From the IMG/VR virus record IMGVR_UViG_3300017774_001282, positions 1-36,334 of that record: a stretch of 36,334 bases of DNA. One strand, 5' to 3'. Positions 1 through 36,334 of this stretch are shown piece after piece. Both the position numbers and the translations under genes were made by a program. Under the pieces are notes generated by a model. The model searched no databases. It worked only from the letters and a program-made list of their open reading frames with translations, and had not been told where the DNA came from. The stretch comes from a virus. Its lineage: Duplodnaviria; Caudoviricetes. Positions within the stretch are counted from its first letter, which is position 1, and every line of letters begins with the position of its first letter.

Positions 1-1
1 C

Positions 2-217
2 ATTAGCAACAATCAAAGTGCATTTGTAAACGGAACATTAAAAACAGTTGTTACAGTTACAAATACAATTTCAAATGCTTTTGATAGGTTTTTATCAAGG
101 TCGGCATCAGAACCATTTAGTGGAAAAACACAAGAACACGTTTTCTACGAAACTAATCAATCAGCAAATAGAATAGGAATAGAAACAAATATAAATACAT
201 ACTATACAATTTATTAA
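2..217 (+). CDS. C-terminal end of a tail/receptor-binding protein (LamG/ConA-like tail 'QEHVFYETNQSANRIGIETNINTYYTIY'), 5' truncated by the window
   Basis: Open frame 2 from base 2 to TAA 215-217; the C-terminus resembles lectin-like domain ends of Bacteroidota phage tail proteins. Confidence 0.55.
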   Translation: MSNNQSAFVNGTLKTVVTVTNTISNAFDRFLSRSASEPFSGKTQEHVFYETNQSANRIGIETNINTYYTIY

Positions 218-219
218 TT

Positions 220-558
220 ATGGCAAATATTCAACCCGTTAGTACATGGTATCAGGGAGTAGAGCTTCAAGCAAACGTATTTACTCTATACTCAACTGGT
301 GATAATCTTATTGATTCTGCTACATTTAAGTATCAGCTTATTCAGTTGATAATCAATCCCGGAAGTGAAACTACTGTTATTGATGAAAATGGTGACTCTT
401 CAATTATTACTACTCCAGAAACACAGTTCTCTCAAACATTGTTGAGTGGAGAATTAACAATTAGTGGGCAGGAATATGAAGAGTGGGATTCTTCAGTATC
501 AGCAAATGAGTGGATTTACAGCTGGGCTGCAGGAAGGCTGAACCTGACGATTCTGTAA
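220..558 (+). CDS. Tail-fibre-associated small protein (paralogue of 2649..2945)
   Basis: ORF 112 aa; shares IQPVS.W, DNL..SA.F.Y.L and Y..WD.S...Y motifs with 2649..2945. Confidence 0.7.
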   Translation: MANIQPVSTWYQGVELQANVFTLYSTGDNLIDSATFKYQLIQLIINPGSETTVIDENGDSSIITTPETQFSQTLLSGELTISGQEYEEWDSSVSANEWIYSWAAGRLNLTIL

Positions 559-602
559 GACAAAAGACAGCCCTTATAATGCCCGTTAGGCTATATTTGT
601 TC

Positions 603-857
603 ATGAAGAAGCACGTAAAAATATATATGGACTACTTCGGATATGTGGAAGATGACGTAATCCTTTGTGAAATCTGCAGAAGAATAGCTGTAGACATACA
701 CCATATTAATTGCAGGGGTATGGGAGGAAGCAATGACAAGGATGATATATCAAACCTTATGGCCGTTTGTAGGGCTTGTCATATAGATAAGGGAGATAAA
801 AAACAGTACATAGAACACCTAATTGACATACATAATCAGCACCTAAAAAATAAGTAA
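603..857 (+). CDS. HNH endonuclease (Zn-binding)
   Basis: CEIC...DIHHI..RGMGG...NLMAVCRACH motif; ATG 603 lies just after TATATTTG (592-599). Confidence 0.85.
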   Translation: MKKHVKIYMDYFGYVEDDVILCEICRRIAVDIHHINCRGMGGSNDKDDISNLMAVCRACHIDKGDKKQYIEHLIDIHNQHLKNK

Positions 858-867
858 ATTTGTAGCT

Positions 868-2631
868 ATGGCAATGAACAAACAGAGAAGAACAAGCAAC
901 CTAAACAACATTGTTCGCTACGACACGTCAGGTAACGTAAGTCTACCGGCAGGATTGACTGTAGAGGGGCTAGACGCAGGATTTGTAAAGTCTGACGCTA
1001 ACGGTCTGTTCTCTATAGACACCTCTGCTTATATAACCTTATCCTCTCTGTTGACAGGATACGTAGTTGGCGCTAACGCTGATATTTCTGCCACGGATAC
1101 AGTTCTACAGGCGTTTGGTAAGTTGCAGGGACAGATTGATAATCTACCGCCAGACATAAACATATACAACAGCAATGGTACTCTTACTGGAGACAGGACT
1201 ATACTTACTACAAGTGGATTCACTCTTACTATAAACCCATCAACAAGCTTCACCGGAACGGTAAAAGTAACTGCGCAATTTAAAAACGATACTACATCAT
1301 GGGCAACTATTGGTGGAGTTGCTATAGGGCAGGCTTCTAATGGTAATGTATCAGTAGGAACCAATCAAATTGCTATCGGTAATTCAGCAAACGCTTCAAC
1401 TGGTTCACAATCTATTGCAATTGGAGCGGCATCTTACACAACAGGAAACTACCAATTGGTTATTGGCGGTAGCGGAGCAGGTGACACAGGAAGGATAGAA
1501 GAAGTTTATATTGGTAACGGATGCAATTATGGATCTAATGCGTCAGTTCCGAATATTACAATAAATGCAACAGGTGGTAACGGTACAAATAGTCAAGGAA
1601 AGAATATAATAATAGCAGGTGGTAAGGGAACAGGCACAGGAACTCCTGGCGACATTATATTTGCAACATCTACTGCAACAGCAACAGGAACTTCCTTACA
1701 GTCATTAACACAGAGGGTGTGGATTAAAGGCGAAAACGGTAACGTAGGGATTGGAGCATCTCCTAATTCATCTTATAAGCTTGATGTAGCAGGATTGGGT
1801 AGATTTACCAATGGTCTGTATGTATATTCAACCTCAGATGCTTTTCTATATTTCCAAAAGAATACTGCTAGCAAGTGGAGAATGGGAAATGCAGATGAGT
1901 TAGATTTAAACTACTTCCAGCTTTTTGACGTTGTGGCAGATAAGGAAAGAATTAGGTGGAATACTGCAGGAACAGCAAAGTTTACTAGCGATATAACAGT
2001 TGTTGGAAATTCAAACGCTGCATTTACTGTACAAGCTGCACAGCCTACATTCTTAGTAGAGGCAATTGGGGCAAGTAACCCAGTAAACATTGAACTAAAG
2101 CCAAAAGGTGGATCTCACGCAACAATTCAGAACATAAGCGGAACTGATCTTGAGTTTTACACAGGATCAACTCTTGGCATTGCCGCTACAATTAAATCAT
2201 CAAAGAATGTACTTATAGGGTCATCTTCTGAAGGCACTGGTAGGCTTCAGGTTTCTAATACAAGTGGAGACAATCATATCCTTGTGTGGGGCGCAACTGC
2301 TCCATCAATTAGGATTGACAATGCGGTTTCTGGCTCAACACAAAGGCTTGCTATAGGACTGTCCACAGCGTCAAGTAACTTCATTACTACGTCAGTTGCA
2401 GGCGACATCTGTATAACAACACAAAGCTCAAATCCTTTACTGTTCGGGGCAAACGCAACAGAGGCAATGAGAATCTCAACGGCTGCAAGGGTTCTAGTTG
2501 GCAAGACTCTAGACGGCGGTCAAAAGTTCCAGGTTAACGGAACCGTTAACTTTACAGGACTACCAACATCGTCTTCTGGTTTAGCGTCTGGAGACTTGTG
2601 GAACAATGGAGGCGTATTAAGTATAGTATAA
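868..2631 (+). CDS. Tail fibre / tail spike protein
   Basis: 587 aa, Gly/Ser/Thr/Asn-rich; TDTVLQAFGKLQGQI segment, AIG-type beta-repeats, GNVGIG motif, C-terminal GLASGDLWNNGGVL. Confidence 0.8.
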   Translation: MAMNKQRRTSNLNNIVRYDTSGNVSLPAGLTVEGLDAGFVKSDANGLFSIDTSAYITLSSLLTGYVVGANADISATDTVLQAFGKLQGQIDNLPPDINIYNSNGTLTGDRTILTTSGFTLTINPSTSFTGTVKVTAQFKNDTTSWATIGGVAIGQASNGNVSVGTNQIAIGNSANASTGSQSIAIGAASYTTGNYQLVIGGSGAGDTGRIEEVYIGNGCNYGSNASVPNITINATGGNGTNSQGKNIIIAGGKGTGTGTPGDIIFATSTATATGTSLQSLTQRVWIKGENGNVGIGASPNSSYKLDVAGLGRFTNGLYVYSTSDAFLYFQKNTASKWRMGNADELDLNYFQLFDVVADKERIRWNTAGTAKFTSDITVVGNSNAAFTVQAAQPTFLVEAIGASNPVNIELKPKGGSHATIQNISGTDLEFYTGSTLGIAATIKSSKNVLIGSSSEGTGRLQVSNTSGDNHILVWGATAPSIRIDNAVSGSTQRLAIGLSTASSNFITTSVAGDICITTQSSNPLLFGANATEAMRISTAARVLVGKTLDGGQKFQVNGTVNFTGLPTSSSGLASGDLWNNGGVLSIV

Positions 2632-2648
2632 CTTTAAAACAATAAACA

Positions 2649-2945
2649 ATGGCAAAGCAAATTCAACCAGTGTCTATCTGGACACCATCAGGAGTAAAAT
2701 CAGCAGTTCAGTTAGCTGCAATCATTATCAACGACAACCTGTTAAACTCTGCTTCGTTTTACTACGAACTGAAGGCAGCAGATATTACCACGCAGGATGC
2801 CCAAGGTAATGATGTTGTTACCCTAGGAGCTGTTCTCCAAAACGGGAACTGTTCTATGGGTGGCGTAGACTACCAAAACTGGGACGACTCTAATGATGGT
2901 GCATACGAGTTCGTTGCTGACAGCATCAACGTAATATTGGTATAA
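2649..2945 (+). CDS. Tail-fibre-associated small protein (paralogue of 220..558)
   Basis: ORF 98 aa immediately after the tail fibre; motif similarity to 220..558. Confidence 0.7.
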   Translation: MAKQIQPVSIWTPSGVKSAVQLAAIIINDNLLNSASFYYELKAADITTQDAQGNDVVTLGAVLQNGNCSMGGVDYQNWDDSNDGAYEFVADSINVILV

Positions 2946-2967
2946 ACTAGTTATAGTGCTACCTTAG

Positions 2968-3008
2968 CCCTGCCATTTCCATGGTGGGGCATTCTTGTTT
3001 ATTTTATT
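2968..3008 (+). terminator. Rho-independent terminator
   Basis: GCCCTGCCAT-TTCC-ATGGTGGGGC hairpin followed by a T-rich run. Confidence 0.65.
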
Positions 3009-3038
3009 TGATGGATACGAATATTGGCACTATTTTTG
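3007..3038 (+). promoter_or_regulatory. Bacteroidota primary-sigma promoter (-33 TTTG, -7 TATTTTTG)
   Basis: TTTG 3007-3010, 20-nt spacer, TAnnTTTG 3031-3038, ATG at 3060. Confidence 0.7.
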
Positions 3039-3059
3039 TATATAAATAACCAAAAAGCC

Positions 3060-3509
3060 ATGGCAAAAGTTACAAAAACTTACGAGGAGCTGTTGAGGCT
3101 CGTTACCACGATCAATGCACTTAGCTCTAACAAGGAGCATGTAGAGGAAAACACCAAGGGTGTAAAGAAACTACAGAAGATTGGTACAAAGTTGAAGACA
3201 AACCTTGAAGAGTACAACGAGAAGCTTGAGGACATCCGTCTTGACGCTGCTCACACGGACGACAAGGGTTGCCTGATTACAGACGACAAGGGTGGGTACA
3301 AGTACTCAAAGGACGGCATTAAGAAGCTTAACAAGGACATCAAGGCCTTGCTCCAGAACACATTCGAGTTCTACCAGTTCACCTTCTCTAACGAGGGCAT
3401 TGAGAACTATGCATTCCTAGAGGGATGGGTTGAAGGACTTGAGTTCCCAAAGATGGAACAAGAAGATGACGAAACTATTGACGAGTTTGTTCCAATGGAG
3501 GTAATCTAA
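3060..3509 (+). CDS. Hypothetical helical/acidic protein (possible tail assembly chaperone)
   Basis: ORF with A-rich leader before ATG 3060; coiled-coil character. Confidence 0.65.
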   Translation: MAKVTKTYEELLRLVTTINALSSNKEHVEENTKGVKKLQKIGTKLKTNLEEYNEKLEDIRLDAAHTDDKGCLITDDKGGYKYSKDGIKKLNKDIKALLQNTFEFYQFTFSNEGIENYAFLEGWVEGLEFPKMEQEDDETIDEFVPMEVI

Positions 3510-3533
3510 AATACTTTTCATGCGTGTTGATTC

Positions 3534-3563
3534 GGGGAGGTCAGTCTTGGCTTCCCCTTTTTT
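3534..3563 (+). terminator. Rho-independent terminator
   Basis: GGGGAGG...CTTCCCC hairpin plus T-tract. Confidence 0.75.
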
Positions 3564-3638
3564 GTATGAAAATGTCAGCATAATCGGTCAAAAACCGACT
3601 TAGTGACGGATATAACACACATTTCGTACCTTTGAGGC

Positions 3639-4226
3639 ATGAAGAATTACATATACGGAGCTATAATTTTACTGCTACTTGTAGTCCTATACCGCGCTGA
3701 GTGTGGGAGTCCAGTCGTCACCGTCGGACCTAAAAAAGTCGTGGTAGACGGGAAGAAGTATTATGTTGTCAAAACAATAGTAGACACACAGTACATAAAG
3801 TACACAGAGAAGGGTAAGAGAGACACTATATTTCATGACACTACTATTTACGTTAATGTTCCTGTCCTAGACTCTGCGAAGTTAGACAGCATTGCTAAAC
3901 TGTTCTATGCAAAGAACGTACATTCTGACACATTTAAGCTAAAATACGGGTCAGTATATGTACAAGATTCTGTACAATTTAATAAGATTTTTGAGAGGAG
4001 TTGGTCAGTAGACCTGCTGATACCGAAAGAAAGTAAGACGATCATGCTAAAGGAGCCCCCAAAGGCTCAGGTATACTTTGGTGCAGGTGCTATGTACAGT
4101 ACGTCCGTGGCTCCAAGTGTTGGACTGATGCTAAAGACTAAGAGGGATAGAATCTATGGAATATCTGTAGGGGTTATTAACGGATTGCCACTGTATGGCG
4201 GTCACATATATGTAAAACTATTCTAA
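3639..4226 (+). CDS. Membrane-anchored lysis-cassette protein (spanin-like, DT-repeat Bacteroidota phage family)
   Basis: N-terminal TM helix, DTIFHDTTIY repeats, C-terminal beta-strands ending in F; upstream of holin and endolysin. Confidence 0.55.
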   Translation: MKNYIYGAIILLLLVVLYRAECGSPVVTVGPKKVVVDGKKYYVVKTIVDTQYIKYTEKGKRDTIFHDTTIYVNVPVLDSAKLDSIAKLFYAKNVHSDTFKLKYGSVYVQDSVQFNKIFERSWSVDLLIPKESKTIMLKEPPKAQVYFGAGAMYSTSVAPSVGLMLKTKRDRIYGISVGVINGLPLYGGHIYVKLF

Positions 4227-4227
4227 T

Positions 4228-4458
4228 ATGATAAAGAATTTTATTTGGAGCTTATTTTCTGAGGATGGTAAGATTAGCAGCAAGAGATTTTTTGGAGGAA
4301 TGGCCGCAACATCTCTTTGTGTTACATTAATCGCTAACAGTTTTTCTAATGGTAAAATTAACCCTTCTGATGTATTGGTTGAGGCAACGGCTGCATTTGC
4401 TGCGTTATCTCTTGGTATTTCAGCTTGGCAAACTATTAAAAAGGGAAAAGATGATTAG
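4228..4458 (+). CDS. Putative holin
   Basis: 76 aa, 'ISSKRF' followed by two hydrophobic segments and a charged C-terminus; overlaps the endolysin start. Confidence 0.7.
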   Translation: MIKNFIWSLFSEDGKISSKRFFGGMAATSLCVTLIANSFSNGKINPSDVLVEATAAFAALSLGISAWQTIKKGKDD

Positions 4459-5053
4459 TACGTCTAAACTATCTACAAAAGTTCCTTTACCCGTAATGAC
4501 TGAGGTGACATCAATCGTAGAGAAGTTTAACATAACAAACCCACTTAGGCTTTCACACTTCCTTGCACAGGCTGCACACGAGTCGGGTAACTTCAAGTTC
4601 CTGAAGGAGAACCTAAACTATTCATCTGACAGCCTACTGAAGGTGTTCCCTAAGTACTTCAAGGACAAGGCTACTGCTGAAAAGTATGCTAGGAATCCGG
4701 AGAAGATTGCGAACAGGGTGTATGCGTCAAGGATGGGCAATGGCGACGAAGCGTCCGGAGACGGTTTCAAGTTTAGGGGTAGGGGTTACATACAACTTAC
4801 TGGGAAGGATAACTACAAGGCGTTCTCTAACTTTATTGGGGAAGATTGTATAGCTAACCCTGATTTAGTATCAGACAAGTACCCACTTGTGAGTGCGTCA
4901 TGGTTTTTTGACAAGAACAATCTTTGGACAATTTGCGACAAGGGAGCATCGGATGAAGTTGTAACAGCTGTAACAAAGCGTGTAAATGGTGGATCTCATG
5001 GATTGACTGACAGAATATCTAAATTTAAGCTTTTTAATGATTCATTATCATGA
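4451..5053 (+). CDS. Endolysin, glycoside hydrolase family 19 (chitinase-like)
   Basis: HFLAQAAHES, ENLNYS, ANRVYASRMGNG, FRGRGYIQLTGKDNY and TKRVNGG motifs. Confidence 0.93.
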   Translation: MISTSKLSTKVPLPVMTEVTSIVEKFNITNPLRLSHFLAQAAHESGNFKFLKENLNYSSDSLLKVFPKYFKDKATAEKYARNPEKIANRVYASRMGNGDEASGDGFKFRGRGYIQLTGKDNYKAFSNFIGEDCIANPDLVSDKYPLVSASWFFDKNNLWTICDKGASDEVVTAVTKRVNGGSHGLTDRISKFKLFNDSLS

Positions 5054-5155
5054 CAAGTCAGCCGTCTAGTATATCTGTGCCTTCTGTTACTTTGCAAACG
5101 CTGTTAAGTATTTGCACGTAGTATACTTATATTTGCATTATATATATGATTAACA

Positions 5156-5350
5156 ATGAATGCACACAATGACATTACGTTTCTAGGAGTCCCATCAACA
5201 ATATTAAGCTGGATGGCATACTTAAACATTGTGAACATTAACCCTTTCATTAACTTTGTGGTCAGCATATTTTCTCTTGTGTGGCTATCCATACAGATAT
5301 ACTCGTGGACAGAGAAGAGAATAAAAGAAAAAAGAAATGGCAGCCAATAA
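5156..5350 (+). CDS. Small membrane protein (second holin/antiholin-like)
   Basis: 64 aa, hydrophobic core and basic C-terminus; TATATTTG at 5128-5135. Confidence 0.6.
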   Translation: MNAHNDITFLGVPSTILSWMAYLNIVNINPFINFVVSIFSLVWLSIQIYSWTEKRIKEKRNGSQ

Positions 5351-5612
5351 GAACGCTGGTAAGCATCCTAGTTACGAAGGCTGGAGTCCATCCTCTATCC
5401 AGAGGAAGAGGGCGTACGATAAGAAGTACCACAAGACTGACTCAAGGAAGAGGTACAGGGCGCGCCTGAACAAGGCTAATAAAGATGCAGGAACTTATGG
5501 TAATGGTGACGGGATGGACATGAGCCACACCAAGTCTGGTAAACTGAAACTAGAATTAAATAGAATTAACAGGGGAAGGAACGGATCAAACGGAAAGTCT
5601 ACCAAGGCTTAA
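5337..5612 (+). CDS. Small basic HNH-like protein
   Basis: R..LNK...GDGMDMSH...NRGRN pattern typical of small phage HNH-like proteins. Confidence 0.6.
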   Translation: MAANKNAGKHPSYEGWSPSSIQRKRAYDKKYHKTDSRKRYRARLNKANKDAGTYGNGDGMDMSHTKSGKLKLELNRINRGRNGSNGKSTKA

Positions 5613-5743
5613 CTATCATACACAAGCTTCCTTATCTTCTTTGCCAGCTCCTCAGACTTCTTGTCAAGTAACGCCTTCTCCTTCATTAACCTAGCTATCT
5701 CTTCATTGCTGCTCTGCACAGAATCTTTATTTGTGTTTCCCAT
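5609..5743 (-). CDS. Small coiled-coil hypothetical protein (44 aa, not in ORF track)
   Basis: Manual translation MGNTNKDSVQSSNEEIARLMKEKALLDKKSEELAKKIRKLVYDS; phage-like codon usage. Confidence 0.5.
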   Translation of the reverse strand: MGNTNKDSVQSSNEEIARLMKEKALLDKKSEELAKKIRKLVYDS

Positions 5744-5760
5744 TATAAGTATATTTGGGT

Positions 5761-5946
5761 ATGATATATATGCTCCGTCCAATAGACAAAGAGGTTGATG
5801 TGATACTCTACATCTGCTCTGTAAAGGACAGGAATGTTGTGTACGACCTTGTTGACAACATTGACTTTGATGCGATATCTCAGGATGACGGTGTAATTGC
5901 GTACGACGACGATCCGTTCCTGTTCGGCAACATTCGCCTCAACTAG
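5761..5946 (+). CDS. Hypothetical acidic protein
   Basis: ATG 5761 lies 3 nt after TATATTTG (5750-5757). Confidence 0.5.
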   Translation: MIYMLRPIDKEVDVILYICSVKDRNVVYDLVDNIDFDAISQDDGVIAYDDDPFLFGNIRLN

Positions 5947-6971
5947 AAGACGTTTGTAAGCCTTGCCACCTGGCCATCCTTAGGGTGGTGAATAAAAGCC
6001 TCTATAGCCTTTGGTGAGTGCATGTATCCGTGAGATGCGTGCCAGCTGTCTGGACCTGACGGGCTCCTCATAGACTCAACCGTAACCCCCATGTAGTCCT
6101 TAGACTTCTTGTGGTGTATGTGGTGGGTGTAGAAGTACTTGTGCTTGCAGTCTGCCCAGTCTGATCCAGTCTCGTGAGCCATCAGCATTGGAAGGTCTGC
6201 CTCCTTAGCCCCGTCTCCGTGAGTTGTGCCGATAAGGTTGTTGTGATACCTGAAGTACTTCCTGTGAGATATGTTGGAGTTGAAGCTAACGTGTTTGTCG
6301 TTCGCGAACCAAGAACTCAACGTGTCTGCCAGGAAGAACCCGGTCATGTAGTCGTGGTTGGACGGGTCGTACTGTACAAAAACGTCAGCGATCGTCCTCA
6401 GCCTGTCTATGACGGCCACGTGAAGCTTCTTTGCTACAAGAAAGTTAGAGTGCCACATGCCCTCCGTATCCTGCGCAGTGCCACCTGTAGTAGTACGCTT
6501 AGTGTTGTCAGTGTGTAGTATGTCATTTCCTATTATGTACAGTACCTTGTCGATCTTGAACCCAGCACACTTACGGATCAAGTTCTCAACCCCGGTGGTT
6601 ACCCTGTCTACAGCTATAGAGATGTTGTAATCCTCGCCAGTCTCTGCGGAGACGGCAAGCTTTCCTATGTGTACGTCTGCAGGGTCTATGACCAGGAGGT
6701 GTGGGTCTTCAATGTTTTCACGCTTGAATGGCTTGTATGCAGGTGCATGCTTCAACATGTCTGCAACAATAATGTCCTTTACATCCAAGTACGTAGTTGT
6801 TGGAGACTTTACGTTGATTGAGAAGTGTTTACCTTTGTACCAGTAGTTCTTGACGTCGTCGACAGGGATTCCTTTCTCTTCACATTCGGCCTCTAGTGCT
6901 GTGTGCTTACCCCTTAGTGCTCTTATTACGTCGTACTCTTCCGGGGTTAGCCTTGGGCGATGTTCTTGCAT
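5943..6971 (-). CDS. Calcineurin-like metallophosphoesterase
   Basis: DVHIG, GNDILH, SNHD, THGD and HHIHH metal-binding motifs. Confidence 0.85.
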   Translation of the reverse strand: MQEHRPRLTPEEYDVIRALRGKHTALEAECEEKGIPVDDVKNYWYKGKHFSINVKSPTTTYLDVKDIIVADMLKHAPAYKPFKRENIEDPHLLVIDPADVHIGKLAVSAETGEDYNISIAVDRVTTGVENLIRKCAGFKIDKVLYIIGNDILHTDNTKRTTTGGTAQDTEGMWHSNFLVAKKLHVAVIDRLRTIADVFVQYDPSNHDYMTGFFLADTLSSWFANDKHVSFNSNISHRKYFRYHNNLIGTTHGDGAKEADLPMLMAHETGSDWADCKHKYFYTHHIHHKKSKDYMGVTVESMRSPSGPDSWHASHGYMHSPKAIEAFIHHPKDGQVARLTNVF

Positions 6972-7356
6972 CTGGCTTGTTTTGGTTACTTGCTAAGTTA
7001 CAACTTTTAATAATCTCAACCACCTCAGCGCACTGTTTTTGATTCCTAGGGAAGTGAATGTCAGGGTGCGTTTCCTTCATCAGGTACTTAAAAAACTTCC
7101 ACTTCAGCACGTTGTCGGGCCTCATGAATCCCTTGGTGTCGACTATTATGTTCAGCCCATGCCCCGTAAGGTCAAAGTCTACAGTCAGGGTCATTGCCCT
7201 AACCGTAGACTTGCCGTACTTAAACGATGGGTGTAGAACGTACTGGACCTGGAACTCGAACGGTATGCCCTCCCTCTTCATTAGGTCGTAGAAGAAGAGC
7301 TCCAGCTTGGAGTCAAACTTTAGTCCGTGCTTGTACTGCTTCTTAATCTGCTTCAC
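6907..7356 (-). CDS. DUF1064-family PD-(D/E)xK nuclease
   Basis: GLKFDSKLE...FEFQ..Y.L...VDF...IVDTKG motif; start uncertain (GTG 7356). Confidence 0.75.
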   Translation of the reverse strand: MKQIKKQYKHGLKFDSKLELFFYDLMKREGIPFEFQVQYVLHPSFKYGKSTVRAMTLTVDFDLTGHGLNIIVDTKGFMRPDNVLKWKFFKYLMKETHPDIHFPRNQKQCAEVVEIIKSCNLASNQNKPDARTSPKANPGRVRRNKSTKG

Positions 7357-7615
7357 TGAATAGTTTCTTGTGTGTCTCTGGATCCATGTCGTAAAGCTTA
7401 CCCATACGATCTGACAAGCTGAGTGCAATGCTTGTAGCCTCGTCAATTGTGGTATCCTTCTTGTAGCACTGTACCGTGAGGCTGTCAACACGTTGCCTTA
7501 GTTGTTGGTTTTCTATGCTTACGTAGTTGTACTGGACGCCTACAAGGCTGGCCAGTATCATGATTACAATGCTGAGGATCGATGCAAAAAGTGCGGTGGA
7601 ATTGAAGTTGTTCAT
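7343..7615 (-). CDS. Hypothetical membrane protein with coiled coil
   Basis: N-terminal TM helix, then QLRQRVDSL coiled coil. Confidence 0.65.
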   Translation of the reverse strand: MNNFNSTALFASILSIVIMILASLVGVQYNYVSIENQQLRQRVDSLTVQCYKKDTTIDEATSIALSLSDRMGKLYDMDPETHKKLFSEAD

Positions 7616-7625
7616 GATGTGTGTT

Positions 7626-8024
7626 TTAGAGAATGTTCATTTCTTGTTTAATGAAAGACAGCGAAGACCTCAATAAGTCCTGCCTGTAGTGTGCCTCCTT
7701 AAGTAGCATCTCGCAGACGTTGTTGTAGAAGCTACAGTCTCCAATCTCGTACGCGATGACGATCTTCTTCTCTGTCGCCCCCATCTGAGTGTCGTTTAGG
7801 TTCATACACTTCTGAAAGGATAGCTTCTCTGTTAGGTACTGGAACTGCGCCTTGCAGGTTACTCCTATTGCCATGACCTCAGTAAGTTCCGTCATGTTTA
7901 GGACAACCTCTGCAGGGTTTGAGCAGTCAACCTTCTTTGCTACCACTACCCTAAAAAGTTCGTACTGTTGCATTGTCTTCTCGAATGCGCTCTGTAGTGC
8001 CGGGTCTGTGAATACTTGTTTCAT
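7626..8024 (-). CDS. Hypothetical protein
   Basis: 132-aa ORF translationally coupled within the operon. Confidence 0.7.
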   Translation of the reverse strand: MKQVFTDPALQSAFEKTMQQYELFRVVVAKKVDCSNPAEVVLNMTELTEVMAIGVTCKAQFQYLTEKLSFQKCMNLNDTQMGATEKKIVIAYEIGDCSFYNNVCEMLLKEAHYRQDLLRSSLSFIKQEMNIL

Positions 8025-8260
8025 GTTGATTTTTTTTTATATCTAACTGCCACTTCTTTTTGTAACGCAGGGGAGAACACTCTCCTCCTTTTCTTTATAG
8101 CTAATTGAAGAGTCTTGTGAGACACCTGTAGTATCTGACACGTCTTCTTCATGGTTTCGTAAGACTTTGCCTTCTTCTTTCTCTCTTCCAGGTCCACTAT
8201 TGATACATCATAGACTACCACTGGGACTCTATCCTCGATGATGAAATTATATCCACTCAT
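8021..8260 (-). CDS. Small DNA-binding (HTH-like) protein
   Basis: YETMKKTCQILQVSHKTLQLAI HTH-like pattern. Confidence 0.55.
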   Translation of the reverse strand: MSGYNFIIEDRVPVVVYDVSIVDLEERKKKAKSYETMKKTCQILQVSHKTLQLAIKKRRRVFSPALQKEVAVRYKKKST

Positions 8261-10068
8261 ATCTTATACTCGTATTTTAAAAGGTAATAGTCTCTAACAA
8301 TTGGGCTCACTCCGTTCTCGTCAAGGAACTCAACCTTGTCGCTCATCCTCAGGATTACTGGCTCGCTCCTTGGCGTAGGCCTACCACCAGTGTCGTCGTT
8401 CCTGACCTTATCGATGGAGATGTGCGTGAACATGAACTCGTTGTTGTCCTTGATCTTCCTATGGATAGTCACGAAGTTGTCACACCTGTTGTATAAAGCA
8501 CTCCCTCCCTCCGCATCTGTTGCGTGTGGCATGACCTGGTTTCCGTCCTTGTCCTTCTCACGCTGTGCACCTGTGGTGGTGTGGACGGATAAAAACAGGC
8601 TTGTGTTATACTTCTTGGTGAACGTGAGCATTGCGCTGTACGCCTCGTAGTCGTAAGTGTACTTGCTTGCATTGCCAACAAGATCCATCTTAAGGGAGTT
8701 GTACGGGTCAATGAAGATTCCCTTCAGAGATTTGTACTCCATCAACTTTACGGCATGGTCTAGTATGTCCTTGTAGGAGTAGATGTAGTTGGAGGAAAGG
8801 AGGAAGAAGTGCTCGTCTACAAACTTTAGCGCCATCTTGTGCTCAACCTCGTTGAACATCTGTATCCTCTTGCCCATGAAGAACTGCATCAACTTAATCT
8901 TGACGGATGCTGAACTGTTCTCTCCGCAGTACACCATCCAGTTCCAGTCGTGCTTGATAGATGCCAGGAACAGCAGCCAAAGAGTGAGCGTAGACTTGCC
9001 AATGTGAGAGTGTCCCAGGACTGCGTAGAACTCTCCCTCCTTTAGACGGAGGTGGTTGTCGAGGTACTCGTGTCCAAACTCAAGACCTTGTGGTATGAGT
9101 CCAAGCCTAAACTTGTGTATATAGTCCTCGTCCTTCTTGTTGTCCGTAAGGAATGAAAGGTCTTCGCTCTCTATCCCTACAAGTTCTACGGCACTCTTGT
9201 ACTCTGTCTCCATGTCAGCAGCTGGCATAGACATCCCACTTGTCATGGCGTCAGAGATTGTCTTCTCTGCCTGCTTCAAGTCCCTGATGTCTTTCTTGGA
9301 TATCTCGTGCCTTAGGATGTTGAACGCCATGTCGTACTCTACAGTCTTGGTTGCGACAAATCCTCCCATGAGGAATGCAGCCTTGTTTAGTACGTGGTGC
9401 TTCTCGCCATCCTGGGCATTCCTTATCATCCTTACGGCGATGTCTATCTTCTTGTAGTCGGTAGAACCGTCTCCTGTCCTGTAGACAACCTCGCGCTTCT
9501 TCTCGCTGATGATGTCGTAGAAGGTGTCACAGTTCTCGTTGACGTAGATGTCTGGGTCGTAGGAAATGTACAGGACCCTGCTAGGATTCTGTGCGGTAGA
9601 GTCAAGCTCCGGTATCTTGTCAAGCAGTGCGCGGTAGTGTTCGGAGTGCCTGTTGGGGTCACCTATCTTGATCAACCCATGGATGCCGTTTCCTGATGAG
9701 GAAACCCACAGTGCGTAGACGTATGGCAACTGCTTGAGCTGTTCCATCTTGTACTCAATGCTGTGGACCTTGTCGATGTCGATCGGTACAAACCCGGAGT
9801 GTTTCTTGAGAGACCTGTCGTCCCTGTATGACACGTACTTCTTCCCGTCCCTCTCCTTCTCAACTCCATTGGTGAACTCTCCGCAGAAGAGCACGCAAGG
9901 AAGCCTACTCTTCAGCCTCCTGCGTTCGTCTTCGTCTTCTTCTGTACGGATTAACTCTACCTTGTCTCTGTATCTTCCTGTCCTGATTGCGTCGAGAACA
10001 TCCGTCAACCTTACCGGTCGTGGGTCCGAAACGGACGTGATGTCCGAAAACATGGTAACCATAAGCAA
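8257..10068 (-). CDS. Primase-helicase: BT4734/VirE_N-like N-terminal domain plus DnaB/Twinkle-like SF4 helicase
   Basis: LKSRLPCVLFCG, IDID, SSSGNGIH, SYDPDIYVN (BT4734-like); Walker A GHSHIGKS; IFIDPYN Walker B. Confidence 0.88.
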   Translation of the reverse strand: MLMVTMFSDITSVSDPRPVRLTDVLDAIRTGRYRDKVELIRTEEDEDERRRLKSRLPCVLFCGEFTNGVEKERDGKKYVSYRDDRSLKKHSGFVPIDIDKVHSIEYKMEQLKQLPYVYALWVSSSGNGIHGLIKIGDPNRHSEHYRALLDKIPELDSTAQNPSRVLYISYDPDIYVNENCDTFYDIISEKKREVVYRTGDGSTDYKKIDIAVRMIRNAQDGEKHHVLNKAAFLMGGFVATKTVEYDMAFNILRHEISKKDIRDLKQAEKTISDAMTSGMSMPAADMETEYKSAVELVGIESEDLSFLTDNKKDEDYIHKFRLGLIPQGLEFGHEYLDNHLRLKEGEFYAVLGHSHIGKSTLTLWLLFLASIKHDWNWMVYCGENSSASVKIKLMQFFMGKRIQMFNEVEHKMALKFVDEHFFLLSSNYIYSYKDILDHAVKLMEYKSLKGIFIDPYNSLKMDLVGNASKYTYDYEAYSAMLTFTKKYNTSLFLSVHTTTGAQREKDKDGNQVMPHATDAEGGSALYNRCDNFVTIHRKIKDNNEFMFTHISIDKVRNDDTGGRPTPRSEPVILRMSDKVEFLDENGVSPIVRDYYLLKYEYKI

Positions 10069-10094
10069 ACGGTTTTAGATTGTTATAACGTGTG

Positions 10095-10388
10095 TTAGAA
10101 CGGTAGGTCGTCAGAGACGTCGTTGCTCTTTGGTGCAAACGATCTGTTGTCTGACAGTGGAGTGTTGGTTGTCCTGCCCTGGTAGTTAGGGTTTGGAGCA
10201 CCCTCAGGCTTGACATAGGTGTCGATGTAGACGTTGAAGTCTGGAGACTTCTCACTGCTCTTGTACTTGTTTGGCCACGCGTTGTACCTAACGCCGTTGA
10301 CGGTGAAGTTTAAGACTTGTGCAGTCTCTCCTGTTTTCATCTTCACTGTTTTTGCCCAGATGCCGAACTCTGACTTTTTCTTTTCCAT
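10095..10388 (-). CDS. SSB-like protein (DUF736-like)
   Basis: GIW...NKYKSSEKSPDF core and acidic DDLPF tail. Confidence 0.7.
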   Translation of the reverse strand: MEKKKSEFGIWAKTVKMKTGETAQVLNFTVNGVRYNAWPNKYKSSEKSPDFNVYIDTYVKPEGAPNPNYQGRTTNTPLSDNRSFAPKSNDVSDDLPF

Positions 10389-10411
10389 GATTATTGATTT
10401 TTGATTGGTTT

Positions 10412-10449
10412 AAAAATAAACCCATCGGATAGAAATCCAACGGGGGGTT
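10412..10449 (-). terminator. Hairpin/terminator between 10462..10731 and the SSB-like gene
   Basis: Minus strand CCCCCCGTTGGAT-TTCT-ATCCGATGGG followed by TTTATTTTT. Confidence 0.45.
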
Positions 10450-10461
10450 GCTTATGTTACA

Positions 10462-10731
10462 CTATGGATTGATGAGTGTCTCCCAGAGTTGCCTCTTGTT
10501 AGGGTTTGGCTTGACGTTGATCTCCACGTCGAAGCCGTTCTCGTTCAGGACGTCAATGATTGCGCCGAAGGATACCGTCCTCTTGCCACCTGCAGGGGTG
10601 TTGTACTTCCCGTCGTAGTTTGCAAAGAACCAGTAGTGGCGCTTCTTGTGAGCCTGCTCAATCTTGTCAAGTACCTCGGCCACCTGAGGGTAGCTATTCC
10701 TTAGTTTTGGTTTGGTTATTCCTCTGCTCAT
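10462..10731 (-). CDS. Hypothetical protein
   Basis: 89-aa ORF in the operon. Confidence 0.65.
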   Translation of the reverse strand: MSRGITKPKLRNSYPQVAEVLDKIEQAHKKRHYWFFANYDGKYNTPAGGKRTVSFGAIIDVLNENGFDVEINVKPNPNKRQLWETLINP

Positions 10732-10734
10732 GCG

Positions 10735-11103
10735 TTATGTTATTGATATGAGCCTAATGTACTTAAGCTCACCGTTTGTAATCTTTGCGTGGAACGTGTA
10801 CATCTGCTCGTACGGCTTGCCGTAAAACATTACGATCCCTGTGAAGTTGTGTTTCTTAGTTCCAATGTCTACCTTCCTTAACTGCTTGCTAAACAACCCG
10901 TCTTCTGTAGCGTCCACCAACTCGTAGTAGAAGTCCTCGTAGTACAGTTGCCTCTCAGAGTCGATGAAGTACTCAAGGAACTCACGCTCCAAGTCCTTGG
11001 TCTGGAACTCTAGTCCTTCTATGTCAAGAATGTCGTCGTCGTTTAGGCCAGCGACACCCTTGAACAGGTCCTTAGAGATGTATATGTAGTCGTACCTTGA
11101 CAC
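10735..11103 (-). CDS. Hypothetical protein (FQTKDL...HNFTG.V.FY phage family)
   Basis: 122-aa ORF; TAGTTTTG box (11108-11115, -) just upstream. Confidence 0.7.
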   Translation of the reverse strand: MSRYDYIYISKDLFKGVAGLNDDDILDIEGLEFQTKDLEREFLEYFIDSERQLYYEDFYYELVDATEDGLFSKQLRKVDIGTKKHNFTGIVMFYGKPYEQMYTFHAKITNGELKYIRLISIT

Positions 11104-11139
11104 ATTGCAAAACTACAACATGTTTGCATCTATGCAAGA

Positions 11140-11898
11140 TTAGTTTTCCACATGCCACGGAAGTGAGATGACCACCTCACCTGCATGGTCGTAGCCTCCG
11201 GAGAAGTCGCCAGACTCTAAGCATTTCGCGAACTGCGAATTAAGTTTATCCAGCTCGCTGACACCAAGCTCGTTGTACCTGTAGTCGGTAGGTGCGCAGT
11301 ACGAAAGGTACGGCTCAGACGTCTCAACGATTACGTAGATGACCATCTTCTGGCTGATCATTCCGTAGAGTCCTGCCTGAATGTGGTACTTACGCCTGAC
11401 GAAGTCGCTCATTACACTCCTTGGATGTCCGTCAGAGGTTGTCTTGATCTCCACGATGTAGTCGTCTGCAACCCCGTCGTAGAATCCCCTGTACGGAAGG
11501 CCGTCAATCTCTGCCCTCCACTCGTGCTCGAAGTCGTAGCATCCCTTGATCAGCATGGAGACGTTGTCGTTACTCATGGCGTTGCCGGACAGCCTGCGTG
11601 CATGCTCGAAGTCTTCGTTGCTTACCACGGTCTTGTCGGCGTGTTGACTACAGAACGTAGCCCACTCCTCCTTGCCTGCGTTAGTACGCTTGTTTACGTC
11701 CGGTGCAACCACAAACTGTTTGTTGAACAGGTCTGGCGTAAGCATCATGCAGTGGACCATTGATCCAAGCTTCATAGCGTCCGATGGTGGAGTCCTCTGC
11801 TTGGTGATGTAGTTCAGGTAGTGCTGTGGTGACTTCTGAAACTCCTTGATGGAGCTGAAGCTAAGTGGTCTCTCGATAAGCGTGTCAATTGTAATCAT
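11140..11898 (-). CDS. PD-(D/E)xK exonuclease, DUF3799/RecE (exonuclease VIII)-like
   Basis: LSFSSIK..SP.HY, LGSMVH, KRT.AGKE.W, G.YD...IVEIKTT and YHIQAGLY motifs. Confidence 0.88.
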   Translation of the reverse strand: MITIDTLIERPLSFSSIKEFQKSPQHYLNYITKQRTPPSDAMKLGSMVHCMMLTPDLFNKQFVVAPDVNKRTNAGKEEWATFCSQHADKTVVSNEDFEHARRLSGNAMSNDNVSMLIKGCYDFEHEWRAEIDGLPYRGFYDGVADDYIVEIKTTSDGHPRSVMSDFVRRKYHIQAGLYGMISQKMVIYVIVETSEPYLSYCAPTDYRYNELGVSELDKLNSQFAKCLESGDFSGGYDHAGEVVISLPWHVEN

Positions 11899-11907
11899 AA
11901 TGTGTTA

Positions 11908-12003
11908 TTAAAGTATCAAATGTGTACGGATTTGTTCCGTACAGTTCCGGTTGCACTTGGCATCCTCATAGCCTGCGTTGTAGGAGTCGATGATAATCTT
12001 CAT
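11908..12003 (-). CDS. Small hypothetical peptide (31 aa, not in ORF track)
   Basis: MKIIIDSYNAGYEDAKCNRNCTEQIRTHLIL; AAAATCAAACAAA leader before the ATG. Confidence 0.4.
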   Translation of the reverse strand: MKIIIDSYNAGYEDAKCNRNCTEQIRTHLIL

Positions 12004-12189
12004 TTTGTTTGATTTTAAAACAATTGATTGTTTGATTTTAGAACAAAAAGTTTGCTACACTCTGGCAGTAGCCTCCCACCTGTAGGCCTTATCCTTTGTC
12101 ACAGTATCCCCGTTTTGTCAGGATGAGCAGGCCAACTATGTCTATCCCAACCCAAGTGCGTGGGTGCAAGGTTTAATGAGACTAACGGG

Positions 12190-12744
12190 TTAATTACTTG
12201 ACATCAGCTTGGTCTCGATAGCCTTGCTGACCTTAAACTTCTTCCTTACGTCTGCAACCGTGTATCCACTCTTCAACGAAGCTACCACCTTTGCCCACTC
12301 CGAAGAGCTCTCGTTCAGCCAAGGTAGCTCGTTTCCCTCCGAAACATTTTTGGTTTGGGTTACGTTAGCAGACGCCTTGTTGCCGTCATCGTCCTCGTCA
12401 GACACTGTCAGGTTGAGGAGTCCGGTCAGGCTGTACCTCTTAGCATAGGTTACGGCAGATCCGTAGTCCTGTGCGGTGTGCTTCCCTACCACCACAGGGA
12501 ACTCAGAGTATAGACTCTCTCCCGTCTCTACGTGGTAAACAGTGGACACCACGATCGCCTGTCCATCCACCCACCTTGTTGGTTGTGATATAACCAGTCC
12601 AGCCTCAGCCAGTGGCTTCCTGATGTGCTCCTGTATTGCGTCCAGTGTTGCATACTTGGACTTAAAGAATGGGTTGCTCGCGTCCTTTACAATCGGTCCG
12701 CAGAGTGTGTTGAATTTCGCTAACGCTTTCAGTAGATTCTTCAT
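12190..12744 (-). CDS. erf: ERF-family single-strand annealing recombinase
   Basis: KDASNPFFKSKYATL, QDYGSAVTYAKRYSL and DDDG motifs. Confidence 0.92.
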   Translation of the reverse strand: MKNLLKALAKFNTLCGPIVKDASNPFFKSKYATLDAIQEHIRKPLAEAGLVISQPTRWVDGQAIVVSTVYHVETGESLYSEFPVVVGKHTAQDYGSAVTYAKRYSLTGLLNLTVSDEDDDGNKASANVTQTKNVSEGNELPWLNESSSEWAKVVASLKSGYTVADVRKKFKVSKAIETKLMSSN

Positions 12745-12789
12745 CTTATATTTGTTTAATTGTTTACGGTTATACCTGAAAAAAGTCCT

Positions 12790-13315
12790 ATAGTTTACAT
12801 ATTATTACGGCTATACCTTACAAAAAAGAAATGTTGCGACCAGACAGGAACAGCGTTCGATACAAAGGCGCCGTTTACGACAGGACATAGAAAGTCCTAT
12901 ATAAGGGCAGCGACCTGTAAGGCCTCGGCGAGTTTACACCACGTACTGCAACGTCATGCTCTCACTTCGCAGGCTGGCTACTATATACCTGCGCCGTTCG
13001 GCTTCGCTACTAACTCGTGGTCGGGACACGTCCCCCTTTCGGACTGTTCGTCTACACTCTCACCTGATCAACCTCACATAGACTTACGCTGTTACTTCAG
13101 CACCACCAACATGTAACGCCATTTCTGGAACGCCTTCCACCTGCATTGCCTTCCGGTACGATAGTGCGCATGATTCCGGTATGCGTTGTAGGTAGAGCCA
13201 ATCTGATTGAGGGGTAAAAAAGAACCCACACAGGTTGCAGCTGTATGGGTCTAATAAAAGAGGGTTCTCTTAAATCAAACCCGAATAAATACTGCAACTA
13301 TCTAATCGGATCGAC
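12790..13315 (-). ncRNA. Candidate large structured ncRNA / regulatory leader
   Basis: No credible ORF; downstream of a full promoter; many hairpins; internal terminator. Confidence 0.45.
13216..13250 (-). terminator. Attenuator-like intrinsic terminator
   Basis: ACCCATACAG-CTGCAAC-CTGTGTGGGT then TCTTTTTT on the minus strand, ~65-100 nt after the promoter. Confidence 0.7.
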
Positions 13316-13319
13316 AATG

Positions 13320-13350
13320 CAAAGATATAAATACTTTGGATACCACCAAA
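13320..13350 (-). promoter_or_regulatory. Bacteroidota promoter (-33 TTTG, -7 TATCTTTG)
   Basis: TTTG (13347-13350, -), 19-nt spacer, TAnnTTTG (13320-13327, -). Confidence 0.8.
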
Positions 13351-13355
13351 AATAT

Positions 13356-13616
13356 TTATGGTATGCTTGTGATGTGGATTGGAGTGAACTCCCCGACGTA
13401 CGCGCACAGGATGTTAAACTCCACATAATCAATGACATCGTCCATTGTTACGTCATCTGTAGGGTCCTGCTTCCAGCCATCGTACAGTACCTCCTGTATC
13501 TTGTTGACGTCGTACACCACCACTCCGTTGGTTGTGAGGCCTATGATAGCTTCGTCCAGGTCGTCCCATAGGATCGCGTCCGGGTTAAACTGCGCAATGA
13601 ATTCTCTCTTGTCCAT
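13356..13616 (-). CDS. Conserved phage hypothetical protein (D.LDEAIIG...VVYD...FNI..AYVGE.TP)
   Basis: 86-aa ORF with a recognisable widespread phage motif. Confidence 0.75.
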   Translation of the reverse strand: MDKREFIAQFNPDAILWDDLDEAIIGLTTNGVVVYDVNKIQEVLYDGWKQDPTDDVTMDDVIDYVEFNILCAYVGEFTPIHITSIP

Positions 13617-13621
13617 GTTGT

Positions 13622-13882
13622 TTATTTGTATAGGTCATCTATCGATATTGACTCCTCCTGTAACATCTCGTAGAACTTTGAGTAGACCATGTCCACCGCG
13701 TCGTAGCAGTCAAACGATGGGTCTTTCTGTTGCTCTTCCTCTATGCTGTACTTGATCCCCTTCTTGGTGTTGTACATGAAGTGCCATATAACCTTTGCCA
13801 TGTCTAGAGACTTTACGCACCTGGCGTGCTCTTCCCTGTCGTCTGGGTCTGTCAAATTGAATCTAAGTGTTGCTGTTGCCAT
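13622..13882 (-). CDS. Hypothetical protein
   Basis: MATATLRFNLTDPDDREEH..; ATG 13882 with A-rich leader. Confidence 0.7.
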   Translation of the reverse strand: MATATLRFNLTDPDDREEHARCVKSLDMAKVIWHFMYNTKKGIKYSIEEEQQKDPSFDCYDAVDMVYSKFYEMLQEESISIDDLYK

Positions 13883-13979
13883 GTTTTGTAGTTTATTTGT
13901 CAGCTTTATCCTGACGTGATTGATATAATTCGTTATAGTAATCCTCCATTGCTTTATACTTATTTGCAACTTTTGATGA

Positions 13980-14666
13980 TCACTTGATCGTTATTACGTT
14001 CCCAAGAGACGTTAGGCCTAGGTCAAACTTTCCATCGTGAACGCATGCCCCGTTAGAAAATATGGTAGGGCACTTGCTGTACAGTGACTTCCCTTGGTTG
14101 TGTATCCCAGACATGTCGTGGATGTGGCCAAACAGGTGAGCCTTTGGCCTGAAGGATGCTATCCACTTCATAAGTGACAGGTCTCCACACTGCTCCAGTT
14201 GTCCATTCATGTTTTCTGAAAGGTCTCTGACACCCTTTGGAGGTCCGTGTGTTATCAGTATGTCTATGTCTTGTGGCATTACGGACCATAGCTTGTGCAT
14301 GTTATTCCTTGACTTCATGAACGACCAATCTCCAAATGTAGGAGTGTACGGGGAGCCAAAGATTTTGAGGTCGCAAATTACGACCAGTTCGTGCTCAAGG
14401 TATGTAATCCCACGATCAGAGAAGTTCTCCCTCGTGATAAGCCTCCTCTCAATGCTTGTGTCGTGGTTTCCAGCCACGTATACCTTGTGCTCTACAGGTA
14501 CATCCCTGTACCACTCAAGGAAGTCAAACACCTCGATTGAATTACGTGCAGAGTCTCTCCAGTTCGAGCAGTCTCCGGAGTGTATAACCATGTCGATGCC
14601 TTCAAAGATGTGTGCAGGTAGGTCTCTGTGGAATCCGTGCGTGTCGCTCAGGTGTAAAATTTTCAT
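13980..14666 (-). CDS. Metallophosphoesterase (MPPED2/239FB-like)
   Basis: SDTH, IHSGD, AGNHD, GSPYTP, LITHGPP and FGHIH motifs. Confidence 0.92.
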   Translation of the reverse strand: MKILHLSDTHGFHRDLPAHIFEGIDMVIHSGDCSNWRDSARNSIEVFDFLEWYRDVPVEHKVYVAGNHDTSIERRLITRENFSDRGITYLEHELVVICDLKIFGSPYTPTFGDWSFMKSRNNMHKLWSVMPQDIDILITHGPPKGVRDLSENMNGQLEQCGDLSLMKWIASFRPKAHLFGHIHDMSGIHNQGKSLYSKCPTIFSNGACVHDGKFDLGLTSLGNVITIK

Positions 14667-15058
14667 TTCTCCATTTTTAAGATTAGGTAAAGTAGTGCGC
14701 TGTAATTGGCCAGGTCTACCACGCTATCCTGCACGGACTCATTGTGAGCATGCTTGCCTGAGTTTAGCAGTTGACCAAGCCTAGCTACCTTAGTGCCGAT
14801 GAGGTTCAAGCAATTGATTGCGTCGGGGTGGTCAGACGTTTGGTTGACTATCATGCCTGCCAGTCTAAAATTAGAGAGAAGGTCAGCACCAGCGTAGTCG
14901 CTACCCTTAGCGGTCAATATCTTTCTCTGCTCGTTAAATAGTTCTTCCACGTACTTGTCCCTGTCTTCTACAGTTAGAGGCGCGTGGCAATACACAGGTC
15001 CAACCTTTGAAAGTAGTGGCGTGTTTAATATTGCGTCCTTAATTGTTTTAAATGTCAT
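14663..15058 (-). CDS. Nucleotide modification associated domain 1 (Nmad1/DUF1599)-like protein
   Basis: K..DYA...LSNF...KVARL...ESVQDSVVDLANY motif. Confidence 0.75.
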   Translation of the reverse strand: MTFKTIKDAILNTPLLSKVGPVYCHAPLTVEDRDKYVEELFNEQRKILTAKGSDYAGADLLSNFRLAGMIVNQTSDHPDAINCLNLIGTKVARLGQLLNSGKHAHNESVQDSVVDLANYSALLYLILKMEK

Positions 15059-15312
15059 AGTGTTGGGAATGTGTGTTTGATGTAATCGTCTGCATCTGCG
15101 TAGTCGTCAGAAGAGTATGCGCTAAAGTGTGGTATGTTGCCCTGTCCATCGAGCCATGCGTCTGATATCTCCTTCTTGTTAAGGTCTAGTAGGTACATGG
15201 CGTGACTCTCTATGACGGACACATATGTCCTTGCCATGTCGCCATCCTCAGGCTTCATCATTTTCTTAATGTTTTCTATCTCCTCCAAAAGGAATTGTAT
15301 TGATGTCCTCAT
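15055..15312 (-). CDS. Hypothetical protein
   Basis: 85-aa ORF, coupled overlap. Confidence 0.65.
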   Translation of the reverse strand: MRTSIQFLLEEIENIKKMMKPEDGDMARTYVSVIESHAMYLLDLNKKEISDAWLDGQGNIPHFSAYSSDDYADADDYIKHTFPTL

Positions 15313-15560
15313 TGTTTATAGATTGGGTGGTTATTCATTAATGCCTCAAAGTCTCTTATGTCCATGTAGACCATCATTCCAGACCCGTCCTTGAACGATA
15401 TGTACGTCAACCCTTCCGGCTCCACTGATGGCCGGTATGATGATATAGTGAACGGGTTGACCATCTCGTACGTGTCTATCTCAAGTTCAGTCCCCATCAA
15501 CTCGTTCTGATCCTTGTTGTGCACCCGAATGGGTAGCTTTACAAACTTTGTACTAAACAT
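15309..15560 (-). CDS. Hypothetical protein
   Basis: 83-aa ORF, coupled overlap. Confidence 0.65.
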   Translation of the reverse strand: MFSTKFVKLPIRVHNKDQNELMGTELEIDTYEMVNPFTISSYRPSVEPEGLTYISFKDGSGMMVYMDIRDFEALMNNHPIYKQ

Positions 15561-15864
15561 TTTCTATTGATTTTAAGTAGTTAACAATTAAGTCCTCTAG
15601 CTCTCCTTGGTACTGCTCCGGCATCGAGGATAATAGCCGAATAACTCCGTCATACCTAAGGGTGTCTACCGTCTTGGAGACGTCCTGCTTTGCCTTGATG
15701 TCCATGTTTGTCTTTATCCACCTGAGTCTGTCACGTATAACACGCATTACATCCCTTGCAGACTTAGACAGCGTGTCGTCCACTAGCATGTCCTCCGCGT
15801 AGATCAGGGCATTGCACACGTTGACGTATACTAGGTAGATTGATTCCTGTTGTCCCTCTGTCAT
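15553..15864 (-). CDS. Hypothetical protein
   Basis: 103-aa ORF in the operon. Confidence 0.65.
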   Translation of the reverse strand: MTEGQQESIYLVYVNVCNALIYAEDMLVDDTLSKSARDVMRVIRDRLRWIKTNMDIKAKQDVSKTVDTLRYDGVIRLLSSMPEQYQGELEDLIVNYLKSIENV

Positions 15865-15865
15865 G

Positions 15866-16228
15866 TTACTTATGAATTAATCGTTCAATAAGTTCGTCAG
15901 CCTTAGACTTAAAGGCCTCTTCGGTGTCGTACAGGTTACTGTACCTATTGATTGAGCTGATAACTGTCGTGTGGTCTCTGCCTCCAAGGAATGTCCTGCC
16001 TACCTCAGACAGCGTCATGCCCATCTTCTTGACCAGCACCCAAGATATTACATGCCTCGCCTCAACAACATCCCTCTTACGGCTCTTACCCTTTATGTCC
16101 TCATTGCTTACGCAGTACGTCTCGCACACAGCATCTATGATGTCCTCTGACTTAATCTTGTACGACATTGCAAAGTACTTTGCCGGCACTTTAACCCCCT
16201 TTAAACCTGGTATCACGTATGGACTCAT
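15866..16228 (-). CDS. DnaA C-terminal (domain IV) HTH-like protein
   Basis: IIDAVC..Y.V..EDI.GKSRKRDVVEARH...L.EVG..FLGGRDHTTVI signature of Bac_DnaA_C. Confidence 0.88.
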   Translation of the reverse strand: MSPYVIPGLKGVKVPAKYFAMSYKIKSEDIIDAVCETYCVSNEDIKGKSRKRDVVEARHVISWVLVKKMGMTLSEVGRTFLGGRDHTTVISSINRYSNLYDTEEAFKSKADELIERLIHK

Positions 16229-16230
16229 TT

Positions 16231-16452
16231 TTATGTTATTTGGAATATCCCAATGTTTGTAACCTCTGCAATCGTTGTTGATTCTAAGCAGTATACCGAC
16301 ACCTTGTTCCCGTTAGTAATTATGGAGTACCGGAAGCCATATGCCTCCGGTATTGAACTCCATGGTAACTCTGCCACGAATGTAGTGTCCTTGAACTGGT
16401 CTAACTCAGACAGCACATTGACGGCTACACGTAGCCTATCCATTCTGGTCAT
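16231..16452 (-). CDS. Hypothetical protein
   Basis: 73-aa ORF in the operon. Confidence 0.55.
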   Translation of the reverse strand: MTRMDRLRVAVNVLSELDQFKDTTFVAELPWSSIPEAYGFRYSIITNGNKVSVYCLESTTIAEVTNIGIFQIT

Positions 16453-16700
16453 ATGACCAAGATTGTGGTGGACAACACGTGGCGCTTAAGGATGCGCTCA
16501 TCCTCAAGACCAACGCCACCGATAAGGGTTATAACAAACTCGCCACCAATGTCCGATATAGTCTCAGACATGTCAGAAAGCATTGTGGTGTAGTAGTCCA
16601 TTGCGTCGGTATGCTTGTCAAATTCCTTGTCAAACCTGTTTGGTTCAGTGTAGTTAGTCAGTTCGATGTTTGGGCTGAATTGTCCAATTACTTTGTACAT
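16449..16700 (-). CDS. Hypothetical protein
   Basis: 83-aa ORF in the operon. Confidence 0.6.
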   Translation of the reverse strand: MYKVIGQFSPNIELTNYTEPNRFDKEFDKHTDAMDYYTTMLSDMSETISDIGGEFVITLIGGVGLEDERILKRHVLSTTILVI

Positions 16701-16978
16701 GTTGATTCTTTTTTGCGATTAAATAATATTGTGTATTGCTCGTTGACTAACTCATTCTGCCTCTTCTCTACGTACTCAGCCACATGCTCAGGTGTGCATG
16801 CCGTCCTTCCACGTATGGAGTCGATGAGGTAGTTAACAAGGGACTCGTAGCTTCCAAGTTGACCTATGGCTAGGGTAAGGTGTTCCTCGTTTCTGCGCAG
16901 TGATTGAAGTAAAATGTTGTCCATAATCATGAGTGTAAAGTTAAACAATTGATTGTTTGCAAGCAAATTAATCCTCAA
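16688..16978 (-). CDS. Hypothetical protein (start uncertain)
   Basis: 96-aa ORF in the operon. Confidence 0.55.
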   Translation of the reverse strand: MRINLLANNQLFNFTLMIMDNILLQSLRRNEEHLTLAIGQLGSYESLVNYLIDSIRGRTACTPEHVAEYVEKRQNELVNEQYTILFNRKKESTCTK

Positions 16979-17168
16979 TAAATCTGATGATTGAGTTCAC
17001 AAAGTCGAACAAGGGGTCTTGATTGTATGCGTTCTCAAACCCTCTCTCGGTGAACACGTCCCCTGATCTACGGGCGATGTCGATGAACTCTTGATCAGAG
17101 ATTTTTGGGATGTAGAGTTCTTGCTCTTCTTCAGTAAGTAGCTTGGTGTTGACTATGTATACCTTCAT
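16968..17168 (-). CDS. Hypothetical protein
   Basis: 66-aa ORF. Confidence 0.6.
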   Translation of the reverse strand: MKVYIVNTKLLTEEEQELYIPKISDQEFIDIARRSGDVFTERGFENAYNQDPLFDFVNSIIRFIED

Positions 17169-17200
17169 TGTCTGCGATATTTAATTTGTTGAATGATGAT

Positions 17201-17235
17201 GAAAAGAAGGAGGCCACCCCAGTAGATGGCCATCC
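17201..17235 (-). terminator. Rho-independent terminator
   Basis: Minus strand GGATGGCCATC-TACTG-GGGTGGCCTCC-TTCTTTT. Confidence 0.6.
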
Positions 17236-17250
17236 ATTTATGTAGCGTAC

Positions 17251-17544
17251 TCAAGCTAGGTCGATTTTAATTGTTTTGACATGATTTATCCTTGCTTTAC
17301 TGACGGCCTCTTCATGCGTCTTGAATTGCTTCCTTGACAACCTAAGAGTTCCGCTGTAGTTTACCACATTGACGTAGAACGTCTTGGTCTTCTCGGTCTC
17401 AATCGATAGGTCTAGTTTAGACCTGTTCTTGGACGACCTGCGACCTTCCTTGTCCCATGTGAGTATTTTGCCGTTGACAATTCCAACATAGCTGTCTCCT
17501 AACTTTTGTAGTTTTACTACCTTGATGCCGTTTCGTGTTTGCAT
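17251..17544 (-). CDS. Hypothetical basic protein
   Basis: 97-aa ORF (TRNG.KV...GIV...TW..EG). Confidence 0.65.
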   Translation of the reverse strand: MQTRNGIKVVKLQKLGDSYVGIVNGKILTWDKEGRRSSKNRSKLDLSIETEKTKTFYVNVVNYSGTLRLSRKQFKTHEEAVSKARINHVKTIKIDLA

Positions 17545-17566
17545 TTGATTTGGTTTTTATGATTGT

Positions 17567-17782
17567 TTAATACGTAGACTTGATGATTGTGGATAGGCTG
17601 GCAGTCCAAACGTGCCACCCCTCTTCGATGTCCTTCTCAGACAATACGTCGTCGTAGTATGCCTCAGCAAGAGATAGTGCATCGTAGTTGAACGTGTCTT
17701 CATCGTCTAACACCATGTACTCGTCCCTGAAGGTGTCAGGGATGTCGTTATGCTTTAAAGTATAGGCTACTATATACCTCAT
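17567..17782 (-). CDS. Hypothetical acidic protein
   Basis: 71-aa ORF. Confidence 0.6.
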   Translation of the reverse strand: MRYIVAYTLKHNDIPDTFRDEYMVLDDEDTFNYDALSLAEAYYDDVLSEKDIEEGWHVWTASLSTIIKSTY

Positions 17783-17969
17783 AGTTGTAGTATTTTTTTA
17801 CGAATTGTGCTACCGAAATGTCTTGCACCTCAGATGCGTTGACGACGTACCGATAAAGGTCTTTGTCTTCAGTTACCGCAAGTGCTAAGATGTCATCCTT
17901 GTTGTCAGTCTCCTTGCCACAATAGGTAAGGATTGCTGTGATTAGTTCTTGTCTGCTGTAGTGGTTCAT
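17748..17969 (-). CDS. Hypothetical protein
   Basis: 73-aa ORF. Confidence 0.55.
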   Translation of the reverse strand: MNHYSRQELITAILTYCGKETDNKDDILALAVTEDKDLYRYVVNASEVQDISVAQFVKKYYNYEVYSSLYFKA

Positions 17970-17979
17970 GATTGGTATT

Positions 17980-18207
17980 TTATTGTAAATTAATTAATCT
18001 ATCTTCCTTGATTGAAATCAGATAATCTAACATGCACTCATACTCGCCAAATTTTGGGTTATTAAACTTGGATGTGTCGTATGCATTGTACATTGAAATA
18101 AGTTCTTCATACTGTAGGTCATATGTTAGTTCACCCAAAGCTAGTCCTAAACTTTTGCCAAGAATGACGTCGTGTAATTTAGTAAAAAGAAAGAATGAAT
18201 ATCCCAT
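17980..18207 (-). CDS. Hypothetical protein
   Basis: 75-aa ORF. Confidence 0.55.
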   Translation of the reverse strand: MGYSFFLFTKLHDVILGKSLGLALGELTYDLQYEELISMYNAYDTSKFNNPKFGEYECMLDYLISIKEDRLINLQ

Positions 18208-18239
18208 GGTGATTGATTTTGTTAACTATCATTTGTTAA

Positions 18240-18268
18240 AAAGTTAGGGGAGGAATAACCCTCCCCCA
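18240..18268 (-). terminator. Hairpin/terminator after the DUF932 gene
   Basis: GGGGAGG-GTTATT-CCTCCCC-TAACTTTT on the minus strand. Confidence 0.55.
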
Positions 18269-18273
18269 TTTAC

Positions 18274-19209
18274 CTAGAACTTAAGGATGGACTCGAATGA
18301 GTTGTTGTCGATGTCAGCACCGCCCCCGACGTACTTAGACTCAAGCCTAGCGTTGTCTCTGCTTGGCGTTGGCATGACGTGTGAGGTATAGTGCGTGATG
18401 CCGGAGAACAATCCCCACAAGGTCTCGCCCTTCTGCTCAATTTCCTTGGCGATTGAGGAGAGAAGTTCACCCGACCTATTGACCGCATACGCGCTGTAGA
18501 TTTCCTCAGCCTTAGACCTTGGGACGCTGACGTCAACCCCCGTCACGCTCTTGACGATAGACGCAATGTTTTGCTTGGTGACCTGAACCTCTGACAACCT
18601 GATAAATTGATCAAAGATGGTCTTCTCAGCCATTGTCACGCTCTCGATTTCCCTCAGTGACCTCTCCACCCTATCGTGGATGGATGCAGTGTGACGGGCT
18701 GAGTTACTTAGCTTACCTCTAGCAGATGCAAAGGTGTTCTCACAGCAGATAGTGAAGTTGACAGCGCCCCACCTAAGAGACGTGCTACTGTCGTGGCCAT
18801 TGATTCCGGTGATAAACCCCTTGACGGATGTCCTGTTCTTGCCGATGCCGTTAATCTCATTGCCAGTGTTTAGCTGAAGGTAGACCTTGCCACCTCCATT
18901 GAACATGCCACCGGAGTGGATGCTGTATCCGGTCTTCTCAGACACCCTAAGCAATAGCTCTGCAAGTTCTGAGTTCTGATACGGCACGTACCCATCCTTG
19001 CAGGTCGTGAAGACGTCGTTGTTGTCCTCCCTGACGATGGCAGAATACTTTGTTGGAGTCCCGTCCGGCAGATGCATTTGCTGTTTCAATACGTTCCACC
19101 TTAGGCCGAATTGGTCGAGCATGGAGGCCACCCTTTCGGCATTTGAAGGGTCAGAGAGAGTGAGTCCGGAGAATGCTGATGTCAAGATGTTGTCTGCGAA
19201 ATTGTTCAT
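18274..19209 (-). CDS. DUF932 (LGT_TIGR03299-like) phage/plasmid protein
   Basis: GL.W.V, VREDN, Y.PYQNSE, NGHDSSTSL, ICCENTF, RHT and WGLFSGITHY motifs. Confidence 0.88.
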   Translation of the reverse strand: MNNFADNILTSAFSGLTLSDPSNAERVASMLDQFGLRWNVLKQQMHLPDGTPTKYSAIVREDNNDVFTTCKDGYVPYQNSELAELLLRVSEKTGYSIHSGGMFNGGGKVYLQLNTGNEINGIGKNRTSVKGFITGINGHDSSTSLRWGAVNFTICCENTFASARGKLSNSARHTASIHDRVERSLREIESVTMAEKTIFDQFIRLSEVQVTKQNIASIVKSVTGVDVSVPRSKAEEIYSAYAVNRSGELLSSIAKEIEQKGETLWGLFSGITHYTSHVMPTPSRDNARLESKYVGGGADIDNNSFESILKF

Positions 19210-19226
19210 GTTGTTTTGTTTTGTTG

Positions 19227-19592
19227 TTATCGTGATGTTGTTGAATATTGTTTTGGGTCTAACTTGGACATCTCTTCCTCAAATAGACTAAGCATTTGGT
19301 CGTATTTATACACCTTAACGCCGTCAACTTCTGAATAGTCTACTGCAATTGATATGTAGTCCGTTGCCTCTTCTTGAAATTCTGAATTGTTTTCTATGTT
19401 GGTATAAAGGTAGTCGGGGCAGTCGCATACGTCCATTACCCTATCACAATACGGGCAGTCTATTTCTTCCGCATCCATATCGTGCAGAACTACGCTACCG
19501 CAGTGCCCACAAGTTACGATGTTGATGTCTGCTAACTTTTGGATTTTCTCCTGCAGTTCAATCTGCTTTAGTACTTTTTCTCTCTTTGTCAT
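19227..19592 (-). CDS. Zn-ribbon hypothetical protein
   Basis: CGHC...CPYC...CDCPD motif. Confidence 0.65.
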   Translation of the reverse strand: MTKREKVLKQIELQEKIQKLADINIVTCGHCGSVVLHDMDAEEIDCPYCDRVMDVCDCPDYLYTNIENNSEFQEEATDYISIAVDYSEVDGVKVYKYDQMLSLFEEEMSKLDPKQYSTTSR

Positions 19593-19602
19593 GTTGTTTA
19601 GT

Positions 19603-19866
19603 TTAGTAGATGTATTCGGGAAAGTCGACGCCATACTTACCGGTGAATTCTCGCTTTTCATCATCGGTTATTTCGATGTGGATTGGGTAGTCCATCATGC
19701 CTTTCAATTGTAGCAAATCAAAGTGCATATAATTTGCATCATCGTCAAGTTGAATGCCTATGTTCTCCAAACTTGATAGATAAAACATGATTGCCTTCTT
19801 GATAATTGCAGTCTGCTCACTTGGGATTAGAATCTTGTTGTCTTGAATGTCAAATGTAATTTTCAT
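19603..19866 (-). CDS. Hypothetical protein
   Basis: 87-aa ORF with A-rich leader. Confidence 0.6.
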   Translation of the reverse strand: MKITFDIQDNKILIPSEQTAIIKKAIMFYLSSLENIGIQLDDDANYMHFDLLQLKGMMDYPIHIEITDDEKREFTGKYGVDFPEYIY

Positions 19867-19908
19867 TTTGTTTTGTTTTAGTAATAGTTTAGTAATAATC
19901 GTAAAGGT

Positions 19909-20133
19909 TTATTCAACATCTACGCAGTCCAATGAGCCCTCTCCGGCAACCTCTTCAGACGGCTCGTTTACGTTATCATAAAGCCATTCCCGAAGCACAT
20001 CGTTCAAGTCATCCTTGTTTGTTTGCCTCCAATTTACCCCGAATACTGACTCCAAGTGTTTGCTTATTGATTCTGCTTGTGATGTGGACAAGTTCCATAC
20101 TTCGATGTCCGTTCTGATTGTTGAAATAGTCAT
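19909..20133 (-). CDS. Hypothetical protein
   Basis: 74-aa ORF. Confidence 0.6.
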   Translation of the reverse strand: MTISTIRTDIEVWNLSTSQAESISKHLESVFGVNWRQTNKDDLNDVLREWLYDNVNEPSEEVAGEGSLDCVDVE

Positions 20134-20180
20134 GTGCGTTTGATTTTAGAATGTGAAATTATTATGTTATTTGTTACGGA

Positions 20181-20420
20181 TTAGTTAATCTCTACCAACT
20201 TGCCGTCAATCATTTGGTACTGGTAGTCATCCTCATCCTCCCATGATGTCCAATAGCCACCATCGTCCTCGTATGCATCCTCTAAGGAATCATAGCCATA
20301 TAGCTTTGCCAATTTGATTGCACCACTCTCATGCTTGGCGTAGTCTTGTCCATCGCCAAAGCACCACCCCTCGTTCATTCCCTTTCCGGTTACTGAGCAT
20401 TGTCTTGCAAACTTTTCCAT
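20181..20420 (-). CDS. Hypothetical protein (ARQC..TG.GMNEGW...Y..YWT.WE family)
   Basis: ATG 20420 with A-rich leader. Confidence 0.7.
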   Translation of the reverse strand: MEKFARQCSVTGKGMNEGWCFGDGQDYAKHESGAIKLAKLYGYDSLEDAYEDDGGYWTSWEDEDDYQYQMIDGKLVEIN

Positions 20421-20435
20421 GTTGATTTGTTTTGG

Positions 20436-20485
20436 TGAGGAACTGCCCTCCATTCGATGGATTGCCTATAGCGGAGCAGTTCAGT
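20436..20485 (-). ncRNA. Intergenic structured RNA element, copy 2
   Basis: ACTGAACTG...CAGTTCCTCA ends shared with 21835-21887; internal hairpins. Confidence 0.5.
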
Positions 20486-20489
20486 TTGA

Positions 20490-20567
20490 TTAAAGTAATC
20501 CCCAAGCTAGGAGATTGATTACTACGATACTGCCATAGGCAGATAGGATGACTGCGAATTGTTTCAT
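20490..20567 (-). CDS. 25-aa hydrophobic (single TM) mini-protein, not in ORF track
   Basis: MKQFAVILSAYGSIVVINLLAWGLL; starts 1 nt after the upstream stop. Confidence 0.45.
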   Translation of the reverse strand: MKQFAVILSAYGSIVVINLLAWGLL

Positions 20568-20568
20568 G

Positions 20569-20796
20569 CTATATTTTTTTGATGTTAGTGAATAGGCCTT
20601 TCAAGAAGTCTTGTTGCCACCAATCAAGGTCGGCATCGTATTCGGCTAGTTGACTAGCATCTCTTACGTAGATGTCAGCAACATATGTCGTATCGTTTAC
20701 CTCATCCCTTTGGTAGGTCTCATATAGAACACCATGCCCATCCTTGATTTCCAAGGATAGGTAGGTGTTGTCGATTGTTTCAGATTGGTATATCAT
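20569..20796 (-). CDS. Hypothetical protein
   Basis: 75-aa ORF. Confidence 0.6.
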   Translation of the reverse strand: MIYQSETIDNTYLSLEIKDGHGVLYETYQRDEVNDTTYVADIYVRDASQLAEYDADLDWWQQDFLKGLFTNIKKI

Positions 20797-20860
20797 GTCT
20801 TAAAATTTTATACATAGGCCTAGTGCCATAAGTAAGATGATGATGATTAGGTTTTTTTTA

Positions 20861-21055
20861 TCAGATTGTGACATACAATTCCGGTTTTGATATTTGTGTT
20901 TTGAAGATGAATTCCCTATACATACTGTGCGCCGTCTTGACGTCGCATCCGAAGAGGTCCATATACTTCCGTACGATGGACTGCTTGGTGGTCTCTACCT
21001 TAGACTCGGTCGGCTTATACTTTGAGCGGACCGGCATTTGTTTTCTTTGTCTCAT
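20861..21055 (-). CDS. Hypothetical basic protein
   Basis: ATG 21055 (MRQRKQ...). Confidence 0.55.
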   Translation of the reverse strand: MRQRKQMPVRSKYKPTESKVETTKQSIVRKYMDLFGCDVKTAHSMYREFIFKTQISKPELYVTI

Positions 21056-21065
21056 GTTGATATGT

Positions 21066-21818
21066 TTAGATTGTTTGTAATGCTTTTGCTCTTGACTTGT
21101 GACCAAGGCCATGGTCAGATATCACTATGCTCTTAGCCTTGATGGTGTTACCACTGCACAGTCTACAATTGGTGCATGTAGTCTTGTATCCACCTTCCTT
21201 GCTAGCCGGACACCTCACCTCACCTTGCAGTGGTGTTTGCGTCCCAATCTCGACGCGGAAGTAACGCATCCCCATGTCGTCAGCTACCAATTTCTCGAAG
21301 ACATTGTCTACACTAGCCATCACCAAGGCCTTCCATTCCGGATTGAAATCTTTGTCCATCCACCTATGGGTGTAACCCGTACGTCCCTTGCATGTCTCAG
21401 CCAATGCTTGGAACACCTCGATAGGAGCTACACATGGGTCACCATACGTACCAAACCGGACATTGCGTCCCTTCACAAAGGTCTTAGCCGTCTCTAGGGA
21501 TATCCTTGGATAGTTGCCTCTCTTGTAGGCCTTCCACACCATGGTAGCACCTTGGCCAACATTTACGTAACACCTAGCCTCACCGGTCTCCTTGGATAGT
21601 GACGGACGATGTTTGCAGTCTCCGCATATGCTCACATCATCTCCAGTCTTCACTGCCTCGATTGGGTTGACGTCTTGCAGTAGGATGTACGTTTGAATCA
21701 TGTCTCCGGTCTTGGAATTGGTGGATGCCGATGCAAGTCCGGTCATGATTACTACGATATTCTGCCCATCGTATGAGGATGGACCTTCGAACAAGATTGC
21801 GCCATTGAACTTTTTCAT
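21066..21818 (-). CDS. Gp88-like Cys-rich (probable Fe-S / radical-SAM-like) protein
   Basis: NSKTGDMIQT.IL, ICGDC..R, CYV, VRFG.YGDP, TGYTH.W, MASVD and CPAS..TC..C.LC motifs. Confidence 0.7.
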   Translation of the reverse strand: MKKFNGAILFEGPSSYDGQNIVVIMTGLASASTNSKTGDMIQTYILLQDVNPIEAVKTGDDVSICGDCKHRPSLSKETGEARCYVNVGQGATMVWKAYKRGNYPRISLETAKTFVKGRNVRFGTYGDPCVAPIEVFQALAETCKGRTGYTHRWMDKDFNPEWKALVMASVDNVFEKLVADDMGMRYFRVEIGTQTPLQGEVRCPASKEGGYKTTCTNCRLCSGNTIKAKSIVISDHGLGHKSRAKALQTI

Positions 21819-21834
21819 ATTATTTTTTTTATAA

Positions 21835-21887
21835 TGAGGAACTGAGGATGGTATCGCTCCATCTGCGCACATTGCTCTCAGTTCAGT
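21835..21887 (-). ncRNA. Intergenic structured RNA element, copy 1
   Basis: GAACTGAG/CTCAGTTC stem enclosing a GATGG-AGCGATA-CCATC hairpin; ends shared with 20436-20485. Confidence 0.5.
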
Positions 21888-21890
21888 GGG

Positions 21891-22100
21891 TTACTTGTCA
21901 AAGCCAAGGTGCTTGTCAACAAGGTCTGCTAGTTTTAAGTATGCACTTGAATGGACAATAGGGTTGTTCCAATTTTGTGGGTTTTTGGTTACCTCGTCAC
22001 GAGTCAATTCCATAATTACCACAAGCCGTTCCCTCAGCAGTGCAATTTCGATTGGAGATGCTTCTTTAAGCAAAGCCTTGAATGATTTGTCGTTAGTCAT
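21891..22100 (-). CDS. Hypothetical protein
   Basis: 69-aa ORF. Confidence 0.6.
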   Translation of the reverse strand: MTNDKSFKALLKEASPIEIALLRERLVVIMELTRDEVTKNPQNWNNPIVHSSAYLKLADLVDKHLGFDK

Positions 22101-22110
22101 TTTGTGTATT

Positions 22111-22347
22111 TTATTTGGTTATGATTTCAATGATTCGCTGTCTGATTCTATCGATGTTGCATGGCGCTTCATACGGGATGGAAACCCTCTTGGACCTATG
22201 CAGATTGGCTAAGTACTTGTCTTCTACCCTATACCACTCGTATACTTCAAGGGAATACCCATCCCTACCGCGCTTGGTAGCGTAAAATTCATACATGCCA
22301 TGCTTGAATAACTTGTAGCCGTCTTCTGATTCAAATTTGATTTTCAT
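22111..22347 (-). CDS. Hypothetical protein
   Basis: 78-aa ORF. Confidence 0.6.
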   Translation of the reverse strand: MKIKFESEDGYKLFKHGMYEFYATKRGRDGYSLEVYEWYRVEDKYLANLHRSKRVSIPYEAPCNIDRIRQRIIEIITK

Positions 22348-22363
22348 ATGCTTTTTTAGAATG

Positions 22364-22693
22364 TTATTTGATTGCTCTCACAAACCATGAGCCATTTGGT
22401 GAATATAGTTCATAGCCTACTACCTTGCACATGGACTGCACTGCATTCCAAATGTCTTTAACATCTGAATGGCAGAGGAAATGCCGATTGCCATGGTGGT
22501 ATTGGATTGTTTTACCCAATTGTGGCTCAATACATTTGCAGAAATTGGCGTAGTATTCCATGTTGAACTTGAAGTCTCTGAGATTCACGACGGAGTCTAG
22601 TAACATTCTGCGCTCACGTCCTAGGATGCCTATGCTTCTTGCCTCGTCACGAGACATGGTCAGTAACTTGTTGAGAGATTGTTGTTTTGACAT
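22364..22693 (-). CDS. Hypothetical protein, first gene of the early operon
   Basis: 109-aa ORF with A-rich leader directly downstream of the twister ribozyme. Confidence 0.65.
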   Translation of the reverse strand: MSKQQSLNKLLTMSRDEARSIGILGRERRMLLDSVVNLRDFKFNMEYYANFCKCIEPQLGKTIQYHHGNRHFLCHSDVKDIWNAVQSMCKVVGYELYSPNGSWFVRAIK

Positions 22694-22725
22694 GATATTA
22701 AGTTTATTTGGTTTGATTTATCTGG

Positions 22726-22791
22726 ACGACCTCTCTGTATTTATTCGGGCTTGAGACCGACATCCGATTCCGGCATGGCTACATTAGTCAT
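22726..22791 (-). ncRNA. Twister self-cleaving ribozyme, type P1
   Basis: Minus strand AUGAC-UAA-UGUA-GC-CAUGCCG GAAU CGGAUG-UCGG-UCUCAAGC-CCGA-AUAAA-UACA-GAGAG-GUCGU: P1 AUGAC/GUCGU, UAA cleavage loop, P2 UGUA/UACA, P3, P4 UCGG/CCGA with loop UCUCAAGC, CUC/GAG pseudoknot. Confidence 0.9.
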
Positions 22792-23158
22792 TCACGCTCC
22801 CATCTAAGCAAAATTGCTACGTGGTGAGCGCAAAAGCAATCCATTGAGCCTCATGACTACGATTAAATCCGTATGCGATAAATCTGCAATACGTTCGATG
22901 GATTGGCTACTCTCTCATTTATAATCTCAGCAAGTTGATTGGGACTGCCTACTTCCTAACTGACTTACGTCGTGAGGTGGTTTCGTGTTTAGGTTAGGAG
23001 TGCATTTCCAAGGATGGTTACTTGGTGTTCCTAGAGCCCGTTTACATTCCGGTTAACGTTTACTGAGTGATTTCGCGCAGTGCAGTTTTTTAAGCATTAC
23101 TCTTATTGGTGTTGACCGGATGGTCAGTGCATTTCCATTGTGAGTGATAAAAACCTGC

Positions 23159-23170
23159 ATGTCAATGAAC
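23159..23170 (-). promoter_or_regulatory. boxA-like antitermination element (GTTCATTGACAT)
   Basis: Resembles rrn boxA (GYTCTTTGACA-type) about 50 nt after the early promoter. Confidence 0.55.
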
Positions 23171-23224
23171 TGGGTGGGCAGGGAGTAGGCCACTTAGTTA
23201 GGTGGGCTGTGCCGCTTTCGAATA

Positions 23225-23255
23225 CAAATCTAGACCTATTTTGCAGATTAGCAAA
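23225..23255 (-). promoter_or_regulatory. Early promoter (-33 TTTG, -7 TAGATTTG)
   Basis: TTTG (23252-23255, -), 19-nt spacer, TAnnTTTG (23225-23232, -); TTAACA-N5-TTAACA immediately upstream. Confidence 0.8.
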
Positions 23256-23263
23256 CAGTGAGA

Positions 23264-23764
23264 TGTTAAAACTTTGTTAAACGATTTTTGCATAGATCTA
23301 TGGGCATGCGATAATCCCACCACCAATTGAACCGCGCGACACACATGCGCGCATACGCGTACGCACACGTGTAAGGGAAAACTGTGTTAAAGAAAAGCCA
23401 AAAAATATGTTAAAGAAAACCAAAAATCCCCAAATTTCGATTATCTCAGTGCCGGTAAGGTGTTTGTATGGTTTGGGGGGTTGAGGGGCTTAAATCGGCT
23501 TCTAAATCGTTTTAGATTTGATGCAGTGGATATGTTAAAGTCCTGTGAAAACCAATGCTTTAACACCACGTTAACAACTTTAACCTTATACGGATGTAGT
23601 ACAATACAATACAATAATGTTGAGAAGGATGAGAGATTGCGCAATACAATAAAATAGGGACGTAAACAATAGGTTATCCCCTAGTTTAACATCCCTTTAA
23701 CAATGTTCCACGTGAAACAATCACTTTAACATATAATTAACAAGGCATTGTGAACTCCTTAACA
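23264..23764. repeat. Array of TTAACA hexamers, mostly as 11-bp-spaced direct pairs
   Basis: Pairs at 23264/23275 (TGTTAA), 23560/23571, 23686/23697 and 23726/23737(/23759); singles at 23385, 23408 and 23533. Confidence 0.75.
23704..23719. promoter_or_regulatory. parS: parS centromere-like site
   Basis: TGTTCCACGTGAAACA, an exact match to the bacterial parS consensus TGTTNCACGTGAAACA. Confidence 0.85.
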
Positions 23765-23831
23765 TACTAAAGATCTTAGCAAATCGTACTAAAGAATTTA
23801 GTAATGCCGGAATCGAAATTCAATGTAGCAA

Positions 23832-23859
23832 CATCAATGTTGGACCATCAATGTTAGAC
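23832..23859 (+). repeat. Tandem 14-bp repeat CATCAATGTT(G/A)GAC x2
   Basis: 23832-23845 and 23846-23859, directly upstream of TAACTTTG (23863-23870). Confidence 0.7.
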
Positions 23860-24127
23860 CATTAACTTTGCACTCTGAGGCCACTCGGTATAGGAAAGTG
23901 ACTTGCCTAGGTGGGGGATCGAGCCCACGCGCTGGAGAGTCCCTAACGTAGTCACACATCTCACTAATTTCATGCATGCAGACACTTAGGGAATGCATGA
24001 ATGAATGACTTGGTCAGCCCTTTAATATATATAAGAAGGAAACCCCACAACTCGTTGACAATCAACACTAGGATTCCCCTATTAGGGAATGAAATCCCCA
24101 GGTGGGTAAAAAACGCTACATTTGGGT

Positions 24128-24610
24128 ATGAATAAGAAGCACGAGGAGTACCTAAACAATCCGTACAAGATCAACGGAATTGCGGAGAGGATGTACACAA
24201 CAAAGACGGACGAGACGTTGACCATAGACCCGGAGACTGGGCAGTACTACACGATGAAGAAGGTCAGCCAGAACAAGAGGGTGCTGCACGACGGCATGGT
24301 CTACGCCAAGCTGTTTCAGGACAGTGTTATGTGCCTAATGGACCTGTCACACCCCTCCCTTAGGATCATACTGTACGCCATGAGCGTTGTACGGCCACTC
24401 AGCGAGTCCGTGATGTTGCACGCACCTGACGTGTGTGTAGCGTGTGGGATGGCTGAGAAGACGTTCTACAACAACGTGATGGAGCTGTTGGACAAGAGGA
24501 TACTGTCAAGGAAGCTTGGGTCCTCTATAGAGTTCTGGTTTGATCCAAACCTATTCTTCAACGGGAACAGGGTGAAGGTGTCCGACCAGAGGATGTCAAG
24601 TTTAAAGTAA
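24128..24610 (+). CDS. RepL-like winged-helix protein
   Basis: IDPETG, YAKLF...L..LS..SLRI..Y, wHTH region and C-terminal F.FDPNLFFNGNR as in RepL-type proteins; TACATTTG box at 24117-24124. Confidence 0.7.
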   Translation: MNKKHEEYLNNPYKINGIAERMYTTKTDETLTIDPETGQYYTMKKVSQNKRVLHDGMVYAKLFQDSVMCLMDLSHPSLRIILYAMSVVRPLSESVMLHAPDVCVACGMAEKTFYNNVMELLDKRILSRKLGSSIEFWFDPNLFFNGNRVKVSDQRMSSLK

Positions 24611-24619
24611 CTTTGCGTC

Positions 24620-25234
24620 ATGAAGTTTGACATACCCCCAGAGTTCAGGCAGTTTGTTGCACACGTGAAGAGGAGGTGCACAGTCAACAGGATAGAGTTA
24701 GTCATGTCACCCTCCAGGAACGTGGTGCTGACGGACAGCTTCTCCACGGACTGTTCGGGATACTTCGATGACGTGAACAGGACTCTTGTGGTGGCCTGCG
24801 GAAAGCCGTTCAAGGACTGGATAGAGATCATGGTACACGAGTACTCACACATGGAGCAGTGGCTGACGGACGACAGGTGGGGACACTGGACTGAGTGTTG
24901 CCTACACCTGTGGGACTGGCTTGACGGGGACGGGGAGTTGGACGAGGTACAAATACGGAAAGTGATCGACGGGATGATAGAGCTTGAGAGGGACTGCGAG
25001 GTGAGGGCGCTGGAGAACATAAGGAGGTGGGGTCTGCCCATAAACAAGTCAAGGTACGGCAGGAAGGCTAACCTGTACCTGTACAGCTACCGGGCCATAC
25101 CGATCATAAAGAAGTTCCCCACGGGTCTGTACGACAACAACGAGTTGATAGGAATGTGCCCCAGCAGGATAGGCAAGAGGTATGAAACAGTCCCAAAGCC
25201 AGTGATGGACATGCTTATAAAAACTTACGGATAA
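24620..25234 (+). CDS. HEXXH zinc metallopeptidase-like protein
   Basis: GYFD...IMVHEYSHMEQW...ELERDCE motif. Confidence 0.75.
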   Translation: MKFDIPPEFRQFVAHVKRRCTVNRIELVMSPSRNVVLTDSFSTDCSGYFDDVNRTLVVACGKPFKDWIEIMVHEYSHMEQWLTDDRWGHWTECCLHLWDWLDGDGELDEVQIRKVIDGMIELERDCEVRALENIRRWGLPINKSRYGRKANLYLYSYRAIPIIKKFPTGLYDNNELIGMCPSRIGKRYETVPKPVMDMLIKTYG

Positions 25235-25265
25235 GTTTCTTATTTTTGTTATAAATAACATAAAA

Positions 25266-25397
25266 ATGAAAAATTCAATGACAGGGTACGGAGCAAAGGC
25301 AGCAACTAAGGTAGCGCCAAAGAGTGCAAAGAAGGTAACCAAGGCGGCAGCCAAGGAGAAGTTCATGAAGATGATCAACGCCAAGAAGAAGAAATGA
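25266..25397 (+). CDS. Small Lys/Ala-rich protein (43 aa, not in ORF track)
   Basis: MKNSMTGYGAKAATKVAPKSAKKVTKAAAKEKFMKMINAKKKK; TATTTTTG box at 25241-25248. Confidence 0.6.
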   Translation: MKNSMTGYGAKAATKVAPKSAKKVTKAAAKEKFMKMINAKKKK

Positions 25398-25567
25398 AGA
25401 ACGTCAACCACTACCTGAAGGATGGAACTAAATGGAGCGGAACCATGCACAAGGCTGGTGGGAAGCCTATGACTGGCAAGACACATACCGCCACGAGTAA
25501 ACCACTATTCCACTCAAAGGAGTTAGGCGTCCAGGCAAAAAAGAAGTCAATGTCTAAAGGCAAATAG
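25394..25567 (+). CDS. Small basic protein (HY.KDGT...G..HK...TGKTHT..SK.LFH family; 57 aa, not in ORF track)
   Basis: ATGA overlap with the upstream ORF; recognisable phage motif. Confidence 0.65.
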   Translation: MKNVNHYLKDGTKWSGTMHKAGGKPMTGKTHTATSKPLFHSKELGVQAKKKSMSKGK

Positions 25568-25569
25568 AT

Positions 25570-25686
25570 ATGGCTAAGGGATCGTCGGATAAGGTAAGGG
25601 TAAAGTTCGGTAAGCGGAAGAAGGGCTCCGCACAGAAGTCGTTCAATAAACATGATCGTAAAGATCGTAAATATAGAAGTAAATGA
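25570..25686 (+). CDS. Small Lys/Arg-rich protein (38 aa, not in ORF track)
   Basis: MAKGSSDKVRVKFGKRKKGSAQKSFNKHDRKDRKYRSK; ATGA overlap with the next gene. Confidence 0.55.
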   Translation: MAKGSSDKVRVKFGKRKKGSAQKSFNKHDRKDRKYRSK

Positions 25687-26126
25687 AACTAGATCTTAAA
25701 AGGATGGCAGGAGCCATCGCATCAAGTGCAGAGAACGGACCCGGAGACCCAATCGAGGAGCTCAACAAGAAGCTTGCAGCCCAAAACCTGTACTACGACA
25801 AGGCGTCAAAGACTGTAAAGAGGTTGCCAGACGCCAGCATGAACCGTAAGAACATGGAGAACAAGGTTGCAGACGCGATGTATCAGACAAACATGAAGCA
25901 GTCGCTTAACATGAGTCCTGATCAAATGAGAGACCTACCTGGGTTTGAGAAGTCTTACGACAGGATGATGCAACAGGTTCCTGAGTCCGGAGACGAGCTC
26001 AAGGAAATGCTGATAAAGCAGGGCATCATGGCAATGAACCCAAAGACTGGAGACGTTTCCATTACGCAGAAGGGTAAGGACATGAACAAGAAGGGACTAC
26101 TCAGTAAATATAAAATGGAGTTCTAA
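25683..26126 (+). CDS. Hypothetical protein
   Basis: 147-aa Met-rich ORF. Confidence 0.65.
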   Translation: MKLDLKRMAGAIASSAENGPGDPIEELNKKLAAQNLYYDKASKTVKRLPDASMNRKNMENKVADAMYQTNMKQSLNMSPDQMRDLPGFEKSYDRMMQQVPESGDELKEMLIKQGIMAMNPKTGDVSITQKGKDMNKKGLLSKYKMEF

Positions 26127-26127
26127 G

Positions 26128-26514
26128 ATGAGTTCCGCAATAAAAAGAAACCCAGAATTATGGAAAAGAATAGTTGCACGTGTCAAGGCTGGCTCGAAAG
26201 GCGGAGATGCCAGCGAGTGGTCTGCAAGAAAGGCACAATTAGCGGTAGCCTTATACAAAAAATCTGGTGGTGGATATCAAGGAAAGAAGTCAAGCTCAAA
26301 CTCGTTGTCGAAATGGACGAAACAGAAGTGGACGACTTCTTCGGGGAAGCCATCGGGTGGGACTCGTCGGTATTTACCGGAGAAGGCGTGGGCAGCACTA
26401 AGCCCAAGCCAAAGAAGGGCAACAAACCAAGCAAAGGCGGAGGGAAACAAGAAGGGCCAACAGTTCGTAAGGCAGCCAAAAAAGATATCGGAAAAAGTAA
26501 AAGAGTTTAGGTAA
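26128..26514 (+). CDS. DUF5872-like basic protein
   Basis: WSARKAQL...YK..GGGY...KWTKQKW..RYLP..AW..LS motif. Confidence 0.75.
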   Translation: MSSAIKRNPELWKRIVARVKAGSKGGDASEWSARKAQLAVALYKKSGGGYQGKKSSSNSLSKWTKQKWTTSSGKPSGGTRRYLPEKAWAALSPSQRRATNQAKAEGNKKGQQFVRQPKKISEKVKEFR

Positions 26515-26819
26515 TGGTAGAGTACAGGGGAGAAAAGTTTAGTGGGTACAACAAGCCAAAGGACGCCTCTGATGGGGTGCACAAGAAAGTTGTGCTTGCC
26601 AAGCAAGGCGACAAGGTACGCATGATTCGATTCGGTGCGAAGGGCTACTCGTCTAACTACTCCCCTGAGGCGCGTGCACAGTACAAGAAGAGGCACGCCA
26701 AGGAGGCTAACTCCTCAAAGCTTTCCGCAGGGTGGTGGTCATACCACTTCCTTTGGGGCAAGGGATCACAGGTATACCGTTCCGGTAAAAATTCTGGCAA
26801 GGGAGAAAGATTTGCGTAA
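26514..26819 (+). CDS. Basic phage protein (IRFG..GY...KRH...SAGWWS family)
   Basis: GEKFSGYNKPK...HKK.VLAK.GD.V..IRFG motif common near phage packaging genes. Confidence 0.7.
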   Translation: MVEYRGEKFSGYNKPKDASDGVHKKVVLAKQGDKVRMIRFGAKGYSSNYSPEARAQYKKRHAKEANSSKLSAGWWSYHFLWGKGSQVYRSGKNSGKGERFA

Positions 26820-26840
26820 CTTTGCTGCAAATCAAACCAA

Positions 26841-27437
26841 ATGCAAAACCTGTACAACACGATTAGACCTGTTGGCAATAGAGCAATAGTTGCCATAAAG
26901 AAGGGCTCAAAAAACTCACACATCGTAACCAAAGACGACGGAGCTGAGGTAGAACTTTATATAGACACAAGCTACTCATGGGACGGGAAGGTGTCTGGCA
27001 ATACACAGGCCGTTCTACTCACAGACTACAAAAACTTAAAAGCAGGAACAGATGTACTCATACACCACAACGCTATTGACGAGTCCAACCAGCTGGACAT
27101 CTACATCGACACTACAACATTCATCCACGCTATCGAGAGCTCATTCATATACTTTGGCGTCGATGACGATGGCCTAGTTTGCATAGACGGCTACATGATC
27201 GTCGAGCGTGTGTACGACGAGGACATGGTGTCGCCCGGCGGTATCATACTCACAGAAAAGAAGAAGCACGACTCCTTGATGAAGATCGTGGCAAAGCCTG
27301 ACTCTATAGAAGACTTTGAGGTTGGGGACATCGCCGTGGTTTACAAGAAGTCTGACTACGAGATGACCCACAACGTGGGGGGAAAGATGACCAAGGTGAT
27401 ACGATTAAAATATTCAGATTGTCTGGGAAAAGCATGA
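26841..27437 (+). CDS. Co-chaperonin GroES-like protein (two GroES-like halves)
   Basis: IRPVGNRAIV N-terminus; second half YMIVERV...SPGGIIL...VGD.AV. Confidence 0.75.
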   Translation: MQNLYNTIRPVGNRAIVAIKKGSKNSHIVTKDDGAEVELYIDTSYSWDGKVSGNTQAVLLTDYKNLKAGTDVLIHHNAIDESNQLDIYIDTTTFIHAIESSFIYFGVDDDGLVCIDGYMIVERVYDEDMVSPGGIILTEKKKHDSLMKIVAKPDSIEDFEVGDIAVVYKKSDYEMTHNVGGKMTKVIRLKYSDCLGKA

Positions 27438-27727
27438 AACTAGAAGAAAGAATAAAGCTGTACGAGTCTGACGGTATCGTTGGGGCATACTACGCACTGA
27501 ACAGGAAGCTTAACGAGATAACCGGTTTGCTAAACAACAACGACCTCACACGTCTAGACCTGTCAGACAGGAATGATGGCTCATGGGAGAGGGTAATAAA
27601 GTTGTTTAATAGCGTTGGTGAGATCAACGACGTGATGAAGAAGCTTCGCATGGACAACCTACTTTCCGGTGACGAGGAGAAGGACAAGGCGAGGAGGAAG
27701 CCGTTAATTGAAGAACTGGTACGATGA
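27434..27727 (+). CDS. Hypothetical helical protein (candidate terminase small subunit)
   Basis: ATGA overlap with the GroES-like gene; position upstream of TerL. Confidence 0.5.
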   Translation: MKLEERIKLYESDGIVGAYYALNRKLNEITGLLNNNDLTRLDLSDRNDGSWERVIKLFNSVGEINDVMKKLRMDNLLSGDEEKDKARRKPLIEELVR

Positions 27728-28350
27728 CATACATGACCAAGAACACTCCTGTAGAAGATCTATTGAAGGAGATAGCAAGGCTTCGTAACCAGATCGACCA
27801 GCTAAAGCACCACTCAAAGAAACAGACTGAGAAGAAGTCTCAGATACGTGCGGACTGGAGGTCTAGGTACAACAAGCTGAAGTATAAATTGTTCAAGAAA
27901 GATCAGCTGGTTTACGGGAAGAACCTTCACATCCAGAGGATAAAGGCGAAGGCCATGAGGTCTTCCAAGGTGTGGAGGAAGGAGGGGTACAACAAGGCAA
28001 TGAAACGGATCGTGGTGAACCACTACAAGGTGAAGCACCTGGCCTCATTCCTGTTCAAGACCAGTACGGTGATGGAGATATACAAGCTTGACATGAGGGA
28101 GTACTCTTTCATACTTTGGGCAGGCAGGTACGACTTCTTTGACAGGAAAGATTTCGATAACACGGTTGGAGACCTTGACGTGTCGTTCTATAGGATGGTA
28201 AATAAATTAATGAAGCGTGGCTTGGTAGACTTTGTTTCAAAGAAGACGGGAGAGGCTAGGAAGATATTCTCACTGACAGGGACAGGAGTTGACCTATACA
28301 ACAGGGTGGCCAAGTTCACAAACAAGTCGCTCAGGTCTGATACGGAATAA
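27724..28350 (+). CDS. Coiled-coil plus MarR-like winged-helix DNA-binding protein
   Basis: YRMVNKLMKRGLV...ARKIFSLTGTG wHTH motif. Confidence 0.65.
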   Translation: MTYMTKNTPVEDLLKEIARLRNQIDQLKHHSKKQTEKKSQIRADWRSRYNKLKYKLFKKDQLVYGKNLHIQRIKAKAMRSSKVWRKEGYNKAMKRIVVNHYKVKHLASFLFKTSTVMEIYKLDMREYSFILWAGRYDFFDRKDFDNTVGDLDVSFYRMVNKLMKRGLVDFVSKKTGEARKIFSLTGTGVDLYNRVAKFTNKSLRSDTE

Positions 28351-28359
28351 CATATAAAT

Positions 28360-30381
28360 ATGGTACAGGAACATCAAGTATACGGGATAACATACAAGAC
28401 TCCAGAGATTCCTGCAAAGTCTAAGATACACTCCGTAAAGGGTGGAGTCCAAAAGTTTAGGCGTATAGAGATGCCTGAGATGTTCAACGACCTTGAGTTT
28501 GACGACGACGGGTCTCCTGTGTACAGCGACGAGCAGGTTCAGTTTATAACAAAAGAGTTTGAGAGGATATACGACGGGTACTGGTTCATGAACGGCGAAG
28601 ACCCAAAGCCTACATACATAACAGGGCTGCACTACTTCTACCTAAGCTACTGGACACTAGAGGATGGAAACTTCCCAGACTATAGGGACGTGGACAGGAA
28701 GTACTTCTATTACCAGGAGCACTGCGAAAGGTTACCACAGTGTTTCGGAATCATAAGAATAAAGAAGCGTCGTGAGGGTGCAACGTCACAAGCGACCGCG
28801 TATCTGGTGTGGAAGTCTATAACACAGAAGAAGTCATTCTGCGGAATTATATCGAAGACCGGGAAGGATGCGTCAGACGCATTCGTCTACATGGTTATGA
28901 ATGGATACAGAAACCTACCCGTGTTCTTTAAGCCTAGGGCAGAGGACGACGAGACAAAGACTGAGCTTGTGTTCAAGAAGAAGAAGGACAAGCGTAAGTC
29001 TAAGGTAAGGGAGAAGGGACAGATATTTGACGACGACATTGGACTTGAGTCTAAGATAAACTTCAAGAATACTGCTCTGAACTCATACGACTCCGGTAGG
29101 ACTACGGCACTACTAATGGACGAGGCTGGTAAGTGGCCAAAGGATGTACCAGTTAACCAGTACTGGCCTATTGTAAAGAAGACCATGATGCGTGGTGCGA
29201 TAAAGGTTGGATTCTGCCTAATACCATCAACGGCCAACGACGCGAAGAGTGGTGGCGAGCCTTACAAGGCACTGTTTGACGGGAGCATGCACATGGAGGA
29301 TCCGTACACTGCAACTGGCTTGTATGGGTACTTCTGCCCTGCGTATGATGGGTACGAGGGATTTATAGACGAGTACGGCATATCTATCATAGACAAGCCA
29401 ACAGAATCGCAAAGGAAGTACATCAAGGACAGGTATGGCATGGTCATAGAGTCCGGAGCAAAGGACTACCTCATCTCTCAGAGGAAGATAATAAAGGATA
29501 AGAAGGCACTGTCTGAGGAGATTAGGATGAACCCATTTGACGAGAATGAGGCCTTTATGATCGACCAGAAGAAGTGTTACTTTAACGCAGAGAAGATATA
29601 CAACCAGATAGACTTCCTAAAGGAGGGAAAGACAATGCTAAGGAGGGTTAGACTGTTCTGGAAGACAGAGAGGACTGTAGACTGGGCAGACGACGCAGAC
29701 GGTCCTTGGCTGGTGTACAAGCTACCAACAAAAGAAGAGCAGAATAAGTTCAGAGAGGTTGACGGGAATAAGAACCCAGGCAATGACCACAAGTTTGTGT
29801 CTGGCATTGACCCGTTCAAGTCCTCTGTCATATCCGGCAAGGGATCAATGGGAGTTTGTTATGTGTTTGAGAGGCTAGACCCTTCAGACCCAAGTAACAC
29901 GTGCCTTCCAATAGCAGAGTACGTAGACAGGCCAAGGCTTAAGTCAATGTTCCACGACGAGATGTTGAAGGCTGCTGTGATGTGGGGGTATAAGGCCTGT
30001 TACGAGAATGACGTAGGCGACGACTTTGTTGATTACTTCATGAACAAGGGATTTAAGCAGTACCTGATGAGGACTCCAGAGTCTGCAATAGACAGGAACA
30101 GGAGAAAGACTGTGCAAAAGTATGGGGTTACGTCTGGAGATGCTTTCGCTATGTCTAGGCAGCTTGACACGTGCATATCCTACATAGAAAGCCACTGCGA
30201 AAAGATTGTGTTCCCGGACCTGCTTGATGAATTGCTTCAGTATGACCACGAAAACCGAACCCCTTACGACAGAAGTGTAGCGTTCATGATAAGTCTACTT
30301 TCTGGGATAGGAGTCGAAAGTATCAAGAAAGAGGTGTCACGGGCTGTCATACCACTCAAGACATTCAAGATAAGTATATAG
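28360..30381 (+). CDS. terL: Terminase large subunit
   Basis: KKRREGAT (Walker A-like), LLMDEAGKW (Walker B), STAN and GIDP nuclease motifs; YITGLHYFYL. Confidence 0.93.
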   Translation: MVQEHQVYGITYKTPEIPAKSKIHSVKGGVQKFRRIEMPEMFNDLEFDDDGSPVYSDEQVQFITKEFERIYDGYWFMNGEDPKPTYITGLHYFYLSYWTLEDGNFPDYRDVDRKYFYYQEHCERLPQCFGIIRIKKRREGATSQATAYLVWKSITQKKSFCGIISKTGKDASDAFVYMVMNGYRNLPVFFKPRAEDDETKTELVFKKKKDKRKSKVREKGQIFDDDIGLESKINFKNTALNSYDSGRTTALLMDEAGKWPKDVPVNQYWPIVKKTMMRGAIKVGFCLIPSTANDAKSGGEPYKALFDGSMHMEDPYTATGLYGYFCPAYDGYEGFIDEYGISIIDKPTESQRKYIKDRYGMVIESGAKDYLISQRKIIKDKKALSEEIRMNPFDENEAFMIDQKKCYFNAEKIYNQIDFLKEGKTMLRRVRLFWKTERTVDWADDADGPWLVYKLPTKEEQNKFREVDGNKNPGNDHKFVSGIDPFKSSVISGKGSMGVCYVFERLDPSDPSNTCLPIAEYVDRPRLKSMFHDEMLKAAVMWGYKACYENDVGDDFVDYFMNKGFKQYLMRTPESAIDRNRRKTVQKYGVTSGDAFAMSRQLDTCISYIESHCEKIVFPDLLDELLQYDHENRTPYDRSVAFMISLLSGIGVESIKKEVSRAVIPLKTFKISI

Positions 30382-30411
30382 ATATGAAGTTTTTGTACTT
30401 TTGCTATAATT

Positions 30412-32712
30412 ATGGAAAATAAGAACATACTCAACTTTCATCTTTCTAACTCAAAATTGAAGAAGGAAGATGCTGAAGGCCTTAAGGTATCAAGGTTTAT
30501 AGAGAAGGCGTTCAATAGCGGATACTTCAATAAGAGGAACAAGAAGTTCGAGAAGAACAGGATGTTCTCAAGGGGGCGACAGCCAATGTCTGAATTCCTT
30601 GACCTTATGAACGTAGACGGGAAGGAGGCATTCGTAAACCTAGACATGAAGGCGCCAGCAATTGCGCCTAAGTTTATACAGGTAATCCTTGGCGGTTTCA
30701 TGAAGAGGCAGGAGGTCGCAAAGGCTACAGCCGTTGACCCTGTATCAACAAAGAGAAAAAAGTACGACAAGGACGAGGCTGAGTTTAGGATGGAGTTTGG
30801 CGACCAGGTCCGTCAGATAGAGGAACAGTCTGGCGTTAAGTTAATGGCTGAGGGTAAGTTCACCCCTGAAGACTTTGAAGAGCTTGAACTGTTCTTTGGT
30901 CTAGAGTACCAACTACCTGAGGAGATTCTATTTGAGAAGGGTATCGACTACGTCAACTACGTAAACGGTTGGGAGGTTATTAAAAGAAAGATTCTTGAGG
31001 ACCTGATAGAGACTGGTGTCGCTGCAACAAAAGTATCAACGGCTCCAAACGGTAAGATAAACATGAGGAGGGTAATACCAGAGAACTTGATATACTCATT
31101 CTCTGAGTATGACGACTTTAGGGACGTCTCATTTGTTGGAGAGGTTGTGTCAATGAAGATCATAGATATCCGTAACAACTACCCAAACATTGACGAGGAG
31201 AAACTTTACAAGGTGTCACAGCAGGCGAAGCAGTTCAATAGGAGTGTTAAGTGGGACGAGAGGTACAGGTTTGCTGTTGACAGGCCTTACGACGACTGGA
31301 CAGTTGACGTTATTGACTTCGAGATCAAGAGCATTGACACCATGATTTACCAATCCAAGATCAACAAGTTTGGTAACATGATTGTCGAAAGGAAGGATAA
31401 AGAGCCTCAAAGGCTTGGAGAAAACAAGGAGATAATAAAGAAGGACATGTACGTCATCTATCGTGGCGTTTTTGTGATGGGTACAGAGATCATGCTTGAG
31501 TGGGGCGTTGCAAAGAATATGATCAAGCCGTCCGTTGCGGCGGAAATTGCAGACGTATACTTCAGCTACAGCCTGCACATGTACGAAAACCTTGACCTGA
31601 TAAACATGGCCATCCCCGAAAGGATGGAGACGTCTATCAGGCAGATGACGCTTGCACACCTTAAGATACAGCAACTTGTTGCAAAGCTTAGGCCTTCTGG
31701 TCTTATTATAGACATTGACTCTTTGTCAGACATTAGCCTTGGACAAGGTAAGAATGTCACACCGCTTGAACTTCAGAAGATATACGACCAGACTGGTAAC
31801 ATATATTATAGGAGAAGGACTGAGGATGGCGACAACCAGAATGGGGTTCCCATCATGGAGGCGCCTAACAGTTCTAGTATCGGACAGCTACAGGAACTAA
31901 TTACAGTTTACAACCACTACCTTGAAAGACTCCGGGATGAGATTGGTGTAAACGAGTACAGGGAAGGCGCTACCGTTAATCCAAAGATTGGGTTAGGTGT
32001 ACAGCAGGCTCAGATAGCAGCGTCTAACAATGCGACTGACTTTATCTACGATGCATTTCTGTCTGTCTACCAGCAAACCGCTCTGAAGACTGCAATCCTT
32101 TTGTACGACTCCGTTTTGTATGGTGGTCAGCAGTACAGGGAGTACCTTAACCCGGAAGAGATAAATGGTCGCGTGTTTGATGTAAAGATTAACATACTTC
32201 CAGACGACAGGGAGAGGCAGTTTGTGGAATCAATGATCCAAACATCTCTTTCTGCAGGAATGATTGACTTCGAGGACGCATTCCGTGTTAGGAGTATAAA
32301 AAACACAAAGCTTGCTGAGATGTACCTGGCCAAGGCTAAGAAGAGGAAGGAGAAGCAGGAGATGGAGAAGGCGCAGATGAACTCTCAGATGAATGCTCAG
32401 TCTCAGCAGCAGTCTATACAGGTTAAGGCACAGGCAGACATGCAGTTGGAGCAAATGAGCGGACAAGCTAAGTTGGCGCTTGTTCAAACGGAGCTTAAGA
32501 TGAAGCAAGAGCTTTCTGAGCAGGAGTTTGTACAGCTGGCATTGCTTAAATCTTTCGAGTTGAGTAAGCCCTTGAGTCCAGAAATCCAAGACGTGGTGAT
32601 GTCATTCTTCCAAAAGAAGCAGGCAGAAATGGAGCAGCAGGCTATGGCACAGCAGCAACAAATGGAGCAGCAGGCGATGGAGGAAGAACAAATGGCGGCA
32701 GAACAGCAGTAA
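30412..32712 (+). CDS. Portal protein
   Basis: 766 aa directly after TerL; RGRQP, APKFIQVILG, Gln/Met-rich C-terminal coiled coil. Confidence 0.88.
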   Translation: MENKNILNFHLSNSKLKKEDAEGLKVSRFIEKAFNSGYFNKRNKKFEKNRMFSRGRQPMSEFLDLMNVDGKEAFVNLDMKAPAIAPKFIQVILGGFMKRQEVAKATAVDPVSTKRKKYDKDEAEFRMEFGDQVRQIEEQSGVKLMAEGKFTPEDFEELELFFGLEYQLPEEILFEKGIDYVNYVNGWEVIKRKILEDLIETGVAATKVSTAPNGKINMRRVIPENLIYSFSEYDDFRDVSFVGEVVSMKIIDIRNNYPNIDEEKLYKVSQQAKQFNRSVKWDERYRFAVDRPYDDWTVDVIDFEIKSIDTMIYQSKINKFGNMIVERKDKEPQRLGENKEIIKKDMYVIYRGVFVMGTEIMLEWGVAKNMIKPSVAAEIADVYFSYSLHMYENLDLINMAIPERMETSIRQMTLAHLKIQQLVAKLRPSGLIIDIDSLSDISLGQGKNVTPLELQKIYDQTGNIYYRRRTEDGDNQNGVPIMEAPNSSSIGQLQELITVYNHYLERLRDEIGVNEYREGATVNPKIGLGVQQAQIAASNNATDFIYDAFLSVYQQTALKTAILLYDSVLYGGQQYREYLNPEEINGRVFDVKINILPDDRERQFVESMIQTSLSAGMIDFEDAFRVRSIKNTKLAEMYLAKAKKRKEKQEMEKAQMNSQMNAQSQQQSIQVKAQADMQLEQMSGQAKLALVQTELKMKQELSEQEFVQLALLKSFELSKPLSPEIQDVVMSFFQKKQAEMEQQAMAQQQQMEQQAMEEEQMAAEQQ

Positions 32713-32750
32713 CAACCAGAATAATATTATCTTTGTAAAAACAATCAATC

Positions 32751-33830
32751 ATGTCAGAAACAAACAATCCGTTTGATGTGTCCTCATATGCACAAGTGGG
32801 GCAGGCGCAAGTAGCCTCCGAACCAGTGCAGGAGACGACAATAGAGACGACAACAGTAGCAGAACCAGTTCAGTCAGAACCAGTTCAAACAGTGTCAGAA
32901 CCCGTAAAGGCTGACAGTGTTCAAACATTTGAGCCGACTCCTTTCGAGTGGAAGGATGACTTCTCAAAGAATATTTACGAAAAGCTTGTGAACAAGGACG
33001 TGTCTGAATTGGCAGACATGTTGTACGAGCAAAAAGTTCTTTCTAGTCTTGACTCAATGGACGAGTCTGATATTCTAAAGCTTCAAATGGCTTACGAATA
33101 TCCAGACCTAACCCCGGAAGAGATTGATGAAGAGTTTAACTCGAAGTACAAGGTTGACATGGACATAGACGAGGATATGTTGACTGAGGAAGAGATTGTT
33201 AGCAAGAGAAAGCAATTGGAGAAGCAGCAGAAGTCCGTACAGAGGGAAATGAAGAAGATGGTACGTGAAGCGAAGACTAGTCTCCAAGAAATGAAAAAGG
33301 ACATTGACTTTCCAGATATTCTTAGTCAGATGCAAAAAGCTAGTAACCAGCCGATTTCGGAGGAAGCTATCAGTCAGTATCTGGCAAAGCAACAGGAACA
33401 ACAACAGGGTCAGTACCAAGAGGCTAGGAAGATGTTTGAACAAAGCATCGACACTGGTCTCAAGGCTTTCGATGGTTTTTCTGTCAATTACAAGGACGAG
33501 GATGTCCAGTTTGACGGGAAGTATAACCTAACACAGGAAGATAAGACTGCCCTACAGGGAGTGCTGCAAGGCTTCGACCTGGAGACGTTCTATGGTAATC
33601 GCTACTTCAAGGACGGAAGTTACGATACTAAGCAATTGGCGGAAGATGTTTACTTCTTACAGAACAGGGACAAGATCGTGAACTCGATGGTGACACAGGC
33701 TGTGTCTAAGGCGAAGTCAGATATCCTGAAGGGTATGAAGAACATCGACTACAGCAACCAACCAAGGCCTTCTACATCAGCGAATAGCAGTGACTACGAC
33801 CAGATGGTGAGTGCAATGTTTAAGCTCTAA
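32751..33830 (+). CDS. Capsid scaffolding protein (putative)
   Basis: Acidic coiled-coil protein between portal and MCP; EPVQ repeats. Confidence 0.7.
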   Translation: MSETNNPFDVSSYAQVGQAQVASEPVQETTIETTTVAEPVQSEPVQTVSEPVKADSVQTFEPTPFEWKDDFSKNIYEKLVNKDVSELADMLYEQKVLSSLDSMDESDILKLQMAYEYPDLTPEEIDEEFNSKYKVDMDIDEDMLTEEEIVSKRKQLEKQQKSVQREMKKMVREAKTSLQEMKKDIDFPDILSQMQKASNQPISEEAISQYLAKQQEQQQGQYQEARKMFEQSIDTGLKAFDGFSVNYKDEDVQFDGKYNLTQEDKTALQGVLQGFDLETFYGNRYFKDGSYDTKQLAEDVYFLQNRDKIVNSMVTQAVSKAKSDILKGMKNIDYSNQPRPSTSANSSDYDQMVSAMFKL

Positions 33831-33856
33831 TTTTTAAAAAACTAAAATAAATAACT

Positions 33857-35176
33857 ATGCCAGTTTTACAACCCGGTGGCGTGTCCACAAACGGCGCAGG
33901 CGTAAATAGACAGTTTGTCTCTGACATGTCTATCCTTAAGCCTCAGTACTACTCTCAGTTCATTGAGAAGTACGGATCTCAGAATTATGCCCAATTGCTT
34001 GAAGCTTTGGGAATGAAGGCAACCGTGCCTGCAAAGAAGTTCGGTCACTTCGAGTCTCGTGGTAAGTTGCACGACAACGTAAAAGTATTGTCATTCACTG
34101 GCGGTGCTTCTGCAGGTGCTTCTGCTACCGTAACAATTGACCCTGCCTCTATTCTTAACTCTAGGAGCCCTATCCGTTCAGGTGAGGTTCTTGAGAACGC
34201 AAAGAATGGTAAGCAGTACAAGGTTACGAGTGTTAGCACATACCCTAACATCTTCGTGATGACTCCCTTCGATTCAACTGAGTTGATCAACGCAACACTT
34301 GTTGCTGCTGACTTCCTGTTGTTCCGTGGAATCTCTGAGGCTGGTGAGGCTTCAACCAAGTTTGATACCTTGACTGGTCTTATCGAAGAGAAGACTTTCT
34401 ACACCACTGAGATCCGTGAAGATTTCACCATCAGTGATCGTGCTAAGATTGAAGAACTTTACTTTGAAGTTAACGGTCAGCCTTACTACACCTACAAAGG
34501 ACTCGATGAGGCCGTACGTAGGTTCATGAACAACAAGGAGTTTAAGTTGATGTTCGGTAAGCCTCAGGGCGCAACTGGAACAACTGGCTTGATTCCTCAA
34601 GTTGAGGCAGGTGGCCAGGTTACCACATGGGGCTCTACATTTGATGTAGACGATTTCCATAACATTGCCCGTCTTGCTGACTTCAACGGTGGTGCTCAAG
34701 AGTATCACTTCTTGATGGATAGCTACCTGAGAAGCGCTGTTGATGATGCCTTGTTTGCAAAGTATCAGAACGGTGCTATTCAGTGGGCTTCTGTTGGTGG
34801 ATCTTCTGAGGTTGCAGTTAAGTACGGCTTTGATTCTATCAAAATCGACGGAACTACCTTCCACTTGAAGAAGTACCTTCCTTTCAATGCAGAAGCTGTT
34901 TACGGACAGACTATCGGTACTGCAGGTTACTACGCTCGTACAGGTCTTTTGATTCCTGTTAAGGACGGTCGTGACGCTCAAACTGGTGACAAAGTTCCTT
35001 CACTCCGTCTTGTGTACAACGAGGTTGAGCCAGGAAAAGAAGTCAAGGTTTGGGAGACTGGTGCTCTTGCTAAGGTTCCAACCAACGATAAGATGGAACT
35101 GAACGTACACCACATGTCTTACTGCGGTATTCAGCTGTTCGCAGCTAACCAATTCATTAAGATTACACACTCCTAG
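33857..35176 (+). CDS. Major capsid protein
   Basis: 439 aa after the scaffold; highly biased codon usage; TTGLIPQV..GG motif; followed by a terminator. Confidence 0.88.
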   Translation: MPVLQPGGVSTNGAGVNRQFVSDMSILKPQYYSQFIEKYGSQNYAQLLEALGMKATVPAKKFGHFESRGKLHDNVKVLSFTGGASAGASATVTIDPASILNSRSPIRSGEVLENAKNGKQYKVTSVSTYPNIFVMTPFDSTELINATLVAADFLLFRGISEAGEASTKFDTLTGLIEEKTFYTTEIREDFTISDRAKIEELYFEVNGQPYYTYKGLDEAVRRFMNNKEFKLMFGKPQGATGTTGLIPQVEAGGQVTTWGSTFDVDDFHNIARLADFNGGAQEYHFLMDSYLRSAVDDALFAKYQNGAIQWASVGGSSEVAVKYGFDSIKIDGTTFHLKKYLPFNAEAVYGQTIGTAGYYARTGLLIPVKDGRDAQTGDKVPSLRLVYNEVEPGKEVKVWETGALAKVPTNDKMELNVHHMSYCGIQLFAANQFIKITHS

Positions 35177-35195
35177 TAGTGTCTGATATGAATAA

Positions 35196-35230
35196 AAGAG
35201 GCCCCTCCTAGTGAGGGGCTTTCTTTTTTT
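35196..35230 (+). terminator. Rho-independent terminator after MCP
   Basis: GCCCCTC-CTAGT-GAGGGGC plus TTTCTTTTTTT. Confidence 0.85.
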
Positions 35231-35262
35231 ACTATATTTGTGTAAACCAAAAACAAAGAAAC

Positions 35263-36180
35263 ATGGCAAAGGCTACACGTAAAACACTTGACGAAAATGG
35301 CAACCTAGTTAATATTGCGTCAGGACCGGAAGAAATTAATGAGGTTGTTGACATTAAGATCGACACACCTAAAAAGAAAAAAGAGCCAAAGGAATACATT
35401 TTCCAGTTGATAGACAAGTTCTACACGTCAACATCTAACTTTAACAGGCCTCCATATCCTGAGACCTACACGATAAGGAACACTGACGTAATCTTCGACC
35501 AGGAGACTGGCATGGAGAGAAACATCAGGTATCTGGAAGGGGTTGGGACTATATTTGAAGATGAGCAGGAACACCTGTCTGATAATAAGAAGAGGCAACG
35601 GCCTGACATTAAGTTCGTTAGCGGAGTTCTTGTTGTGCCATCAAACAGGACGTCTCTAGTTAAGTTCCTAACAATCAGTAACATGAACGAGGGGAATAAG
35701 AACACGATTGCTGGAACAAGGCACGTTTACAGACTGCTTGACTTCGAGGCACAAGAGGAGCAGGCAATCAATAAGGCTGAGACTAGGATGGACGCAATGA
35801 AGCTGGCAATGAGCGCTCCTGTGGAGAATATGATACCACACGCCCAGTTTCTTGGGGTGAGGTTTAAGAACCAGTACGGAGAAGATAGGGGAGATAAGGC
35901 GATCAGGGTAGACTACCTTGACTTTGCTGATAACAATCCTGAGGCGTTCATTAAGTCGTACAACAATCCGTTGGTGAAGGTTGAGTACATAATCAGGAAG
36001 GGAGTGAATGTTAGCCTCATTGACCTAGACTCAAGTAAGGGTCAGGCAATATGGGGAGACAGTAGGAAGTTTATCGTCCAGATTCCGGACAACGTAAACG
36101 CAATAAAGTTCCTTTCTGAGTTCTGCTTGACAGAAAAAGGTAAAGATTTCTATGCGCAGCTGAAGACAATGGCTGACTAA
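35263..36180 (+). CDS. Conserved post-MCP hypothetical (structural-module) protein
   Basis: 305 aa; R.IRY.....IF.DEQ...F..G.L.V motif typical of the gene following MCP in Bacteroidota phages. Confidence 0.7.
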   Translation: MAKATRKTLDENGNLVNIASGPEEINEVVDIKIDTPKKKKEPKEYIFQLIDKFYTSTSNFNRPPYPETYTIRNTDVIFDQETGMERNIRYLEGVGTIFEDEQEHLSDNKKRQRPDIKFVSGVLVVPSNRTSLVKFLTISNMNEGNKNTIAGTRHVYRLLDFEAQEEQAINKAETRMDAMKLAMSAPVENMIPHAQFLGVRFKNQYGEDRGDKAIRVDYLDFADNNPEAFIKSYNNPLVKVEYIIRKGVNVSLIDLDSSKGQAIWGDSRKFIVQIPDNVNAIKFLSEFCLTEKGKDFYAQLKTMAD

Positions 36181-36210
36181 TATAGCTTCTGTTTCTTATG
36201 GTTTGATTGG

Positions 36211-36247
36211 TTTCTCCCGGTAGGTCTCTACTGGGAGATTTTGTTTT
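36211..36247 (+). terminator. Rho-independent terminator
   Basis: TCTCCCGGTAG-GTCT-CTACTGGGAGA plus TTTTGTTTT. Confidence 0.7.
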
Positions 36248-36258
36248 ATATTTGCATT

Positions 36259-36334
36259 ATGAATATTAATGAGGTATACAAGCTAGTATCTTATTTGGTA
36301 GATAAGTACCAAGGTACGTACCTATCGCCTGAAG
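36259..36334 (+). CDS. Start of a structural (head-tail) protein, 3' truncated
   Basis: MNINEVYKLVSYLVDKYQGTYLSPE; TATATTTG box at 36247-36254. Confidence 0.6.
   Translation, partial: MNINEVYKLVSYLVDKYQGTYLSPE

Follow-up and report, generated by a model that had tools for sequence, protein, structure and literature searches.

The DNA analysed here, a 36,334-nt stretch of phage sequence that we call the window, encodes a type-P1 twister ribozyme just before the first gene of its likely early operon, and in relatives with the same arrangement this slot is always occupied by a folded element, which may be a twister, a type III hammerhead or a tRNA-like fold. Since the slot is filled by any of these three, the cut itself is probably what matters, and we consider it likely that a processing cut at this position is under selection.

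Anatomy of the Twister Ribozyme

The twister lies at 22791-22726 on the minus strand, where its pairing was checked element by element and with Rfam. Each element named in an earlier reading of the letters alone (the sequence-only reading) was found at its place:

22791-22787/22730-22726 (minus): P1, five pairs, two of them G-U
22786-22784 (minus): UAA, the L1 loop with the scissile step, matching the consensus columns
22783-22780/22739-22736 (minus): P2, all pairs standard
22779-22778 (minus): GC element of the twister
22777-22761 (minus): P3 hairpin of the twister
22760-22757/22748-22745 (minus): P4, all pairs standard
22757-22756 (minus): conserved GU at the P4/L4 border, matching the consensus columns
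22756-22749 (minus): P4 loop UCUCAAGC, the twister L4
22744-22740 (minus): AUAAA linker of the twister
22735-22731 (minus): GAGAG element of the twister

The motif thus has the features of its class, with stems P1, P2 and P4, ends in P1, the T1 and T2 pseudoknots, the U-A scissile step, the GU at the P4/L4 border and the catalytic G and A. P3 is optional in type-P1 twisters, and T1 and T2 run from L4 to L1 and L2 (PMC6154101). In the window both pseudoknots are fully paired, T1 (CUC/GAG) by C-G, U-A and C-G and T2 (GC/GC) by G-C and C-G. There is no non-standard pair in P1, P2, P4 or either pseudoknot, and the Rfam alignment marks no broken pair. The gap of 32 nt between the end of the motif and the ATG at 22693, given by the same reading, is exact.

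A cmscan of the whole window matched RF03160 (twister-P1) at 22727-22790 on the minus strand over the full length of the model (1-68 of 68), with 54.8 bits and an E-value of 9.1e-10 (4e-11 when only 1.6 kb was scanned), and this was the sole Rfam match in the window at E<=1. The Rfam check that had been suggested therefore gave a significant match, at a score below the gathering score of 67.2; for this reason a default Rfam scan of the window is blank, with 0 matches at the gathering threshold. The value of 67.2 is a curated database cut-off rather than a biochemical feature, and four of the five other twister matches in the positive-control scan likewise score below it. T1 departs from the RF03160 consensus by a paired change (CUC/GAG against CCC/GGG in the model). 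A pattern for the CUC/GAG variant matched 63 viral loci, 44 of which have a full P2 and a UAA-type loop, with 27 distinct sequences. Many of these twisters sit shortly before a start codon, often in unrelated phages; taken alone, a twister before a phage start codon is common and ordinary.

Cleavage is predicted between U22786 and A22785, 92 nt before the ATG at 22693, with G22735 as putative general base and A22785 as putative general acid, roles that were mapped through the model alignment. By the established chemistry of twisters, such a cut would leave 2',3'-cyclic phosphate and 5'-OH ends. Twisters cut at the U-A step of L1 using a general-base G and a general-acid A (PMC6154101). The class, predicted cleavage site and predicted products of the sequence-only reading are accordingly supported by the Rfam alignment, published twister structures and the pairing check, and the twister is very probably active.

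The sequence of the twister region is not an assembly artefact. The contig of run X3 covers 22579-23579 with two differences from the window, and contigs of X5 and X7, both from one other study, cross the twister without a listed change in it. A blastn search of 22300-23600 against 50,697 annotated phage records gave no match. The RNA run X24 (share 0.05) provided a single 206-nt contig (22299-22504), which lies inside the first ORF and says nothing about the cut; run X9 provided no contig here.

The stability of the 66-nt motif does not exceed that of shuffled sequences (z 0.15). In a context of 131 nt (22830-22700) the probability of P1 was 0.95 and in contexts of 175-618 nt it fell to 0.00-0.31, where P1 was out-competed, both by a program that ignores pseudoknots and folding order. 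The fold of 22830-22700 contains one further element:

22795-22830 (minus): hairpin directly upstream of the twister

With this hairpin whole, the P1 probability was 0.95, and with the hairpin cut at 22800 it was 0.09, so the hairpin may insulate the twister from mispairing.

Genome Setting, Promoter and Leader

At 59% completeness, the window represents part of a phage genome, and it occurs in runs labelled freshwater metagenome. The plus strand encodes the terminase, the portal and a virion protein. The minus strand encodes a run of small ORFs without assigned function, followed by Erf, exonuclease and primase-helicase, and from this gene layout the small-gene run is likely the early operon. 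Four features define its start:

23225-23255 (minus): Bacteroidota sigma-A-type promoter, TTTG at 23255-23252, 19 nt, TAnnTTTG at 23232-23225
23159-23171 (minus): boxA-like motif about 50 nt past the predicted start, its 13 nt identical to a pre-rRNA sequence of Bacteroidota
22786-23220 (minus): gene-free leader of about 435 nt, the predicted 5' cleavage product, with a 2',3'-cyclic phosphate end
22364-22693 (minus): 109-aa ORF that opens the small-gene run, with a predicted 5' UTR of 92 nt after the cut

The TAnnTTTG element at -12 to -5 is of the Bacteroidota sigma-A type (PMC9723704), and the transcription start is predicted near 23220. The combination TTTG-N19-TAnnTTTG at 23255-23225 is one of three such matches in the window and is also kept in the related loci L001/L005 and L007. 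A scan for sigma-70 promoters found 5 sites where 5.8 were expected and was set aside. Contig breaks between 23300 and 24100, looked at for a genome end, scatter. The 109-aa ORF had no PHROG match and no Pfam match over the cut-off; its homologue in L001 is 61% identical and is not the first gene there.

The longest ATG ORF in the leader has 35 aa, and there is one GTG ORF of 46 aa. Folding of the leader is not above that of shuffles (z -0.62), it aligns to a relative (L118) over its first ~65 nt only, and in the whole-window scan at E<=1 it had no Rfam match besides the twister. The X5 contig spans 22951-22664 and represents a strain that keeps the twister, has about 186 extra nt between the twister and the 109-aa gene and has a different leader above 22951.

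The motif at 23171-23159 is the sole AGTTC[TA]TT on the minus strand of the window. One of the 64 parts of the genome collection was searched with a 16-nt boxA-like pattern derived from the relatives L044 and L045, and it contained 122 matching stretches. Eighty stretches had flanks; 49 of these stand before rRNA sequence (47 of 23S type, including one spacer-only match, and two of 16S) and 46 follow a tRNA, mostly in Bacteroidota. The 13 nt at 23171-23159 are the part of this pattern that the window matches. Judging from where it stands and from its similarity to the E. coli consensus, this host pre-rRNA sequence is likely boxA. The short 8-nt form lies 38-67 nt past the promoter motif in 15/15 of the leaders compared below, most of which have only these 8 nt. 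The chance of finding it is 0.6% per shuffled 75-nt stretch, a figure to be read in light of the relatedness of the leaders and of a pattern set after inspection.

Exchange of Folds in the Slot

Relatives were gathered through two neighbouring proteins, in sets of 14 loci and of 80 and 30 loci; L030, the window's own contig, was dropped. Enough upstream DNA was present in 56 loci (window included), of which 19 matched the promoter motif and 37 did not. From the 19 we dropped L040 and L085 (truncated), L047 and L048 (gene first) and L133 (duplicate), and L135 was added by the 94.6% identity of its leader to that of L083, giving a census of 15. These 15 leaders are not independent, as three pairs are 94-99% alike, and they form about 10 groups. 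The slot of all 15 direct-leader phages holds a folded element, a twister in 2, a type III hammerhead in 7 and a tRNA-like fold in 6, and in each case the element stops shortly upstream of the first ATG:

Window, L082: twister
L110, L081, L137, L083, L134, L135, L136: type III hammerhead
L031, L032, L118, L119, L091, L123: tRNA-like fold of acceptor plus T-arm

Rfam supports the L082 twister (E 1e-5) and the hammerheads of L083 (E 1.4e-6) and of L110, which is the same as L007 (E 5.3e-7); the remaining slot hammerheads were called by descriptor. All matches of this descriptor were on the early strand, and they fell either in the slot or at one other pre-ATG site downstream of it. The Rfam scans of leaders are not exhaustive, because a scan of 11 loci missed the L007 hammerhead. 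The L082 twister has its own paired changes in T1 and T2. The tRNA-like fold matched no Rfam family beyond T-arm matches to tRNA and tmRNA in E-value scans of the relatives' leaders. Its covariation in the slot is weak (1/14 pairs in four sequences, L123 left out), and a shorter version in relatives that place a gene first covaries well (6/13 pairs in five sequences). We infer that all three folds would be cut near their own 5' edge, and the predicted cuts fall 61-95 nt before the first ATG across the 15 leaders.

The exchange is sharpest between L082 and L083, whose leaders are 92% identical over 290 nt before ribozyme class and first gene switch at one junction. The nearest kin of the window, L031 and L032 (97% identity in the marker protein), have the tRNA-like fold in the slot and the next, L110, has a hammerhead. 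A marker-gene tree of 32 rows, built from a single 160-aa marker that is 1.3 kb distant in genomes of mosaic make-up, places the two twisters in different supported clades. Related virus records contained no twister (0/14 and 0/19, one record being in both sets) in searches where the positive control worked; 6 of 11 metagenome loci were scanned with Rfam instead of this search. Other layouts occur among the 56 loci. Some put a gene first, and L061, L063, L068, L089 and L126 have no long leader or slot element in the part read. With many relatives arranged differently, the slot element is not a family-wide need.

These data bear on the possibility that the twister is a recent passenger, inactive or neutral, which came by recombination with a small-gene cassette. 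The region is highly mosaic, the score of the twister is sub-threshold, and neither the nearest kin nor those related virus records that were searched contain the ribozyme. Against this, no core helix or pseudoknot has a mismatch, contigs of two other studies carry the twister without listed changes and the slot was never empty in the 15 phages. A passenger is hardly probable at all.

Proposed Role of the Cut

The sequence-only reading had taken the cut to mature the first mRNA and to free the leader. This receives indirect support from the Bacteroidota-type promoter about 435 nt upstream and from the folded, likely cleavable element kept in the slot; the twister itself is not conserved. As a mechanism, we propose that the host polymerase would start near 23220 and that NusB/NusE, once bound to the boxA-like motif, would keep the 5' end tethered to the polymerase and make the RNA loop out, as in rRNA operons and at lambda nutL. 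Such RNA loops would repress translation of the downstream gene, and a cut 92 nt before the first AUG would open the loop without a host nuclease. Any element cutting at its own 5' edge should suffice, and three unrelated folds may replace each other precisely because any 5'-edge cutter will do. The freed first genes would then be translated while the polymerase, probably Nus-modified, reads on. NusB/E are known to bind boxA and tether RNA to the polymerase (PMC5725501; PMC10250234). In E. coli suhB, boxA represses translation across 100 nt, and lambda nutL, about 200 nt before N, represses N, for which a loop was proposed (PMC5725501). The distance from boxA to AUG in the window, about 465 nt, is longer than any distance shown to repress. 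Bacteroidota are without Shine-Dalgarno initiation (PMC6847099) and therefore results on E. coli boxA may not carry over. Altogether, we give somewhat less than even credence to the purpose proposed here, in which the twister removes a gene-free boxA leader and so permits translation of the first genes.

A wider formulation is speculative and rather doubtful: these Bacteroidota phages may hijack host rRNA antitermination with a copied boxA and then snip the tethered leader by a plug-in cutter, which could be a twister, a hammerhead or a mini-tRNA. The mini-tRNA would either recruit host RNase P/Z or be a self-cleaving RNA in its own right that has gone unrecognised. If true, the ribozyme would do without protein what the RNase III site does in lambda, and many orphan ribozymes before phage early genes would gain a first concrete job.

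Alternatively, and in line with the sequence-only reading, the cut could give the early mRNA a folded, nuclease-resistant 5'-OH end and a standard short UTR irrespective of the upstream sequence, boxA being a separate feature. After cleavage of a twister-P1 or of a type III hammerhead the mRNA keeps most of the ribozyme fold, and the distance from cut to ATG stays within 61-95 nt even as leaders and first genes vary. CUC/GAG twisters are often close before start codons of unrelated phages, and the transcript 5' end of HHphage, a hammerhead of haloviruses, is within 3 nt of its cut (PMC3088659). The retention of a boxA leader of 330-540 nt would be left unexplained. RNase P cleavage leaves a 5'-phosphate, so that a tRNA-like fold cut by this enzyme would lack the 5'-OH, which cannot then be the shared feature. 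With 6 of the 15 phages using the tRNA-like fold, the 5'-OH end named by the earlier reading is probably not the point, because a host-enzyme cut of that fold would leave none. As the function of the slot, this explanation is unlikely.

The released leader could also be a functional phage non-coding RNA of ~330-540 nt whose 3' end is set by the ribozyme, such as a decoy that draws off Nus factors or further RNA-binding proteins of the host. Each of the 15 leaders is long (~330-540 nt) and lacks an ATG ORF >58 aa, relatives have blocks of leader sequence in common, and the cut leaves a scar of only 4-8 nt on the leader shared by L082 and L083. The leader of the window, for its part, folds no better than shuffles, has no Rfam match of its own and matches relatives over its first ~65 nt only, and the strain from another study diverges upstream of 22951 yet keeps the twister. 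We regard such an RNA as quite improbable. Both 5'-end protection and a leader RNA are compatible with the loop-opening role preferred here.

Lastly, the cut could be a decay trigger or timer that limits early expression, which is very unlikely. A folded 5' end or a tRNA-like fold generally shields RNA from decay, and the twister has no ligand-binding part, although equilibrium folding suggests that it could be switchable. Cleavage of glmS in a 5' UTR does lead to mRNA degradation (PMC6765202), but twisters are a fast, constitutive class (PMC6154101).

Comparison With Known Systems

The window twister adds a new member to a class that is already known, and the kind of place in which it sits is known as well. 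It shares P1-P4, both pseudoknots, the U-A step and the catalytic G and A with described type-P1 twisters (RF03160; rice Osa-1-4 and environmental examples; PMC6154101). It differs from them in T1 (CUC/GAG, not CCC/GGG), in a score under the curated cut-off and in that its activity is predicted.

The closest precedent for its place is HHphage of haloviruses HF1/HF2, where a hammerhead precedes the first early ORF by 13 nt (Perreault et al., 2011; PMC3088659). HHphage and clustered prophage hammerheads likewise put a self-cleaving RNA before the first ORF of an early polycistronic transcript, mRNA processing was likewise proposed and the neighbouring genes are likewise not constant (PMC3088659). 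The window in contrast has a twister rather than a hammerhead, and a bacterial host. Compared with the available parts of that account, the present loci add an exchange of class at one junction of orthologous leaders, a tRNA-like alternative and an upstream boxA-like motif.

The lambda pL leader has the same order of early promoter, boxA, structured spacer, cut site and first gene (PMC5725501). In lambda the cutter is RNase III, whereas here it would be an RNA fold. The boxA of the window resembles host rRNA boxA, whereas lambda has boxB and N, and its function here is put forward by analogy. Rrn-type antitermination complexes need no phage protein. Work by Wilson in 2002 reportedly showed that RNase III cleavage between nutL and N relieves the repression of N. 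A boxA near the transcript start, as in lambda nut/rrn-type leaders, is indicated here by the 13-nt identity to Bacteroidota pre-rRNA sequence; we suggest that the window leader may work like such an antitermination leader and do not file it as a member. Theta (HDV-like) ribozymes of gut phages also tie a phage ribozyme to RNA processing and tRNA, but they adjoin real tRNAs, whereas here the tRNA-like fold replaces the ribozyme (PMC10879173).

In searches of the open-licence literature we found no paper that joins boxA, phage leaders and self-cleaving ribozymes or that describes a three-way swap of twister, hammerhead and tRNA-like fold; Roth 2014 and Weinberg 2015/2017 may list such loci. The searches did yield one paper on an engineered hammerhead in rRNA, and the main text of a 2026 preprint on new ribozyme classes is without the terms phage, tRNA-like, T-loop and start codon. 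The role of self-cleaving ribozymes in phages is an open question (PMC6765202). The swap series is useful here, as it offers near-identical leaders with three folds at one junction behind a boxA-like motif, and it turns this question into a small factorial design (cutter active or dead, boxA present or absent, three modules). By the same guilt-by-position logic that brought twister sister, pistol and hatchet to light, the series also marks out the tRNA-like fold as a candidate for a processing element.

Further Structured Elements

Several other elements were seen in the window and its relatives. At 13350-12745 (minus), a second Bacteroidota-type promoter is followed by a gene-free stretch of about 600 nt that leads up to Erf; it had no Rfam match and is possibly another structured leader. 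Many relatives conserve a short motif (23883-23895 in the window) ~235-400 nt ahead of the 162-aa gene. Upstream of the promoter, purines and pyrimidines alternate in a tract at 23330-23375; both features are possible packaging or origin signals. Across the divergent spacer, a 21-nt inverted repeat (86%) joins 22765-22785, within P2/P3 of the twister, to 23795-23815, and an 11-mer of it recurs in the leaders of L031, L119 and L123. The arm at 23795-23815 is not a second twister.

ARAGORN found no tRNA in the window. Folds resembling the top half of a tRNA, with a stem of 8-9 bp and a T-arm-like hairpin, stand just before start codons inside the small-gene run at 21884-21839 and 20482-20440 (both minus), and similar ones occur in L110 and L118. 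A relaxed tRNA-like descriptor matched the window three times and shuffled sequences 0-2 times; the fold at 20482-20440 was not among its matches.

Among the relatives, L111-L114, L139, L044, L045, L029 and L027 have a Lys/Ala-rich gene of 130-160 aa first, whose product is a candidate antitermination factor. They have one or two strong boxA-like sites with a T-loop hairpin, and their long non-coding stretch ends in a covarying mini-tRNA of 43 nt. A second hammerhead, of type I, is present in L081 (2162-2107), L083 (2198-2135), L087 (1773-1722) and L122 (2161-2109), all minus, and in L135-L137 (minus). It lies 10-25 nt before a later early gene, and L082 has a core variant in the same place.

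Unrelated phages carry ribozyme matches too, in L003 at 2658-2712, 2971-3033 and 5322-5393 and in L004 at 1300-1365, 2471-2540 and 3469-3539, where two twisters and a twister-sister or HDV-like match lie within one gene run. A stricter twister pattern found three unrelated phage contigs with twisters, two of which have further ribozyme matches.

Follow-up and report, generated by a model that had tools for sequence, protein, structure and literature searches.

What is the function of a long, ORF-poor RNA leader that lies between an early phage promoter and a predicted ribozyme? We addressed this question in a 36,334-base stretch of DNA, here called the window, which comprises a whole virus record and encodes matches to terminase, portal, primase/helicase, Erf and endolysin; freshwater metagenome is the label of the sequencing runs that contain at least half of it. 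Minus-strand ORFs that run from 22693 to about 5943 are mostly small and unknown, in an arrangement like that of a phage early operon. A sequence-only reading had described the region ahead of them as a promoter–boxA–leader–ribozyme cassette with two copies of a 12-mer, and we found the promoter, the boxA, the 12-mers and the twister ribozyme where it had placed them. This cassette proved genuine, and related phages preserve its layout.

Early promoter, untranslated leader and boxA

The promoter (23225..23255, minus strand) was identified by pattern match, with TTTG at −33 and TAGATTTG at −7. Strict matches to TTTG-N19-TAnnTTTG, which we take to be the Bacteroidota promoter consensus, numbered 3 in the window versus 0.84 expected, a count reached by 4 of 100 shuffles. 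Because of this promoter type, and with support from the same type of −7 box upstream of boxA in Bacteroidota 16S leaders, we infer that the host belongs to the Bacteroidota. The −33 region is identical in a related record (L001), which shares 82–93% identity with the window in long flanking blocks and whose alignment ends inside the promoter. Judging from the promoter, transcription would start at about 23219 on the minus strand, and a strict-pattern scan found no minus-strand promoter from 23232 to 13327.

Several other features surround this and similar promoters. Upstream of the early promoter, an alternating purine–pyrimidine palindromic tract with T-rich repeats (23340–23435) is kept in all related leaders; together with the many TTAACA repeats at 23260–23760, it is possibly an origin or a DNA-level site. 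The segment 13350–13223 (minus strand) holds a second strict promoter with a terminator-like hairpin no more than about 70 nt downstream, and possibly represents a small RNA or an attenuator. The related leader L190 contains two promoter-like sites about 100 nt apart with a boxA after each, an arrangement comparable to the tandem promoters of rRNA operons.

The claim that no credible ORF lies between promoter and ribozyme was borne out, as the longest sense ORF of the window leader spans 35 amino acids from ATG and 46 from GTG (23193–23053). The GTG frame would be the main argument for a leader that codes for small proteins or a leader peptide. We consider this explanation very improbable, given that the frame has no counterpart in relatives and that the longest ATG frames of the 12 leaders known to us are 16–62 amino acids. 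The first early ORF (22364..22693, minus strand; 109 amino acids) gave no family above cut-off and differs between relatives. One RNA run (X19) yielded a single 206-nt contig at 22299–22504 and none over the leader, which is uninformative either way.

The boxA-like sequence turned out to have the form found in Bacteroidota rRNA operons (23159..23170, minus strand). We observed GYTCWTTRA in 70 of 99 Bacteroidota 16S leaders, compared with a shuffled mean of 1.45 and a maximum of 6; the 99 are those of 121 loci with at least 250 nt upstream. The boxA of the window itself occurs as an exact 11-mer in 5 of these leaders and as an exact 12-mer in 1, which makes it a host-lineage sequence if the lineage is that given by the promoter type. 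It lies 54 nt downstream of the −7 box, and the corresponding distances in rrn leaders range from 12 to 242 nt, with clusters near 40 and 50–75. In all phage leaders but one (11 of 12), a 5′ hairpin precedes a boxA-like site; L191 lacks the site. For the E. coli rrn antitermination complex, boxA is described as necessary and sufficient, and the order of the rrn leader as boxB–boxA (PMC10250234, PMC8632103). The same promoter-proximal order of hairpin and boxA was found here. The hairpin domain at the boxB position (23178..23215, minus strand) is a short module that the window shares with L171, where it is internal, and L190; it is seen in relatives and folds weakly in the window (z −0.06). A sigma-70-like TTGACA/CACAAT pair that overlaps boxA was dismissed as chance level (11 found versus 12.3).

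Mosaic leaders and a two-strand motif

Related leaders were gathered through neighbouring genes and a DNA tag that is conserved upstream, which yielded 11 distinct leaders in addition to that of the window (L171, L173, L174, L175, L180, L182, L187, L188, L190, L191 and L345). L171 comes from the same record as L001 and L157, and L173 from the same record as L167. From an 18-locus set we dropped L177 (the window's own record), the unrelated loci L179, L181, L183 (partly seen), L184, L185 and L189, and the duplicates L176, L178 and L186; L172 was separately found to be unrelated. In a 64-locus set, 61 loci lay within long open frames, L369 had no stems, one locus repeated L173 and L345 was a new leader. 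No full-length relative was found by blastn against GenBank phages, the double-12-mer pattern matched 0 viral contigs, and nhmmer with the leader against 155 loci (124 twister loci included) returned no relative.

All 12 leaders are ORF-poor and about 440–640 nt long, and blastn patchworks revealed that they are mosaics. L187 and L188 match at 1–160 and over the last 89 nt and differ between, a near-identical strain of the window phage (X5) keeps 22951–22706 and skips or replaces 22952–23046, and the window leader shares only two short pieces with other leaders, at E 0.009. Patchwork sharing and swapped modules mean that there is no 430-nt RNA family. A defined family of ncRNAs of about 430 nt is thus not supported: the leader has no full-length homologue, and modules are swapped even between near-identical phages. 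In L158, L159, L160, L161 and L164, a long ORF-poor stretch is placed after the first gene. The layout of these five loci, at about 3800–2900 on the minus strand, runs from a boxA-like site through a basic first gene and a terminator-like hairpin to an ORF-poor stretch of 600–800 nt; three of the five end in a minimal tRNA-like stack, and the four that were scanned gave no Rfam match. In the portions of L166, L168 and L169 that were read, we saw no long leader free of ORFs.

The leader had also been called structured, which holds locally and fails overall. The whole leader of about 430 nt folds like its shuffles (z −0.41 and −0.95 in two runs), and among eight folded segments only the hairpin at 22835–22790 (minus strand), directly 5′ of the ribozyme, was clearly stable (z −5.15; 0 of 200 shuffles as stable). 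This hairpin is possibly a folding insulator for the ribozyme. The long stem CAAUCCAU/AUGGAUUG of the original description (22837..22905, minus strand) did appear in the fold, with no stability beyond that of shuffles (z −0.17), and the only relative of this module is in the near-identical strain. Among the related leaders, 5 of 11 fold at z below −2. Covariance models of GOLLD, ROOL, RAGATH and other Rfam RNAs gave no match to the leader except a chance-level hit at E 6, and the relatives had no Rfam match other than the hammerhead and some T-arm fragments. A multibranch module that begins with GCC-ACA-CCG-GAAU-CGG is conserved at L173:1230–1330(−) and in equivalents in L174, L175, L180, L188 and L345; one of its hairpins is compensated in L175, and nothing in Rfam matches the module. 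The CCGGAAUCGG hairpin of the relatives' multibranch module is also the P3 insert of the window twister.

The 12-mer occurs twice in the window leader as exact direct repeats 127 bp apart, and an exact repeat of at least 12 nt was found in 0.45% of 2,000 shuffled leaders (P 0.0045). Its core, RGAAAUGCAY, is present in 9 of the 12 leaders, 6 of which have two copies, and the GG form of the core occurs 13 times in the first 11 leaders, compared with 0.02 in shuffles. The core is degenerate in L171, and L182 and L191 have no motif. We found that the core strand GG-AAA-UG-CAC pairs opposite a second strand, A-CA-CC, so that two stems enclose, in order, an A-A-A bulge, two pairs and a CAC/A loop. 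From copy to copy the stems on either side vary yet remain paired, and both permuted orientations occur, with one copy of each in the window and one copy nested within another in several relatives. Exact direct repeats near a promoter could also be DNA operators for a phage or host regulator; however, complementary partner strands with co-changing flanks in two permuted orientations are an RNA signature, which largely refutes the operator explanation and leaves it with very little probability.

Copy 1 (23107..23137, minus strand) has the GG-AAA-UG-CAC strand first and the A-CA-CC strand second, and sits within a larger interrupted stem (23159–23081); its P value was 0.027 against the shuffled leader and 0.084 in a looser test. 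Copy 2 (22995..23033, minus strand; P 0.003) is permuted, with the A-CA-CC strand first. L190 has a copy in this orientation as well, as do L173, L174, L187, L188 and L345, where it is the outer one, and the segment is skipped or replaced in the near-identical strain (joint 22951/23047). Stems had been noted at both 12-mers, and these features are present, but the pairing UCCUAAC/GUUAGGA given for the second 12-mer is probably not conserved; the fold and the relatives pair UCCUA with an upstream UAGGA (23033–23029).

When a strict 3x1 loop was required, 8 of 10 distinct CAC cores had a partner strand at P ≤ 0.027, with L175 and L180 failing. Outside the leaders 1 of about 45 cores passed, and 14 of the 15 passes among 62 cores were in leaders, duplicates included. 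None of 65 cores passed in the 60 host loci that were fetched, the matches listed for 301 Bacteroidota genomes and these 60 loci contained no recurrent host counterpart, and the core was found in 0 of 99 Bacteroidota rrn leaders. In alignment A4, 10 of 13 pairs were changed on both sides (0 of 500 shuffles), a count that is partly circular because segments were picked by their stems; the partner-strand tests in leaders, outside them and in host loci are fairer. The 12 leaders recombine and are thus not independent, and among them we count about five or six distinct stem variants.

In 10 of the 12 leaders the motif, or a variant of it, begins 10–33 nt downstream of boxA, which is the position of a nut/put-type cis element. 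The nut/put-like role suggested earlier is compatible with this position, and the repeated 12-mer, now seen as a conserved RNA motif, is a plausible binding site. A similar string presumably occurs in the 690 loop of 16S rRNA in a different pairing context. At the level of sequence, the 3x1 CAC/A loop, with CAC on the long strand, resembles a C-loop; the C-50 construct includes a CAC strand (PMC2441787).

These results also bear on the possibility that the leader is itself the product. It would then fold in an rRNA-like manner with a Nus chaperone recruited by boxA, be released by the cutter and act in trans as a stable RNP or as a decoy; the repeated motif would titrate a host protein, and the swappable modules would resemble accessory anti-host genes. 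We entertain this possibility with some reserve. Complexes on rrn RNA also chaperone RNA folding (PMC8632103) and phage decoy RNAs exist (PMC10651486); in addition, modules with compensatory changes are common to relatives and exchanged as cassettes (L187/L188; strain X5), and the motif is usually doubled (6 of 9 leaders with the exact core). On the other side are the missing full-length family, the unexceptional stability of the window leader, the positional tie of the first motif copy to boxA, and the lack of a recurrent host counterpart among the matches listed for the 301 Bacteroidota genomes, where 0 of 65 cores pass. Antitermination in cis and an action of the released leader in trans can coexist.

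Cutter-like elements at the end of the leader

The window leader ends in a twister ribozyme of type P1 (RF03160; 22727..22790, minus strand; E 4.8e-11). The model was matched over its full length (positions 1–68) at 54.8 bits, below the Rfam gathering score of 67.2, and we could read P1, the UAA cleavage loop, P2, P4 and the complementarity for both pseudoknots from the sequence. The predicted cut, between U22786 and A22785, would leave 92 nt ahead of the first start codon. Upstream of the promoter, at 23795–23815, lies a 21-nt near-copy (86%), in inverted orientation, of the twister's 5′ part, which is not present in L001.

In L171, a type III hammerhead occupies the place of the twister (E 1.2e-4, below gathering). 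All 10 remaining leaders contain a tRNA-like acceptor-plus-T stack of 12–13 bp, with a T-like loop of 8–9 nt, not 7; it lies 19–35 nt before the start codon, and its sequence comes in three or more variants whose stems have changed. Neither ribozyme leader has such a stack, and the cutter types were never found together (twister in 1, hammerhead in 1, stack in 10). RNase P cleaves RNAs that present an acceptor/T stack, and the D loop is dispensable (PMC4919913). The geometry of such a substrate (acceptor on T stem, about 12 bp, T-like loop) was present in 10 of 10 ribozyme-less leaders, and by analogy these elements may be cut by RNase P/RNase Z.

The tRNA-like elements lie before the first gene (L174:968–1039(+), L175:2531–2613(+), L187:1113–1184(−), L345:476–545(−) and others) and are candidate RNase P/RNase Z sites. 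They take the form of a full degenerate cloverleaf or a short version without the anticodon arm, with no call by Rfam or by ARAGORN at default; at relaxed thresholds, where unrelated hits also appear, ARAGORN called three. A pair count on the tRNA-like alignment (29.8% pairing) was uninformative owing to mis-registered structure and mixed subtypes, and a per-sequence count was used instead. The pattern of the short element matched 0 viral contigs, and the slot rule is therefore without an independent test set. A hammerhead-core-like pattern between early genes of L166, at about 3155 on the minus strand, was not confirmed by Rfam.

One position that holds three unrelated cutter types amounts to a natural swap experiment, pointing to severing of the leader as the selected function and making it directly testable. 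One possible explanation is that the cut alone matters, fixing where the early mRNA begins, how stable it is or how it is translated, with the other leader sequence largely passive. The cutter is always near the first start codon (19–35 nt after the tRNA-like stack), and phage ribozymes have been proposed to act in mRNA processing (PMC3088659, PMC6765202). However, a cut by itself leaves unexplained the boxA in 11 of 12 leaders and the presence of the two-strand motif in both orientations, and we regard this explanation as unlikely.

A candidate antitermination leader and its known counterparts

Our best reading, to which we give an even chance of being correct, is that the leader mimics rRNA, acts in cis in antitermination and is afterwards severed. 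This reading builds on what can be read from the DNA itself, namely the promoter, the identity of boxA, a motif conserved together with its partner strands, a twister that is intact, a single cutter-like element in each leader and the terminator-like hairpins downstream. The leader would be the untranslated front of the early transcript and would likely act in cis as a mimic of an rRNA operon. In this scheme the host Nus antitermination complex would be recruited by boxA, and the two-strand motif after it would likely bind RNA polymerase or an additional factor; host RNA polymerase would thereby read through terminators over roughly 10 kb before the next strict promoter. The twister, if it cleaves in vivo as predicted, would sever the leader from the mRNA. 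This cut would be the counterpart of RNase III on rRNA leaders, and, as ribozyme cleavage leaves a 5′-OH end, so would the end of the mRNA be. The variable middle modules would be accessory and exchanged by recombination.

Between 23232 and the next strict promoter at 13327, the polymerase would meet terminator-like hairpins at 18268 and 17231. The first (18245..18268, minus strand), which resembles an intrinsic terminator of the early operon, is identical in L001; the second (17212..17231, minus strand) is kept there with one loop change. This conservation is weak evidence because L001 is 86% identical in that region, and the 21 terminator-like sites of the early region, versus 14.3 in shuffles (s.d. 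4.4), are not a clear enrichment. What the Nus complex is described to prevent is termination by Rho (PMC5725501), so an extra step would be needed to read through intrinsic terminators. Complexes formed with N and put read through intrinsic terminators too (PMC10250234, PMC8632103), which makes a second element beside boxA attractive.

A candidate, and no more than that, for a partner of the motif is a conserved 64-amino-acid early protein (20861..21055, minus strand) with an Arg/Lys-rich unstructured N terminus and a helical hairpin, modelled as a disordered basic tail plus helical hairpin at pLDDT 77. It is encoded in the records of L001, L167 and L345 and in L174 and L175, has remote homologues in loci of the L158 type (28% identity, E 6e-4 pairwise) and gave no Pfam, PDB, Atlas or Foldseek match. 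The protein is also present in motif-less relatives, which weakens the link between the two.

Counting against the cis-acting antitermination leader are L182, which has no motif, L191, which has neither motif nor boxA, and L166, L168 and L169, which show no long leader in the part that was read. Functions beyond antitermination are suggested by the size of the leaders, as a cis signal would need less than 100 nt and they keep 430–640 nt of modules, and by the folding of 5 of 11 relatives at z below −2. We also propose, tentatively, that the leader represents an undescribed RNA antitermination or RNP module, in which boxA and a doubled A-A-A-bulge/C-loop-like motif would bind a dedicated factor (possibly the 64-amino-acid protein) or RNA polymerase, on a recombining cassette that is necessarily severed by interchangeable twister, hammerhead or tRNA-mimic cutters. 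What most genomic self-cleaving ribozymes do in bacteria and phages is described as an open question (PMC6765202), and, if our reading is true, those of phages would gain a concrete, testable function. The leader may further reveal antitermination in Bacteroidota phages without a recognizable N or put, and the conserved motif, which is small and uncatalogued, lends itself to pull-down and structural studies.

The leader resembles Bacteroidota rrn leaders in promoter type, in the order of hairpin and boxA, in boxA sequence and in being an untranslated leader removed by processing, here a predicted step. It differs in that it precedes a phage mRNA, that its cutter is a ribozyme or tRNA-like element, and that the motif core occurs in 0 of 99 rrn leaders. 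In the nut site of phage lambda, a small boxB hairpin lies just after boxA. Similar to lambda nut/N and HK022 put, the window has a structured RNA at the start of an early operon with internal terminator-like hairpins and, as in nut, the structured element adjoins boxA; however, a long interrupted stem replaces the small boxB hairpin after boxA, and the motif, compared with nut and put, is an internal loop that is often doubled or nested. We found no homologue of N, and the conserved basic 64-amino-acid protein is without a family, PDB or fold match. The architecture is also unlike HK022 put, a double hairpin of about 65 nt that acts without factors and is described as having no boxA (PMC8632103).

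Ribozymes that flank phage genes are known and have been proposed to process long transcripts, and those of phages and prophages, like the twister and hammerhead here, lie just before a phage gene (PMC3088659, PMC6765202). In the present leaders, by contrast, a single cutter closes a boxA leader, in a slot that is interchangeable with a tRNA-like element. GOLLD and ROOL are likewise long, structured, phage-borne non-coding RNAs (PMC12286853), but the leaders have no Rfam match to them and are mosaics with no conserved global fold. In open-access article text, we found no description of the layout, the motif or the interchange of ribozyme and tRNA mimic. The part that appears to be new is the motif together with the tRNA-like substitutes.

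In the early leader of coliphage T7, promoters are followed by boxA, an RNase III site and gene 0.3; our literature search found no paper showing this order. The order of parts in the window is the same as in T7, and the two differ in that the phages described here have a long modular leader, a conserved motif and RNA-encoded cutters in place of the RNase III site.
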